A DNA stretch of 64,000 bases from an uncultured archaeon (GTDB taxonomy: Archaea; Thermoproteota; Bathyarchaeia; Bathyarchaeales; Bathycorpusculaceae). The number at the start of each line of letters is the position of its first letter. Positions within the stretch are counted from its first letter, which is position 1. The position numbers and the translations under genes are program-made. A model generated the notes under the pieces. The model ran no database searches and was not told the DNA's origin. It saw only the letters and a program-made list of their open reading frames with translations. Positions 1 through 64,000 of this stretch are shown here, in pieces. The DNA lies in the NCBI GenBank assembly GCA_963782915.1, contig CAWALK010000023.1:1-64000 (forward strand). The letters run 5' to 3'.

Positions 1-111
1 ACGGTTTTTCATTCTATTCCCGCAGTTAGGTTGGCATTGAGTGTCTTGGGCGGAGTATTTTTGGCGCTTATTCTTGTCACAGTGGTTCTGGCTTTTTTAA
101 AGCGAAAGTAA
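1..111 (+). CDS. 3' end of a membrane-anchored protein (partial)
   Basis: Frame 1 reads ...LALSVLGGVFLALILVTVVLAFLKRK*, a C-terminal TM helix with a basic tail. Confidence 0.5.
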   Translation, partial: TVFHSIPAVRLALSVLGGVFLALILVTVVLAFLKRK

Positions 112-184
112 GCTGAGCTATTGGATATCGACTTGAGCAGGTAATGCGGCTTTTCAGATTGACTTAAGTGCCCAAATTCAAACG

Positions 185-1057
185 CTAAAGGCTCAGTTTA
201 AGCGCAGTTTTATCCTCTTCTTTTCCAATATACTTCTTTTCACCCTTGAGACTAAGCGTGTACTCTATTGCTGGACCATCGCAGAGCAGAAAATCCCCTT
301 TTATGTTAGCAAAGAATCCGCTTTGAACTTGGGCGCCTAAATACTTCAGGAAATCCAAAAAGGCACTCTGGGTCATGCTTGAGGACGTTGTAAGAACCAC
401 ATCAAAGTTTCTGACAAGCGGTTTCCAAGAAAAAGATCCACCCCCATCAGCCACGTCCCCCAAAGTTTCTTCTACTGCACTGTGGCTTGTGTGTCTCTTT
501 AGATTAACTAAAACTTTGGTGAAGCCTTCGCCATGGATGTTGACGTATGCCCGCAGTGAGCCTTCTTCACCAAACGTTGAGTTTCCACATTCAATCTGCG
601 CTACAGCCTGAGCTAAAGCATGAGTTATAGAAAGCGACTGCCTCTCAGCAGTTATCTTCAAAGGTGACCAGGGAGACCGTAGAATAAACACCCATAAATC
701 GAATGCATATGGTAAATCGAAGTGGATGGCTGGCGCTCGGATTTCGCCGCTGACATTGCTGCTTATCAGTCCTGACGCTGGAAACACTCTGTTACCGAAT
801 TCTATGTTTATGATTTGGTCTTGCCCATCCGCACTTTCTGTGTATTGTGCTTGTGTTGGATTAAGCAGGGTTGGTGTGAATTGCCAATGTGAACTTTTCC
901 CCGAATGAACCCACATGAACTGCATGCTGGCTTCGCCGATGTAGACTGCTCTGGGTTTAAGCGGCGTTTTACTTCGTACACTAACGGTGGCGTCTCCGTT
1001 CTCTCCAATACTATACCACGCCTCGTTTTCCGCTGTCATATTGTAGGATGGTGCCAT
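185..1057 (-). CDS. hypothetical protein (290 aa)
   Basis: Long ORF with no recognised motif. Confidence 0.65.
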   Translation of the reverse strand: MAPSYNMTAENEAWYSIGENGDATVSVRSKTPLKPRAVYIGEASMQFMWVHSGKSSHWQFTPTLLNPTQAQYTESADGQDQIINIEFGNRVFPASGLISSNVSGEIRAPAIHFDLPYAFDLWVFILRSPWSPLKITAERQSLSITHALAQAVAQIECGNSTFGEEGSLRAYVNIHGEGFTKVLVNLKRHTSHSAVEETLGDVADGGGSFSWKPLVRNFDVVLTTSSSMTQSAFLDFLKYLGAQVQSGFFANIKGDFLLCDGPAIEYTLSLKGEKKYIGKEEDKTALKLSL

Positions 1058-1211
1058 CGCGTTTTTTCCTCTTTGAATAGTTCTATTCGGGTATGCAGTG
1101 GTTGCTTATTTATTTTACACTTCAAAACACGTGGTGTAGCTGACTTTTTGCAGTCACATACCCTTAAGTGCGTTCGCTGGTTAGCAACTAATTGACCCAT
1201 CCAAATAGGAG

Positions 1212-1580
1212 GTGGATATATTTTTGAGAAAAGAAAACGAGGAAGTCCTCACAACCACATCAAGCCAAGGCGACACCAGCTTCATGGTATGCAAAACCGA
1301 TGAGGAAAACAAAAACCAAAAAACCTGCATGGACGTAGACAACCCAAATCCAAACCGTCCAAACAAATCAGCAAACCCAGCGAAACCGATGCTTGATAAT
1401 AACACCTATGACTTGATGGAGCAGTTGCTAATCGAGAACAAGAGTCTCTGGCGTATAAAGAACAACTACAAAAACGACTCCGCAATGGACAACGAAACAA
1501 AGCAGGTCTGGAACTTCATTGAGAAGGACAAAGAGGAACTGGTAAAGATGCTTACAGAGAAACTAAAAGAACGCCTCTAA
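1212..1580 (+). CDS. small helical hypothetical protein; true start probably 1329 or later
   Basis: Conserved-looking C-terminal part DNNTYDLMEQLLIENKSLWRIK...; followed by a T-run. Confidence 0.6.
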   Translation: MDIFLRKENEEVLTTTSSQGDTSFMVCKTDEENKNQKTCMDVDNPNPNRPNKSANPAKPMLDNNTYDLMEQLLIENKSLWRIKNNYKNDSAMDNETKQVWNFIEKDKEELVKMLTEKLKERL

Positions 1581-1648
1581 GCTTCGATACACATCCCTTT
1601 TTTGTACCTTAAATTTTATATTTTCAGTTAAGCTCAACTACCCCTTTA

Positions 1649-2420
1649 ATGCCAAAACCCCTGTTCCGTGGCGTCACTTGGAGGCAACCACTCGTCTTTA
1701 TAGTGGCAACTTTTGTCTGCACGGTTTTGGCTATTTACGCGGTTGTTGCAGCACCCGTCGATTCAGCGGCTGGAGCAGCTACGGGCGTTTCAGGGCTTTA
1801 TTTTGCTGCGGCAGTGTATGTGCCTTTGGCGCTTTGGTTTGGCATCTGGGGCTGCCTCGCAGGCTATGTTAGTTGCCTCTTCATGGGTTTATACTTGAAC
1901 TCTTTGGGTGTTCCTGGTTATACTTTGGGTTTTATTCTTGTTTGGTCACTGGCCGATTTCTTTGAAGGGTCTGGTGCCGCTTCTGATTTATCGGTCCCTA
2001 AAAACCAAGCCTACCTTGAAGTTGAAGCGCCCAAAACTAACTTACGCATTAAACGCGTTGCTCTTGGCTGTTTTAGCCTTTTCAGCGTATTTCCTTGTTT
2101 ATTCTTACTCGACGGCTTTCATAGCAACCTTCGCCTTAAGCATCACAATAGTGCTTGTTCAGGCAGCAGTTGAAGACCGCAAAACATGGCTAACTTGGCT
2201 CCCAATAGGCGTCTTGCTCGCCAGCTTCGTCTCTGGAATCTTTGGGGTTGGTGCTATGGCGGCTTTCGGCATGATTCCTATGGCGATTTTTCAAACGGTC
2301 TTCTTTGGCTGGGTCTTCGGCGACATAATCGTGCTTGCCACGTTGGGCACCGTGCTTACGGTTGTACTGAATCCGTTCATTGTTAAGTCAAAAATCTATA
2401 TTCGCCGATTCATCTCATAG
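1649..2420 (+). CDS. multi-pass membrane protein (ECF S-component/QueT-like), split by a +1 indel near 1968
   Basis: Two overlapping hydrophobic ORFs join at gaaGGGtctg; motif LWFGIWGCLAGY. Confidence 0.6.
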
Positions 2421-3057
2421 ATCCGATTCCGTGAAGACGTGCCGCTGTCCACCATTAAACAAATAGACCTCGCCTATCGCGGATAATTTTCGGTTCTCAT
2501 AGATGAGTGCTGAATCTTTAGGAACCGCAAAAATCGTCTCCTTCAAAGAAAACCGTTTCAAAGTCTCATCGTTTTCCATTATATAATGAGCTTTTAGCGT
2601 AATATCTGCTAAACCTAAACCGTTGACCACTCGGACTCTTCCGTTGCTGCGGCAGGTGGTTACGCATCTTTTGCATAAAGCTAATGCGCCTGCGCTTCTG
2701 CCAACGATGATGCCCCTGTAAGGTTTGAGTTGATTGTCGAGGTGCATGGTTTTGGTTCTTTCGATTAATATGCTGGTTTGTCCGCCTGTCAAATAAATAA
2801 GGTCTGAAGCAGCGATTTTATCCGCTATATCCTCTGTTTCTTGGTATTCGATGAATTCCACAGAGTCGGCGCCCATGCTTCTGAAATAGTCGGTTACAAG
2901 TTTGCGTCTTTTGATATATTTTATCGAATCCTGGTCTTGCCCACGGAAAAACCAGCACATTAGGTGTTGCGCCTGCATCTTCGAAGGCTCTCTGGTTTAT
3001 CTCTTTAGCACTTCTTTGGGAGACGTTCTCTCCGCCTAAAAGGTACAGCTTGGGCAT
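2415..3057 (-). CDS. peptidase E / S51 (class I glutamine amidotransferase-like), frameshifted
   Basis: LYLLGG at the N-terminus, DLIYLTGG, GRSAGA nucleophile elbow, KAHY. Confidence 0.75.
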
Positions 3058-3095
3058 AGACCCCATAAAATGGTTAAACAGTAATTAAAAGAGAA

Positions 3096-3792
3096 CTACT
3101 CTACTACAGCCAAATACTTCACAAGCATTGGCTCTGTGGTTTGGTTAAGTGAATACAGTGTTTTTAATCCGTCATTAACTTGCAGTACAAATCGTGTGTC
3201 TCTGAGTGTTTTCATTTGCCAGGATAGTGCCTGCGAGGAAATTGTGACTTCATCGGCTAATTTGCCATGGGACAACTCCTTTTTCCCGAGGAGGACTTCG
3301 ATAATTCGTTTAGCTGTTTTATGGCGCAGTACACAGATTGTCATCATTTCCTTCTTTGAGAACCGTTTGGATACAAAAAACCGTTTATACCGTCCATCAC
3401 GAACAAAGGAAACTAAACCTGCCCTAACAAGGATGCCCAGATGGTATTCTGCTAATCCGAGTGGTAGGCAGAGTGCGGTGCAGATGGCTCGGAATTGTAT
3501 GCCTGGGTTTTGGTTGATGTAGGCGAAGATGTCGTTTCTGGTGCTGTTGACTAGGTATGTTTGGGCTGCTGTTGGCGCTTGAAAAGTTAACGATGGCGTT
3601 ATGGCGAGGAAGGTGAAGTGGTTTATGGTTACTGCGTTGAGGCCCTCTAAACTTGTTACTTGTAATTCGTGTCCATTGTGTGTAGCTGTATTTGAAGTTC
3701 TGCTGCTGATACAGTTGCGTTGTGAAGCTGCCTATGATAACGGCGAATAATGCTAAAGCAGCTATGGATGTTGTTACCTGTTTTTTGGTCAC
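3096..3792 (-). CDS. membrane-anchored winged-helix transcriptional regulator, frameshifted
   Basis: N-terminal TM segment; C-terminal wHTH (ELSHGKLADEVTISSQALSWQMKTL). Confidence 0.6.
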
Positions 3793-4000
3793 GGGTTTTC
3801 GCTGTATGGCTATTTGTGGTTGTTGTTTTTAACTTTATTTGTAAACAACTGTACTAGTCTCTGATTTGCCAAGAAGTTTTTGTGTTAGTGTAAACTTGGT
3901 TTGTTTTCGCAGCTAACGGGTGGTACTCTACCTACCTCAGAGGTACCTACCCCTCCCTTATTTAAAGGATAAATAGGCAGCTAAAATTGAGCGATAACCC

Positions 4001-4501
4001 TTAGAGGAGTTCGCTTACGCCATAACGGCAATCAATAACCCTAAGCAAACCCTTACGCAACTCCTCGCCCTTCAAACTCTCAGCCCGTAAACCCGAAACA
4101 TCCAACGCCAAATCTCCATCGCCTACAACGTCTCGGAGCCAATTCTCAAAGTCGCCCCTGTACAAGTGAAACTCTAACGCGTCAGAACACACCTGTTTAG
4201 CCAAACGGTAAAATTCTTCGAGCGAATGCGCAGAGAAACCCAGTGGCTTATCCACTTCAACGTAGAAGCTAAAAGTTTTATCTTCAGGCACCTGTAACGT
4301 AGCTTTGAGTGCGTTTTTGCCCTTGTCTGTTAAGCCGTATCCTGTGCCGACTTTGTGCAGAAAGCCATCCGTTGCCAACTGCTGGATCATTGCTATGGCT
4401 TCGTTTGGGGTTAGGTTTACGGCGTGTGAGAACATGGTTAAGTCCATGCGGCTTGTGGCTTCACTCATGGTTTTTAGGATTTTTTGTTGGGTGTCATTCA
4501 A
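4001..4501 (-). CDS. wHTH + DUF5752-like domain protein
   Basis: N-terminal wHTH (YGLTDKG); C-terminal SLEEF...LEFHLYRGDFENWL. Confidence 0.7.
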   Translation of the reverse strand: MNDTQQKILKTMSEATSRMDLTMFSHAVNLTPNEAIAMIQQLATDGFLHKVGTGYGLTDKGKNALKATLQVPEDKTFSFYVEVDKPLGFSAHSLEEFYRLAKQVCSDALEFHLYRGDFENWLRDVVGDGDLALDVSGLRAESLKGEELRKGLLRVIDCRYGVSELL

Positions 4502-4698
4502 GAATTTTGCGCCTCGGCATCTATCATTAGTGAATTCATGTAATTTAAATGTGTCAATACCGATTGAGCTGTTGTTTTTAAGGGCTTATCAATTGTTCTA
4601 GTTAAGCCTGCGAAAAAGGGTCTGGGGCGCCATGAATTGTTGCACCCAAAAAATGGCTGCTAAAAAGGGAAAGGGTCAAGGTGGCTAAGTTTTACTCA

Positions 4699-5436
4699 TC
4701 AACTTTTTGGTTCGCTTGAACCAACTTCTTTGACGTAGCCTTTTACCACTTCATCAGTTAACATACTAAACTTCTTTGTCGCAGCAGGTATGGTGGCAAG
4801 TTTTAGTCTGATAGGCAATTGCCTTGCTTCCAGTGATTTCACTAAGCATTTTACTGCGAGTTTTGTGCTTTCTTCAAGAGTTAAACCTTCACGGTACTCT
4901 TCTTTTAGCATCGGTAGAACGGTGTCTGTTCCTGCACCTATGGCTGTAGCTTTGTATCCCATGTAGTTTCCGCTTGGATGAGTTGCAACAACATGTGAGC
5001 CTGTTTTGTCGACTCCTCCGAAGATCATGGCTACGCCGAAGGGTCGTCCGCCGCCATGTTGAGTGTAGGTTTGTTGGGTGTCGCACATTTTTTCGGTTAC
5101 GACGTCTACATCGATGGGTTCATCATATGTTAGTTTGTTGCTTTGGGCGTCGATGCGTGCTTGGTCGATTAGGACTCTTGCATCGGAACTTAAGCCTACT
5201 ATGGCTGCTCCGATGTGTTCGTCTATTTGGAAGATTTTCCATGATTCGTTTTGGTCTTCAAAAAGTTCGACGTTTTCTTCTGAACCTAGAACAACGCCTT
5301 CTGCGCATTTTATGCCTATTATGGTGGCTCCACGGTTCACTAATTCTCGTGCGTATTCGACTTGGTATAGTCGTCCATCGGGCGAGAAAACGGTTGCGTT
5401 ATAGTCGTATGCTCCTGGTTTTTGAAATACTGACAT
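4699..5436 (-). CDS. psmA: proteasome alpha subunit
   Basis: TVFSPDGRLYQVEYA, GLSSDARVL, YTQHGGGRPFG. Confidence 0.95.
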   Translation of the reverse strand: MSVFQKPGAYDYNATVFSPDGRLYQVEYARELVNRGATIIGIKCAEGVVLGSEENVELFEDQNESWKIFQIDEHIGAAIVGLSSDARVLIDQARIDAQSNKLTYDEPIDVDVVTEKMCDTQQTYTQHGGGRPFGVAMIFGGVDKTGSHVVATHPSGNYMGYKATAIGAGTDTVLPMLKEEYREGLTLEESTKLAVKCLVKSLEARQLPIRLKLATIPAATKKFSMLTDEVVKGYVKEVGSSEPKS

Positions 5437-5668
5437 GGCGTTGCCTCAATTTGAGTAATGAAATATGTTTTTGGGGCACATATAAGGATACGCTAATTCA
5501 AGCCGCGAACTGTTGGTTTATTTACACCTCAAAAACAACATGCAACACAAAATTAGATGCATATCTCCCCATAAAACCATCGTTAACTACTGATTTGGCT
5601 TAAGCAACCTAACGAAATAGCCTATGCATGGCAAGTATTATTAAGCCAAGCGCTAAACAATAGCGTAA

Positions 5669-6001
5669 GTGATGCATTTGACGACCGATTTTCTCATAGT
5701 CATAGTCACAACCAAAGACAAAGCAGAAGCAGAAAAAATCAGCCAAACCCTACTCGCCGAGAGATTAATTGCATGCGCCAACATCATAAGCCCAGTTGCG
5801 TCATGTTTTCTTTGGCAGGGCAAAATCAACCAAGCCGAAGAATGCTTGGTGGTAATGAAGACTCGGAAGAGCTTGTTTGGGGAATTGACGCTTTGTATTA
5901 GGTCTTTGCATAGTTATGAGGTGCCTGAGGTTTTAGCGTTGCCGATTGTGGATGGTTCTGAGGCTTATTTGTCGTGGCTGGGCAGTGTTTTGAGATCCTA
6001 A
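5669..6001 (+). CDS. cutA: divalent-cation tolerance protein CutA
   Basis: LIACANI, WQGKI, LHSYEVPEVLALPI. Confidence 0.92.
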   Translation: MMHLTTDFLIVIVTTKDKAEAEKISQTLLAERLIACANIISPVASCFLWQGKINQAEECLVVMKTRKSLFGELTLCIRSLHSYEVPEVLALPIVDGSEAYLSWLGSVLRS

Positions 6002-6099
6002 AACCTGTTTCCTGTACATTTATGTACAAATAAGCCTTAAATAAGGCATTGCTGATTGTTTGTGAACTAACGGAGCATGATACAAATGGGGAATCGCCT

Positions 6100-7506
6100 T
6101 TGGCAAAACGCCAACACAACAACCAAAAATCAAACCACTAAACTACGTTAAATTCACCTACACCAACCAACCCATAGAAGTATTCACAAAACTCCACCAA
6201 AAATACCAAACCGCCTACCTCCTCGAATCAATCGAAGGACCCCAAAAACTCGCCCAATTCTCATTCTTAGGATTCGACCCAAAAACAACCATAACCGCCA
6301 AAAACGGCACAGTCACCACCACCAACACAAAAACCGGGCAATCCACAACACAACAAACCAGCGACCCCTTCAAAATCATCCAAGAACAACTCCAACCCTA
6401 CCAAAACGACATGGTGGATTTCCGTTTTGTCGGAGGCGCATTAGGCTACATCAGCTATGACGCCATAAGATACATCGAAAAACTCCCCAACCAAAAACCC
6501 GACACCTTGGGCTTCCCAGATGTGGAAATGGGCATATTCGAAGATGGCGTCGTCTTTGACCATACCCAAAATCAAGCTTACTACTATTTCAGAGCCGAAA
6601 ACCGCTTAAAAGAAATCGAATCGCTCCTCAAAGAACCCGCCACAGAAGAGGAACCCTTCACCTATACCCAACCAACGGTGGATACGGCTAAAGAGGATTT
6701 TGAGAAAGCCGTCGAAAAAGCCAAACAATACGTCACCGCAGGGGACATTTTCCAAGTTGTTCTCTCCAAACGCTTCCAATTCCAATACACAGGAAGCCTC
6801 CTAACCTTCTACAAGAGTCTGCGCCAGATTAACCCTTCACCATACATGTTCTATTACAAGTCTGGTGACCGCCAGATTGTTGGTGCGAGCCCCGAAATGC
6901 TGGTACGCATCGATAAAGGTAAAGTTGTGACTTTCCCAATAGCAGGCACAACACCCGTGACAGCGAACGCACAGGAGAACCTGCGGCTGGGCAAAGAACT
7001 CCTCCTTGACCAAAAAGAACGTGCCGAACATGTTATGCTTGTGGATTTAGCACGAAACGATGTTGGGCAGAATCAGCAAACCCGGCAGCGTAACCGTGCC
7101 CGAGTTCATGCAGGTTCACCAGTTCAGCCACGTACAGCACATCGTCTCCCAAGTGATGGGCGACTTAAAAGACGGCTTAGAAAGCTTCGATGCCCTAAAA
7201 TCTGTCTTCCCGGCAGGCACAGTTTCAGGCGCACCCAAAGTCCGAGCCATGGAAATCATCGAAGAACTCGAACCATCCCGCCGAGGACCATACGCTGGCG
7301 CAGTCGGCTACTTCAGCTGCAACGGCAACGCAGACTTCGCAATAACAATACGCACCCTATTCTCAGAAGGCAACCAAGCCTACATACAAGCCGGCGCAGG
7401 CATAGTCGCCGACTCCAACCCCGAGAAAGAGTGGATGGAAACAGACCATAAAGCCAAGGCGCTCATGAAAGCGCTGGAGCATGCCCAAGGAGGCACACAG
7501 CAATGA
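6100..7506 (+). CDS. trpE: anthranilate synthase component I; start approximate, +1 indel near 7065
   Basis: Upstream in-frame [18 protein letters not shown] at about 6219; [39 protein letters not shown]. Confidence 0.93.
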
Positions 7507-8088
7507 AAGTCTTAGTCATCGACAACTACGATTCATTCGTTTACAACCTCGTCCAGTACATCGGTGAGCAAGGCGCAGAAACCGCTGTTTACCGAAACGA
7601 CCAAATTACACTGCAGGAAGCTGCCAAACTCAAGCCCGACCGCATAGTCATCTCACCCGGACCCGGCAACCCCGAAGACGAAAAGTTCTTCGGCGTCTGC
7701 AAAGCTATCCTGCAAACACTCAGCCCAACCATCCCAACACTTGGGCGTCTGCTTGGGTCACCAAGGCATAATCCACACATACGGCGGCAAAGTCGTCCAT
7801 GCCAAAAAATTGATGCACGGCAAAACCTGCACCATCCGCCACAACCAGCAAGGCGTCTTTAAAGGCGTACGCAACCCCTTCAACGCCACACGCTACCACT
7901 CACTGGCAGGCGAACGCAGCTCCATCCCAGACTGCCTAGAAATCACCGCGGAAGCAGTTGACGACGGCGAAATCATGGGCATACAGCACAAAAAATTTCC
8001 AATCTATGGCGTCCAATTCCACCCCGAAAGCATCCTGTGCGAAGACGGCAAACTAATCATCAAAAACTTCCTGGAGAATAAGCCATGA
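7503..8088 (+). CDS. trpG: anthranilate synthase component II (+1 indel near 7745)
   Basis: IDNYDSF, SPGPG, GVCLGHQ, RYHSL, QFHPES. Confidence 0.95.
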
Positions 8089-9141
8089 TTCGCGAAGGCA
8101 TCCAGAAACTCATCGAAGGCACCGACCTCACTTACGAGGAGTCAGGTGCCATCATGAATGAGGTTATGTCTGGCAAAGCCACCAACAGCCAAACCGCAGC
8201 CTTCCTTACGGCATTACGCATGAAAGGTGAAGCCGTTGATGAGATTATAGCGTTTGCGTCTGTAATGAAGAGTCACTGCCGATTAATCCACCCTAAAGTC
8301 CAGGGTCGACTCGTCGATATCGTTGGTACAGGCGGAGACAAAATCAAAACCTTCAACGTCAGCACCGCAGCCGCATTCGTCATTGCAGGCGCAGGTATCC
8401 CAGTAGCAAAACATGGTAACCGAGCCGTCACAAGCAAAACCGGCAGCGCCGACGTCTTGGAAAAACTTGGACTTAAACCTAACCTTAGAGCCACAAGCAA
8501 TAGAGGCCATAATTGAGCAGGTGGGCGTGGGCTTCATGTTTGCACCCGCGTTCCACCCGGCCATGAAGTATGCGGCTGAACCCAGAAAAGAGATTGGCAT
8601 ACGCACAGTCTTCAACATCTTGGGCCCATTAACTAACCCGGCATCCGCCAGCGCCCAAATACTCGGCGTTTACGACGCTAAACTGGTTGAGCCCATGGCT
8701 TATGCTTTGCAGAAGTTGGGTTGTCAAGAAGCCATCGTTGTGCATGGACTTGACGGTTTAGATGAGATTTCCACAGTCGGAAAAACTGTAATCGCCCACC
8801 TTAAAGACGGAATAATCAAAGTGAGCGAGGTGTCTCCTGCCGATTTCGGCTTAAAACAAGTCCGCGCAAGCGACTTGCAATGTGGCTCAGCTGAGGAAAG
8901 CGCCGAAACCCTGTTCCGAATCTTAACTGGAAAAGCCAACGGTACCGCTAAAGCCGATATTGTCCTAGTCAACGCTGCCGCAGGAATCATCGTTGGCGGA
9001 AAAGCATCCGACTTCAAAGAGGCTATGGCGTTAGCCAAAAAATCTATTCAGAGCGGCGCAGCCTACAGTAAACTAAAAAGCATGATAAAAGCGTCAGGTG
9101 GCAACTTGGCAAAACTCGAGGAGTTGGAAGCACATGACTGA
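8085..9141 (+). CDS. trpD: anthranilate phosphoribosyltransferase (+1 indel near 8477)
   Basis: DIVGTGGD, KHGNR, FNILGPLTNP, GLDEIS. Confidence 0.95.
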
Positions 9142-9914
9142 TTTCATGGATACCTTGGCGATGGATGCCGTAAAAACCATTGACAGCGGCTACTACCGAA
9201 ACGTCAAAGCCATAAACCAGCCAAAAATCAGCTTAAAAGCCGCAATCCAAAACTGCAAAGCTAACGCAGTCATAACTGAAATAAAATCGGCTTCGCCCTC
9301 GCTTGGAACCATACGCAGCAGCATCAACCCAGCAGAGATTGCATCGGCGATGCAAAGAGGCGGCGCAGTCGGTATATCAGTCTTAACGGAACCAGTCCAT
9401 TTCAATGGGTCACTGGAAACACTCACTCAAGCCCGTAAAGCGGTACAGCTGCCGATTCTGATGAAGGACATCGTCATAGTTGCAGACCAAATTGAAGCCG
9501 GCGCAAAGCTAGGAGCAAACGCGGTGCTGCTTATTCAAGCGCTATTCGATAAGCGTTGCTGCGAAATGAACGTTGACAAAATGATAGCTTATGCCCACAA
9601 TCAGGGTCTTGAGGTGCTGCTTGGAAACCCACACTGAAGCCGAATTCAAAGCGGCACTCGAAACCGAAGCCGACTTAATCGGCATCAACAACCGCAACCT
9701 ATCAACCCTAAAAATTGACTTGGAAACAACCTGCAAAATCCTGCAAAAACACAAACCCTCAGGCAAAGTCGTTATCAGTGAAAGCGGCATCAAAACCCCC
9801 GGCGACCTCCAATACCTCCGTGGTTGCGGTGCCGACGCTTTCCTTGTCGGTTCAAGCATCATGTTAACAGACGATATAGAATCAAAAGTTAAGGAGTTAG
9901 TGAATACCCCATGA
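9134..9914 (+). CDS. trpC: indole-3-glycerol phosphate synthase (+1 indel near 9625)
   Basis: [30 protein letters not shown]. Confidence 0.93.
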
Positions 9915-11115
9915 ATAAAAAAATTAGCAGCTATCCAGTTGATGGCAAATACGGCAAGTACGGCGGACGCTTCGTCCCCGAAGTGTTAATGGAAGCCATA
10001 ACTGAACTCGAAAAAGCCTACACCGAAGCCTGCAAAGACCCTGAATTCCAAAAGAAACTCGATTATTACTTGGCAGAATTCGTTGGGCGACCCAACCCCG
10101 CTTTACTATGCCGAAAACCTGAGCCGCAGGCTCGGAGGCGCAAAAATCTATCTTAAACGTGAAGACCTCGCACATGGCGGAGCACACAAAATCAACAACA
10201 CCCTTGGACAAGCGCTGCTCGCTAAACGCATGGGCAAAACCCGTGTCATCGCCGAAACCGGCGCAGGGCAACACGGCGTCGCCACAGCCATCGCCTGTGC
10301 AGCATTGGGACTCAAAGGCGTCGTGTACATGGGCACCGAAGACTGTGAACGCCAACGCCTAAACGTCTACCGCATGAGACTGCTAAACACCGAAGTCCAC
10401 CCGGTTGATTCAGGGCTCTAAAACACTCAAGGACTCGATTAATGAGGCGTTCCGTGACTGGGTAACCAACTTAGAATCCACTTACTACTTGATCGGCTCA
10501 ACCATGGGACCGCATCCTTACCCAATGATGGTACGTGACTTCCAAAGCGTGATCGGCAAAGAAATCAAACAGCAATTCAAAGCCAAAACCGGCGGATTGC
10601 CCGATGCACTCGTCGCCTGTGTAGGCGGCGGAAGCAACGCCATGGGCACCTTCTACCCCTTCGAAGACGACACAGACGTGAAACTCTACGGCGTCGAAGC
10701 CGCAGGCGAAGGCATCGAATCCGGCAAACACTCCGCCACTTTAGCGGCGGGTTCAGAGGGCATATTCCACGGCATGTACACCTATGTCCTGCAGGATAAG
10801 AATGGGCAAATCGCCGAAACCCACAGCGTATCCGCAGGCTTAGATTACCCCGGCGTCGGACCCGAACACTCATTCCTCAAAACCATCAAACGCGCAGAAT
10901 ACGTCTATGCCAACGACAAAGAAGCCGTCGACGCATTCCTCACCCTTTGCAAAGAAGAAGGCATAATCCCCGCATTGGAGTCCTCGCATGCATTAGCCCA
11001 CGCCATCAAACTCGCCCCTAAAATGCAGAAATCCCAATCAATCGTCGTCACCCTATCCGGACGCGGCGACAAAGACGTGGAAACAATCGCAAAATACACA
11101 GGTGCAAAAATATGA
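9911..11115 (+). CDS. trpB: tryptophan synthase beta chain (two +1 indels)
   Basis: [47 protein letters not shown]. Confidence 0.96.
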
Positions 11116-11921
11116 ACACCATAAAAACGGTCTTCCAAAAGCAGAAGCAGCTGGGAAACGGCTGCTTAATCGGCTACATAACCGCAGGCGACCCAACGCC
11201 CGAGCGGACACCGGAAATCGCAGATGCACTCATCAGGGGAGGGGTAGACATCCTTGAGCTAGGCTTGCCTTTCTCGGACCCAATCGCTGATGGCCCAACT
11301 ATCCAGAATGCAAGCCTACGCGCACTAAAAGCAGGCACCACACCCATGCGAGTGGTTGAAATCGCCAAAGAAATCAAGAGCCGACACGATATTCCAGTCG
11401 TAATCATGACCTACTATAACCCCGTCTTCAAATTTGGCGTAGAGCGATTCCTTGCCGCAGCCAAAGAAGCAGGGGTGGATGGGTTTATTGTGCCCGATTT
11501 GCCGGTTGAAGAAGCAGATGAGTACCGCAAAGCAGCCAAAACAGCCAAGTTGGACACAATTTTCCTTGCGTCGCCAGCAACCTCCAAAGAGCGCCTATGC
11601 AAAATCGTCGATGCCTCCTCAGGCTTCCTCTATTTGGTTTCTCGCTTCGGAGTCACAGGTGCACAATCAGCAGTCGCGGATACAACAGTTGAGCTTATCA
11701 AGAAGGTGCAGCCTTTTACAGCCGGAAAGGTGCCTTTGGCAGTGGGCTTTGGCATCTCCAAACCCGAACACGTAAAAAGGGTCATCGATGCAGGTGCAGA
11801 CGCAGCCATCGTGGGATCAGCCTTCATTAACATAATCGAGAAAAACACTAAAGACATGCTAGAGGAACTGGAGCAAACTGCAGCAGCGCTCAAAGCCGCC
11901 ACAAAAACCGCCCAACCTTAA
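11112..11921 (+). CDS. trpA: tryptophan synthase alpha chain
   Basis: [27 protein letters not shown]. Confidence 0.96.
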
Positions 11922-11970
11922 CCCCCTGAGTTGGGGAATGTTTTAATCCCCGAATACAGCAGTTAATGTC

Positions 11971-12290
11971 GGCGATGGATCTTAGGCGGTGGGTTAGGGG
12001 TCCATTATCTCCGTAAATCCCCTCTATGACGGGCTAACATCGGCAGATGAGGCGTTTAAGGCCGTCTGGATCTTCATTTCCGAACCAGTGACTATCCGTC
12101 CTTTGGGGCTGGCGGTCAGTGGGTGGCTTCCGTAGGGAAGTTGCTTCACTGTTTAGCAGGCGAACCTGGCTAGGCTCGGGAGAGAGCAACCTAAGTTTGG
12201 ACGTTATGCGCTCAAGGGGGTGCGGGTAAGAGAGTAGGAGTGAGGGTGTCCAGGCGGAGTCTGGGCGTCGAACTGCCGTGGTCCATCGCT
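11971..12290 (+). ncRNA. ffs: archaeal signal recognition particle (7S/SRP) RNA
   Basis: 5' GGCGATGGA pairs with 3' TCCATCGCT (helix 1); Alu-domain GGGTTAGGGGTCC; helix 6 GCTTCC-GTAG-GGAAGT; helix 8 AGGCTC-GGGA-GAGAGCAACC; about 320 nt; TTTTAA about 25-30 nt upstream. Confidence 0.93.
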
Positions 12291-12308
12291 ACTTAAAATA
12301 ATTTTTGT

Positions 12309-12711
12309 TTATGGTGTTTGGAATGTTATTTCGAGTTTTTGCTCGTTGAAGGTTATCTTGAAATGCGTAAAGATGTCTGCTCTGCCTAGTAGACGCGGGA
12401 CTTCATCTGAGTCAGCGAAAGCAGCATGTACCTCTAGTTCTTGGTCGCCGACCTTCATTTTGATGACGTGAACGTATGAGGGGAGTAGGGTTCTGCCCAC
12501 TCCCATGATTGGGTGGTATTCGCCTTGTGTCAGATTTAGCCCTAAAAGTTCAGCGTCATTTCTTCTAAACAAGGACAAGTCCGCCACTATCAATGTATGC
12601 CCGGAAAAGATGCCACTCCGTTGTGCCCTTAACCATTATCCTCGCTACAGGTCGCTGGATGATGCCTGTTTCGGTACTTTCAGGTAAATACTTGAAAACA
12701 AACCGCTTCAA
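12309..12711 (-). CDS. retropepsin-like aspartyl protease, frame broken at the catalytic motif
   Basis: TTG start overlaps the upstream stop. Reads MKRFVFKY...RPVARI...AYIDSG, then in another frame (A)DLSLF...PRLLGRADIF: D-S-G-A-D and LLGR motifs. Confidence 0.7.
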
Positions 12712-12947
12712 AGTATCAATTCATCCGAAACTTGGATGTAAAAAATTTCTAATTCCTCAGTTTTGGCTTCGGGGCACTTTTTCTTAGCGTTAAAGAGGGC
12801 TTCAGTTGACGTTCTGCCCGACGCCACGATTTTACCCTTATAGATTGTAACATCCTTTCCCCTGTATTTCTTGTATTCTTCTGGGGTTATATTGGGTGCT
12901 TCGATTATTATTTCGTCAGGCACAGGGTACACCTGATAGTAGGTCAT
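12708..12947 (-). CDS. DUF5678-like small protein
   Basis: KYRGKDVTIYKGKIVASGRT pattern. Confidence 0.7.
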   Translation of the reverse strand: MTYYQVYPVPDEIIIEAPNITPEEYKKYRGKDVTIYKGKIVASGRTSTEALFNAKKKCPEAKTEELEIFYIQVSDELIL

Positions 12948-13028
12948 GTTGGCATCAGGTATTAAGTTTAATGGCGAAAAGCTGCTCTGATTTCATGATT
13001 TTAGAAAAAAGGTGCTTCGCTTATACAT

Positions 13029-14345
13029 TTACTTGTAACGGTTGCTAAGCAGGGTTGACATTTTTCTCAGACGAATTCTACGTGTGCTGTAAATGATTGC
13101 TGCCGTTGTTAGAAACAAGAATACCGTCACTATTGTTATTGGGAATTCTGGGACTGTCGGCGATGGCTCAGGTATTGAGGTGACTTCTGGCAGTTTCGGT
13201 GCATCTGGGTTTGGTGATGTCATGATCGGCTGGAAGGTTACTGTGCCGAGGTTGAAGTCGTTTTTGGAATCATAGATAGATTGGGTAATGGCTGTCTCGT
13301 TGGTTGTTCCCCAGTAATTGTTGGGTATAGCTATGTTGGTTGCCAGACCCCATTGAAAATTTATGCCATTAGCGTATAAGTTGTTGTCTTCTATGGCTGG
13401 ATTGACTTGGCCACCGTGATTTTCGACAAAGATGCCTACTGTGTTGTTAGTTATCAAGTTCTCCAATACAATTGGTGCATTGCTTACGGTTGGGCTGCTA
13501 GCGGCTCTTATCACGATGCCATAGAGATTGTCGTAGATTGTGTTTCTATTAATTAGGGGAAAGCTAGCTGCTTGTGGTGTGTACACCCTGATGGCTTCCT
13601 CACAGCGCATTATGGTATTATTGGTTACAACAATATAGCCATAGCATGAAACGCCTGTATCCTGTTTATTACCAAACATTAGGTTGCCCCCTTGAATAAC
13701 ATTGTCTGCAATGGTTGCTACTTGATCTGGGCTTGATTCACTAATAACTGCCAGTACTGGCTGGTTTGCGCTTGGGGCTGCGCTTGCCGTGCCACTTATC
13801 CAGTTGCCAGAAACTATTGCTGCACCGACGACTTCCATGCCGCCTGAAAAGTTGTTATTGGTAACAATACTTGAGCCGCCAACAGAAAAAACGCCCAGCA
13901 CTGTACAATGATCTATCTTTACAATGGCATCGTTAACAACCAGTTTTGGTATGACGATTGCATATTGAATTACACAGCCACTTCCGGTTTGTTCGTTCCA
14001 ATCACTACATTTGGCTGTGAAAGTGATGCCTTGAGAGCTACCGCCATTGAACCGTATTCCATCTGTGTCTGTACCTTTGGCAATTAATGTGCCGTTTATT
14101 TGTATATAGTAATAGCCCAAGTTCACTGTGGTTCCAGCTTCGATTGTTAAAGTTACGCCTTCCTTAAGGCCCAAGGGACCAGTTAGGTTGTATGGGCTTC
14201 CAGCCTTAGTCCATATTGTATCAGCATCGATTAAACCACCTACGTTGGTGGCGCCTTGTGCAACTGCAGGGGACGAAAAAGCCGTTAATGGTAAAAAGGC
14301 GATGAATAGGCTGACAAAAAAAGTGAAAGCCCTTTTTGGTGTCAT
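13029..14345 (-). CDS. secreted right-handed beta-helix surface protein with PEF-type C-terminal sorting signal
   Basis: Signal peptide, WTKAGSPY, Asn-ladder repeats, NNYWGT, VPEFP + TM + RRIRLRK. Confidence 0.85.
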   Translation of the reverse strand: MTPKRAFTFFVSLFIAFLPLTAFSSPAVAQGATNVGGLIDADTIWTKAGSPYNLTGPLGLKEGVTLTIEAGTTVNLGYYYIQINGTLIAKGTDTDGIRFNGGSSQGITFTAKCSDWNEQTGSGCVIQYAIVIPKLVVNDAIVKIDHCTVLGVFSVGGSSIVTNNNFSGGMEVVGAAIVSGNWISGTASAAPSANQPVLAVISESSPDQVATIADNVIQGGNLMFGNKQDTGVSCYGYIVVTNNTIMRCEEAIRVYTPQAASFPLINRNTIYDNLYGIVIRAASSPTVSNAPIVLENLITNNTVGIFVENHGGQVNPAIEDNNLYANGINFQWGLATNIAIPNNYWGTTNETAITQSIYDSKNDFNLGTVTFQPIMTSPNPDAPKLPEVTSIPEPSPTVPEFPITIVTVFLFLTTAAIIYSTRRIRLRKMSTLLSNRYK

Positions 14346-14454
14346 GAATCAAAAAAAGAGGGCTTAACTTATAACGTTTACTTGTAGAGTTGCTAAACGG
14401 CTGTTTTTTTCCAAAATAGGTATGTTTTGGTTTGGTTTGCGAAGCTGAGCCGTT

Positions 14455-15050
14455 TTAGGGCTTCCGCAAGCTCTGCTGAGGTGCAGTTGGCGATTTTTCA
14501 GCGAATTCTCGGTGTTTGGGGTATGGGTTTGTGGTGTTGGCGAGTCTGCGTCTGATTCCGCCGTTGTGCTCTGAGAGTTCGGTTAGGATTGCGATGATTG
14601 GTTGGGTGCCTTTTTGCTCTATTTTGTGTTGGTTGTAGATTGCTGATCCCATAAGCGTGACTGTCAAATCCTAACTTTTCCAGCTTTGCGAGTGCTTCTG
14701 TGACGGTCTTGTTTGGTTTGCTTTCGGCAATTTTCTGCATGTCCTGCTTTTTCGAAGAACGGGTTGTACTTTGCCATGACTGCGACGGCTTCAACGTAAG
14801 GTGTCCCAGCAGAAAAGCAAGGTATCTCGAACCAGTTTCTCTCCCAAACCTATACTGCGGTACTTCGGTTGAATCACAACTCGGCTGACAACGCTGATGT
14901 CATGTTGCAACTGCTTCATGTCGCCATTCCAGACCTGTCTGCGCCCGAAAGTCATTGGCGGCGGATAGCAGTAGACGATGGCTCCGCACAGTTCGTTTTT
15001 GCGTTTTAGGGTGTAAGATTTTCTTGCTGGTGGGGTTCTGCCTGAGGCGT
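14455..15050 (-). pseudogene. degraded GNAT acetyltransferase (COG2401/Mom-like type)
   Basis: Manual translation: TLKRKNELCGAIVYCYPPP...ISVVSRVVIQPKYRSIGLGEKLVRDTL / GTPYVEAVAVMAKYNPFFEK; 5'-truncated with several indels. Confidence 0.65.
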
Positions 15051-15136
15051 GTTGTATTTGCTTCTTAAATGAACTTTTTTAGTTCAAGTTATAGGGGCAA
15101 TGGTTTGTGGAATCCCTGGTGTGTGCGCTTCCCTGG

Positions 15137-15406
15137 CTATTCGTATGCAGCTTCCCTTTCAGAGATTTTCAGAATAACAATTGTACCAGTTGCTTTATCC
15201 ACCGAAAACATCGTTCGCAAATCATCCGTGCGCAGTCGATACAGGTTTTTGAACCCCTGCATTTTAACAATGTCTAGATGCTTCTCAAACTCGGGGAATG
15301 TCTCCAAGCATAGAATATCCTCGAGTACATGACGCCGCTTCTTCTCATCCAAGTGGTCTAAGAATTTATCGGCTTTTCTGTGAACGCTTATGCGGTACCT
15401 TGCCAT
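15137..15406 (-). CDS. RelE/ParE family toxin
   Basis: YRISVHRKADKFL...YRLRTDDLRTMF...REAAY. Confidence 0.85.
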   Translation of the reverse strand: MARYRISVHRKADKFLDHLDEKKRRHVLEDILCLETFPEFEKHLDIVKMQGFKNLYRLRTDDLRTMFSVDKATGTIVILKISEREAAYE

Positions 15407-15635
15407 GCTTCTCTACTCCGTGCTTGGCTAGAACCTCTTCTAGTGGAATCAATTGACCTTCTGTGGCTTCCTTGCTTAGTATTTCCAGTTCTTTGATTTG
15501 TGTTGGGCTAAGCTCATTTACCTCTGGAATCAAAGACTCAAGTAAAGCATCAAGCGACTTCTCGATGGTTTTTAGTTCGAGTCGCATGCGTTTGACTTCT
15601 TCGTAGACTTTATCTATACTGACTTCAGTGGTCAA
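15366..15635 (-). CDS. putative RelB-like antitoxin
   Basis: TTG start after GAGAGGG; acidic with IPLEEV motif; overlaps the toxin start. Confidence 0.7.
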   Translation of the reverse strand: MTTEVSIDKVYEEVKRMRLELKTIEKSLDALLESLIPEVNELSPTQIKELEILSKEATEGQLIPLEEVLAKHGVEKHGKVPHKRSQKSR

Positions 15636-15735
15636 ATGCACCCTCTCAAAACAATTACCGCCCCCCAACCTAATAACTTTAACCAGATTACGCGTTTTAT
15701 TGTTTGGGGCAGGTGGGTGGCGGTTTGGGCTCGGA

Positions 15736-16272
15736 TTATTTGTTTCGGTGTTGATTTATGGATTTGGCGGCGTCTAGTATTTCCTGTGCCTGTTTGGGGT
15801 TGAGCTTGAATTTTCTTTTACCTAACTCTTCCATTACAGTTCCCAGCTCAGTTAGGGTCATCAGGTTTCTGCTTAAGGCTTCAAGAAGCAGGTTCCAGGT
15901 GTCCCAGGTTTTCAAACCGTACATCTCAGCTATTCTGGAAAGAGCTGTGTCGTCTGAGAGGAACAACGCTTTTTTCTTCTCTGCTAAGAGGATTACTTGG
16001 GCGTCAGCATTTGAAATTCCTTCGCCGTCAGCTAATTTTTCAGCCTGTTTATTTGTAAGCGCAGGTAAGGTTTCCACTTTAAGCCAGCCATCTTGGAAGG
16101 CTTTGCCAACTATTTCTGCGTCTGGACATTTTCGGCGAATGCCTTCGTCGACAACCTCAATTTTAACGCTGGGTATCACCTGTACCGTGCCGAAAAGTTG
16201 CTGAAGAATCTGGAGCCTGTTTATTTGTGCTAGGTGAATAAGCGGTCCCGAGTCAGAGACAACAGTATGCAA
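15736..16272 (-). CDS. PIN-domain protein (DUF3368/COG2405-like toxin)
   Basis: VVSDSGPLIHL, ADAQVILLA, LSDD. Confidence 0.85.
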   Translation of the reverse strand: MHTVVSDSGPLIHLAQINRLQILQQLFGTVQVIPSVKIEVVDEGIRRKCPDAEIVGKAFQDGWLKVETLPALTNKQAEKLADGEGISNADAQVILLAEKKKALFLSDDTALSRIAEMYGLKTWDTWNLLLEALSRNLMTLTELGTVMEELGKRKFKLNPKQAQEILDAAKSINQHRNK

Positions 16273-16278
16273 TGGGGC

Positions 16279-16587
16279 TTATGCTCCGTACTTTTCTTCC
16301 ATGTACCGTTTTATGCTGTTGTCATCCCAGTTTATCGGAATGTTTTCGGCTTCGAGAAGTTCTAGGAATTCTCGCAGTGTGATTCCTAAAAGTTCTGCGG
16401 CGCATCGTTGGGTTAATTTGCCTTTTTTATAGAACCCTATTACTCGTTGGCGTAGGCCGTCTTCTATGAATTCTTTGAGCAGAGTGCTGCGGTCGACTTT
16501 TTCGAGTGTTTGGACGGCTTCGACGCGGCTTAGGTTGCGTTTAGATAAGCGTATGGTGACGATGCTGTTTTGTTCGGTTTCAGCCAT
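16279..16587 (-). CDS. UPF0175 family antitoxin (RHH + HTH)
   Basis: VTIRLS...DRSTLLKE; YKKGKLT..AAELLGITLREF. Confidence 0.85.
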   Translation of the reverse strand: MAETEQNSIVTIRLSKRNLSRVEAVQTLEKVDRSTLLKEFIEDGLRQRVIGFYKKGKLTQRCAAELLGITLREFLELLEAENIPINWDDNSIKRYMEEKYGA

Positions 16588-16606
16588 GTTTTCCACCAAC
16601 CATAAG

Positions 16607-16623
16607 AATACATTGTAATACAT
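16607..16623. promoter_or_regulatory. possible autoregulatory operator of the UPF0175/PIN operon
   Basis: AATACAT direct repeat with 10-bp period, overlapping palindrome TACA-T-TGTA, about 20 nt upstream of the antitoxin start. Confidence 0.35.
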
Positions 16624-16739
16624 AAAATTTGCTGTAAAGGCTCCAGAGTATGTGCAGCTAACGATGACTATCCATGATCCCGTCCTTCGGTAAACTGCAA
16701 AACTATATAAGCTAACTTATCGACTTAAAGAATTGGCGG

Positions 16740-18704
16740 TTGCTAATGCGAAAACTGCAATTAATAACGTCAATTTTGTTGTTTATCAGCCTATTTACTG
16801 CTTCCATAGCTTTACCTGAGCCCATCTCAGCGGAACCTACGCGTTATAAGGTTTCCGGGTACATTTTGGATTCAAGCGGTCACGGATTAGCCGGCGCTAG
16901 TGTGATTTTTAATGTTCCCCAAACTGTTCCAAGCACCACGTCTAACGGCACAGGCTACTATGAGATGTTAGCTCCGGCAGGAACTTACCACCTTAACGTG
17001 TGGCCACCGTACAATTCAAATTACCTAAATTATGATGAACCCAATTTGGTTGTCAATGCAGATATCCCCAAAAACATAACCCTTGAGACCGGCTGCAAAG
17101 TGTCAGGCTACATCACAAACGCTTCGGGAACACCGATGGTTGGCGCTTCCGTCCTCTTTAAAGTCGGCAACACAGTTTACGGTTCAGGATACTTCACCAA
17201 CTCCGCAGGCTACTACTACATAACCGTGCCGGCGGGAACCTACACAATCGATGCCCACCCCCAAACAGCCTACAACCCCAACTATAGCGGCCCCTGCACT
17301 TACTTCCCCACCTATACACAGAACAATTTTGCCGTCAACGGCAACTTGGCCAAAAACATCACTGTAGGCCCTCCGATCTCTAACAAGGTTTCAGGCTACA
17401 TACTAGATTCAGACGGTCATGGCATCGCAGGTGCAATGGTGATCTTTAACGTACCCGACATCGTTCCGGCCGTATATTCAGATAACTCCGGCTACTACCA
17501 AATGTTTGCCCCATCAGGCACCTACCACCTCAACGTTTGGCCGCCCTATAATACCAACTACATGAGCTATGACCAAGCAGCCTTCACCGTAACCATAGAT
17601 ACGGCAAAAAACATCACCCTTAACTCAGGTTACAAAGTGTACGGTTTTGTTACCGACTCAAACGGGGCACCGATGGCGGGCGCAGTCGTTGCATTAGGCG
17701 ATTACTGCTCCGGCTGGTACACCAACAGCACAGGATACTACTTTGTAACCGTGCCTGCAGGAACATATACGATACAAGCTCACCCCAGAACAGGCACTTT
17801 TTCCGGTCCCACAAGCAACTTCCAAACCTACACCGAAAACAACTTTGCCGTCAACAATAACACACTCAAAAACATCATCGTAACCACCCAAACCTCCACT
17901 CCAACACCGACAACTAACCCGACAAACCAACCCAACCCCACAAGCAACCCAACCCAAAACCCCACACCAACAACTACACCCAACCCAACCCTACCCCCAA
18001 CACAAATATCGATCCAAACAGACACATCAGCATTCAAAGTAGGCTCAAAACTAAACATAGAAGGCACACTAACAACCCAAAACGGCAACCCCCTAGCCGA
18101 CAAAACAGTCATCCTATCCTACTCCATCGGCAACCAAGGCAACTGGTTCGACATCGGCTCAGGCAAAACCAACCCTTCAGGACAATACAGCATACAGTGG
18201 CTAATCGAAGCCTCAGGCACATTCACACTCAAAGCAGTCTACCCAGGCGACAGCAGCCTATCCGGCTCAGAAGATACCATAACCCTTAGCTTCTTACCCG
18301 TTCAAAACGAAAACGTCTTCTTTGTAGAATCAAACAGCACCGTAACGGCACTCGACTTCAACAGCCAAACCCTAACACTGGCCTTCACAGTCAGCGGCCC
18401 CAACGGAACCAAAGGCCACACCACCGTCACCATAGCAGACTCCCTAATCTCCAACTTCACCGGATTCAGTCTAACTCTTGATGGCAACAAATTAGACTAT
18501 ACCGTGAACCAGGTGGATGACTACTGGATACTATCGTTTAATTATAGCCACAGTACACACCAAGTTACAATAGGCTTAACTTCAGATGCAAGACAGGGCC
18601 AAACAACCATCGACACAACCATTCTACTGGTAGTATCAGCTATTATAGTCGCTATTGGCTTAGCCGGCGTGTTGGTTTATAGAAGTGCCAAGAAAAACCG
18701 CTAG
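16740..18704 (+). CDS. surface protein with four carboxypeptidase-regulatory-like beta-sandwich repeats (ABAB), P/T/N linker, Ig-like domain and C-terminal TM
   Basis: Repeated KVSGYILDS.GHG.AGA.VIFNVP...GTYHLNVWPP and KV.G..T..G.PM.GA...VPAGTYTI. Confidence 0.85.
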   Translation: MLMRKLQLITSILLFISLFTASIALPEPISAEPTRYKVSGYILDSSGHGLAGASVIFNVPQTVPSTTSNGTGYYEMLAPAGTYHLNVWPPYNSNYLNYDEPNLVVNADIPKNITLETGCKVSGYITNASGTPMVGASVLFKVGNTVYGSGYFTNSAGYYYITVPAGTYTIDAHPQTAYNPNYSGPCTYFPTYTQNNFAVNGNLAKNITVGPPISNKVSGYILDSDGHGIAGAMVIFNVPDIVPAVYSDNSGYYQMFAPSGTYHLNVWPPYNTNYMSYDQAAFTVTIDTAKNITLNSGYKVYGFVTDSNGAPMAGAVVALGDYCSGWYTNSTGYYFVTVPAGTYTIQAHPRTGTFSGPTSNFQTYTENNFAVNNNTLKNIIVTTQTSTPTPTTNPTNQPNPTSNPTQNPTPTTTPNPTLPPTQISIQTDTSAFKVGSKLNIEGTLTTQNGNPLADKTVILSYSIGNQGNWFDIGSGKTNPSGQYSIQWLIEASGTFTLKAVYPGDSSLSGSEDTITLSFLPVQNENVFFVESNSTVTALDFNSQTLTLAFTVSGPNGTKGHTTVTIADSLISNFTGFSLTLDGNKLDYTVNQVDDYWILSFNYSHSTHQVTIGLTSDARQGQTTIDTTILLVVSAIIVAIGLAGVLVYRSAKKNR

Positions 18705-18727
18705 CCATTGCCTATTTGATGGCTAGG

Positions 18728-19045
18728 TTATGCAATGTCTACTACGGTTCTATCAACCTGTGTGGTATCGCTGGTTTTAGGGTATGCACCTGATTGGGGT
18801 TGTTCTGCATAGGTCACTTCGAGGTTGATTGAGCCGGTAATTTTCGCTTTAGCCGTTCCCGTATCCAATGTGAGGTCTTGAAAGCTTAATTTTAGGGTGG
18901 ATTGTGTGCCGGCAAGGCGGTCCATGATCGGAACCAAGTTGTCCGCCAGATTTTTGATTGCTTTCTCCAAGTTTTCTACGGCGTTTTGGGTTATTTTGGG
19001 AATTCTTGTCGCAGCCTCTTGGGCTGATTTAGATACGTTCTCCAT
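18728..19045 (-). CDS. hypothetical protein
   Basis: ORF, probable ATG at 19045. Confidence 0.55.
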   Translation of the reverse strand: MENVSKSAQEAATRIPKITQNAVENLEKAIKNLADNLVPIMDRLAGTQSTLKLSFQDLTLDTGTAKAKITGSINLEVTYAEQPQSGAYPKTSDTTQVDRTVVDIA

Positions 19046-19211
19046 AAAAAATCCCATATAACTGATTCTTTCTGAGTTATTTAACTGTGCAGTATGGTTA
19101 CATAACCAGCCAAGCAATTGCGCCGTGGAAGATTTTATTAACTATTCAGGTCCTAACTACATATGAGGCAATATGCGTTGAATGCCTCCATACCTAATTC
19201 TCAAACAGTAA

Positions 19212-21188
19212 ATGCAACAAATAAACAGCGGACCCCAAATCGGAGGTCACCCCTATGAGCCTTCAGAAGAAAATACTAAACTCCTCGCGTTAGCTGAGCA
19301 AGTGGCACATTTCGGCAGTTGGGAATGGGACGTCACAAAGCCCCGGGCAATTTGGTCCAAAGAAATGTTCTGCATCTTCGGATTAGAACCCCAAACTGAA
19401 GGATTAACACTTGAAGAATTCCGCAGCTTCATCCACCCCGACGACATAGAAGAAGTAACACAAAAAATGCAAAACGCCTTCAACAAAACAAAACTCAACC
19501 AGAAAGGCGAACTCGACTACCGTATAATCCGCCACGACGGATCAGTACGCACAATTCATTCCCAGCGCCAAGTAAAAGAACTCACAGAAGATGGCAAACT
19601 AAAAGTTGTCGTAGGCGTTGACCAAGACGTAACCGAGCAGAGGTACGCAGCTCAGGTTTCAGCTGAAAGCACAAAACTTCTCGCCCTTGCTGAGGTAGTG
19701 GCGCATTTCGGCAGCTGGCAACTCGACATCACCCAGACATACGCAACTTGGTCCCCGGGAATGTTTCGCATCTTCGGAGTCGAACCCGAACCTAAAGGAT
19801 TCACATGGGAAGAATACCTCAGCTTCATCCACCCCCAAGACCGAGAAGCAGCCTCAAAAAACGCACAGACCATGCTAAACTCACACCTAAACCACCACGA
19901 AAGCTTCGATTACCGCATAATCCGAGGCGACGGCGCAATACGCATCCTGCACGCTCAACGCCAAGTAAGAGAAGTGGATGCATCAGGCAAAGCCAAAATC
20001 GTCCTCGGCGTCGACCAAGACGTAACAGAGCAGCGCCAAGCCGAAGAAGACCTTAAAAGAAGCGAGGAACGCTTCCGAGTTGTCGCTGAAGCCGCTAACG
20101 TGATGGTCTACGAAATCGATGTACCGACAAGAAAAGTACATTTCATCAAAGGAGCCCAACCGCTAATCGGCTATGAACCCCAAGAAGTCGGCCCAACACT
20201 CGATTGGGTTACACAGCGAATCCACCCCGATGACCTCCCACACGTAACCGATGCATGGAACCAAGTAGTAAACAACCCCAACAACGACAAATACGCCGTT
20301 GAATACCGGTTCCGGCACAAAAACGGCAACTACATAATCGTCAAAGACACCGCCAAAGCCATCAAAGACCAAAACGGCAAAACCATAAGCTTCATCGGCG
20401 GAGTCCGAGACATCACACAACGCAGACGCGATAAAGAAGAAATCGAGCAATACAGCAAACACCTCGAACAACTAGTAGAAGAACGCACCAAACAACTCAT
20501 AACATACGAACGATTCGCCGCCATCGGCCAAGTCGCAGGCATGGTAGGCCACGACATCCGCAACCCACTACAAACCCTAACAAGCGAAGTCTACCTGCTA
20601 AAAACCGACTTAACCAGTCTACCCGAAAACGACGCATCAGCAGACATGAAAGAAAGCCTCGAAAGCATAGAGCACAACATAGGCTACATCAACAAAATCG
20701 TCGCCGACCTACAAGACTACTCCAGACAACTAAAACCAGAATACACCCAAGTAGACTTAGAAGACCTAATCACCCACACCTTTGAAACCATCGCAGTCCC
20801 CAACAAAATAGCACTCTCATTCAAACTCAAAATGCTACCCAAAATCAAAGCAGACCCAACATTCATCAGACGCGCCCTAACAAACCTCGTCAACAACGCC
20901 ATCCAAGCAATGCCCGACGGCGGAAAACTCGAAATCGCAGGCTACACCCACGACGGCTTTGTCAGCCTTACGGTTGCTGATACAGGTGTAGGCATCTCTG
21001 AAGAAGTTAAATCCAAACTTTTTACGCCCATGTACACCACCAAAGCCAAGGGGCAAGGGTTGGGGTTGGCAGTGGTAAAGCGTTTGGTGGAGGCACAGGG
21101 TGGGAATGTCTATTTTGAGAGCGAAATGGGTAAGGGCACAAAATTCATCATGAAACTACCCTTGAATCGAACTGACCAATCCGCTTAA
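19212..21188 (+). CDS. cytoplasmic multi-PAS sensor histidine kinase
   Basis: Three PAS/PAC domains (two near-duplicate TKLLALAE.VAHFGSW units), H-box GHDIRNPL, N-box NLVNNAIQA, DTGVG, GQGLGL. Confidence 0.93.
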   Translation: MQQINSGPQIGGHPYEPSEENTKLLALAEQVAHFGSWEWDVTKPRAIWSKEMFCIFGLEPQTEGLTLEEFRSFIHPDDIEEVTQKMQNAFNKTKLNQKGELDYRIIRHDGSVRTIHSQRQVKELTEDGKLKVVVGVDQDVTEQRYAAQVSAESTKLLALAEVVAHFGSWQLDITQTYATWSPGMFRIFGVEPEPKGFTWEEYLSFIHPQDREAASKNAQTMLNSHLNHHESFDYRIIRGDGAIRILHAQRQVREVDASGKAKIVLGVDQDVTEQRQAEEDLKRSEERFRVVAEAANVMVYEIDVPTRKVHFIKGAQPLIGYEPQEVGPTLDWVTQRIHPDDLPHVTDAWNQVVNNPNNDKYAVEYRFRHKNGNYIIVKDTAKAIKDQNGKTISFIGGVRDITQRRRDKEEIEQYSKHLEQLVEERTKQLITYERFAAIGQVAGMVGHDIRNPLQTLTSEVYLLKTDLTSLPENDASADMKESLESIEHNIGYINKIVADLQDYSRQLKPEYTQVDLEDLITHTFETIAVPNKIALSFKLKMLPKIKADPTFIRRALTNLVNNAIQAMPDGGKLEIAGYTHDGFVSLTVADTGVGISEEVKSKLFTPMYTTKAKGQGLGLAVVKRLVEAQGGNVYFESEMGKGTKFIMKLPLNRTDQSA

Positions 21189-21217
21189 CCTCTGCACAGA
21201 TGCCAATGCGCTTTTAT

Positions 21218-21340
21218 TTAGAACGTTTTGAAGTGTGTCCCACACTGATTACAACAATACGCCGCAACATTGAACGCTATAGTTTCAAACTTTTTCTCAG
21301 GGCTGCACAGCCATTTACCGCATTTAGGACAATACGCCAC
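21218..21340 (-). CDS. 40-aa zinc-ribbon microprotein, copy B
   Basis: GTG start after GAGAGG; MAYCPKCGKWLCSPEKKFETIAFNVAAYCCNQCGTHFKTF. Confidence 0.7.
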   Translation of the reverse strand: MAYCPKCGKWLCSPEKKFETIAFNVAAYCCNQCGTHFKTF

Positions 21341-21416
21341 GTATACCTCTCTCTTGGCGGTGCGAAGCAGAAGGTAAAATATAAGATTATGTGGCACCCA
21401 AAAGCAGCAGCATGAG

Positions 21417-21539
21417 CTAATATGTTACCTTGAATTTTCGTCCACATTTATCGCAAATATAGGCTTCTACGCGGAAAACAGCATTTTCTAATTTCCGATT
21501 GGGTTCCAAACGTTTTCCGCAACTTTGGCATTTCATCAT
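21417..21539 (-). CDS. 40-aa zinc-ribbon microprotein, copy A
   Basis: MMKCQSCGKRLEPNRKLENAVFRVEAYICDKCGRKFKVTY; paralogous to 21218-21340. Confidence 0.7.
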   Translation of the reverse strand: MMKCQSCGKRLEPNRKLENAVFRVEAYICDKCGRKFKVTY

Positions 21540-21693
21540 TTCTTGAAATCACAATAAAGGTCTGGCATTGGAATAAAAAAATTTGTAGGCGGCCTGTGCC
21601 TACCACATTGAAACATATTATACCGTATTCCACGAATCGCTTGATACAAACTGTTAATAAACTGACAACGCAAAGTGTTAGTTGCTGATTTTT

Positions 21694-22278
21694 ATGAACA
21701 TCTTAGTCATACTGGGACATCCCAACCCCTCAAGCTTCAACCACGCATTAGCCAAAACCACCACAGAAACCCTCACAACAATGGGCCACACGGCGGTTTT
21801 TCACGATTTATACCAAGAAAAATTCAACCCCATCCTCGAACAAACCGAAATGCAAACCCTCGCAGACCCCCAAGTCCGCCTTCACTGCGAAGACTTAGCA
21901 AACGCCGACGGACTCGTAATCATACACCCCATATGGTGGGGCATGCCGCCGGCAGTCATAAACGGCTGGGTAGACCGAGTTTTCCGCTTAGGCATCGCTT
22001 ACCAATTCAAAGAAGTCGCCCCCGGCGTCGGCGTACCCGTAGGGTTGCTTAAGGCCAGGAAGGCGGTGGTTTTCAATACCTCGAACACTCCGCAGGATCA
22101 AGAGTCACTGCGTTGCAGGGATGCGATGGGCAACCTCTGGAAAGCTTGCGTGTTAGATACTTGCGGCGTGTCGGATGTGGAGCGGCGACTCTTTTCACCC
22201 ATGATAAGTAGTACTCAGCAGCAACGGGAAGGTTGGCTAAAAGAAGCAGCAGAAACAATCAAAAAACAATTCAGCTAA
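21694..22278 (+). CDS. NAD(P)H-dependent oxidoreductase (flavodoxin-2/quinone reductase family)
   Basis: ILGHPNPSSFN, HPIWWGMPPAVINGWVDRV. Confidence 0.9.
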   Translation: MNILVILGHPNPSSFNHALAKTTTETLTTMGHTAVFHDLYQEKFNPILEQTEMQTLADPQVRLHCEDLANADGLVIIHPIWWGMPPAVINGWVDRVFRLGIAYQFKEVAPGVGVPVGLLKARKAVVFNTSNTPQDQESLRCRDAMGNLWKACVLDTCGVSDVERRLFSPMISSTQQQREGWLKEAAETIKKQFS

Positions 22279-22622
22279 CCCAGTTTTTCCTTTAGAATTT
22301 TTTGGATTGGCGCTTTAAGCGGTGGGATATCTTCTTTGACTGTTCTGTAAAGGGTTTTTGTGTCTACTCCGAAGTAGCCATGGATTAATTTGTCTCTCAT
22401 GCCAGTCATCCGTTTCCAGGGTACGTCCTTGTATTCTGCTTTGATTTGGTCTGGAATGTTTTTAGCTGCTTCTCCTATGACTTCAATGCTACGCATAACT
22501 GCATTGAGCGTTTTTCTATCATTAACAAAATCTTCATACGATAAATCGTCAATGAAACTATCAATATCCTCAATTGCTTCTAAAATATCGTGAAGAAAAT
22601 CCCTGTAATCACGGTTGCTCAT
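22275..22622 (-). CDS. HEPN/DUF86 RNase toxin (HepT-like)
   Basis: EVIGEAAK, RDKLIHGY (Rx4HxY). Confidence 0.9.
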   Translation of the reverse strand: MSNRDYRDFLHDILEAIEDIDSFIDDLSYEDFVNDRKTLNAVMRSIEVIGEAAKNIPDQIKAEYKDVPWKRMTGMRDKLIHGYFGVDTKTLYRTVKEDIPPLKAPIQKILKEKLG

Positions 22623-22918
22623 ACCATGACTACTTCCTCAAGAATACGTTTACCAATATAGGGCTTGAGCGCTCCTTTTGATACTAAATCCACTTTTATA
22701 TCAAGCTCTTTAGATAAGAGCTCTTCTAACTCTAGGAACTTAAAGAACCCTGGGTGTGCGTCTTCCCGGAAGGTTACAAGGATGTCAATATCGCTTTTTT
22801 TAGTCTGTTCTCCTCGTCTATATGAGCCAAAAACGCCGATGGTTTCCACTCCATACTGCTCGCTAAGAACGGGTTTTAGGTTTTCTATAGTGGAGGTTAT
22901 TTCCTTTAGCGTTTTCAT
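22619..22918 (-). CDS. minimal nucleotidyltransferase antitoxin (MntA-like)
   Basis: GVFGSYRRGEQTKKSDIDILV (GSx10DxD), KVDLV. Confidence 0.9.
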   Translation of the reverse strand: MKTLKEITSTIENLKPVLSEQYGVETIGVFGSYRRGEQTKKSDIDILVTFREDAHPGFFKFLELEELLSKELDIKVDLVSKGALKPYIGKRILEEVVMV

Positions 22919-23064
22919 GGCTAACTACTACGATTATTACTATTCTTCTTTCTTTTCTATTTTATGCAAAACAACCGAGAAGCAGTTAAGATAATGCGTT
23001 GGCTTATACGAGTGAGCCTTAAATTTTATTAGTTCAGAGCACACATTAGCAAGCGGAGAACAGC

Positions 23065-23901
23065 ATGCCTTACTGTGAAAACTGTGGAGCACAAATCAAT
23101 TCAACCGCTAAATTCTGCGGAAGCTGCGGCACCCCCCGAACCCAAAACCCGGCACCTGCCCAGCCAACTGTAGAAGCACCCCTCAAAGCTGAGCCGGTTG
23201 CAGCATCCCAATCTTTACCGAAACGAGAACGCCTCAACTATTACTCACCCCCAAACCCCCGCTACATCACCTCTGCACCCCTGCCAATCCTGACCTCCCA
23301 GCCAGTCATGGCTCAGCCACGCTTTCAGCAGCCTGTTGCACCCTTGCAGCCCTCACCCATACCTGCCCAGCCTCAACCCATACCTCAACAGGATGGAGAA
23401 GCAATAGTTGGCGTCATACTCTTTCGACGCATGAAATCAATGGGCAGATACGACAGCTACGCCGGCGTCGTAACCACTCAGCGAATGATTTTTGCGCAAC
23501 TCACAGCCGATATGCTAAATCAAGCGGCACAGCAAGCCCGCGACCAAGCCAAAGCAGAAGGCAAAGGCTTCTTCGGAGCATGGGGCGACCAACTAAAAGC
23601 CACCTTCGGCTACACAAACAAGTATCTCACCATGCAGCCTCAAGCAATCCTTGTAGAAACCCCTGGTAACTGGGCACTCTACAATAACACAATCAACCAA
23701 ATCGACGTACACCTAAAAGGTGCGCATAAAAACTCGCGGGAACGCCGAGAATTCGAAACCGTAATCCAGAGCAACAGCGGAACCTACGATTTTCATATGG
23801 AGGAACACAGTGACTTCACCGATACTCTGAAGCGGGTTTACGGTGACCGTGTTAAGATGCCGTTTGGGTACTTCTCAAAAACCGTAGCTATCAAACTCTA
23901 A
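23065..23901 (+). CDS. double zinc-ribbon protein with Pro/Gln-rich linker and possible PH-like C-terminal domain
   Basis: MPYCENCG...KFCGSCG. Confidence 0.8.
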   Translation: MPYCENCGAQINSTAKFCGSCGTPRTQNPAPAQPTVEAPLKAEPVAASQSLPKRERLNYYSPPNPRYITSAPLPILTSQPVMAQPRFQQPVAPLQPSPIPAQPQPIPQQDGEAIVGVILFRRMKSMGRYDSYAGVVTTQRMIFAQLTADMLNQAAQQARDQAKAEGKGFFGAWGDQLKATFGYTNKYLTMQPQAILVETPGNWALYNNTINQIDVHLKGAHKNSRERREFETVIQSNSGTYDFHMEEHSDFTDTLKRVYGDRVKMPFGYFSKTVAIKL

Positions 23902-24026
23902 AAATTTTTCTTTATTTTTTACTTTCTGAGCGTTTATCCGGCAGAAGGTATGGGCACGACTCAGCAGTGGAAACAAAGCTTATATGTTCAGCAACAGAAT
24001 AAGCGCTAATTAAGGTATGGAAGAGT

Positions 24027-24353
24027 ATGAAGGGAGCAATAGTATTCCTAGTAGTATTCGCCATTTTAGTTTTAGCAACCATCGGCAGCATCGCTATTCC
24101 GCCGGGACAAGCCATCTATAACCTTGCATTGCCAAACACAGAAGTCTACACTAGCCAATATGCAATAGTTGGCACAAACGCTTTCACACTGATCATTGGA
24201 GTCTTCAACGGCGTCATTTACGGATTTGTCGCATGGGTAGTCTTCACCATCCTCATGATGGCAACCAGAAAAGACAAAAAACAAAACGTAAACGTCAACG
24301 TCACAGTCAACAACAACGGCACCAACCCACCACCGCCACCACCCCAAAACTAA
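24027..24353 (+). CDS. small membrane protein with poly-Pro tail
   Basis: Two hydrophobic segments; NVNVNVTV...PPPPPP. Confidence 0.7.
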   Translation: MKGAIVFLVVFAILVLATIGSIAIPPGQAIYNLALPNTEVYTSQYAIVGTNAFTLIIGVFNGVIYGFVAWVVFTILMMATRKDKKQNVNVNVTVNNNGTNPPPPPPQN

Positions 24354-24450
24354 AACGGCACTAAAAAGCCAAATTTTTTTCTCTTACCACTTAGCAAACG
24401 CTCTGGGTGTGTACAGAAAAAGTTAAAGGGGTCCGAAAGATTTCTAGATT

Positions 24451-24888
24451 GTGGTTTTTATGCGGTTTTTTACGGTAACAGACCAAGATAGTGTAAAACA
24501 TAAGATTCTTGTTATTCCACTTAGTCAAGCTGAAATGAATCAGATTGTTGGGCAATGCCAAAAATGCATCCCCTCCATTACTGCCTCCTCGCTAATCGAA
24601 ACCGGGCACCCCTACGCTATCGTTGACTTTGGCGCAGACGCTTATAAAACAGCCATACCTCTGGATGAGGAATCTGAGGATGGGCATCGTGTCGGCGACG
24701 AATTAGCTATAGGCGATGTTTTAACAGTGTTTTTAACTGCTGACAATAATGCTATGCGGGTATCAGGCGACAAAGTCTACATGAACACTCCAATAGAAGG
24801 GGTTTTAGCGTTCAGTATTCTCTACACTGCTGAGATGGCGGAAAACTACGCCGTTTTTAACATGATTGAACAGCGAAAAGCCGAATAA
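24451..24888 (+). CDS. hypothetical protein
   Basis: ORF of 145 aa. Confidence 0.6.
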   Translation: MVFMRFFTVTDQDSVKHKILVIPLSQAEMNQIVGQCQKCIPSITASSLIETGHPYAIVDFGADAYKTAIPLDEESEDGHRVGDELAIGDVLTVFLTADNNAMRVSGDKVYMNTPIEGVLAFSILYTAEMAENYAVFNMIEQRKAE

Positions 24889-24890
24889 CC

Positions 24891-25010
24891 CTATTTTAGG
24901 TAACGGCTAAACCAGTCTGCGGCAAAACAAGAGACTCTTCAAAGTTTGCCCGTTTCCTCAAACAGATGCGCCGCACCTAGAACAGTCACCAGTTCATTCT
25001 CGTTGGTCAT
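24891..25010 (-). pseudogene. orphan duplicate of the last 40 codons of the dienelactone-hydrolase-family gene (25676-25795)
   Basis: MTNENELVTVLGAAHLFEETGKL*RVSCFAADWFSRYLK* versus MTNENKLVIVPGATHLFEEPGKLEEVAKFSAEWFKRFLC*. Confidence 0.8.
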
Positions 25011-25034
25011 TTACTATTTATGTAAGGGGTTTCT

Positions 25035-25604
25035 ATGAAAGAAACAAATCATGAAAAAATCGAAGAGCTGAATTTTGACCAATTATTTAGAGAAATCTCT
25101 CCCGAAGAGATACGCGACAGCGTATTCACATTAGTAGGAAAGGTTTATCCGGTTATTACTGCAGGCAAGGAAAATCATTATAATTCCATGACAGCCAGTG
25201 GAGGTGGCATGGGGCTTCTTTTCAAGAAACCCACCACTTGGTGTCTTCTTCAAGCAAACCGTTATACGCTTGAAATAATTCAAAAAGAGCAAACATATAC
25301 GATGTCTTACTTTCCGGATGAATATAAGAAACAAGTACTCTTTTTGGGAAGTAAATCAGGAAGGGATAGTGAGAAAATGAAAGAGGTCGAATTGACAAGT
25401 GTTCAAACGCCTTCTGGAGATATGTCTTTCAAAGAAGCCAGATTAATTATTGAATGTAAATTAACTGAAATTACTACCCCAAATCCCAACGATTTTTACA
25501 CACAAGAAGCTAAAGAGTACATAAAAGAAGCTTACAAAGAAGCAAGCGATTATCGCAAATACGTATTTGGGGAAATCACTCATGTTTGGGTAAAAAAAGA
25601 ATAA
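25035..25604 (+). CDS. flavin reductase-like protein (AT-rich)
   Basis: ITAG..YNSMTASGG, RYT, LGSKSGRDSEK. Confidence 0.8.
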   Translation: MKETNHEKIEELNFDQLFREISPEEIRDSVFTLVGKVYPVITAGKENHYNSMTASGGGMGLLFKKPTTWCLLQANRYTLEIIQKEQTYTMSYFPDEYKKQVLFLGSKSGRDSEKMKEVELTSVQTPSGDMSFKEARLIIECKLTEITTPNPNDFYTQEAKEYIKEAYKEASDYRKYVFGEITHVWVKKE

Positions 25605-25675
25605 ACAAAAATTAACGAAGCGAATGAACTGGCTCTATTCAAATGATCCAGCATCTTATCCCAAAGCAGGATAGA

Positions 25676-26329
25676 TTAACATAGGAAGCGTTTGAACCAC
25701 TCTGCTGAGAATTTGGCGACTTCTTCAAGCTTCCCTGGCTCCTCAAACAGATGTGTCGCACCCGGAACAATCACCAGTTTATTCTCGTTAGTCATTTGGC
25801 TCTGGGCTTGCTTGTTTAATTCTATGACTTCTTCATCATCGCCGCCTACCAAAAGCAACGTCGGAGCCCTAACCTGAGGTAGAAACTGTTGCCCTGCAAG
25901 GTCAGGTCTTCCGCCACGCGAAACCACAGCCGCTACATCATCGGGCATTTTAGCCGCAGCAATCAAAGCCGCCGCAGCACCCGTACTTGCCCCAAAATAA
26001 CCCAGCTTCAACTTGGAGGTTTGCGGGTCAACTCTTAGCCACTCCGTCACACCAATTAGCCGCTGAGCTAACAATGCGATGTTGAAGCGGTATTCCGCTG
26101 TTAACTCATCTTCTTCCTCTTCTCCGGGCGTTAACAAATCAAACAGTAACGTGCCCATGGAGGCTTTGTTGAATTCTTTAGCTACATACTGGTTGCGGGG
26201 GCTGAAGCGGCTGCTTCCGCTGCCATGCGCAAAAATAATCAAGCAACCGGTCTCAGAGGGCAAAAACATGTTCCCCTCAACTTCCACGCTGGCAACGGGG
26301 ATTTTTATGGCTTGTTCCATGCTTGTCAT
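25676..26329 (-). CDS. dienelactone hydrolase family alpha/beta hydrolase
   Basis: FAHGSGSSRFSPRN, GASTG, SRGGRPDLA, ATHLFEEPG. Confidence 0.9.
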   Translation of the reverse strand: MTSMEQAIKIPVASVEVEGNMFLPSETGCLIIFAHGSGSSRFSPRNQYVAKEFNKASMGTLLFDLLTPGEEEEDELTAEYRFNIALLAQRLIGVTEWLRVDPQTSKLKLGYFGASTGAAAALIAAAKMPDDVAAVVSRGGRPDLAGQQFLPQVRAPTLLLVGGDDEEVIELNKQAQSQMTNENKLVIVPGATHLFEEPGKLEEVAKFSAEWFKRFLC

Positions 26330-27000
26330 GCAACCATTACCCCCTGCGAATTAAGTTTCAAACCTTCCCTAGAAAGATTCAGTAGTCGGATGACTTCTTG
26401 GTCTTCTGTTTGGGAGAAATCATCGTAGAATTGTCCAATGGCTTGGAATTCATCGGGCATGTAGAGGCATACAACTCGGTCCGCAAGCAACGTTAATTCC
26501 TGAATGGTCTGGGGAGGACCCACGGGAACTGCGATTGTAACTGATTTTGCTCCGCTGTTTTTAACTGAAGCCAACGCCGCCTTCATCGTGGATCCCGTAG
26601 CTATGCCATCGTCAACAATGATAACATCTCTGCCTCTGAGTTCCAGCGCTGCCATACCGTGCCGGTACAATTTCAGACGTCTTGTTATTTCCTGTTTTTG
26701 GCGTTCACTCTCTGCTTGGATATACTCTTTGCTGACTCCGAGATACCGCGTTAGGTTTTCATCAAGCACCGTTGAACCATCCTCAGCTATTGCGCCGATG
26801 GCGAGTTCAGGGTTATCCGGTGCACCCAACTTATGGGGAACAATCACATCTAAAGGCAGGTTTAGTGCTGAGGCAATTTCGTAGCCTATTACTACGCCGC
26901 CTCGGGGAATCGCCAGAACCGCGCCGTTTTTGCTTTTAAAATCCGCTAACGCCTCGGCTAAGCGTTTGCCGGCGTCTATGCGGTCAGAAAAATAAGCCAT
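26326..27000 (-). CDS. phosphoribosyltransferase family protein
   Basis: FSDRIDAG, IPRGG, PELAIGA, VDDGIATG. Confidence 0.9.
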   Translation of the reverse strand: MAYFSDRIDAGKRLAEALADFKSKNGAVLAIPRGGVVIGYEIASALNLPLDVIVPHKLGAPDNPELAIGAIAEDGSTVLDENLTRYLGVSKEYIQAESERQKQEITRRLKLYRHGMAALELRGRDVIIVDDGIATGSTMKAALASVKNSGAKSVTIAVPVGPPQTIQELTLLADRVVCLYMPDEFQAIGQFYDDFSQTEDQEVIRLLNLSREGLKLNSQGVMVA

Positions 27001-27137
27001 AAGAATTCCTCAAAAAATCTTCAACTTGATAAATGGGCAAGTTTAGATATAAAAAGTGCATGAATAATGGTAATTGACACTATACTCCAACAAACCTTTA
27101 AGATGCGCCCACCGCCCCAAAATGGTGGTGAATTTTT

Positions 27138-27615
27138 GTGTCAACAAATATTTTAGCACTCGACCGAGCCATAAACCACACCGTCGAGTGGATAGATGAC
27201 ATCCAAGACGAATTGGGCTGGGACAGCAAAGACAACGTTTACCAAGCCACCAAAGCCGTACTGCAAAGCATCCGCGACAGATTGCCCATCGAAGAAGTCG
27301 TGCATCTCTCGCTAATTTGCCGCTGATTATGAAGGGCATGATGATGGATGGTTACACTCTGAAAAACAAGCCCGAACGCATCCGCGACCTTGAGGGTTTC
27401 TTGAGTATGTGCAGGCAAACTATGACGCTTCAATGCGTGACGTGATTAACCCCGAAGACGCCGTCATCACAGTAGTTAATGTGCTCAATAGCCATATGGG
27501 CGGCGGGGAAATGCGTAAAGTTGCAGCGAATATGCCCCAACATTTACAGCGGCTGTTTAAGGCGGCAGGTGTAGAAGTGCCTGAGACTTCACAAGCAGTC
27601 GAAGCCACAGCTTAG
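27138..27615 (+). CDS. DUF2267 family protein (two deletion-type frameshifts)
   Basis: T.EWIDDI..ELGW, AVLQSIRDRL, then (S)ANLPLIMKG in a shifted frame, ANMPQ. Confidence 0.7.
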
Positions 27616-27725
27616 GTAAGCTACAATTTTAGTATTTTTTCGTTTACCTTTTTTGAGCGGAAGCAGGTTTTGTTTGGCAACGCTTAAATTTTGTCTCTGC
27701 TATACCCCTACCTTGAGGATTCAGT

Positions 27726-28814
27726 TTGCCTTATTGTCGAAGATGCGGAACCCAACTTGAAGAAGACGCCCGTTTCTGCCATAAATGCGGAACCCCCGTA
27801 GTCACCTATGTCCCACCGGCAGCCTACACTCCACCCGTTCAACCTGTTCAATCAGCACCGCATCGGCCTTGGCATAAAGACCCCTACATCGTCGCCGCCA
27901 TAGGTTTAGTAGTCATACTTCTTTCAGCCGCAATCGTCGTTGGCCTTTTGGTAGCCCCATGGGGTTCATGGAGCACAAGCGACTCATTTGCGGATACCAA
28001 CCCAAACATAGACACTGTTAACGTGAATTTTGTAACTGACATCGGCCGCGTAAACATAGCCACAATGCAGATGTCCGATAGCAACATCGGAATCTACGTT
28101 TTGGCGAATGGTTCACGAGGCATTATGGGCGGCTCAGATATTCCAGTTACCATAACCTTTGACAACCAAACAGTTGGCAGCACCTTAAACGTCAACTCAA
28201 GAGTCACCATAGAGAACGCTTATACTTCAAGAGCGGACGTTACCTGCCAAATCTTCGTTAATCCAGCATTAAAGCTCAACCTAAACGTTACCTCAACCAC
28301 TGGACATGTCAGTTTCACCGCGGACAAAGCCACAACCATACAATCCCTAAACCTCCAAACCACCACAGGCGAGGTTGAAGCTAACTTGCAAGGCAACATA
28401 ACCATCGCAGGCGACATATCCCTTCGAACCACAACCGGCGCAATCAATTACCGCATGAACGAAAACGCAGTTTCAGGCAACCACACCATTAACTTGCAAT
28501 CCACAACCGGTTCAGTAACCCTCGACATCACCCAAACCAAAACGTTATCGGGCAACCTGCAAGTTAACGCAGCGGCAACCACAGGCTCCGTAAACGTCGG
28601 CTTAATCATCGACGGCGGCGTCTCAGCAAAAATCATCAGCCAAAAACCCGCATTAGGAAACATACACACCAACCTAAACAACTTCCAAGGAAACAACACA
28701 CTGCTACAATCAAACAATTACCCCTCAAATAGCATCATAGAAATCAACAACAGCGCAGTCACAGGCAGCATAAACATAAACGCAAACTACAAAACAACCA
28801 CAATCGCTTCCTAA
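27726..28814 (+). CDS. zinc-ribbon + TM + adhesin-like (DUF4097-type) beta-repeat protein
   Basis: CRRCG...FCHKCG, TM helix, repeated xTTTGxV. Confidence 0.8.
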   Translation: MPYCRRCGTQLEEDARFCHKCGTPVVTYVPPAAYTPPVQPVQSAPHRPWHKDPYIVAAIGLVVILLSAAIVVGLLVAPWGSWSTSDSFADTNPNIDTVNVNFVTDIGRVNIATMQMSDSNIGIYVLANGSRGIMGGSDIPVTITFDNQTVGSTLNVNSRVTIENAYTSRADVTCQIFVNPALKLNLNVTSTTGHVSFTADKATTIQSLNLQTTTGEVEANLQGNITIAGDISLRTTTGAINYRMNENAVSGNHTINLQSTTGSVTLDITQTKTLSGNLQVNAAATTGSVNVGLIIDGGVSAKIISQKPALGNIHTNLNNFQGNNTLLQSNNYPSNSIIEINNSAVTGSININANYKTTTIAS

Positions 28815-28882
28815 ACAAACCCTACCCCTAAACCTTTATTGCCCTCCTACAACCAAATACAAGTTAGCAAAGGTGAAATTTT

Positions 28883-29122
28883 TTGGCACAAACAAAAAAA
28901 GTAACTCGCCAAGAACTCGAAGAAAATAACGGCCAAAACAGCAAACCGGCATGGTTCGCTTACCAAGGAAAAGTCTACGATGTATCCGACAGTAGCTTCT
29001 GGATGGACGGCGAACACATGAGCATGCACAACGCCGGCAAAGACTTAACAGAAGACTTGGAGATGGCGCCGCATCGCGAAGAGAACTTTGCGAAGGTTAA
29101 ATTCGTCGGCGAATTAGTCTAA
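28883..29122 (+). CDS. cytochrome b5-like heme/steroid-binding protein
   Basis: GKVYDVS, W.DGEH...H.AGKDLT..L..APH. Confidence 0.85.
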   Translation: MAQTKKVTRQELEENNGQNSKPAWFAYQGKVYDVSDSSFWMDGEHMSMHNAGKDLTEDLEMAPHREENFAKVKFVGELV

Positions 29123-30354
29123 AAAAGGCATTGAAGCACAGAATCAATCCGCCGCAAATCCGTTAACACATTTTTTACTTCTTCTTCCGGTAGGGTTTGG
29201 CGTTTCTGGTGTATTTCAGATACGGTTTGGCATAGGGTATCGAAGGCGCCTTTTAGGTCTAAGTCGTTGTTTAGGTGGGCTTCGAATTCGCCGGTGAGTC
29301 TGCCAACGAAGGAGTCGCCCATGCATTTGTCTGAGGGCTGTTTTGTTTCCTGTAAATCCGCAATCATGCCGCGTAAGTCATCTAATTTTTTGGTTGTTTC
29401 CGCCAGTTTTTCATAGGTGAAATCCAACTCGTCACGGTAAGGCCCATAAATCAAGTAGAAACGTAACTGCGCGCCACTGAAGCCCTTAGCTACCACGTCG
29501 CTTGTGTAATACACGTTGCCAAGGCTTTTGGACATTTTTTCGCCGTTCACGAACAGGTGGCCGCCGTGCAGCCAATACTTTGAGAACTGCTGCCCAGAAA
29601 CCGACTCCGCAATCGCAATGGTGTAATCATGGTGGCGTACTAAGTTGTCGATGCCCCCACAAGCCACATCAATACTAAAGCCCAAATGTTTGGTGACGAT
29701 GGCGGCGTCTTGAATATTCCACGCTGGCCTTCCATTGCCAATGGGTGTATGGTAGCAGATGTGTTCGAGTCCGCAGCCATGCCAAACGATGAAGTCACCC
29801 ATGTTCCAGGGGGTGCCGGGATAGGTGTCTTTGTGGTATCGGCGATGCCGCTTAGGCCACTTCGACATGTCGAGATGAGCCAGTTTTCCGAAACCGCTGA
29901 ATTTAAGCGGGTTAAAATACGCGTTTTTTATGCCTTGATAGGTGTACCAGTAAGCGTAGCCGGTGTCGATGAGTTTCTTGATTAGATTGGCCGCTTGCTC
30001 TACCGCGTTAGATGCCCTTATGGGGTAATCGGGTTTTTTGATGCGGAGCAATGCGAAATCTTTGAAGAAGGTTGCTTCGTTTTTCTGTGTGAGTGCCTCC
30101 ACTGATAAGCCTTCTTTTTTGGCTTGCAGAATTGCTTTATCCTCCACATCAGTCAACGTCATGAGACGAGTCACTTTGTAGCCTAAATATTCAAGGTACC
30201 TTTGCAATATGTCTTCGAAGAGAAAAGTGCGGTAGTTGCCGATGTGTGCCCGCTGATAAGTCGAGGGACCACACGTGTACATTTTGACTTGTTTGTCTTC
30301 GGCGGGTTGGAAGGGCTCTACTTCTCGGGTTAAGGTGTTGTAAATTTGGAGCAT
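29119..30354 (-). CDS. cysteinyl-tRNA synthetase-like paralogue (class I aaRS catalytic domain + DALR, no anticodon domain)
   Basis: YNTLTR, YTCGPSTY, HIGN, KMSKSLGN retained; GRPAWNIQD and RHHDYT replace GWHIEC and PHHENE. Confidence 0.85.
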   Translation of the reverse strand: MLQIYNTLTREVEPFQPAEDKQVKMYTCGPSTYQRAHIGNYRTFLFEDILQRYLEYLGYKVTRLMTLTDVEDKAILQAKKEGLSVEALTQKNEATFFKDFALLRIKKPDYPIRASNAVEQAANLIKKLIDTGYAYWYTYQGIKNAYFNPLKFSGFGKLAHLDMSKWPKRHRRYHKDTYPGTPWNMGDFIVWHGCGLEHICYHTPIGNGRPAWNIQDAAIVTKHLGFSIDVACGGIDNLVRHHDYTIAIAESVSGQQFSKYWLHGGHLFVNGEKMSKSLGNVYYTSDVVAKGFSGAQLRFYLIYGPYRDELDFTYEKLAETTKKLDDLRGMIADLQETKQPSDKCMGDSFVGRLTGEFEAHLNNDLDLKGAFDTLCQTVSEIHQKRQTLPEEEVKNVLTDLRRIDSVLQCLF

Positions 30355-30363
30355 AACTGTCGC

Positions 30364-30849
30364 CTAAGTTGGGGTTGTAGTTAGTTTTTCTTCGTTTGAG
30401 AGCTGCTCCAAAGTATGCTTCGCTTCTTCCACATGCCGCTGCGCTTGCGTCTGCGAATTAAAAATATGACGTACAACCCCTTTCTTATCGATAATGTAGG
30501 TTACGCGCCCCGGAATAATACCCATGGTTGCTGGGACACCGTAGAGTTCACGGACCCTGTTGTCTTTATCACTGAGCAAAATGAATGGCAACCCATAATG
30601 CGTTGCAAACGCGATATGCGACTCTATACTCTGCCCACTTACACCCAGCACTTCTGCGCCCAAATCAGCCAGCTGCTCATAGTTGTCGCGGAAGGTGCAG
30701 GCTTCTTTAGTGCAGCCCGGCGACTCATCCTTGGGATAAAAATAGAGAACAATGTTTTTTTTGCCAAGATATTCGCTAAGGGTAACGTTGTCGCCCATTT
30801 GGGATGGTAATGTGAAGTCTGGGGCTTTATCGCCGACGTTGACTGTCAA
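30364..30849 (-). CDS. bcp: peroxiredoxin, BCP/PrxQ family
   Basis: YFYPKDESPGCTKEACTFRD, GRVTYIID. Confidence 0.93.
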   Translation of the reverse strand: MTVNVGDKAPDFTLPSQMGDNVTLSEYLGKKNIVLYFYPKDESPGCTKEACTFRDNYEQLADLGAEVLGVSGQSIESHIAFATHYGLPFILLSDKDNRVRELYGVPATMGIIPGRVTYIIDKKGVVRHIFNSQTQAQRHVEEAKHTLEQLSNEEKLTTTPT

Positions 30850-30905
30850 AAATGTTCACCACAAAATAGTGGCTGCATAGGGCTTTTATGTTTTTTGTGC
30901 CTCGC

Positions 30906-32033
30906 GGCTTTGGGACAAAAGTGGTTTGAGCTATTTTTCTTTGGTTGCCCCTTTTGAGTGATTGCGAGATAGTGAAGATATGCTTTTTGCAGTCTAGAGT
31001 CGCATGAGAGTTGATTGTGATAGGCTTATAACTAGCATCTGGTTTTATGCTTGAGCTATTAAGCTGACGGTTAAAAGCACCAAGGAGATGCTGCAGGTCC
31101 TTGACGAAACCAAAGAAGAGTTCTTCAAAGATAGAAAATGCGTCTACCCCTACACTGAGTGGGAGCATAAACGAGCCCAAATCAAAGAACGCCTCCACCG
31201 ACTCCCAGAATACGTACACCAAGCCGTAGAAGCCATAAACCGTGAAGAACAGAAAATGGGTCGCCCACCCAAACTTGATCTGGAAAAGAAAGTAAATCTC
31301 TTCATACTTGTGAGGTTTCTCAACAAATCTAACCGCCTTGCAGAGGAGTCATTGCAGTATTTTCAGCCCCTCTTTGGGGTTGATGTCAGCTACAAGTACA
31401 TCGAGCGCCTCTATGGCGACCCAGAAGTCAAGTTGGTACTTCATAACCTCTTTGTTTTGTTGCTCAAAGAGGAGGGCACAAGCGGCGATTATGTTGGGGA
31501 TGGAACAGGCTACTCTGTTAGCGTTGAAAATCATTATCGCACTAACCCTAACAAGTATGGGAAAAAGTTTGTCCATTTCTTCTCGCTGATTGATCTGGCG
31601 ACTGGGATGTATGTTGGTTGCGGGGTGTCGCGGTTGTCTGAGTGGGACGCTTTCACCAAAGCAGTCGACATGCTAAGAAGTATTGGCGCAGCCATCAGAT
31701 CCATTCGTTTAGACAAATACTTTAGCAGTCGAAAAGTCATTAAAATGTTTGATAGAACGGTTTCTTTGTTTCTGATTCTAAAAAAAGAACATCAATAGGA
31801 TCGGCGCTTGGGCAGATATTTTGACTAGAATGATGGCTTCTCCGGTTGATTTTCTATCAGAATATTTCCATCGAAACATTTCTGAGAGCGGTTTTTCAGC
31901 TGACAAAGGAAGATTTGGCAGCCTAGTTAGGCAGAGACGAGAAGACAGACAACAGACTGCACTTTTCTCAAACGCTCTCTTCCACAACGTCTATGCCATA
32001 AGAATTAACCCAAAATAGTTTTGTCCCAATGCC
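30906..32033 (+). mobile_element. insertion sequence (about 1.13 kb, archaeal DDE, ISNCY/IS5-like)
   Basis: TIRs GGCTTTGGGACAAAA (30906-30920) and TTTTGTCCCAATGCC (32019-32033), 14/15 match; 9-bp TSD GTGCCTCGC at 30897-30905 and 32034-32042. Confidence 0.93.
31088..32018 (+). CDS. DDE transposase (+1 indel in an A7 run near 31780)
   Basis: GRPPK, SYKYIERLY, GDGTGYS, LDKYFS, RNISESGFSADK. Confidence 0.85.
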
Positions 32034-32539
32034 GTGCCTCGCCTTAAATAAATAATTTAATTAGCAACAAATAAATCATAATTTAAGAAAACTAGCATCT
32101 ATTGAGGGTGATTCCGGTCCAGTCCATAATTTCCATTATCTTGGGCACCTTTTTTGTAGTTGGTTGTTGGCTGTAAATCAATTGCTGAAAGTGATTTTCG
32201 AATGTTCGACTCAGAACCGCTGTTAAAGATTAAAAAAGGGGTTTTTTACTGGGTTTGCTGAGGCTTCTGGAACTATTTCTTTAGGGAGAAAGAAAAAGGA
32301 AAACTGCAACATACGATGACTGCATAAATCGTAAGTGCTATCCGTAAGCCTACTCAGCCCCAGTTTACTTGCCATTGAAAAGAAAAAAGTAGGTAAAGAT
32401 TGGTTTTCATTTGTTTTTCACCTTATTGGTCGTTTTCTAAGGGTAAGCAGCATTAATACGGCGACTACTAACAAAAGATAGCGCACGTCTTCTTGCATGT
32501 CTGCCTTTTTGGGCATATCTCATTATTCTCCTTATTTGC

Positions 32540-33007
32540 TCAAGTTTGAAATTGAACCTCCTCCTTAATTTGCGAGGACCTCAATTCCTTTGCACCCATT
32601 TTAAATCTAATCTCTTCAATTAACTGTACATAATTTATTGATGAGGACTTGCGACGACTCTTTATTGCTGAAAAAATGGACGTTACAATATCCAAGACTT
32701 CAGCCCCATCCCCAAACTCCAAATCTTCTTTATTATCATCCTCTGATTGATTGTCTTCAATAGATGGATAATTCCAATTAATCCAAAATTCAGTATTATC
32801 ATTTCGCGCAAAAAAATTAAATTGAATTTCACCTTTCTTTGTAAAACTTTCTTTATATTCAAAAATTATGTATGAATTTGTAACTGATTTCTTAATTTTT
32901 AAGTTCCTTAATCCAGTGCCTTGTAAAACCTCGTGCACTCTAGAATAAGCTTGATCAATGGGACCAGAGGTTAAAAAAATCTTTTTAATACTTTCTCTTG
33001 AAGACAT
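32540..33007 (-). CDS. hypothetical protein (very AT-rich)
   Basis: 155-aa ORF with GGTGA upstream. Confidence 0.6.
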   Translation of the reverse strand: MSSRESIKKIFLTSGPIDQAYSRVHEVLQGTGLRNLKIKKSVTNSYIIFEYKESFTKKGEIQFNFFARNDNTEFWINWNYPSIEDNQSEDDNKEDLEFGDGAEVLDIVTSIFSAIKSRRKSSSINYVQLIEEIRFKMGAKELRSSQIKEEVQFQT

Positions 33008-33519
33008 TTTTATTCACCGGTAGATTCTTGGTTCAATACTTTCCTTGATATATGTAATAATTGCTCACTCGGAAGGAGTCTTACTTATATCCGAGCAAAT
33101 CACCCGAATGATTACGCTTTGCGTCTCCCTGCACCAAATCCGCTGTGTTCTCCAACATATGGAAAAATGGATTTAGCGTTCAAAAGGTGTGATCAGAATT
33201 TTTTTGAAGGGTGCTACTGAAAGAAAAGCCAAAGAACAAAACAGGCCTGGCTACCTCATTGATTTAGCGTATGATAGGCTTGTGTGTATCTCTCTTGGAT
33301 GTCGGATAAGGGTTTTATTAAGATAGCTCATAAAGGGTTTGTTCACTTATCAAAATAAAGGTGTAGAGGCATACACTGATCTGGTTCGCTGGATTCTAAA
33401 GTATGTTGGACATCTTGGGTTTTGAAGGCTTAGACCAAGAATATAAACCGGCAAAAAAATGTTTTTGTCAAAAAACTCCTTCTGAGTGAGTTCGCCTTTT
33501 ATTCAATGTTACGATTGGC

Positions 33520-35406
33520 ATGGAGGGCGTCATAAAGGTGCAATTAGTAAACAGGCGTGTGTTCATCCAAAATAGCTATAAACAATTGATCGTTTCCTTA
33601 CTTTTTTTGGTCGCCTTTTTGATTGTTTTAATTCTATTTTATCCACCAAATTTATGGGTCGATAATATAATTGGCTTTTTTAATTCCTTCACTAATACTG
33701 TAGCTCTATTGACAGCCATTGGTTATGTTGGTCTTTTTGTTATTGTCTTTGCTGAAACAGGGCTGTTTTTTGGGTTCTTTTTACCCGGTGACAGCTTGCT
33801 TTTAGCAGCAGGTATTCTAGCAAGCCAAAATCTCTTCAATATCTCTGGGATAATGGTAGTTGTAATTGTAGCAGCGGTAATCGGAGATAGCTTCGGTTAT
33901 GGGTTTGGGCGAAAGGTTGGTCCAATGTTTATTAAAAGAGAATCACGCTTTTTGAATACACAAACGGTTGAGTCTGTCAAAGCCTTCTATGAGAAGCATG
34001 GGCCAAAGGCTATTGTTTTCGCGCGTTTTGTACCACTTGCACGAACATTTGCACCCATTCTTGCAGGGGTAAGCAAAATGAGCGGTAAAAGATTTTTTTG
34101 TTATAATATAGTTGGCGGGTTACTGTGGGGTGTAACTTTGCCAATGCTTGGTTACACTGCGGGGAAGATTATTCCAGATATTCAACTCTACATTTACCCA
34201 ATTATCGGTTTAATTATTGTGGTTTCAATCCTTCCTTGGTTAATCAAAATTTCTAGAATGAAGAAGTCTTTTTCTTGGAGAACAGGATTCGCGCCTACTC
34301 GATTTAAGCCGGTAATTGGCTTTTCGAGGAAAATGGCTGATGCCGAGATCCAACGAGAGCAAAAACCGCCAAGTAAATCGACACGAATCCTAAAAATCAC
34401 AATTCAAATAGTGGTTATGGCTGTAATCTTTGGGGTGCTGTTATGGTTTGTAGGTATAGGTTCGCTCTATGACGCCTTGCTAAATATCAAGATAGAATAC
34501 TTGATTTTGGCGTTCTTTATGTATTTTGGAATTAACGTCTTCTTTACAGTACGGCTAAGACGTGTTCTAGCTAAAGACGGCATCAAAACTTCTTTCGGAA
34601 AAACACTCCTAGCCCAGTATGCAGGCATGTTAACCAGCGACGTTACTCCTGGACGCTCAGGATACATTCTAATGCCTGTTTATCTTCGAGACCAAAACGT
34701 GCCAACCTCAAAGGGGCTCTCAAGCATTTTAGGTATTCAAACAATTGAATTTCTATTCAAAGTAATTGGTGGATTGGGGGCAGTAATTTTCCTAGTTCAA
34801 ACGGTGCCCGCACAAACATGGAATACTTTATTCCCCCAAACAGTTGCTGGAATCAACATCGGCATACTAGTTGCAGGGTTAGGCATATCTTTGATGCTTG
34901 TAGGAGCTGTTGTGTTAGCAGCTTTTACATGGTCAAAAAGGGCTATTACCATATTTGATCGCCTTACAAATTTAAAATTCCTTAAGAGATTTACAGGGGG
35001 CTTAATGGATAAACTTGAAGAATACAAAGAAAGCTCTCATAGCACCCGCCGAGTAATCCCTGAAATAATTGGTTTAACAATGATATGCTGGATCCTCAAA
35101 GGTTTGGAATGGTACTTCTTAGGCTTAGCCTTGGGAATTGGGGATGTGCCATTGATCGCCTTTTTCCTTATACATCCATTGGTAACAGCATTAGCGTTTG
35201 TTCCCATCACTCCTGCTGGAGCAGGGGTTCAAGAATTCGGAATTATCGGAATCCTTGGTCTTCTAGGTGTTGCAGTAGGTCCAGCTGGCGTCTTTGCTTT
35301 ACTTGCTCGCGGCTTACTCATGATTGAAGACCTTGTAGGAATACCGCAGATCGTTAAATCAACAAGTATTATCTTTTCACGTAAAACCCTTGAATTATCT
35401 AAATGA
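33520..35406 (+). CDS. DedA/VTT domain fused to lysylphosphatidylglycerol-synthase TM (UPF0104 flippase-like) domain
   Basis: FAETGLFFGFFLPGDSLL, ARFVPLART; then DVTPGRSG, PITPAGAGVQE. Confidence 0.85.
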   Translation: MEGVIKVQLVNRRVFIQNSYKQLIVSLLFLVAFLIVLILFYPPNLWVDNIIGFFNSFTNTVALLTAIGYVGLFVIVFAETGLFFGFFLPGDSLLLAAGILASQNLFNISGIMVVVIVAAVIGDSFGYGFGRKVGPMFIKRESRFLNTQTVESVKAFYEKHGPKAIVFARFVPLARTFAPILAGVSKMSGKRFFCYNIVGGLLWGVTLPMLGYTAGKIIPDIQLYIYPIIGLIIVVSILPWLIKISRMKKSFSWRTGFAPTRFKPVIGFSRKMADAEIQREQKPPSKSTRILKITIQIVVMAVIFGVLLWFVGIGSLYDALLNIKIEYLILAFFMYFGINVFFTVRLRRVLAKDGIKTSFGKTLLAQYAGMLTSDVTPGRSGYILMPVYLRDQNVPTSKGLSSILGIQTIEFLFKVIGGLGAVIFLVQTVPAQTWNTLFPQTVAGINIGILVAGLGISLMLVGAVVLAAFTWSKRAITIFDRLTNLKFLKRFTGGLMDKLEEYKESSHSTRRVIPEIIGLTMICWILKGLEWYFLGLALGIGDVPLIAFFLIHPLVTALAFVPITPAGAGVQEFGIIGILGLLGVAVGPAGVFALLARGLLMIEDLVGIPQIVKSTSIIFSRKTLELSK

Positions 35407-35455
35407 AAGATTGACTGAAAATCGTTTTAGAAAAAACCATATGTCCATAAGTAAT

Positions 35456-35829
35456 TTACACTTTCTGTTTTTTATTCTGTTTGCCTCCTAGATTGATGGC
35501 TTTTTCTTCATGGCACAAGACCAAAGGCTTATGTAAAAGTAGACCTTCGACTGACTTCAGCAATTGATAGCCAAAGAGTATTGCTGCAAAGTAGGTAGAC
35601 CACAGAATGATTGGCCAATTGCTCGGCGTTTAATTCCACAAACCTGTCGAGACAGCAAAAAACTCCACAATGGCCAAAGACACCATTCCACCCAAAGCAA
35701 GAAAGACCTGTTCTTTTGCCTCATGTTTTGAATTCCATTTTCGCCGCACAATCAACAGAACTGCCAAGCACATAGAAAAGCAACAAAGAGAATGTACCAG
35801 TTGGCATTGAAATCCAATATTATGTTCAT
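35456..35829 (-). pseudogene. small membrane protein remnant (frameshift near 35765 and TAA at 35630-35632)
   Basis: MNIILDFNANWYILFVAFLCAW / LLIVRRKW...VEFFAVSTGLWN*TPSNWPIILW. Confidence 0.45.
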
Positions 35830-35886
35830 GCCTTACAAAAAAGGCCTACAATATTAAAATTTATCCTTAAAAAGTGCCGCGCTTAA

Positions 35887-36543
35887 ATGTTATTAATGCC
35901 TATGCTCATAGCTTGCCATAGGCGACGCAGGTTGGAAGAGAAAACACTTCACATTCAAGGTTACAAATGCCAAGCTCTTTATCATAAAGCGGCGGGGATG
36001 CCGATTGTTTTTCTGCATGGCTTATCGTATAGTGTCGGTGTGTGGGAACGCATCGGCGTCACAGATTTGCTTATTGAGAAGAAGGTGCCGTTTCTTGCAC
36101 TGGATATGCCGTATGGGTCAAAAAGTCAATGCCACCCCAAAACAAAAGACCCCCAAGCCAACGTAGCCTTCGCTGCAGAAGCCATACAAAACATACTCGG
36201 CTCCGAAGTGCCGGTATTGGTCGGTGCAAGCTTGGGCGGCTACATCGCACTCAACTATGCCGCGGCACATCCGGTTAAGGGGCTTTTTTTGGTCGCGCCT
36301 GCCTACGCATTCGACAACGACGAGTTGGTAAAAGCATATCCGGGGTTCAAATTTCCAGTCCGCATCGTATGGGGCACAAACGACAACGTTATCTCAGGCG
36401 AAGAAATGCGCACCCTAGCCGATAAGTTGCCCAACGCCAGAATGCTCGCCTACAATGGCGCAGCACATTCAGCGTATACTGATCAGCCTGAATGGTTCAA
36501 ACGCGACTTACTCTCACTCTACGCCACTGCCGAAACAACTTAG
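35887..36543 (+). CDS. alpha/beta hydrolase
   Basis: VFLHG, GASLGG, WGTND, AAHSAY. Confidence 0.88.
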   Translation: MLLMPMLIACHRRRRLEEKTLHIQGYKCQALYHKAAGMPIVFLHGLSYSVGVWERIGVTDLLIEKKVPFLALDMPYGSKSQCHPKTKDPQANVAFAAEAIQNILGSEVPVLVGASLGGYIALNYAAAHPVKGLFLVAPAYAFDNDELVKAYPGFKFPVRIVWGTNDNVISGEEMRTLADKLPNARMLAYNGAAHSAYTDQPEWFKRDLLSLYATAETT

Positions 36544-36558
36544 AGCGTATGTTTAGGT

Positions 36559-37104
36559 TTAGCCTGTGGCAACGTAGTGGTAGGGTCCCGCTTCTTGGAT
36601 GTCAGAGCAGAAGCCTGCTGTCTGTAGCATATCCCCAACTTGTTGTTCGCTGAACCTTATCTCAACTGGTGGGCCAAAGTCCATCTTTATTTTTTTCCAA
36701 TCTAAATCTATCACTTTGCCCCAGGGCTTGACCATCAAACGTGCATTCGCCAACACTTTGGCTGGGTCATCAAAATCATGGAGATCCATGCTGTAGAAGA
36801 CTATATCTGCGCATTCTTGGCAAAACACTGTGTCCTCTGCTCTGCCTACCGCTACTACGATGTTGGTTAGTTTTTCGGCGTCAGCTTTGCTTTGCAGCTT
36901 CGCCACATTCGACGCATCGATATCGACTGCGTAGACTCTGCCGTTTGCCCCAACCTTTTTAGCGGCCAAAAGACTAAAGAAGCCATCTCCGCAGCCCACA
37001 TCCACAAACGTCATCCCCTCCTCCAAACTTGCAAGTACTGCTTCGGGGTTGTACCAGCTGCGCCGTGTTGCTTCATCTAAACTAAATCCGCCATGGCAAC
37101 CCAT
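36559..37104 (-). CDS. class I SAM-dependent methyltransferase
   Basis: VDVGCGDG, YAVDID, LHDF, GPP. Confidence 0.88.
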   Translation of the reverse strand: MGCHGGFSLDEATRRSWYNPEAVLASLEEGMTFVDVGCGDGFFSLLAAKKVGANGRVYAVDIDASNVAKLQSKADAEKLTNIVVAVGRAEDTVFCQECADIVFYSMDLHDFDDPAKVLANARLMVKPWGKVIDLDWKKIKMDFGPPVEIRFSEQQVGDMLQTAGFCSDIQEAGPYHYVATG

Positions 37105-37105
37105 A

Positions 37106-37420
37106 CTACATACCCAAATCTGTTGGTGATCCGAAGAGTTCACGAATTTGTTTTTCGTGGGTTTGGCGTGTGGTGAGCGGGTAGATTTCGCGTTCGCATT
37201 CGAAAAACATGGGGTCTTGCCCGATGACTCGGCTGAGTTTCTCGTCGGATTCAGCGTTAACGATTAACATGCTGCCTTGTTGACCGATTAGGTGATAGTA
37301 GAGGTCGAGGGTTTTGTCTTTCTCGAGGTTTTCGAAATATTTGAATTGCAGCGGAAGCAGTTTTGCCCAGCGCTCCAAGGGAATGTCACGTTTAACTTTT
37401 TGTATGATTAAAAACTTCAT
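37106..37420 (-). CDS. muconolactone isomerase-like dimeric alpha/beta barrel protein
   Basis: MKFLI..., IVNAESDEKL...DP....EIYPL pattern. Confidence 0.6.
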   Translation of the reverse strand: MKFLIIQKVKRDIPLERWAKLLPLQFKYFENLEKDKTLDLYYHLIGQQGSMLIVNAESDEKLSRVIGQDPMFFECEREIYPLTTRQTHEKQIRELFGSPTDLGM

Positions 37421-37623
37421 AGAAATCCACTAGAGATTACTCTGTTTTGGGTTTAAAGCCTTTCTTTTAAAATGAAAACCGCTGGCTTGGTATTTCATTT
37501 ATTAAGTTTTAAGACGCTTTTTATACGATATATTATTTTTCGCATAATATAGTGCGATTTAGGAATAAAGCTTTATAAAAAAGGTGCAGTTGTTTGGTCA
37601 AACATTAGTTCGGAGATAGCAAG

Positions 37624-37854
37624 GTGCCTAAATCAATTAAAAAAGTCGGCGAAGCCAGGTTACCCGTGATTAAGTGTTCATGCGGCTCAGAGATTCTTCT
37701 GGTTCCCAACGTAAAGTTGATGAATGAAGCCATAGAAGCACATATCAATGAGCACACAAAAAAATTGAAGACGCCAAAAGAGGCGGAAGCTGAAGCGGAA
37801 CGTGTCCGCGATGACTTAATTATACAGGTCCTCGAAAAAGCAAGCGAAATGTAG
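37624..37854 (+). CDS. small putative Zn-binding protein (CxC...HxxxH)
   Basis: IKCSCGSEILLVP...AIEAHINEH. Confidence 0.65.
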   Translation: MPKSIKKVGEARLPVIKCSCGSEILLVPNVKLMNEAIEAHINEHTKKLKTPKEAEAEAERVRDDLIIQVLEKASEM

Positions 37855-37859
37855 CCTGT

Positions 37860-38018
37860 TTATTCTTGCTTGCTCTCTGAACCGCCTCGCCTCATCATTT
37901 CAGGAAGCTTAGTTGAAGCCTTAGACATCGCATCCTTAACAACAGCCATCAATTCCTCATTCACTTCAACTTCAACGGTTAGTTTCATTTTGCCTTTTTT
38001 CTCATTCATCTCAGTCAT
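37860..38018 (-). CDS. 52-aa hypothetical protein (not in ORF track)
   Basis: GGAGGTGG RBS; ATG overlaps the end of the upstream ORF; MTEMNEKKGKMKLTVEVEVNEELM... Confidence 0.6.
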   Translation of the reverse strand: MTEMNEKKGKMKLTVEVEVNEELMAVVKDAMSKASTKLPEMMRRGGSESKQE

Positions 38019-38313
38019 GGAACCACCTCCCAAAACGGCTTAATTGTTTGGGGAAAATGTTACCTAAAAGATGATAGGCCTGCATGTCTGTGAGGTCCAA
38101 ATCGATTTCTATGCGGTAATGGTATTTTCCGAGGCGTTTAGTGTGGGTTTTGTAGTTGCTGATTATGCCGCCGTCTCTGTAGCGGTGTAACTGCTGATGC
38201 ATCAACACCGATATGGCTGTGGGCGCTAAGGGTTCAAAAGCAAAAGCAACCCTGAGTAGTACGCGAACTGCGCTTTCCATTAGTGATTCAGAAACCGATT
38301 CTCCCTGTGTCAT
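38011..38313 (-). CDS. hypothetical protein
   Basis: 100-aa ORF coupled to the downstream small ORF. Confidence 0.6.
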   Translation of the reverse strand: MTQGESVSESLMESAVRVLLRVAFAFEPLAPTAISVLMHQQLHRYRDGGIISNYKTHTKRLGKYHYRIEIDLDLTDMQAYHLLGNIFPKQLSRFGRWFHD

Positions 38314-38394
38314 AATATTTCCTTAAAAAATCGACTTGCCCAAATTTGGCAGACAAGAACTTGATTAAAAAGTACTGCGCGAGTTTTTTTAAGC

Positions 38395-38955
38395 TTGTGT
38401 GACTGTCAATACCCAACAACAAAGCTGATGCTTATGGCGATGGAAGAAATCAATATGCAAGTTTACGGCTGTAAAAAATGTCGACTCTGGCAGGGTGCAA
38501 AACATGGCGTACCTGGCGAGGGATCGCTAAATGCTAAGGTCATGTTTGTTGGTCAGAATCCAGGTGCCGACGAAGACAAAGTAGGCAGACCGTTTGTGGG
38601 AAGAGCAGGCAAATACCTCACCAAAACCCTCGCAGAATTCGGCATCAAACGCGAAGACGTCTACATAACCAACATCGTCAAGCACACTTCGCCGCAGAAC
38701 CGCAAACCTTACCCCGACGAAGTCGAGGCTTGTCTGCCATATTTGATAACGCAAATCAACATTATCAAGCCAAAAATCATTGTGCTACTTGGTGCATCTG
38801 CAAAGGGGGTTCCACGATTGGAGGGTATTGAATATTTTGAAGTTATTCATCCATCTGCGGCTATGCGGTTCACGAAGATGCGGGAAAAGTTTAGGCTACA
38901 AATCGCAGATTTAGCAAAGAAAACCTCAACTATGCAATCGAAAGCTGATAAGTAA
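38395..38955 (+). CDS. uracil-DNA glycosylase family 4 (start probably somewhat downstream)
   Basis: CKKCRL, GQNPGADED, RPFVGRAG, ITNIVK, HPSA. Confidence 0.9.
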   Translation: MCDCQYPTTKLMLMAMEEINMQVYGCKKCRLWQGAKHGVPGEGSLNAKVMFVGQNPGADEDKVGRPFVGRAGKYLTKTLAEFGIKREDVYITNIVKHTSPQNRKPYPDEVEACLPYLITQINIIKPKIIVLLGASAKGVPRLEGIEYFEVIHPSAAMRFTKMREKFRLQIADLAKKTSTMQSKADK

Positions 38956-38967
38956 AAAGAAATGAAT

Positions 38968-39591
38968 TTACTTCATGGGCTGCCTTAGGACGGTTTTTAG
39001 TTTTTCCGGCGCAGTTTTCTGTGGGTTGCTTATGTAGATTTCATGGTGTTTCCCGCTTAACTCGTGACCTGCAGCTTTAATTGCGTCATGCATTTTTTGG
39101 ATGTTCGGAGCTTCGGTTGAGTAGGGTCCGAGATGCATGATTTGAGCAGATTTACCCTCGTGTAGGTTTTCAAACCGGATTTTGTCAAGTGCTGCGGGAT
39201 TCTTTTTCTTGCGTACCTCTACTATTGCGGCTTCTACGTCGGCGGCGGTGACATATTTGGGCTGCATAATCATGCTTGTCCATTTCCACTCGTTTCGCCG
39301 CTGAGCCACATAAGCCTCCAAATCATCTGCCCACCAGAGCCCTTCAATAGGCAAAACACCATAATCGATGCCTCTGCCCTTCTTTATCATAAACTTGAGC
39401 GTGTAAGAAACACCAAAAAGGGCTTCAAAGGTTGCTTTGTAATCCTCCGAGGTGCTGGGGTCGCCTTGTCCATCTATCATGAGGTAATTCATGTCTGGAA
39501 CATCTACAATTGAAACTTCTTTGGCTGAGGGGTTGTAGAGTTGTTTTAGCTCCTTTTTTAAATCGATTTTTTCCATAAACGGGACCTTCAA
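38968..39591 (-). CDS. GyrI-like small-molecule-binding domain protein
   Basis: DGQGDP, IEGLWW, MHLGPY, HHEIYISNP. Confidence 0.85.
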   Translation of the reverse strand: MKVPFMEKIDLKKELKQLYNPSAKEVSIVDVPDMNYLMIDGQGDPSTSEDYKATFEALFGVSYTLKFMIKKGRGIDYGVLPIEGLWWADDLEAYVAQRRNEWKWTSMIMQPKYVTAADVEAAIVEVRKKKNPAALDKIRFENLHEGKSAQIMHLGPYSTEAPNIQKMHDAIKAAGHELSGKHHEIYISNPQKTAPEKLKTVLRQPMK

Positions 39592-39703
39592 GTTGTTTTG
39601 GGGCGGTTTAGTTATTTAAAAGTAGATAACTGCAACAACGCAAAATAGGCAAACAATTCTAATCTATAAATAAGCAGCTATACACCTTTTTGAATTGGCG
39701 TGA

Positions 39704-40003
39704 TTGATGTCAAACGGCGAAATCGATGAATACGAAAAAGACGATCAGATGCGCATATCATATGGTCAGTATCACGTTGCTGTAAACCATCCTACTAGAA
39801 AAGCAATCCTTGAAGCCCTCCGTGAGCGAAGCTTAACAATCGAAGAGATCGCAGCAAAAACCGAGCTAACTAAAGAAGCGCTGAGTTGGCACATTACAAT
39901 TTTAGAAAGCGGAATGTTTGCATGCATAGAGAAAGAAAACCGGCTAGATTGCGTCGCCTATAGGCTTACAAAAGCTGGCAAAGTAATCAATTATCTAGAA
40001 TAG
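39704..40003 (+). CDS. ArsR-like winged-helix regulator
   Basis: NHPTRKAILEAL, LSWHITIL, YRLTKAG. Confidence 0.8.
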   Translation: MMSNGEIDEYEKDDQMRISYGQYHVAVNHPTRKAILEALRERSLTIEEIAAKTELTKEALSWHITILESGMFACIEKENRLDCVAYRLTKAGKVINYLE

Positions 40004-40020
40004 ACCGAGGACTTGGCGTC

Positions 40021-40905
40021 TTATTGCTTGTTATTTTTCTTTTTAATTAAAAAGCCTATGCCTGCAATTAGCAGGGACACCATCCATAGTTCCGTTAGGA
40101 ACACGAAATTTTGATAGCCAATGTTTACAGCTGCGACGGCGAGGTAAACAAAGAAGTATATGCTGGCAACTATCAAGGCAATGCCTATTCCTCTGAAGCT
40201 GAAGCCGGCGTTTTTGCCTCTGATGAATGGCAAAAAGACGGCTAACAAAATCAGTGCGGAAACCAGCAGCGTCACGGCTGAATTGACGAATCCCACTGTT
40301 AAGATTGGGCTGCTGAAGTCTATTGGGAGCGCATAGAGGTTGAAGAAGAAGTGTTTTATCCACATGGCAAACATGAACGATACTGCCGCAACCGCTGCCA
40401 CCTTCAATATGGGTGTTAAGCTGTTTTGAGGTTTCTTTAGGCGAAGATAGAGCATCAGTAACGTGGGCGTTATAAGCACTATTTGCATACCGAACGAAAA
40501 GATTGTCAACTCCGCCGCTATTCCGGAGAAGAAAACCCACTGGGTTATGAATGGTATCAGGAACAAGTACTGTACTGTCTCAAGCAACACACCTCTTCTC
40601 AGGAAAACCAACGCCGGCTTTTTCCTCAACAAAGCAACCGCGAAGGCTACAAAGAATATCGCACCCGCAAAACGCAGTATCAAACCTACTTCGCCGCTTA
40701 CCTCCGAAAAGAACCACATGTACCCGTGCGCTGAGATCCCGTTTTGTCCGGCGTTGACGGTTATGTTCTGGTAGATTTGGTACAGCGCTAAGAAGGATTT
40801 TTGGAGTAGGTATGTTTCGTAGATTAACAGTGCGACTGCTGCGACTAAGAGGTAGGGTGCTTTGCTCTGTATTGTTTGCCTAAGCGTTGCGTGTTCTGTG
40901 TTCAT
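40021..40905 (-). CDS. multi-pass membrane protein
   Basis: About 8 hydrophobic segments. Confidence 0.75.
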   Translation of the reverse strand: MNTEHATLRQTIQSKAPYLLVAAVALLIYETYLLQKSFLALYQIYQNITVNAGQNGISAHGYMWFFSEVSGEVGLILRFAGAIFFVAFAVALLRKKPALVFLRRGVLLETVQYLFLIPFITQWVFFSGIAAELTIFSFGMQIVLITPTLLMLYLRLKKPQNSLTPILKVAAVAAVSFMFAMWIKHFFFNLYALPIDFSSPILTVGFVNSAVTLLVSALILLAVFLPFIRGKNAGFSFRGIGIALIVASIYFFVYLAVAAVNIGYQNFVFLTELWMVSLLIAGIGFLIKKKNNKQ

Positions 40906-41382
40906 GTTTAGCTATTAACCAATCGTTTTGTTGCAATAAATAATTAACGCCCCTTAGGTGGGGCGGAGATTTTGCGTTGAGTAGGTAGTCTCCATTTTCT
41001 ATGCGCAAATCAAAAAATTGTTCTGAAATGGGCTACTCAACCAACCAGCAACCCGCCTCACAGCCCGCTGATTGTTGTTGTGCATAGGCAGTTTTCGGCA
41101 ACAACAACTGTAGAAATCGCTAAACCTGCATTCGTGGAGACTATAAATAGAGGGGGGTAGGGCCCTCAAAGCAAAAGACCTCTGTTTGCCTTAGCCCAAT
41201 CTGCTTGCAGAAACCGCCACAACCAGCCCAGCAACCCCCCACAGACGCAGACATCAAAACACAGCTGCCGCCAAGCCCAAAGGTAGATGTTGAAATAAGA
41301 GGGCCCACGGCAACAACCAATAAAGAAAAAACAATCACCTGAAAATCCAAGAGATTATCAGTTGCATTCTGCGAAAGCCAAT

Positions 41383-41754
41383 TTACACCACGTTTTGACC
41401 ATTTGCGTGCAAATCAAAAGCCCTAGCAAAAGACTTTGCCACATTAGGACTCGTATTCACACTGTTTGGTGGAGACAGAAGTTTTGTTTCCTGAGCTATC
41501 CTTTGCGCTACCGCAGTGTCATGGTAGTTCGAATGTAACATGACTTGAAAGCGGGTAGGTTGAACAAAATAGGTTCCGCTAAGACTACCGTTTTTCGCTA
41601 GACCCAGAAGCCATGAACCAATGTTTTGTTTGGGAAACCCCTGAAGTGCTACAAGAAAGTTAAATAGCTCTTCCAGGTTGACGATTTCTTTTACTGGTCC
41701 AACTTGACGATTAGGCGGAGAGCAAGTTAAAGTTATTTTCAAACTTTTCACCAA
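41383..41754 (-). CDS. hypothetical protein
   Basis: 123-aa ORF. Confidence 0.5.
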   Translation of the reverse strand: MVKSLKITLTCSPPNRQVGPVKEIVNLEELFNFLVALQGFPKQNIGSWLLGLAKNGSLSGTYFVQPTRFQVMLHSNYHDTAVAQRIAQETKLLSPPNSVNTSPNVAKSFARAFDLHANGQNVV

Positions 41755-41816
41755 GTAAGCTCTATTGTCATATTGTTTTTTTAAGGCTTACCCAAACCAA
41801 GCCGCAATGGGTCAAG

Positions 41817-43874
41817 TCAAGTTGCTTTAAGGTTTATAGCCCCCTTAGTATAGGGCACAAACTCGCGAACCTGCTCAATGCTGGTTTTGCCCATTTTCTC
41901 ACGTTGCTCCCTAGAAAGCTTCGCCGTCAACGTGCGCATAATCATCTGCAACAACTCTTTTCCCTGATAATCACCCGGCTGAATAACCACATACAATTTG
42001 GTTTTAGCTTTCACCGAGTCGATTGGACCGCCCACAAAACCGGTCTCCTCACCAAGAGTTATGCCAACTGCAATCCGCAAAGCTGTATTATTGTACCAGT
42101 TACGTTTGCCAACCACAAAGAACGCGCCATGGGGAATCGATTCGCCGCTGGCTCCGCTCTTGCTTAGTTGGTCAACTTTCACCCAGTACACGTCGGCTGT
42201 GCCAGCGTTTTCTCGCCAAGCACGTGAATAGGACGCTGCCGCCTCCGCTGCTTCCCTGAGCGTCTGTTCACTGATTTCTTTACCCTGGGCTTTTACGACT
42301 ACGAAAGGTGAACCGGTAATTTCAGCATGGAACACCACGTCCTCTTGTTTAGTATACTTCTTGATGAGCACTTCATTGCTAACCGTGTCTTTGCCTGCAA
42401 CTACAAGGAAGCCGTCTGAGGTGGTGAACCAGCGGAATTTCTCGTACCACTGCTTATTCGCCATTGCCTCTTTGCGTTTTGCAAGTGCTTCCACGATTTG
42501 GGCAGGCTTTAAACTCTTGAGTGCCTCTGCTTCTTGGAGTTCCGCTTCGATATCTGCCAGTTTCTTCTTGGAATCATTGAGTGCAGTTTGGGCATTCTGA
42601 GCTTTCTCTTTAGCCCCTTTGCCACGCTCATAATACTCATTCGCATTATCAAACAGCGACTTACGCAACGCTAAACTGAAATGGTAACTATCGATGCCCA
42701 AGTTGACTGCCATGTTTTTGCCATCAAACGACTCCACATAAGCCATGGGCACTTTGCCCGCTTTTTTAGCAACCATAACTTGTTCGATGATTGCATCCCA
42801 ATCGTAGCCTTGTTGGTTAGCTTTGAGGAGTTGTTCTTGGAAGGTTTGGAGTTCGAGGAAATGGGCGTAGATGGTGTCGCCGATTTGTTTGTACTGCTCT
42901 GTTTTCTTTTCGTCGTCTGCGATGGATTTTTCTTGTTCATCCACGATGCGTTTTAGGCGGGCTGATTCCTGTTTTAGCTTGTCAACTTCGACGGTTCCCG
43001 CAGCTTTTTCCAATGCTTTTACGTGGAGGAAGAATTCGTCCAGTGCCGCGTTGAATGATTCGTAGGTTTGGGTTTTGCAGCCTTCATAGCGTTTGAGTTT
43101 AAAAGGTAAGACGTCGAGGTAGCTGTCATCTTCATCTTTGATTATGCTTGGTTCAAACTTGCCCTCAAGAACGGGTGTAAGTAATGTTTGGAGTGCCCCA
43201 AAAATAGCTGAGGTATCAGTTTGGGTTAATTCTTTGCAGGGTTTAGTCTTCTCGATACCTGCTCGGAGCAGTGTTTCTTCGGCATAGGTTCCGCCGATAC
43301 CAAAAGACCGCGCTAAAGTACGTACAACTTGGGCGTCGCCGGCATTCTTGAGGGTCTCTTCCAGTTCAGGTTGGGTAACTTTGAATGGGTTCTTGCCGCT
43401 CGGAGGCGGATAAACCAAAACCACGTTACGCAAGATGTCGCGGTCACGCATTTTTTTAAATTCAAGCGCCTGAATAATCACGTTTTGTTCGTTTGTAATT
43501 ATGATGTTGCCTTCGCCGAAAAGCTCCACAACCATCTTAAGCAATCCGGTTTTGGTTTCGAAAGTAACCGTCACTATCCTTTCGAATTCATACTGCTCGA
43601 TTCCCCGTAGCCAGGTGTCTCGGAGGTATTTGCGTAGTAACATGCAGAATGGCGGAGGCTCATTTGGGCTTTCCTCGGCATATGCGGTTGAATGCAGCCT
43701 GCGACCAGCTTCAACGACGAGGCGGATTGGTGGTCTGTCGGTTTTGTGGAGTTTGAAGATGATGGTTTTTTCGCCGAATTGGTAGATGTTATTCACTCTG
43801 GAATCAGCGATGAGGGGCTGGAGTTCTTTGATTGCTGCTGAAATGTCGAAGCTTGAGGATTCTTTTTTACGCAA
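41817..43874 (-). CDS. rqcH: ribosome rescue protein RqcH (NFACT/Rqc2 homologue); TTG start at 43874
   Basis: SSFD, MLLRKYL, QYEFERIV, ELFGEGN, WYEKFRWF, GKD..SNE, GAFFV.GKRN. Confidence 0.92.
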   Translation of the reverse strand: MRKKESSSFDISAAIKELQPLIADSRVNNIYQFGEKTIIFKLHKTDRPPIRLVVEAGRRLHSTAYAEESPNEPPPFCMLLRKYLRDTWLRGIEQYEFERIVTVTFETKTGLLKMVVELFGEGNIIITNEQNVIIQALEFKKMRDRDILRNVVLVYPPPSGKNPFKVTQPELEETLKNAGDAQVVRTLARSFGIGGTYAEETLLRAGIEKTKPCKELTQTDTSAIFGALQTLLTPVLEGKFEPSIIKDEDDSYLDVLPFKLKRYEGCKTQTYESFNAALDEFFLHVKALEKAAGTVEVDKLKQESARLKRIVDEQEKSIADDEKKTEQYKQIGDTIYAHFLELQTFQEQLLKANQQGYDWDAIIEQVMVAKKAGKVPMAYVESFDGKNMAVNLGIDSYHFSLALRKSLFDNANEYYERGKGAKEKAQNAQTALNDSKKKLADIEAELQEAEALKSLKPAQIVEALAKRKEAMANKQWYEKFRWFTTSDGFLVVAGKDTVSNEVLIKKYTKQEDVVFHAEITGSPFVVVKAQGKEISEQTLREAAEAAASYSRAWRENAGTADVYWVKVDQLSKSGASGESIPHGAFFVVGKRNWYNNTALRIAVGITLGEETGFVGGPIDSVKAKTKLYVVIQPGDYQGKELLQMIMRTLTAKLSREQREKMGKTSIEQVREFVPYTKGAINLKAT

Positions 43875-44044
43875 CGCATCCACCGTTAATGCGTGTATAT
43901 TGCAGTTGACTATAAAATAACCGTTTGTGCCAACAAACACAGAATCTGCCCAAACCAAACCCGTGGAGTGGCAGAAACGATTAATACTTAGGCATCCTTT
44001 TTAAGAAAGCACCAAAACATTAACTTCGAAGGTATAGGTTTCAG

Positions 44045-44341
44045 ATGACCCCTGTCGTTCAACTTTACTGGTTAAGAGTCGCATTAGGCATTGTTGCAGG
44101 CGCAATAGCAGCAATTCTAGCAAAATTCTTGTTCGCAGGTCCAGACATAACGCCCTTAATCAACAGCATAACTGTTGCGTTGCTCATCTACTTCATAACA
44201 TACTATATCTTCCGCGCATCATACAAAGAAAAGATACCTAAACAATCAAAAATCCTCAGCACAGGCATAGGCATGTACTTCTTTAGTTGGATTGCCTTCT
44301 TCGTGTTATTCTACACGATAATCCAAGTAATCGTCGGCTAA
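44045..44341 (+). CDS. EMC6/Rab5ip-like three-TM protein
   Basis: YWLRVALGIVAG...GIGMYFFSWIAFFVLFYT. Confidence 0.65.
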   Translation: MTPVVQLYWLRVALGIVAGAIAAILAKFLFAGPDITPLINSITVALLIYFITYYIFRASYKEKIPKQSKILSTGIGMYFFSWIAFFVLFYTIIQVIVG

Positions 44342-44350
44342 AAAAAATTA

Positions 44351-44833
44351 TTATATTTTATTTTCTTCTTTAGTTACTTCTTCGTTTTCTGTAGTTTCCT
44401 TCAAGAAATTAGCGATTGTTGCTTGACTTTTATCGCTGCGTGTTGTCTCAATTTTTTCTGCTTCCGCCGTTGCCTTTTCATTCGGCGCCGGAATATTCAT
44501 GCGGGAAAGGATACGCATGCAGTCTGCCCAAGCTGAAAAGTAGCCGCGGTCAAAGTCGCCGTGCAAGCCGTTGCCCATGTGGCTGAGGAATTCTTTTCTG
44601 TAATCATTAAGCATAACTTTATCGCTAAAATCAACCTTAGAAAAGAAGGCGTAGTCGTCGGCTGTGTTTTTGCGTGAAAGATACATGCCATAGAGGGCAC
44701 GGAAGTATCCTCTGTTCCACTCTGTCTTCTGCATCTTCTGCTTAACACGTTCCAGCTCTCGTTCAGCTTCCGTAAATTGACGGCTGACTATGAGCTGAAA
44801 GTACCTTGTGACTAGGGCTTGGGCAATTGGCAT
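44351..44833 (-). CDS. hypothetical protein downstream of radA
   Basis: Repeated RGYF.A motifs; 2 nt from the radA stop. Confidence 0.75.
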   Translation of the reverse strand: MPIAQALVTRYFQLIVSRQFTEAERELERVKQKMQKTEWNRGYFRALYGMYLSRKNTADDYAFFSKVDFSDKVMLNDYRKEFLSHMGNGLHGDFDRGYFSAWADCMRILSRMNIPAPNEKATAEAEKIETTRSDKSQATIANFLKETTENEEVTKEENKI

Positions 44834-44835
44834 AC

Positions 44836-45939
44836 TTAGCGTCCACGAGGTTTGGTTGCTTTCTCTTCTTCAGAGACATCCTCTATTCCGTTCTCGGTGA
44901 CTTTAAGTATTTCCTCTCCCTCCGGCAAATATGGACTTGAAACTAGCCTTGCAATACGGATGGGTCCATGCGATGCACGGCGTAGATAGAGGCGAGTGTG
45001 GCTTGTGTGGCCAACGATGTTGCCGCCGATTGGGTGAATCGCGTCACCGAAGAACTGGTCAGGCTTCGCCATTACTTGGTTTGTAACGACTGCTACCGCG
45101 TTGAATGCGCGGGCGAGTGCGACAAGTTTGTGCATGTGCTTGTTTAGTTTCTGTTGGCGGGACGCAAGCATTTCTCGGCCGATGTATTCACTGCGGAAAT
45201 GCGCGGTGAGTGAATCGACTATGATTAGTTTGATATTATTTGCCTTTATGATTTCGTCAGCGTTTTCTAATAGGAACATTTGGTGGTCGCTTGTGTAGGC
45301 TTCGGCGTAGATGATGTTTTTGACGGCTTGCTCAGGGTCTAATCCTACGTGTTTTGCCATCTGGATGATGCGTTCAAGCCGGAAAGTGTTTTCTGTGTCC
45401 ACGTAGAGTACGCCGCCGTTTAATCCGCCTTTCTCTGGCGGGAGCTGGACGTTGATGCATAGTTGGTGGCACATTTGGCTTTTGCCGCTGCCGTATTCGC
45501 CGTAGAATTCGGTTATGGTTTGTGTTTCTAAGCCGCCGGCTAAGATTTTATCGAGGGCTTGGCTGCCTGAAGTTAATCTGAGAACGGTTTTGCGCATTTT
45601 GAAGAGTTCATCGGCGCGTATGAATGCTATGCCGATGGATGAGCGTGCGGCTTCGATGATTTGGAATGCTTTCTTTTCGCTGACACCGACTGGGTCGAGT
45701 TCGCGGCTGGTTGCCATTGCTAATGATTCGACGGTGTGGTAGCCTAGTTCGCGTAGTTTCGCTGCGGTTGCTGGGCCTACTCCTGGAAGGTCTTCTATGA
45801 ATTCAAATTTTCTTTTGTTTTCTTCCATTTGCAGGACTTGTTCGCTTTTTTGTTCTGGCTCTTCAGTATTTTCAGTATCCTCTTGATTTTCCTGGTTTTC
45901 TTCTTGTTGAATGTCGGTGTCTTCTGACATAGATTTCAC
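44836..45939 (-). CDS. radA: DNA repair and recombination protein RadA
   Basis: HhH DLPGVG, GEYGSGKS, DTENTFR, IVDSL, TNQV; acidic N-terminal extension. Confidence 0.97.
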   Translation of the reverse strand: MKSMSEDTDIQQEENQENQEDTENTEEPEQKSEQVLQMEENKRKFEFIEDLPGVGPATAAKLRELGYHTVESLAMATSRELDPVGVSEKKAFQIIEAARSSIGIAFIRADELFKMRKTVLRLTSGSQALDKILAGGLETQTITEFYGEYGSGKSQMCHQLCINVQLPPEKGGLNGGVLYVDTENTFRLERIIQMAKHVGLDPEQAVKNIIYAEAYTSDHQMFLLENADEIIKANNIKLIIVDSLTAHFRSEYIGREMLASRQQKLNKHMHKLVALARAFNAVAVVTNQVMAKPDQFFGDAIHPIGGNIVGHTSHTRLYLRRASHGPIRIARLVSSPYLPEGEEILKVTENGIEDVSEEEKATKPRGR

Positions 45940-46156
45940 AGCTTTTACGATGATGTGTGCGGCGGCAATATTTAAAACAATCCAATAAAGGCACTTCTGA
46001 GGCAGTGGAGGGGTAAGTGAAAGTGAACCTGCTCACTTTGACTTTTGTAAATCCTTTTGCATTTGATTCTTCAGTTTCCGAATATACAAGATTAACATTT
46101 GGAAAAGCTTATATTAAGTTACAATCAAAACACAGAGCCAGTAATCGGTGACTACG

Positions 46157-46696
46157 ATGAATAAAAAAATGATTTATATTGTTGTTGCGGTCATTGTCGT
46201 CGTTCTTGTTGTCGGCGTTGCAGGCGTAATGTTGTTAAGTAATAATGGAAACAATGGAAACACAAACCCAACCCCCACACCACCACCAGCCACTCCAGTC
46301 GTCACAAGCTTCAACTCTACAGTTCAGTGTTAACGAAACCGTCACTGCCACAAGCGATGTAGTAGCATATCAATATTCATGCAAAAACTTCAATACTTCA
46401 ACCGAAGTGGTTCGTGTAGACATGAACCTTGGCGCAGCTGGCAACTTCAGCTATATAGTCGATAGCAGTGCACAAAAATCCTGGGTTTCTATGGATAACG
46501 GTGCCACTTGGACTGCTAGTGTCTTCGCTGATGACAACACAAACTATGAGCCCCATTCCATGCATTCGTCAACAAAATAGTTGCAAACGGTGATTCAGCA
46601 GTTGACTACACATACACAACCGGCACCACATCCGTCAGTATCTACTGCATTGCAGTCAACCCAACAATCGCTGATTCAGTTTTCGCAACTAGCTAA
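46157..46696 (+). CDS. membrane-anchored secreted protein, frameshifted
   Basis: N-terminal TM, PTPTPPP linker, continues in other frames to FATS*. Confidence 0.55.
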
Positions 46697-46785
46697 ATTT
46701 ACCGCACAAATGTTGGTTCCTAACCAACCTATTCCCTTTTTTTAGGTTCAACTTAAAAAAAAGTTTGTTTATACCCTACTAGAAG

Positions 46786-47642
46786 TTACTCAGAAACTGA
46801 ATGTTCAAGTCTTTGTGCATCTTTGACTTCATAAATAATGCTCCCACCCGTCTTCATATTAATCTGATCAATCTCCTGAATCATACGGTTAACCATCCTG
46901 CCCACCACCAAAACAAACACGTTTAACCCCCTTGACGCGGCAATGGCGGCTGAACGGCTGATCCCAAACTCAATATCTGCTTCCTGACCCAACTTACTCA
47001 GCACTGCTCTGCCAACTGCACCCATGACGCCGATGCGGTCAGGCTTAAACTCATCATAGATCGCTTTCACTTTAGCCATATCGGTTGCTTGAGAGCCGCC
47101 TTTGCGTATGCTGGGCAACTTTACGATGAGGATTTTTCCTTGTTTAACCTTCATTTTGCCATGTAAGATCTTTTAGACCTAAGTCTTCGCCTGTTTGGGC
47201 GTCGGTAAGTGCAGTGCCTTTAGCTTGGGTTAGTGGGCTGTCTGTGGGAACGGTGTACATGACGCCTTCTTTCATGATTAAACCCACTTCTTGTCCCGCT
47301 TTGACTGGTTGGGTGGCTATTGCTGGCCATGCATGCTCGATTTTTAGGTCGTGTTTGACTTCGTTAACATAGTTTTCTAAGGTTGCGTATGTCCTCTTTT
47401 AGTTTGGTTATTCCTTTTGCGTGTTAGGTGGTAGTCGGCTCGTTCACTGCCTGCTTCTAGGAGGCCTTCTTTGGTGAGGCTTTTGAAGTATTTGGAGATG
47501 GCTTGGATGGTTATGCCTAGTTTTGTCGCTGATGTCTTTTTGTTTGACGTGGGGTTGGTTTCGCATGACTTCGAGTAGGATTTGGAATTTGGTGAATTCG
47601 CCTTTGTCTTTTAGCAGTAGGGTTCGGTTGTTGCTTCGCCAA
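46786..47642 (-). CDS. MarR/wHTH transcriptional regulator (COG1497-like), multiple indels
   Basis: Manual translation LLKDKGEFTKFQILLEVMRNQPHVKQKDISDKLGITIQAISKY...; C-terminal AAIAASRGLNV. Confidence 0.75.
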
Positions 47643-47656
47643 TGAAATCAACCTGA

Positions 47657-47687
47657 CGTTAACTTTAGTTAAACGAAAGTTTATAAG
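47657..47687. promoter_or_regulatory. palindromic operator plus BRE/TATA between the regulator and cbiM
   Basis: CGTTAACT-TT-AGTTAA(A)CG followed by AAAG-TTTATAAG. Confidence 0.5.
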
Positions 47688-47728
47688 GTTTCAGCTGGAT
47701 TAACCCCGAAAAGAGAGGGCAAAATCAT

Positions 47729-49522
47729 ACGCACATAATGGAAGGCTTCCTACCCCATCCATGGTGGGAAATCTGGTTCGCAATCACAATACCCATAGTT
47801 GCCTACGGAATCTACCGCCTCTCCAAAATCGCAAAAAAAGACCCCGAAGCCAAACCATTACTTGCACTCATGGGCGCATTCATCTTCGTCGTCTCAGCCC
47901 TAAAATTGCCCTCAGTTTTTGGCAGCAGTTCACATCCCACAGGTTCAGGGTTAGCAGCCGTAATTTTTGGTCCAGCCGTAGCCTCAGTCCTCTCCATGAT
48001 TGCCCTGATTTTCCAAGCAACACTATTAGCTCATGGCGGCTTAACCACGCTTGGCGCCAACGTTTTCTCCATGGGCATCGTGGGGCCATTTGTGGCTTAT
48101 ATCACTTGGATTATCTGCAAAAAGACTAGAGTGCCAACGCCCGCAGGGGTCTTTCTTGCAGTAGCATTAAGCGATCTATTCACTTACCTTACCACTTCAG
48201 TGCAGCTTGCACTCGCTTTCCCCTCACAAGGCTTCTTTGGTGCATTCATAAAGTTTGCAGCCATCTTCGCCGTCACACAGATTCCCTTAGCTGTCGGTGA
48301 AGGTATACTGGGCGTTTTCGTCTTTGATTTCCTAACGAAGTATAAGGGACAGATTCTTTCCTCCTTGAAGGTCATCCGTTCCCCAATCGCAGGTATGCCA
48401 GAGAAAGAATTTCAACTTAAAAAGAAACATTACGCCATCTTGATTACTGTGTTGTTGGTGCTTTTCATAACGCCTTTTGTTATAGCTTCCACCAACTTGG
48501 CTGGGACCGACGACGCCGCAGCAAATATCATCACTGCGACTGGATATCAACCTTGGTTTACCCCAGTCTTAACGCTCCCCGCTTCATGGATAGAGCCGCT
48601 TCTTGGGGTGCAAGCCCTCATCGGAGCATCCATAATTGCTTATATCGTTATACGGACAAGACGAAAAGCCAAAATGCTATCGCCAATGCAGCATAAGGGG
48701 CATAAACACCGCCACAGCCACGAAGAAGGGCACGCAAACTTATCTGCACAAATAGACAGTTACGCCTATACCAATCAACTGGCAAAAGTAAGTCCAACCA
48801 CAAAAATCTTCTTCGCCGTCTCAATGCTTCTCCTTAGCGTCCTATCAGCCTCCCCAATTGTTTCCATAACAGTATTCATAATCACGCTAGTGCTGATCAC
48901 TCTTGTAGCTCAGATCCCTGGGCGATTCTATCTCGACCTCTTAACTTATCCACTAATATTCGCCGCAGTAAGCTGCGTCTTCATAGCATTATTCTTTGGC
49001 AACGGCCAACCATTACTGGAAATCGCTTTCCCATGGTTCAACTGGGTAATCTATAGCAACGGAGTAGCCACAGCATTCTTCACCTTCTTCCGCGTTCTAG
49101 GCGCAATCTCCGCACTGTTCTTCCTAGTGCTCACTACAACCATGAATGACCTCTTCATCAGCCTAAGAAAAATCCACATCCCCAAAGTCCTCATCGAAAT
49201 CAGCCTGCTCATCTACCGCTACATATTTGTCTTCATGGAAGTCTCCGCAAAAATGACAACCGCACAAAAACTAAGATTGGGACAAACTGGCTTCTTAAAA
49301 CGTATTCGCCAAACCTCAATGCTAGCCGTCAACCTGTTTATCCGCACGCTAGAGCAGGGTGAACGCACATTCGTCGCTATGAACGCCCGAGGTTACGACG
49401 GAAACATCCGCGTACTCGAAGACCAACCTAAACCAAGCAAGGCAGTAATCGCAGGTATAATCCTGCTTGACATCATGCTTGGGTTAATCGCATTAAACGT
49501 AATTCACATATGGAGTCTCTAA
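47729..49522 (+). CDS. cbiM: cobalt ECF transporter fusion CbiM-CbiN-CbiQ
   Basis: (ACG)HIMEGFLP, SSSHPTG, QATLLAHGGLTTLGAN; GTDDAA..GYQPWF (CbiN); His-rich linker; IDSYAY, YRYIFV, AMNARGY (CbiQ). Confidence 0.88.
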   Translation, partial: THIMEGFLPHPWWEIWFAITIPIVAYGIYRLSKIAKKDPEAKPLLALMGAFIFVVSALKLPSVFGSSSHPTGSGLAAVIFGPAVASVLSMIALIFQATLLAHGGLTTLGANVFSMGIVGPFVAYITWIICKKTRVPTPAGVFLAVALSDLFTYLTTSVQLALAFPSQGFFGAFIKFAAIFAVTQIPLAVGEGILGVFVFDFLTKYKGQILSSLKVIRSPIAGMPEKEFQLKKKHYAILITVLLVLFITPFVIASTNLAGTDDAAANIITATGYQPWFTPVLTLPASWIEPLLGVQALIGASIIAYIVIRTRRKAKMLSPMQHKGHKHRHSHEEGHANLSAQIDSYAYTNQLAKVSPTTKIFFAVSMLLLSVLSASPIVSITVFIITLVLITLVAQIPGRFYLDLLTYPLIFAAVSCVFIALFFGNGQPLLEIAFPWFNWVIYSNGVATAFFTFFRVLGAISALFFLVLTTTMNDLFISLRKIHIPKVLIEISLLIYRYIFVFMEVSAKMTTAQKLRLGQTGFLKRIRQTSMLAVNLFIRTLEQGERTFVAMNARGYDGNIRVLEDQPKPSKAVIAGIILLDIMLGLIALNVIHIWSL

Positions 49523-49523
49523 C

Positions 49524-50382
49524 ATGTTGTTTGACATACAAAACTTAACCCACGAATACTCCGACGGCACACTCGCCTTAGACAATGTCTCCGTGGGTTT
49601 CAAACGCTCAGAACGCATTGCACTATTAGGAACCAACGGCTCAGGCAAAACCACCCTGCTAAACCACTTAAACGGCATCCTAAAACCCACCTCAGGCCGA
49701 ATCCTATTCGACGGAAACCCACTCAAATACGATGCCAAATCCCTCTTAGAACTCCGCAAACGAGTCGGCTTCGTTTTTCAGGACCCAAACGACCAACTCT
49801 TTGCCCCCACCGTCAAACAGGATGTAGCGTTTGGGCCACTGAACTTGGGGTATAGCACAGAGAAAGTCAAAGTTATCGTGGAAGAGGCACTTGCCATTGT
49901 AGGTATGTCTGGATTTCGGGGACAAACCGCCACATTTTATGAGTTTGGGACAGAAGAAGCGTGTGGCACTTGCGGGTGTGCTTGCCATGGAGCCTGAAGT
50001 TATTATCATGGATGAACCCACCTCAAACTTGGACCCAAGAGCCACAAGCGACATCTTGCATTTGCTGTTGCAGTTAAACAAAGAAAAAGGCATAACGCTG
50101 CTTCTTGCAACGCATGATGTAGACATGGTTCCGCTTTTCGCTACAGAAATGTATGTGCTCAACAAGGGTAAACTGGTTTCACAGGGTACACCTAAAGAGT
50201 CTTTCTCCAACGGTGACCTCATACGGAAAGTCAATCTGCGTTCGCCAAGAATAACGCACCTTTTTGAAGTGCTGAAAACTGAGGATAAGTTGCCGATTGC
50301 GGATGAGTTGCCCTTGACGATTAGTGAAGCTAGAAAAGAAATAATCAGACTTTTAAATACTAAAACCTCCGATAAACAGTAA
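49524..50382 (+). CDS. cbiO: cobalt ECF transporter ATPase (+1 indel near 49920)
   Basis: GTNGSGKTT, FQDPNDQLF, SLGQKKRV, MDEPT, THD. Confidence 0.92.
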
Positions 50383-50395
50383 TGATGAGCAGTAA

Positions 50396-50551
50396 ATGAG
50401 TACTGATACCGCTGACTTAGAGGCCAGAAAGAAGAAAATTAAGGCTATCTTGGAAGAAGTAACTAAAAACCGAATTGAGCTTGCCAAAAAGACGGGCATG
50501 ACACGCTCATCGGCTGAAATTATAAGATGGGACCGTGACCACGGCCACTAA
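50396..50551 (+). CDS. 51-aa protein resembling archaeal VapB-type antitoxin C-termini (not in ORF track)
   Basis: MSTDTADLEARKKKIKAILEEVTKNRIELAKKTGMTRSSAEIIRWDRDHGH. Confidence 0.5.
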   Translation: MSTDTADLEARKKKIKAILEEVTKNRIELAKKTGMTRSSAEIIRWDRDHGH

Positions 50552-50583
50552 CTGTTCATACAAAAAAATTTAGGCTGGTTAGT

Positions 50584-51320
50584 TTAGAGGTCATAGCCTC
50601 TGGCTGTAACCATTTTGCCATTAACCACTTTCGTTGCCGAGTTGCCTACGACTATGGTGGTTACCATGTCGATGTCGCAGTTGAGCATGTCTTTGAGGGT
50701 TGTTAATGTGAAGTTTTGTCCTTCACGCCCAGCTTGCCTCACAATGCCGACGGGTGTGTCTGGTTTAATGTGTTTCATCATTATCTCGTAGGCATTAGCA
50801 AGTGGTTCGATGCGTCCTTGGCTCTGTGGGTTATAGAGTACGATTGACATATCCGCGGATGAGGCTGCTTCGAGTCTGCGCTCGATTTTTTCCCAAGGCG
50901 TTAACAGGTCGCTTAAGCTGATTACTGCGAAGTCGCTGACGAGTGGTGCTCCGAGGATGGCTGATGCGGCTGTTGCTGCAGTTACGCCTGGTACAATCTC
51001 AACTGGTACAGGGCTCTTGTCTTTGGCTGCAACTTCTAAAACTACGCCTGCCATGCCATAGACGCCTGGGTCGCCGCTGGAAACCATAACAACGCTTTTG
51101 CCTTCTTTGGCTTTGTCAACTGCTATTTGGGCTCGTTCAACCTCTTTGCCCATGGTTCCAGAAAATACTTCAGCATCTTTTTTGATAATTGCTGAATAAG
51201 TTTGATGTAAGTGCCATAACCCACGACTACGTCGGCTGATTCGATTTCGCTGCGTGCCTTAGGCGTTAAATGCTCCAGACTGCCAGGTCCAATCCCGACT
51301 ACGCTTACTCGTCCTCGGCT
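50584..51320 (-). CDS. cbiH: cobalt-precorrin-3 C17-methyltransferase (frameshifted; start unclear)
   Basis: VVGIGPGS, VSSGDPGVYGMA, SLSDLLTPW, MVTARGY. Confidence 0.9.
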
Positions 51321-52390
51321 ATCGCCACTGTTACTCCGTTTAGCTTGGTTTTCTTTAGGATTAACTTTGATTTTGGTCCCGCTACTAGTAGTGCTGCTCG
51401 TTCGCATACTCCTCCGATACCGATTTTTTCTTGAACCATCGCTGAATCAGGCGAAAGGTCCGTATATGTGACTGAACGAAGTGCATCCACACTTAAAAAC
51501 TCAAGCGGTGCACCCATCTTTGCCACAGCATCAACCATCTGCTGTGATGTACGTTTGATATCTACTGTTGCAAAAGCGTGAACCCTCGCCAGTGGCACAT
51601 GTACCTTCTCTAATGCTGCATCTATGGCTTCGATGATGCTGTCCATGCTGGATTCTTTACGTGCACCCAAACCAACGACTACATGCCTGGTTTTTAGTAT
51701 GGTGAATGGTTTAACGAATTTGGTTATTGTGAGTGGTTCATGGGTGATTATGACGCCTGCATCAAAGTTGTTGATGATGTCGAGGGCTTCTGTGCCATTC
51801 TTGGCTGTTTTAACGTCATAGAAGCCGATAGCGTTGGGCGGTATTTTGGCGTCGCCGACTAATACCAGAACCATGCGGTCGCCGTTTACAATTGAAGAAT
51901 TCACTGCGACGAGGCTGTCGGGGTTCTGAATTGTTAGGTGCAGGTTTTTGGCGAGGTCATCGACGCTTTGTTTGCCCATGACGTCTGAGGCGGTGGTTAT
52001 TACTGGTATGGCGTTGATGCCTTTGGCTATGGCGTGGGCTAAATCGTTTGCGCCGCCCAAATGACCCGAGAGGAGGCTTATGGCGAATTTGCCTGAAGCA
52101 TCCACGCCCACGACTGCTGGGTCAGTGAGTTTGCTTTCCAAAAGTGGCGCTACGGAACGGATAATTATTCCTGTTGCCATAACGGCGACTATTGCGTCAA
52201 CTTTGCTGTAGACTTCTTTGAGAAAATCAGCCAATTTTTTGTCTAGGGTAACGATGCCGTTTTGGCTGTATTTTTTAGGGGCATAAACCGTAGAATTCAG
52301 CGATGCCATATCGAGTGCTTTCTGGATTTTAAGTGCGGTTTCTACGCCGCGATGTGTTATTGCAACGATTGCTATGCCCTTGTCATACAT
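51305..52390 (-). CDS. cbiG: cobalt-precorrin-5A hydrolase
   Basis: MATGIIIR, DPAVV, LLSGHLGGAN, ITTASD, GVCERAAL, GVTVAIA. Confidence 0.93.
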   Translation of the reverse strand: MYDKGIAIVAITHRGVETALKIQKALDMASLNSTVYAPKKYSQNGIVTLDKKLADFLKEVYSKVDAIVAVMATGIIIRSVAPLLESKLTDPAVVGVDASGKFAISLLSGHLGGANDLAHAIAKGINAIPVITTASDVMGKQSVDDLAKNLHLTIQNPDSLVAVNSSIVNGDRMVLVLVGDAKIPPNAIGFYDVKTAKNGTEALDIINNFDAGVIITHEPLTITKFVKPFTILKTRHVVVGLGARKESSMDSIIEAIDAALEKVHVPLARVHAFATVDIKRTSQQMVDAVAKMGAPLEFLSVDALRSVTYTDLSPDSAMVQEKIGIGGVCERAALLVAGPKSKLILKKTKLNGVTVAIAEDE

Positions 52391-52391
52391 G

Positions 52392-53156
52392 CTATTCTTC
52401 GCCTTTACGGAACCCCGTGGTGAATTTGGGGTCGTAGAGTTTAGATAAATCGTAAGCTTGAGGGTCTAAGACTTTGCCCACGAATATCAATGCTGTTTCT
52501 GTGATGTTTGCAGCTTTAACTTTTTCTACTATATCGGCGAGTGTGCCTTTGACGATTTTTTGTTCGGGCCAGGTTGCTTTGTAGACGACTTGGCAGGGTG
52601 TGGTTTTTGGGTAGCCGCCTTTTTGGAGTTCGTCGATTACTTTGATGATGTGTGGTGTGCCTAGGAAGATGACCATGGTTGCTTGGTGGGCTGCGAGTTT
52701 TCGGATGCTTTCTGCTTCTGGGACTGGTGTGCGTCCTTCGGGGCGTGTGATGATTACGGTTTGTGAGATGTTTGGTAGGGTTAATTCTCTGTTGAGTGCT
52801 GCGGCGCCGCCAAGTAAGCAGCTGATGCCTGGGATACGGAAGTATTCTATGCCTTCTTTGTCAAGAGCAGTCATTACTTCTTGTATTGCGCCGTAGAAGC
52901 TTGGGTCACCATCATGTAGGCGACAGACGAGTTTGTCTGCTTTAACGCCTGCTATCATGACTTTGAGCATTTCGGGGAGCCCCATTTTGGCGCTGTCATG
53001 GAGTTCGACGCCTTTTTTGCAGTATTTTAGGTATTCGGGGTTTAGGAGGCTGCCTGCGTAGATGACTACGTCGGATTGCTCAAGCCATTTCTTGCCTTTT
53101 AGGGTGATGAGTTCTGGGTCGCCTGGACCTGCACCAATAAACACTACTTTATTCAT
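52392..53156 (-). CDS. cbiF: cobalt-precorrin-4 C11-methyltransferase
   Basis: GAGPGDPELITLKG, YAGSL, GDPSFYGAI, EGRTPVP, SKLYD. Confidence 0.95.
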   Translation of the reverse strand: MNKVVFIGAGPGDPELITLKGKKWLEQSDVVIYAGSLLNPEYLKYCKKGVELHDSAKMGLPEMLKVMIAGVKADKLVCRLHDGDPSFYGAIQEVMTALDKEGIEYFRIPGISCLLGGAAALNRELTLPNISQTVIITRPEGRTPVPEAESIRKLAAHQATMVIFLGTPHIIKVIDELQKGGYPKTTPCQVVYKATWPEQKIVKGTLADIVEKVKAANITETALIFVGKVLDPQAYDLSKLYDPKFTTGFRKGEE

Positions 53157-53929
53157 GTTTACAGCTACATCCGTTTCCGTTTTGTTTCCAGTGAATAGGA
53201 ACTTGGCTTTTTTTGACGATGGCTACTGAGAAGTAGTCTTCGCTTACATCCCATTTGGATACGTCGCCGAGTTTGCCGACCATAACTTTCTCTTCGGGTA
53301 GGGTGCAGCGTTTGACTAATGCGACGGTTGAGTTTTCAGTGAAGCCTGAGCGGAGTAGGATTGGGATGAATTCTTTGATGTGATAGGCGCATTTCATGAA
53401 GACCAAGTTGTCTGCGTGTTTGGCTGCGTCTTCGATGTGTGCTAAGTCGAGGTCTGATGGGATGATTGTGACGACTTCTTCTTTTTCTGCCAATGGGAAT
53501 TTGGAGCTTGCTGCAACCGCAGTTACTGAGGTTACGCCTGGAATGATTTCGAGTTCGATTTCGGGGTAGGTTTCTTTTATGCATTCATAGAGGTACAGAA
53601 AAGTGCTGTACAGCATGGGGTCGCCCAATGTGATGAATGCGACGTCTGCCTTTTTTGGCTTTGGCGGCGACTATGGCGGCGCTTTCTACCCAGAGTTTGC
53701 GGTTGTTTAATTCGTCTTTGGTCATGGGGAAGACGAGTTCTAGGATTTCGGCTGGTTTTTTGCGTTCATCCAGAATCCCCCTAACCATGCTTAATGCCAT
53801 GCTTGGTTTTTTAGCATGAGATTTAGGAACACAAATAACATCCACTGTTTTAAGTGCTTTCGCAGCTTTTAGTGTGAGAAGTTCTGGGTCGCCTGGACCA
53901 ACGCCGATGCCTATGAATACGCCAACCAA
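53149..53929 (-). CDS. cbiL: cobalt-precorrin-2 C20-methyltransferase (frameshifted)
   Basis: GIGVGPGDPELLTLKA, FPMT, GDPMLYSTF, IPGVTS. Confidence 0.92.
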
Positions 53930-53941
53930 TCAAATATACCC

Positions 53942-54547
53942 CTATAGTTTTGTTGCTGAGACTATTGTTATTGGATTTCTTGCCATCATCATGGTTCCGC
54001 TGTTTATTTGTTTTCCCTTTGCCACAGAAATATTTGCTATGTCGATATCTTTGTAGCCTAACGCTTTGAGTTCGGCGATTGCGGTGGTTGCGGTTTCTAA
54101 TAGGATAGCGTTTATGATGATTCTGCCCGTGGGTTTGAGTTTGTAGTGGGCAGTTTGGATTATTGTGCGCAGAGAGACCCCCCCTCCCCCTATGAATATG
54201 GCGTCGGCGTTGGGTAAGGTAATGAGTGCTTCGGGAGCTTTGCCCTTTGCAACTGAGACGATGTTTTCGATGCCGAATTTCTGCACGTTACCTTTGGTTA
54301 ATTCTACGGCTGCTGGGTCTTCGTCGATGGCGTAGACTTTGCCTTTGTTTCCAACTTGGAAGGCTGCCTCAACCGTTAAGCCGCCTGTGCCGCAGCCGAC
54401 ATCAATGACGACTGCGCCTTCGATTAGGCGTGCTTTGGATATGGTGATAACTCTGATTTCTTCTTTTGTTGGACCTGGAACCGTGTCGCTTTGGTTAAAG
54501 CTCTCGTCTGGAATTCCAGGCGTCCTGTAAGCCCAGTTTCTTGCCAT
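53942..54547 (-). CDS. cbiT: cobalt-precorrin-6B C15-methyltransferase (decarboxylating)
   Basis: TKEEIR, DVGCGTG, FIGG, ARNPI. Confidence 0.93.
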   Translation of the reverse strand: MARNWAYRTPGIPDESFNQSDTVPGPTKEEIRVITISKARLIEGAVVIDVGCGTGGLTVEAAFQVGNKGKVYAIDEDPAAVELTKGNVQKFGIENIVSVAKGKAPEALITLPNADAIFIGGGGVSLRTIIQTAHYKLKPTGRIIINAILLETATTAIAELKALGYKDIDIANISVAKGKQINSGTMMMARNPITIVSATKL

Positions 54548-54570
54548 TGTAATTCAACTGTATCTGTTAA

Positions 54571-55230
54571 CTAAGCGGTTTGCTTGATAACCATTACGCA
54601 TAACGCGCCAAAAGCCTTCTCCGCGATGCCTTCGAGGGTGCTTGAAGTGATTTTTTCGTTTTCTAGAGTGATGTTTTCGCAGATGTAAACCTGTGTTTGT
54701 TTGTCTGCACCAGTCTCGAGTAGTAGGGCTGCGATGTCTTTGGGTGCAAAACCCCGCGAATTAGGCAAAAGCAAAATGGTGCGACCACATTGAAAAGCTG
54801 AAACCAGCTTCTGCTTTTCATCATCAGAAACATTATCATGGAATGTGAATAGGCGTGTGTTATCCCAGCTTATGTTTAAGCGTGCGGCGCAGGCTTGGAT
54901 TGAGCTGACACCGGGGATGACTTTGATGTCTGATTCTTGGAATAAGCCGCTTTCCAATACAGTGTGGAGTAGTCCTGAAAATCCTGGGTCGCCTGTTGAG
55001 AGCAAAGCCACATCCTTGCCGTTCTTGACTGATTCCGCTGCCTGCATTAACAGGTCTTGCAGGTTCTTAGCGGTCAAAACAACGTTTTCGCCTTTGATGT
55101 CATCCATAAAAAGGGCTATGCTTCTTTGAGCGCCAATAACAAGGTCCGCATGCTGCACAGCCTTCTTGGCGGCTGGAGTAACAAAATCCGGTGAACCCGG
55201 CCCGACGCCGACTATGTTAATTTTTGCCAA
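54571..55230 (-). CDS. cbiE: cobalt-precorrin-7 C5-methyltransferase
   Basis: VGVGPG, STGDPGFSG, PGVSSIQ, ENIT. Confidence 0.92.
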   Translation of the reverse strand: MAKINIVGVGPGSPDFVTPAAKKAVQHADLVIGAQRSIALFMDDIKGENVVLTAKNLQDLLMQAAESVKNGKDVALLSTGDPGFSGLLHTVLESGLFQESDIKVIPGVSSIQACAARLNISWDNTRLFTFHDNVSDDEKQKLVSAFQCGRTILLLPNSRGFAPKDIAALLLETGADKQTQVYICENITLENEKITSSTLEGIAEKAFGALCVMVIKQTA

Positions 55231-56312
55231 GGCTTATTGCACCTAGCGTTTGAATCCATTCCCAGCACTGTGCCATCCATTGCCACAATTACAACACTTA
55301 TCGTTACTTTGTTTTCCACTCTGTCACTGACTCGTTGGTGGACGCGCTCGGCGATGAGGTCATAGGTTGCTTCTACAAGGTTCACTTGTCGCAGGATTTC
55401 TGTTGCTTCGTCTGTGGTGTTTGATTCCAACAATTCTTTGATGGTTTTTTGGTTGGCTCCGGCTGCTCCTGCATAGGATGCGACGACTTCGTTTCTTGCG
55501 TCGCCGACTTTATGATGAGTGTTAAAGATTTTAGCCGCTAACTTGACGAGTTTGCCTGAGTGGCCCAAAACGATGATTTCTGTGACGCCTTTCTCGACTG
55601 CTTTGTCGAGCATGTAGCCGACGAAGTCGCCTGTTTGCACGATTGCGTCTTCTGGTACGCCGAATTTTTCTTTTGCGATGCGTTCTCCGATGTTGCCGGG
55701 GACGTAGAGGATGCGTTTGTAGCCTCTTGCGATGGCAACGTCAATTTGGGGCACCAGTGATCTGCGGCATGCTTCAAGCGAGAGCGGTTTGACGACGCCT
55801 GTGGTGCCAAGGATAGATACGCCGCCTTTTATGCCGAGTTTATCGTTCATGGTTTTTTTGGTGATGTTGGCGCCTTCTGGTGCGCTGATTAGAATTTCTG
55901 CGCCTTTGCCTTCTGGGAGGACTTCTTTGACGGCTTCGGTTATCATGGCTCTTGGGACTGGGTTGATTGCGCCTTCGCCGATTGGGACTTGTAAGCCGGC
56001 TTTGGTGACTTTGCCGATGCCTTCGCCGCTTTTGATGGTGATTTTGCCGTCGTCTGTTAATTTGACGGTGGCGATGATTTCCATTTTATCGGTAGCGTCA
56101 ATGTCTTGACCTGCATCTTTGACGGTGACTGCTTCAGCGGAGTTAGCGGTGAGTTTTCTGCTGGATTTAACCGGTATCTCAAAACGCAGTCCGATAGGTG
56201 TGGGGATGACGACGCGGTCCACTGGTTCCTTGACGATTGCGATTGTTGCTGCTTTGGCTGCTGCCGCTGCCGTAGCGCCCGTTGTTATGCCATACTTCAG
56301 AAACCGCGCCAT
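55212..56312 (-). CDS. cbiD: cobalt-precorrin-5B C1-methyltransferase
   Basis: GITTGATAAAAAKAA, KDAG, AINPVPR, GGVSILGTTG, GKLVKLA. Confidence 0.95.
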   Translation of the reverse strand: MARFLKYGITTGATAAAAAKAATIAIVKEPVDRVVIPTPIGLRFEIPVKSSRKLTANSAEAVTVKDAGQDIDATDKMEIIATVKLTDDGKITIKSGEGIGKVTKAGLQVPIGEGAINPVPRAMITEAVKEVLPEGKGAEILISAPEGANITKKTMNDKLGIKGGVSILGTTGVVKPLSLEACRRSLVPQIDVAIARGYKRILYVPGNIGERIAKEKFGVPEDAIVQTGDFVGYMLDKAVEKGVTEIIVLGHSGKLVKLAAKIFNTHHKVGDARNEVVASYAGAAGANQKTIKELLESNTTDEATEILRQVNLVEATYDLIAERVHQRVSDRVENKVTISVVIVAMDGTVLGMDSNARCNKPWQKLT

Positions 56313-56325
56313 ACCATGTCACCTA

Positions 56326-56985
56326 TTAACCGTATAGTTTGCCCTCAGCCATAGTGAGCAGGGCGTTGAAGACTGCGACTGCGATGGTGCTGCCGCCTTT
56401 GCGTCCCCTAGTTATCACGTATGGTACTGGGAGTTTTGCGACTACTTCTTTGGATTCCGCTGCGCCGACGAAGCCGACTGGAACCGCTATGATTAGGGCT
56501 GGTTTGACTTTGCCCGCTTTGATTTGGTCTGCTAATTCGAACGCTGCGGTTGGGGCGTTGCCGATTAAGACTATGCCTCCGTCTAAGCCGTCTTTGATTG
56601 CGAGACGCATCGCTGCTGCGGAGCGGGTTAGTTTTTCTGTTTTGGCAAGTTCCATGACTCGGCAGTCGTTCATGTAGGTTTGGACTTGGCTGCCGAATTT
56701 TTTGATGCGGGCGTCGTTTATGCCTGCTTTAACCATTTTTACGTCTGAGATGACTTTTGCGCCTGCTTTTATGGCGGCTACGCCTGCTTTGACGGCGTCG
56801 TCGCTGATTACTAAGAGTTTGGCGAATTCCGGGTCTGCTGTTGTGTGGACCACCCGTTCGACGATTGGGACTTTATCTTTGGGTAATTTTGCGAGGTCGT
56901 CTCCGATGGCTTCTCGTATGAGCATCATTGATTTGTCGACGATTTTGCCTGCTTCAGCAACGGAGTAAGCATCGAGGATTTCAGC
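56326..56985 (-). CDS. cbiC: cobalt-precorrin-8 methylmutase (coding region extends upstream of ATG 56928)
   Basis: RVVHTTAD, TRSAA, IGNAPTA, PVGFVGAAESK, GRKGGS. Confidence 0.93.
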   Translation of the reverse strand, partial: AEILDAYSVAEAGKIVDKSMMLIREAIGDDLAKLPKDKVPIVERVVHTTADPEFAKLLVISDDAVKAGVAAIKAGAKVISDVKMVKAGINDARIKKFGSQVQTYMNDCRVMELAKTEKLTRSAAAMRLAIKDGLDGGIVLIGNAPTAAFELADQIKAGKVKPALIIAVPVGFVGAAESKEVVAKLPVPYVITRGRKGGSTIAVAVFNALLTMAEGKLYG

Positions 56986-57400
56986 TGTCCTTCTTCACTT
57001 CAGCGCCCAATGCTTTGAGGGCTTTTTCTTCGAGGATATCGGCGATGCGTTCGTCGCTGCCCAAGGGTTCTCCGTAGACGAGTTCGATGCCTTTGGCTTT
57101 GAGCTGGGGTTCTTTTTCTTTTACGCCGATGAGTCCGGGAATGTCTTCTGTAGTGTGGACTCCGGGGGCGAGGAATGCTGGGACTAAAACGATTTTTGAT
57201 ACGCCCTTGTTTGCGGCGGTATCTATTGCTTCATTAACGGTTGGGGTGTCGCGAATCATGAAGGCGATTTCAACTGACTTGAATTTGCCTCGGCTGCGAA
57301 GCATAGCTGCGAGTTTTTCGAGGTTCTCTCGGTTATGGGGCAGTTTGCTTCCATGCCCAATGAGTATTAAACCAACAGTACTGAGTGCTGAGTTTGTCAA
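56981..57400 (-). CDS. cbiX: short sirohydrochlorin cobaltochelatase CbiX(S)
   Basis: GHGS, PAFLAPGVHTTEDIP, EPLG. Confidence 0.9.
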   Translation of the reverse strand: MTNSALSTVGLILIGHGSKLPHNRENLEKLAAMLRSRGKFKSVEIAFMIRDTPTVNEAIDTAANKGVSKIVLVPAFLAPGVHTTEDIPGLIGVKEKEPQLKAKGIELVYGEPLGSDERIADILEEKALKALGAEVKKDS

Positions 57401-58720
57401 CTAATTTTTCCCCGTTTTCTCAAACAATTTAACCGCTGTATCGATGATTTGTTTGTCACCGTTTTTTGCGGCTACCCTGAGATTCTCAATTATAGGAATA
57501 AAGGTTTGCTTGAGTAAAATGGATGTTAAATCATTCAAAACCCGTTTTTGGCGTTCATCCAACTCGCCCATCATGTTCATGGCTGTGAGGAGTTCTTTTT
57601 GGCGTATTTGTTCGGCTTGTGATAGCAATTCGGAGATGATTAGTCGGACGCTGAGGCTTTTCATGTCATTTTCTAAGATTATGAGTTCTTCGTCGAGGAT
57701 GCCTTGGGCTTTTTCTATGGCTTTTTCGCGTTGCGCCTTGTTTTTGTCGGCGATCATTTGTAGGTCGTCGATGTTGTTGAGTTTGGTGTTTGGGACTTCT
57801 GTGACGGCTTTTTCTACGTTGCGTGGGTTGGAGATGTCGATGATTATTATGGGGTTGAGGTTTTGGCGTTTAGCCATTAGGCGTGCCATGATTTCTTTTG
57901 TTAATAGATAGTGGGGGGCTGAGGTGGAGCAGATGACTACGTCCGAGTCCACCAATACTTCGTCTAACTGGTTAAATTTTACAGCTTTGCCGTTGAGGTC
58001 TTCGGCGAGTTTGACTGCTCGGTCGTAGGTGCGGTTTGCGATGAAAATTGGGCTTAAACATCGCCGGGCTAAGGCTTTGGCGACGAGGGTGCCGATTTCG
58101 CCTGCGCCCATGACAAGGATTTTTTTGTTCTCCAAGTTACCCAGAAGTGTTACTGCTAATTCGACGGCGGCTGAACCGATGGATACTGCGCCTTTGTTGA
58201 TGCCGGTTTCGTTGCGGACTCTTCTGCCGACGGTCATGGCTCGATTAAACAGGTGCTTTAAGATCGGGCCCAAAGTTTTGGCGTTATCAGCTTCCAAATA
58301 GGCATCCCAAACCTGATTTAAGATTTGGTCTTCGCCAATAACCATCGACTCCATCCCACCCGTAACCCTTAACAGGTGATTGAAAGTGTCGTTGTCGAGG
58401 CTGGTTTCTATTGCCTTGAAGGCTTCTTCATAGTGTTCTCCAGCCCGCTTTGCCAAGTGTTCCTTGACTTGTGCAAGCGTATTCTCAGCCTCTTCAGAGA
58501 CCATGAAAATTTCGATACGGTTACATGTCTGTAAATACAGGCATTCCTCCACCGTTTCCATGGCTTTAAGTTCGGCGAGGGCTTGAGTTTTCTCTTTAAA
58601 AGCGACTGCTTCCATCAGCGGTACACGTGCTGTTTTATGCGTGATTCGTACGTTGAGAACGTGGTCCGTCTTCGCCGATGTATGCATGGTTGGATAAACC
58701 GACCGGCTTAAATATAACAT
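57401..58720 (-). CDS. hemA: glutamyl-tRNA reductase (start probably about 58690)
   Basis: TCNRIE, ESMVIGEDQI, GAGEIG, NRT, DISNPRNV. Confidence 0.95.
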   Translation of the reverse strand: MLYLSRSVYPTMHTSAKTDHVLNVRITHKTARVPLMEAVAFKEKTQALAELKAMETVEECLYLQTCNRIEIFMVSEEAENTLAQVKEHLAKRAGEHYEEAFKAIETSLDNDTFNHLLRVTGGMESMVIGEDQILNQVWDAYLEADNAKTLGPILKHLFNRAMTVGRRVRNETGINKGAVSIGSAAVELAVTLLGNLENKKILVMGAGEIGTLVAKALARRCLSPIFIANRTYDRAVKLAEDLNGKAVKFNQLDEVLVDSDVVICSTSAPHYLLTKEIMARLMAKRQNLNPIIIIDISNPRNVEKAVTEVPNTKLNNIDDLQMIADKNKAQREKAIEKAQGILDEELIILENDMKSLSVRLIISELLSQAEQIRQKELLTAMNMMGELDERQKRVLNDLTSILLKQTFIPIIENLRVAAKNGDKQIIDTAVKLFEKTGKN

Positions 58721-58731
58721 TTACGGTAAAT
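58719..58731. promoter_or_regulatory. palindrome in the divergent hemA / amidotransferase promoter
   Basis: ATTTAC-G-GTAAAT adjacent to TTAAATAT. Confidence 0.3.
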
Positions 58732-58750
58732 ACCCGACGGGACTCTTTGG

Positions 58751-60313
58751 ATGATTTTACGTCACAAAATCGGCTTGGTTTACCTTCCAGGCGCTCTTCC
58801 CTGCTTTGAAGACTTCGGAAACCTCCCCACCGACCTAGTTTGCGCCGACGCATTAGTCGATGGCAAGCCTGCTAGTGAAGTTTTAGACATGCTTATCATT
58901 CCGGGCGGCAGTCTGGTGGAGTCAGGGAGCGTTAACCCACAAGTCACCAAAGAAATAGTGAAAATGGCTGAGTCAGGCAAGTTCGTGCTCGGTGTCTGTT
59001 CCGGTTTTCAGGTGCTCGCCAAAGAAACCGACGTAGGACGCCTCTCAACAATCCCAATCACACGTGAAGGCTTAGGACTGCTCGATGCAGAATTCAAGCC
59101 CCTAGTTTGCACTGACCGCGTGAAAGCCAGTGTAGTCGACAAGAGCTTCATAACACGGGAAATCGGCAAAGAAGTCACCGGCTTCCACTGCCACACCTAT
59201 GGGCAAATCGTTTTGGGCAGCAACGCTAAACCCATCATAGTTACACACGCCAACCGAGTGAACTACAAAAAGAACCCCCAAGACCTCATCTCAGGCGTCG
59301 CCAACAAACAAGGCAACGTCGCCGGCGTCTTCATACACGGATTGCTCGACCGTAACCCGACAATCACAGAGAGCATCATAAAATCACTCGACATTAACTC
59401 CGCCGATTTAGCTGCGATTAAGCAAGCCAACGCCAAACTCTTGGAAAACATCAAAGGCGAAGTGGGCATCGCAACTGGCACCCGCCAACAAACCCCAATC
59501 ACCCAAAAAGCACCCAAACTCCTCATGGTCACAGCACTGGGCAGCGGGTCAGGTAAAACATTCATAGTAACAGGCATCGCAGGAGCCCTCAAAAAACGAG
59601 GCTACAAAGTCGGCGTCATCAAAGTCGGCGGAGACATACGCGACGCAGTCTCGTCACTGTACCTCATAAAAGAACCCATGAAACCATATTCGTCAATTAA
59701 GATCGGTGAAAGCGGCTGGATGCCTCTCGAAGAGGTTATTGAGGCGGCAAGCAAAGACTACAACTTCTTACTCGTCGAAGGCGCAATGAGCGCATTCACA
59801 GGGTTACTAAACGAGAATTATAAGCGCCCGATGTCAACGGCTGAAGTTGCCGCAGCACTCGGCGCATCCACAGTTCTCGTAGTAGGCTGCGATAAGGAAG
59901 GCTTAGAAGGAGCCTTAATCGGCACCCTCAACTACGTCAACACCCTAAAGACGCTGGGCGTAAACGTCACGGGCGTCATCCTCAACAAGCTCCGAGTCAG
60001 CTACATAACCGACGAAACCAAAGCCATGATGGCACAGGCATTCGCTAAAGCAGGTGTAGAACTTCTCGGAATGGTCCCCAGATTAGATTTGGAGGGACGC
60101 GGTATGATTCCCGAGATAGAAATCCGTTATGAAGACTTCGGAGCCCAAGCCATAGATGCAATCGAAAAAAGCTTAAACCTTGACTTACTCACAAAAGTCG
60201 CCGCTCCACCCCAACCAACAAAAGTCGACTACGACGCCTTCACAGCTAAATTCAAAAACCTCTTAACCCACTACACCCTTAACGCTTCAGAAGGCGAACA
60301 AAAAAAGTGCTAA
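58751..60313 (+). CDS. CbiA/CobB-CobQ-family amidotransferase with permuted domain order (GATase N-terminal, P-loop synthetase C-terminal)
   Basis: IPGGS, GVCSGFQ, FHCH, IHG; then GSGSGKT, LVEGAMS, STAEVA, GVILNK. Confidence 0.8.
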   Translation: MILRHKIGLVYLPGALPCFEDFGNLPTDLVCADALVDGKPASEVLDMLIIPGGSLVESGSVNPQVTKEIVKMAESGKFVLGVCSGFQVLAKETDVGRLSTIPITREGLGLLDAEFKPLVCTDRVKASVVDKSFITREIGKEVTGFHCHTYGQIVLGSNAKPIIVTHANRVNYKKNPQDLISGVANKQGNVAGVFIHGLLDRNPTITESIIKSLDINSADLAAIKQANAKLLENIKGEVGIATGTRQQTPITQKAPKLLMVTALGSGSGKTFIVTGIAGALKKRGYKVGVIKVGGDIRDAVSSLYLIKEPMKPYSSIKIGESGWMPLEEVIEAASKDYNFLLVEGAMSAFTGLLNENYKRPMSTAEVAAALGASTVLVVGCDKEGLEGALIGTLNYVNTLKTLGVNVTGVILNKLRVSYITDETKAMMAQAFAKAGVELLGMVPRLDLEGRGMIPEIEIRYEDFGAQAIDAIEKSLNLDLLTKVAAPPQPTKVDYDAFTAKFKNLLTHYTLNASEGEQKKC

Positions 60314-60961
60314 TCGACCTCAAATTAGACGGCAAAACCGTTATGGTAATCGGCGGAGGCGCAGAAGCTTACCGCAAAACTCCAGAGCTTTCATCGGATT
60401 CTGGTGCAAAGATTTGGTTGATTAGCCGTGAATTCTCGCCTGAAGTGCAGAAGCTCGGTGAAGAAAAGAAAGTTGCACTGCTTAAGACTGGAATTAAGGA
60501 TGCTCAGGCGTTTGTTGACAGCCTTAAACCCAAAGCCCGACATTCTTTTGGCAGTTACAAATGACAGTGCTCTTAATCTTGCGTTAGTTAAAGCCGCCAA
60601 ATATTATGGCTGCATGGTTTACGCCGTGGATAATCCGGCATTAAGCGATTTCATATTGCCCGCTGTGGCACATATCGGCGACGTGAAGGTTGCTGTTTCT
60701 ACAGGCGGAAAAAGCCCAGCCATGGCACGGGTGCTAAGGGAACGCATCGAGAAACTCGTCACTCCCGAAGACCTCCTCGAAATCCAGCTCCAAGAAAAAG
60801 CCCGCACCACCCTCAAGGGCATCGTTGATGACCCGAAAGAGCGAAGCAAAATGTTATATGACATCCTTAATAGTGTAGAAATCAAAAAGGCACTCTCTGA
60901 AGGCAAATTAGTTGAGGCTGAAGAGTTAGCCATGAAACTCATAGAAAAGAAAAAGGAGTAA
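60307..60961 (+). CDS. sirC: precorrin-2 dehydrogenase (SirC/CysG-N), frameshifted
   Basis: VIGGGAEAYRK, VDNPALSDFILPA, VSTGGKSPAMAR. Confidence 0.88.
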
Positions 60962-60967
60962 TGAACG

Positions 60968-61945
60968 GTGAGTTTTCCAACTGTACGTATGAGAAGATTG
61001 CGCAAAACCGCTGCATTGCGGGAAATGCTAAACCAAGTTACTTTGAATCCTAGTCATTTGATTTATCCGATTTTTGTTGAAGAGGGCATCAAAAAAGCCG
61101 TGCCCATAGGCGCTATGCCCGGCTACTCTCGTTTGCCGCTTTCAATGGTTGGCGAAGAGGGCAAAGCCGCTTTGGCACAGGGCTGCAAAAGCGTGCTGCT
61201 ATTCGGCATCCCATCCAAAAAAGACGAGATAGGCACTTCTGCGTATGCTAATGATGGCATCGTACAGAACGCCATTCGTGAGTTAAAGAAGGCTTGTGGC
61301 GAGGAACTCGTTGTCATCGGCGACGTATGCCTCTGCGAATACATGAGCCACGGTCACTGCGGCATCGTCAAAGACGGCGAAGTACAAAACGACTCTACAC
61401 TCGAATTGCTGGGCAAAATCGCCGTTAGCTACGCCGAAGCAGGCGTCGACATCGTTGCACCTTCAGCTATGATGGACGGACAAATCGGCATGATACGTGA
61501 AGCCCTCGACGAAGCAGGCTACGACCAAATCCCAATAATGGCTTACTCGGCAAAGTATGCTTCAGGCTTCTATGGACCCTTCCGGGAAGCAGCAGAATCC
61601 ACGCCTAAATTCGGAAACCGCAGAAGCTACCAAATGAGCCAAGGCAGCCAAACCGAAGCATTACGCGAAATCGAATTAGACATCGAGGAAGGAGCAGACC
61701 TAATCATGGTCAAACCCGCACTCGCCTACCTTGACATCATCGCACTTGCAAAAGCCAATTTTAACGTGCCCATAGTCGCCTACAATGTCAGCGGCGAATA
61801 CAGCATGGTTAAAGCCGCCGCAGCCAACGGCTGGATAGACGAAAAAGCAGTCACCCGCGAAATCCTCGTTGCCATAAAACGTGCAGGCGCAGACCTAATC
61901 ATAACCTATCATGCAAAAGACGCACAATCCTGGTTGAATCCATGA
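60968..61945 (+). CDS. hemB: porphobilinogen synthase
   Basis: [40 protein letters not shown]. Confidence 0.97.
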
Positions 61946-63244
61946 GCGAATCCAAATCCAAAACGCTTTTTGAGCGAGCCAAAAAGACTTTGCCCGGCGG
62001 AGTAAACAGCCCCGTCCGAGCCTTTGAACCCTACCCCTTCTTCGTCCAATCCGCTTCAGGCTCCAAAATGGTGGATGCCGACGGCAAAGCCTACGTTGAC
62101 TATTGCATGGCGTATGGCGCAATGCTTTTGGGTCACGCAAACCCGGAAGTCCTCGACGCAGTAAAAGCGCAACTATCTAAGGGCACACTCTATGGTGTTC
62201 CAACAGAGCTTGAGGTGCAATTCGCCGAATCAATCAGCAAGGTTTCGCCTTGCATGGAAATGATGCGGCTAGTCAGCACGGGCACGGAAGCTACAATGCA
62301 TGCCATCCGAGCAGCAAGAGGCTATACTGGACGCAAAAAAATCATTAAATTTGACGGTTGCTTCCACGGCAGCCACGACAACGTCCTAGTCAAAGCTGGG
62401 TCGGGTGCAGCAACCTTCGGTGTGCCAAACTCGTTGGGTATCCCAGAAGAAACAACTCGGAACACGATCGTGTTACCCTACAATGATGTAGAAGCGCTCG
62501 AGACAACCTTCAAGAATGAAGGCAGCGACATAGCCGCAGTCATCGTTGAACCCGTCATGGGAAACGTGGGCTTAATTTTACCCAAAAAAGACTACCTCAA
62601 TCAGCTAAGGAAAATTACTGCGGCAAACGGCACCGTACTCATTTTCGACGAAATCATCACAGGCTTCCGCCTCGCATTGGGTGGAGCACAGGAATACTTC
62701 AACGTCAAACCCGACATGGCTACATTGGGCAAAGTGCTCGGCGGCGGTTTCCCGTTGGCAGCGTTTGGGGGCAAAAAAGAAATCATGCAAAACATCAGCC
62801 CCGTCGGCAAGGTTTACCAAGCGGGCACATTCAGCGGCAACCCAGTATCCGCTACAGCCGGCATGGCAATAATCAATTACCTCAGCAAGAACCGCAGCCA
62901 AATTTATCCTAAACTCGAAAAGAACACCTCTGAACTCAAAAAAGCCTTAATCGACCTATCCGCACCAATACAAGCTGCCCGCACAAGTCTACAGCATAGC
63001 CTCACTCTACCAAATCTTCTTCACCAACGAGCAAGTAACCGATTACGCCTGCGCCAAACATAGCGACGCAGCCATGTTCAGTGCCTACTTCCAAACTCTG
63101 CTCAAAGAAGGCGTCTTTATTCCACCATCCCAGTACGAAACCTGCTTCCTATCAAACGCGCATAGCCCAGACGACCTCAAATTCACTATAAACGCATTCG
63201 ACAAAGCCCTCGCGGCAGCGGCAAAAACGAGGAAACCCCAATGA
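61942..63244 (+). CDS. hemL: glutamate-1-semialdehyde 2,1-aminomutase (+1 indel near 62968)
   Basis: [43 protein letters not shown]; continues to PPSQYE. Confidence 0.95.
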
Positions 63245-64000
63245 AGTTAACCGTCGGCACACGAGGCAGCAAACTACGCTCTCGCTCAAACTAACCGCAC
63301 GTTGGATTGGATAAAAGCCAAAAATCCCTCTGTAGATTTCGAGCTGAAAGTTATCCATACCATCGGCGACAAGGAACACGGCAAACCCCTGTTTAGCATT
63401 GATTGCAAGGGGATTTTCGAGAAAGAAATCGACCAAGAAGTCGTCAGCGGTCAAATCGATTTTGCGGTTCATAGCTTAAAAGATGTGCCCATAGTGGAGC
63501 AGCAAACAGGCACCGTGTTGGCGTCGATTCCCAAACGGGATTCTCCTTGCGATGTATTTATCTCTAAAAATAGGGTCAAACTAACAGAACTTCCTAAGGG
63601 CGCTGTGGTGGGAACAGGCAGCCTCCGCAGACTCGCCGAAATCAAGTATATTCGCCCCGACTTAGAGGTTGAGCCCATCCGCGGCAATATTGACACACGC
63701 ATCGGCAAAGTCACAAAAGGAGAAATCGCAGGCATCATCCTCGCCGAAGCAGGCTTGGAACGCATGGATATAACCGGCGAAATGACTGAGCGCCTCTCAC
63801 TCGAGGAGTTCCCGTCAGCAGCGGGGCAAGGCGCAATTGCAATAGTCGCCAAAGAAGGCAACAGTGAAGTCATAAAAATTCTGCAATCCGTCGAGGATAA
63901 GGCGACCCGTGCTGAAATCACCGCCGAACGCAGCCTCGTCCTGAAACTTGAAGGCGGTTGCCGTGTACCCATCGGCGCAGTCGCACAGGCAAACCAAAAC
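63241..64000 (+). CDS. hemC: hydroxymethylbilane synthase (partial, +1 indel near 63277)
   Basis: [53 protein letters not shown]. Confidence 0.93.

Follow-up and report, generated by a model that had tools for sequence, protein, structure and literature searches.

A distinct clade of cysteinyl-tRNA synthetase homologues without the anticodon-binding domain in a few Bathyarchaeia genera, with a remodelled pocket and stress-gene neighbours

Truncated paralogues of aminoacyl-tRNA synthetases have proved time and again to carry out new biochemistry, as in MshC, Glu-Q-RS, PoxA, and the cyclodipeptide synthases. MshC is the cysteine:GlcN-Ins ligase of mycothiol synthesis, and its Zn site is presumably Cys/Cys/His (motifs GWHVEC and PHHEYS). 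The Zn ligands of cysteinyl-tRNA synthetase (CysRS) itself are taken here to be C28, C209, H234, and E238. The Bathyarchaeia are, to our knowledge, abundant and uncultured archaea of sediment and peat, and very little is known of their redox and stress biology.

In the available portion of a review, CysRS is described as employing a Zn-thiol contact (PMC7373986). The available part of Mukai et al. 2017 (PMC5389517) describes CysRS* of the Desulfobacterales, an additional CysRS copy in which the anticodon-binding domain is missing and the CP1 region is altered. Its gene lies downstream of selB*, which itself comes after the selC* tRNA-Cys(UCA), and the enzyme is thought in that text to charge selC* with cysteine; the same text reports that tRNA was charged in vivo by an engineered CysRS that lacked the anticodon-binding domain. 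Glu-Q-RS (YadB), as presented in the accessible text of PMC9437257, is a truncated class-I GluRS paralogue that has no anticodon domain and aminoacylates a non-canonical site.

The window, i.e., the whole stretch of 64,000 nucleotides that was analysed, carries a CysRS homologue designated PAR. The gene and its neighbours are listed in Table 1.

Table 1. Features of the PAR locus, with positions counted from the first nucleotide of the window
Feature	Position	Strand	Description
Zinc-ribbon protein	27726..28814	+	362 aa; Pfam Zn_Ribbon_1
Cytochrome-b5-like protein	28883..29122	+	79 aa; Cyt-b5 46.5 bits (Pfam)
PAR (CysRS homologue)	29119..30354	-	Single open frame, 411 aa; CysRS-like class-I ligase without anticodon-binding domain; pocket WNIQD / DVACGG / RHHDYT
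Spacer from bcp stop to PAR start	30355..30363	-	9 nt
bcp/PrxQ-type peroxiredoxin (CxxxxC)	30364..30849	-	161 aa; AhpC-TSA 135 bits (Pfam)

PF01406 matched residues 15-321 of PAR with 256.2 bits, compared to a Pfam gathering score of 27. On the cysS profile TIGR00435, PAR scored 310.4 bits against a cut-off of 340, and the other members of its family scored 260-316 bits, so that all those scanned were under the equivalog cut-off. The match covered profile positions 1-400 of 466; therefore, the final ~66 positions, which make up the anticodon-binding domain, are missing. Likewise, the alignment to E. coli CysRS (1li5) stopped at E. coli residue 391 of 461. Apart from the canonical cysS, nothing in the genome gave a separate match to profile positions 405-466, which rules out a split gene with a detached anticodon domain. 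An assembly error is ruled out as the cause of the shortening by ~120 relatives of equal length, in agreement with the first-pass annotation, which saw no obvious indel artefact in the truncation. The AlphaFold model of PAR had a pLDDT of 91.6, and its top Foldseek matches were CysRS (TM 0.84-0.87) and MshC (TM 0.83). The Rossmann, CP, stem-contact, and helical-bundle domains were all found. The annotation had placed the end of the protein after the DALR helices, and the helical bundle is indeed present in the AlphaFold model and the E. coli alignment, although Pfam scores no DALR_2. A protein atlas search returned only CysRS and MshC-like clusters. There were 15 longer matches, with 33-38% identity; the five inspected for motifs (P0273, P0281, P0283, P0286, and P0132) read WH[IL]EC with HH..E, and no PAR-type fusion was found among them.

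The residue alignment to 1li5 confirmed that the adenylation motifs and the first Zn ligand are intact, as had been read at first. HIGN (PAR residues 37-40) and KMSKS (residues 273-277) are invariant in the family, and so are the ATP-motif residue Asp236 and the alpha-amino-acid contacts Gly29 and Thr68. HIGN is no distinctive trait of PAR, since it is common to most of the canonical archaeal CysRS compared. Among the pocket residues, C28, T68, W205 (W212 in PAR), H234 (H241), and H235 (H242) are kept. H206, E208, C209, and H224 are replaced by N213, Q215, D216, and A231, and in the second motif P233, E236, N237, and E238 are replaced by R240, D243, Y244, and T245. The WHIEC, DIHxGG, and PHHENE signatures of CysRS read WNIQD, DVACGG, and RHHDYT in PAR, and these remodelled motifs, already noticed in the annotation, recur in every family member examined, far beyond chance.

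The PAR family comprises ~126 relatives, with identity down to 41%. WN[ILV]QD occurs in 126 of 127 alignment rows (query to P0127), 125 of which also have RHHDY and CGG. The invariant residues among 33 members with 41-84% identity include C28, G29, P30, H37, G39, N40, T68, W212, N213, Q215, D216, C232, R240, H241, H242, D243, Y244, K273, M274, and K276. At 25 positions, PAR is at least 90% fixed for a residue borne by at most 10% of the canonical rows; nine of these (T31S, Y155F, K192H, H206N, E208Q, C209D, P233R, E236D, and N237Y) are 90-100% fixed for a different residue in 58 canonical CysRS rows. The dN/dS of PAR, compared with a 93% relative, was 0.043 at a dS of 0.77, indicating strong purifying selection. 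A decaying pseudogene is ruled out by this value and by the invariant motifs. In the phylogenetic tree, which contains no MshC sequence, PAR forms its own clade (SH-aLRT 99) outside the Bathyarchaeial canonical CysRS, in agreement with the earlier proposal that WNIQD/HHDY defines a clade. A conserved and monophyletic clade under purifying selection is not what a decaying copy would leave. The nearest neighbours in the tree are anticodon-domain-less DPANN-type CysRS (a set of 32 rows, SH-aLRT 98). PAR is therefore a distinct and uncharacterised clade of anticodon-domain-less CysRS homologues, found in a few Bathyarchaeia genera. Full-text literature searches found no account of the family.

A PAR gene was detected in 9 of the 401 phylum genomes, spread over three genera, and in 6 of the 151 class genomes; its own genus had it in 5 of the 11 genomes searched, the window genome (G000) included. 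The window genome has a separate canonical cysS, as the annotation had asked to be looked for, and an intact full-length cysS is present in the eight further PAR genomes (G038, G078, G090, G007, and G152-G155). In the window genome, the canonical cysS, located in C20:322252-323641, has a 1-nt frameshift in the assembly, caused by an insertion. Since this gene evolves at a dN/dS of 0.08, the frameshift is probably an assembly error. Among the contigs of 88-95% relatives over the gene, one reaches the frameshift site and ends there. If the frameshift is real, PAR would be the sole CysRS-like gene in the window genome, which counts against the reading preferred below. For SepRS/SepCysS, nothing was above the profile cut-off. 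PAR is accessory; it works beside the housekeeping CysRS and not as its replacement. Among the sequencing runs listed, none carrying the locus was an RNA run, and none contained more than 0.18 of the sampled words.

The PAR gene starts directly behind bcp on the same strand, as had been reported. The spacer lacks space for a promoter of its own, so the two genes are probably co-transcribed, and the spacing in relatives is similarly tight, mostly -8 to +43 nt. A promoter and terminator scan gave nothing over the shuffled expectation bearing on a bcp-PAR operon. The peroxiredoxin scored 108.8 bits on NCBIfam PRK09437, which is under the cut-off. In 53 of the 100 loci where the upstream gene is visible, this gene is a bcp directly before PAR and co-oriented with it. 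The cytochrome-b5-like gene is convergent with PAR and overlaps its stop by 4 nt; in tblastn searches it abutted PAR in 37 of 42 loci, six of them without bcp. The window genome carries two more cytochrome-b5-like paralogues. The arrangement of bcp, PAR, and the convergent cytochrome-b5-like gene belongs to one subclade, in which the annotation's two suggested partners were borne out as conserved neighbours, and PAR followed by dinB belongs to another. The dinB gene, encoding a Y-family DNA polymerase, is downstream of and co-oriented with PAR in 17 of 102 loci, with seven different gene clusters upstream; the PAR of G090 is one of the dinB-linked members, and the neighbours in this subclade also include ferritin/Dps-like, nitroreductase, and FMN-reductase genes. 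The zinc-ribbon cluster (c7) is downstream of PAR in most subclade-A loci; beyond this conserved synteny, no evidence for a functional tie to PAR was found. Much of the bcp/cytochrome-b5 synteny falls within a longer gene block conserved in related genomes, so part of it may be inherited order and not a functional link. Moreover, 33 of 114 loci have none of the three recurrent neighbours, which also counts against the preferred reading.

A shortened CysRS relative with a rebuilt pocket, a normal enzyme alongside, and stress-gene neighbours has probably taken on a new ligase job. We tentatively favour the reading that PAR is an adenylate-forming ligase that has become neofunctionalised, may still use cysteine, and has an anionic acceptor not chosen by an anticodon; in this reading, amino acid, metal, and acceptor are all inferred. 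PAR would use ATP to activate an amino acid as its aminoacyl-adenylate, the simplest candidate being cysteine or a near analogue with a thiol. Trp212 would bind this amino acid together with a metal site of three ligands (Cys28, Asp216, and His241), as in MshC. The aminoacyl group would then be passed to an anionic acceptor on the basic CP loop, which reads KWPKxxRRxHKDTYPG and is invariant in PAR. The acceptor would not be a tRNA picked by its anticodon, and the product may serve the oxidative or DNA-damage response. A non-tRNA acceptor is plausible, and the strongly basic CP loop would also suit a tRNA acceptor stem.

The latter possibility leads to the reading that PAR is a stress-specialised CysRS isozyme still making Cys-tRNA-Cys, reading the acceptor stem and U73 via the basic CP loop without anticodon reading. 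It would be a back-up of the housekeeping enzyme, expressed with peroxide and DNA-damage genes, and with one thiolate metal ligand instead of two it would be less sensitive to oxidation. That a CysRS can function without the anticodon domain is indicated by the engineered variant active in vivo in the available text of PMC5389517. DPANN metagenome-assembled genomes have ~410-aa forms named cysteine--tRNA ligase, which are the closest tree neighbours of PAR and score over the cysS cut-off (354-393 bits for P0129, P0133, P0155, and P0156); these truncated enzymes probably charge tRNA. The net charge of the CP domain was +6.0 in PAR, +4.3 in the DPANN-type forms, and -2.5 in canonical CysRS, and since the basic loop is common, in weaker form, to these DPANN forms, PAR may just still bind the tRNA acceptor stem. 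Retention of C28, W212, H241, and T68, the occurrence of Asp at the C209 position in full-length cysS-scoring proteins, the stress-gene context with a patchy and dispensable distribution, and the frameshifted canonical cysS of the window genome also suit an isozyme. However, the refixing of nine CysRS-fixed positions, at which the DPANN-type truncated forms mostly retain the canonical residues, is unexpected if both substrates are unchanged. The scores of all scanned PAR members under the cysS cut-off also tell against it, as do the change of Asn237-Glu238 to Tyr followed by Thr or Asn, a likeness to MshC, which acts independently of tRNA, and the window genome's single ordinary tRNA-Cys(GCA) with no odd tRNA seen. 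We consider the isozyme unlikely.

It is about equally improbable in our view that PAR activates another amino acid or a modified cysteine (homocysteine, cysteine persulfide, or sulfinate), with its Zn site lost or enlarged and with a tRNA or a small molecule as the acceptor. Of the Zn set, PAR keeps C28 and H241, and C209 and E238 are changed to D216 and T245; with two of the four presumed ligands altered, cysteine may not be the PAR substrate, and this counts against the preferred reading. Position 245 varies among T, N, and A across the family and is hence not a ligand. C209>D, E238>T/N/A, H206>N, E208>Q, and H224>A/G together remove or change a large part of the first and second Zn shells, and the pocket gains polarity through N213, Q215, D216, D243, and Y244. 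Nevertheless, loss of the thiol-metal contact would leave the invariance of Cys28, Trp212, and His241 difficult to account for, and no additional tRNA gene is nearby, the 64-kb window containing no tRNA gene. Every one of the Zn-site changes is matched in some cysteine-specific relative: Asp in place of C209 also occurs in full-length proteins that score 428-487 bits on cysS, and Tyr plus Ser at 237/238 occur in MshC. Therefore, the different amino-acid substrate supposed by the first-pass annotation is not required.

Compared with the preferred ligase reading, an MshC-type step is a narrower form, in which cysteine joined to an amino-sugar or similar amine would give a new archaeal low-molecular-weight thiol that reduces Bcp. 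The likeness to MshC drawn earlier held for the length and for two pocket positions, the Tyr and the Ser/Thr, which were seen in no canonical CysRS (PHHEYS..AESVTG in MshC and RHHDYT..AESVSG in PAR). It did not hold for family membership, which is ruled out: PAR scored 186.3 bits on TIGR03447 against a cut-off of 485.1, the other PAR members scored 134-189 bits, and none of 19 candidate proteins scanned reached the MshC cut-off. The suggested redox or low-molecular-weight-thiol pathway draws support from the bcp operon, which is conserved in one subclade, and from the PIG-L deacetylase family (the MshB/BshB family), present in 5 of 6 PAR genomes compared with 46 of the 145 class-sample genomes without PAR. 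This enrichment is not strict, since the closed genome G090 has PAR without PIG-L and the PAR-less G102 and G127 have PIG-L. The conserved PAR neighbourhoods contain no glycosyltransferase, deacetylase, or acetyltransferase partner, and the other subclade pairs PAR with dinB and no thiol enzyme. Furthermore, Asp stands in place of Cys231 of MshC, the CP loop is basic where that of MshC is acidic, and a main redox buffer would hardly be expected to occur in only 5 of the 11 genomes within a genus. The contexts of PAR fit oxidative/DNA-damage stress better than a thiol biosynthesis cluster, and a thiol pathway of this kind is quite unlikely. Finally, many aminoacyl-tRNA synthetases make Ap4A as a side reaction, and the stress-gene context and a basic loop as a possible binding site for a triphosphate would suit an alarmone or regulatory enzyme, in which a second nucleotide attacks the aminoacyl-adenylate to give Ap4A-type dinucleotides, or mainly a stress sensor, but the coordinated, fixed changes of the amino-acid pocket are unneeded for such activity, so this is highly improbable.

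Returning to the neofunctionalised ligase, we speculate, with more doubt than on the ligase as such, that PAR could join MshC and CysRS* as the third functionally distinct class of CysRS paralogue, namely a stress-induced, metal-dependent ligase of cysteine or a thiol amino acid that uses a non-canonical anionic acceptor in the peroxide/DNA-damage response with Bcp and DinB. The acceptor might then be a small phosphorylated compound, with a new protective thiol of archaea as the product, or a site on RNA or another nucleic acid, as for Glu-Q-RS. PAR has two hallmarks of changed function: residues fixed in CysRS have been refixed, and the gene is paired, in an operon-like manner, with one for a peroxiredoxin or a translesion polymerase. 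The protein is small, has a confident predicted fold, and should lend itself to expression, so that direct tests of its amino acid, metal, and acceptor are possible.

Compared with canonical CysRS (TIGR00435; E. coli 1li5/1u0b and archaeal-type 8qhp), PAR shares the fold, HIGN, KMSKS, C28, T68, W205, and H234, and differs by the missing C-terminal anticodon-binding domain, the changed pocket, and a basic CP loop with extra residues. Glu-Q-RS belongs to a different synthetase family and is a mechanistic analogy only; nothing in this analysis shows an action of PAR on a modified nucleoside. CysRS*, compared by its description in the available text, is likewise an extra copy without the anticodon domain, whereas neither a tRNA gene nor a selB-like gene lies close to PAR, and no EF-like neighbour was found in 114 PAR loci. 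MshC (TIGR03447; 3c8z and 8hfm) has 413-414 aa, close to the 411 aa of PAR, and both are without the anticodon domain; they have in common Tyr at Asn237, Ser/Thr at Glu238, and the loss of His224. However, MshC is actinobacterial and PAR archaeal, with no msh-like partner genes adjoining it. MshC retains GWHVEC with the second Cys ligand (Cys231), where PAR reads AWNIQD with Asp216, the His being kept; the opposite charge of the two CP loops was counted on the alignment. A Micrarchaeota protein, P0167, is intermediate in its motifs (WNVQC and NHHENT). The anticodon-domain-less CysRS of DPANN archaea (P0129, P0155, P0133, and similar) resemble PAR in their ~405-415 aa and basic CP domain, but differ from it in retaining WHIEC and HHENE.

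PAR, the CysRS-like protein of the window, was encoded by one uninterrupted ORF, listed in the table together with the other features. The CysRS catalytic domain PF01406 (Pfam) was matched at 256 bits and the NCBIfam cysS equivalog at 310.4 bits, which was below the cut-off of 340; only positions 1-400 of the 466 in the cysS profile were covered. In the alignment, the C-terminus of PAR corresponded to residue 391 of 461 in E. coli CysRS, directly ahead of the anticodon-binding domain. The AlphaFold2 model was confident (pLDDT 91.6), with TM scores of 0.84-0.87 to CysRS structures and a slightly poorer 0.83 to MshC, the cysteine ligase of mycothiol synthesis. The first-pass annotation had described a 411-aa ORF without frameshift, 9 nt behind the peroxiredoxin gene bcp and lacking the anticodon domain, all of which was borne out. 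The comparison it drew with MshC did not extend to family membership, since the MshC equivalog (NCBIfam) gave 186 bits vs. a cut-off of 485.

Coordinates of PAR and of the features discussed with it (window positions, unless a contig, C, of the same genome is named)
Feature	Position	Strand	Description
PAR	29119..30354	-	uninterrupted ORF, 411 aa
bcp	30364..30849	-	ORF, 161 aa; Pfam AhpC-TSA
bcp-PAR spacer	9 nt	-	sequence
cytochrome-b5-like gene	28883..29122	convergent to PAR	79 aa; Pfam Cyt-b5
insert	30850-35931		~5.1 kb, between bcp and the hydrolase gene
ORF in insert	31088-31798		236 aa, single copy, no Pfam match
alpha/beta-hydrolase gene	35932-36540
canonical cysS	C20:322252-323641 (1489-2911 of locus L001)	- (L001)	split into 155-aa and 323-aa ORFs
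cytochrome-b5-like paralogue	C1:98662-98886
cytochrome-b5-like paralogue	C18:257301-257498

About 120 clusters of relatives at 68-95% identity were retrieved by a word-indexed search, nearly all of 407-414 aa, from Bathyarchaeia MAGs and named cysteinyl-tRNA synthetase or class I tRNA ligase family protein; an exhaustive search yielded further representatives at 41-52% identity. In the joint alignment (query to row P0127), WN[ILV]QD was present in 126 of 127 rows, and CGG and RHHDY were present too in 125, which removes the earlier concern that the substitutions might not be conserved. Position 245 varied among T, N and A, and position 231 among A, G, V, H and N. Across 33 members at 41-84% identity, 58 residues were invariant, including the other pocket residues, and the basic CP loop was nearly so. 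Against a 93%-identical relative, dN/dS was 0.043 (dS 0.77). A decaying copy was thus ruled out by motif conservation and dN/dS. Two MAGs each carried two PAR copies on separate contigs (L064 and L073; L067 and L071), which may represent duplication or strain mixing.

A maximum-likelihood tree (LG+G4, quick search) was built from 93 rows without MshC: 25 PAR, 10 other forms of ~405-430 aa, 24 from loci, Bathyarchaeial and other, and a diverse set of 34 canonical proteins. PAR formed a single clade (SH-aLRT 99), as the first-pass annotation had asked of a tree, with the long-branch P0235 as sole additional member, and was placed outside the Bathyarchaeial canonical CysRS. Together with the other anticodon-domain-less forms it made up a set of 32 rows (support 98), and its neighbours came from DPANN MAGs (Micrarchaeia, 'Candidatus ainarchaeum'). 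These DPANN forms retain the WHIEC and HHENE motifs, with cysS scores of 354-393 bits, whereas PAR has a changed pocket and scores 310.4. One of the neighbours, P0167 (Micrarchaeota, 405 aa; cysS 278 bits, below cut-off), had a pocket midway between CysRS and PAR, reading WNVQC, DITVGG and NHHENT. Four genomes of other Bathyarchaeia families held a second CysRS-like copy of ~410-422 aa, 32-36% identical to PAR, which is a different anticodon-domain-less paralogue (G111:C12, G128:C79, G134:C15, G137:C90). Fusions of ~760-780 aa, joining a cysteine-synthase-type PALP domain (PF00291) to CysRS, occurred in DPANN (Nanoarchaeota, Woesearchaeota; P0273-P0282, P0132), with a canonical pocket in all three inspected (P0132, P0273, P0281); P0283 was a CysRS fused to a family-2 glycosyltransferase, and P0286 had an N-terminal SIS domain.

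The genome also carried the separate canonical cysS that the first-pass annotation had suggested looking for, with WHIEC, DIHCGG, PHHENE and the C-terminal domain; SepRS and SepCysS, its other suggestion, were not found above cut-off in the genome (best 44.6 and 33.4 bits). ARAGORN detected a single tRNA-Cys(GCA) genome-wide, and the window held no tRNA. The canonical cysS was split by one extra base in ...GGCTATCGCATAC..., and the same base was present in the closest relative (G151, PAR 93% identical), where cysS had five further single-base insertions and the adjacent lipoate-ligase-like gene was also split. With the insertions removed, the two cysS genes gave dS 0.73 and dN/dS 0.08. Since a gene broken since the common ancestor would not give this dN/dS, we interpret the frameshift as an error of assembly or base calling, or else as a very recent change; a systematic assembly error could account for the shared base, as could a conserved +1 shift. 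Intact full-length cysS accompanied PAR in G038, G078, G090 and G007, and also in G152-G155 (500-512 bits); G148 showed a 197-aa piece only.

Sampling of the class (151 genomes) gave PAR-level matches in 6, and sampling of the phylum (401 genomes) in 9, which all belong to three genera. In the window's own genus, five of 11 genomes searched, this one included, had PAR, although in one of them (G489) the match was partial and contained an internal stop; PAR was not found in the six others, which were 90-97% complete. Because of this patchy presence, PAR is an accessory gene, frequently absent.

The neighbourhoods of 122 loci were compared: the window itself, 36 loci of species genomes, 5 that the class scan had yielded and 80 metagenomic ones. 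The PAR ORF was called in 114. The linkage to bcp and cytochrome b5 proposed earlier recurred, but in one subclade. Of 100 loci in which an upstream gene was visible, 53 had bcp in that place, directly adjacent and on the same strand, mostly at -8 to +43 nt; of 102 with a visible downstream gene, 48 had a convergent cytochrome-b5-like gene after PAR. Among the first 42 loci, tblastn placed the latter gene against PAR in 37, six of them without bcp; in the window it overlapped the PAR stop by 4 nt. All such loci fell in the subclade whose identity to the window protein is about 55% or higher. Since many lay inside a longer conserved block (GyrI-like, UDG-family, methyltransferase, hydrolase, bcp, PAR, cytochrome b5, Zn-ribbon, MetRS, PHP), part of this linkage may be inherited gene order. 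Two further cytochrome-b5-like paralogues, 50-52% identical, were present in the genome, and PAR-less relatives had homologues too (48-60%). The insert upstream of bcp, with GC down to 0.36-0.40, also held an ORF of 155 aa and encoded a membrane protein of 628 aa; in the 93%-identical relative (L040), the hydrolase gene was only ~105 nt from bcp. The insert may have displaced the native bcp promoter.

In the second subclade, at 45-50% identity, a Y-family DNA polymerase gene, dinB (IMS/DinB, Pfam), followed directly on the same strand in 17 loci, at -29 to +19 nt and with seven different upstream gene clusters, a pattern typical of conserved two-gene units. Genes upstream of PAR here included nitroreductase, SDR and PhoU-like ones, with a ferritin/Dps-like gene one further. 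Outside this set, PAR was followed by a convergent FMN reductase gene in L065 and L117, and by a convergent cation-efflux gene (CDF, zinc-transporter dimerisation domain) in metagenome loci L152 and L153, which may hint at a link to metals. No locus had both bcp and dinB, and 33 had none of the three recurrent neighbours. No recurrent glycosyltransferase, deacetylase, acetyltransferase, tRNA or elongation-factor gene was found across the loci examined. Rather than forming a biosynthetic cluster, the loci share a theme of oxidative and DNA-damage stress.

As the first-pass annotation had noted, the pocket motifs are replaced, by AWNIQD, DVACGG and RHHDYT. Aligned one-to-one with E. coli CysRS, PAR kept C28, T68, W205 (W212 in PAR), H234 (H241) and H235, and changed H206 to N, E208 to Q, C209 to D216, H224 to A, P233 to R, E236 to D, N237 to Y and E238 to T245. 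HIGN and KMSKS were both present, HIGN being the usual archaeal form and no peculiarity of PAR. Since the alpha-amino contacts G29 and T68 and the ATP motifs are intact, PAR is expected to form an adenylate from an alpha-amino acid. We take the four Zn ligands of CysRS to be at the Cys28, Cys209, His234 and Glu238 positions. Four full-length proteins (P0186, P0241, P0242, P0256) likewise have Asp at the Cys209 position; three of them were scanned and gave 428-487 bits on cysS. These precedents, the invariance of Cys28, Trp212 and His241 in PAR and the likeness to MshC make plausible a three-ligand site (Cys, Asp, His), in which the substrate thiolate would complete the coordination. The general principle of a Zn-thiol contact in CysRS is confirmed by a review (PMC7373986). 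The CP domain had a net charge of +6.0 in PAR and +4.3 in the DPANN-type forms, against -2.5 in canonical enzymes. Such a basic domain suggests that the acceptor is anionic: a tRNA acceptor stem and a phosphorylated molecule would both fit.

We favour, at somewhat less than even confidence, PAR as an accessory, stress-linked adenylate-forming ligase. It would derive from an anticodon-domain-less CysRS, probably still adenylate a thiol amino acid, and hand it to an acceptor chosen without an anticodon. An oxidation-tolerant, anticodon-independent CysRS isozyme is unlikely. At 25 positions, PAR was at least 90% fixed for a residue present in at most 10% of 58 canonical rows, and nine of these (T31, Y155, K192, H206, E208, C209, P233, E236, N237) are 90-100% fixed otherwise in canonical rows. 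Because such residues were replaced together, and are mostly kept in the truncated DPANN enzymes, the alignment speaks for a new function and against an isozyme. A changed amino-acid specificity is as unlikely as the isozyme. A genuine thiol pathway of the MshC kind, which would be a special case of the ligase account, is improbable, and an alarmone or regulatory role is very improbable.

Full-text searches, covering main texts, gave no description of the PAR family. It is absent from passages of PMC5424206 and PMC8762117 that treat how cysteine is encoded in Bathyarchaeota and DPANN, and those of PMC9437257, PMC5389517 and PMC2922099 name as CysRS paralogues only MshC and CysRS*, the second copy of Desulfobacterales. 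The cysteine-specific MshC reads GWHVEC, DIQGGG and PHHEYS..AESVTG, where PAR reads AWNIQD, DVACGG and RHHDYT..AESVSG. Tyr at 237, a hydroxyl residue at 238 and the loss of His224 are common to both and absent from the canonical CysRS seen here; however, the CP loop of MshC is acidic by count on the alignment, whereas the CP domain of PAR is basic. PAR belongs among the truncated synthetase paralogues, a kind already known.
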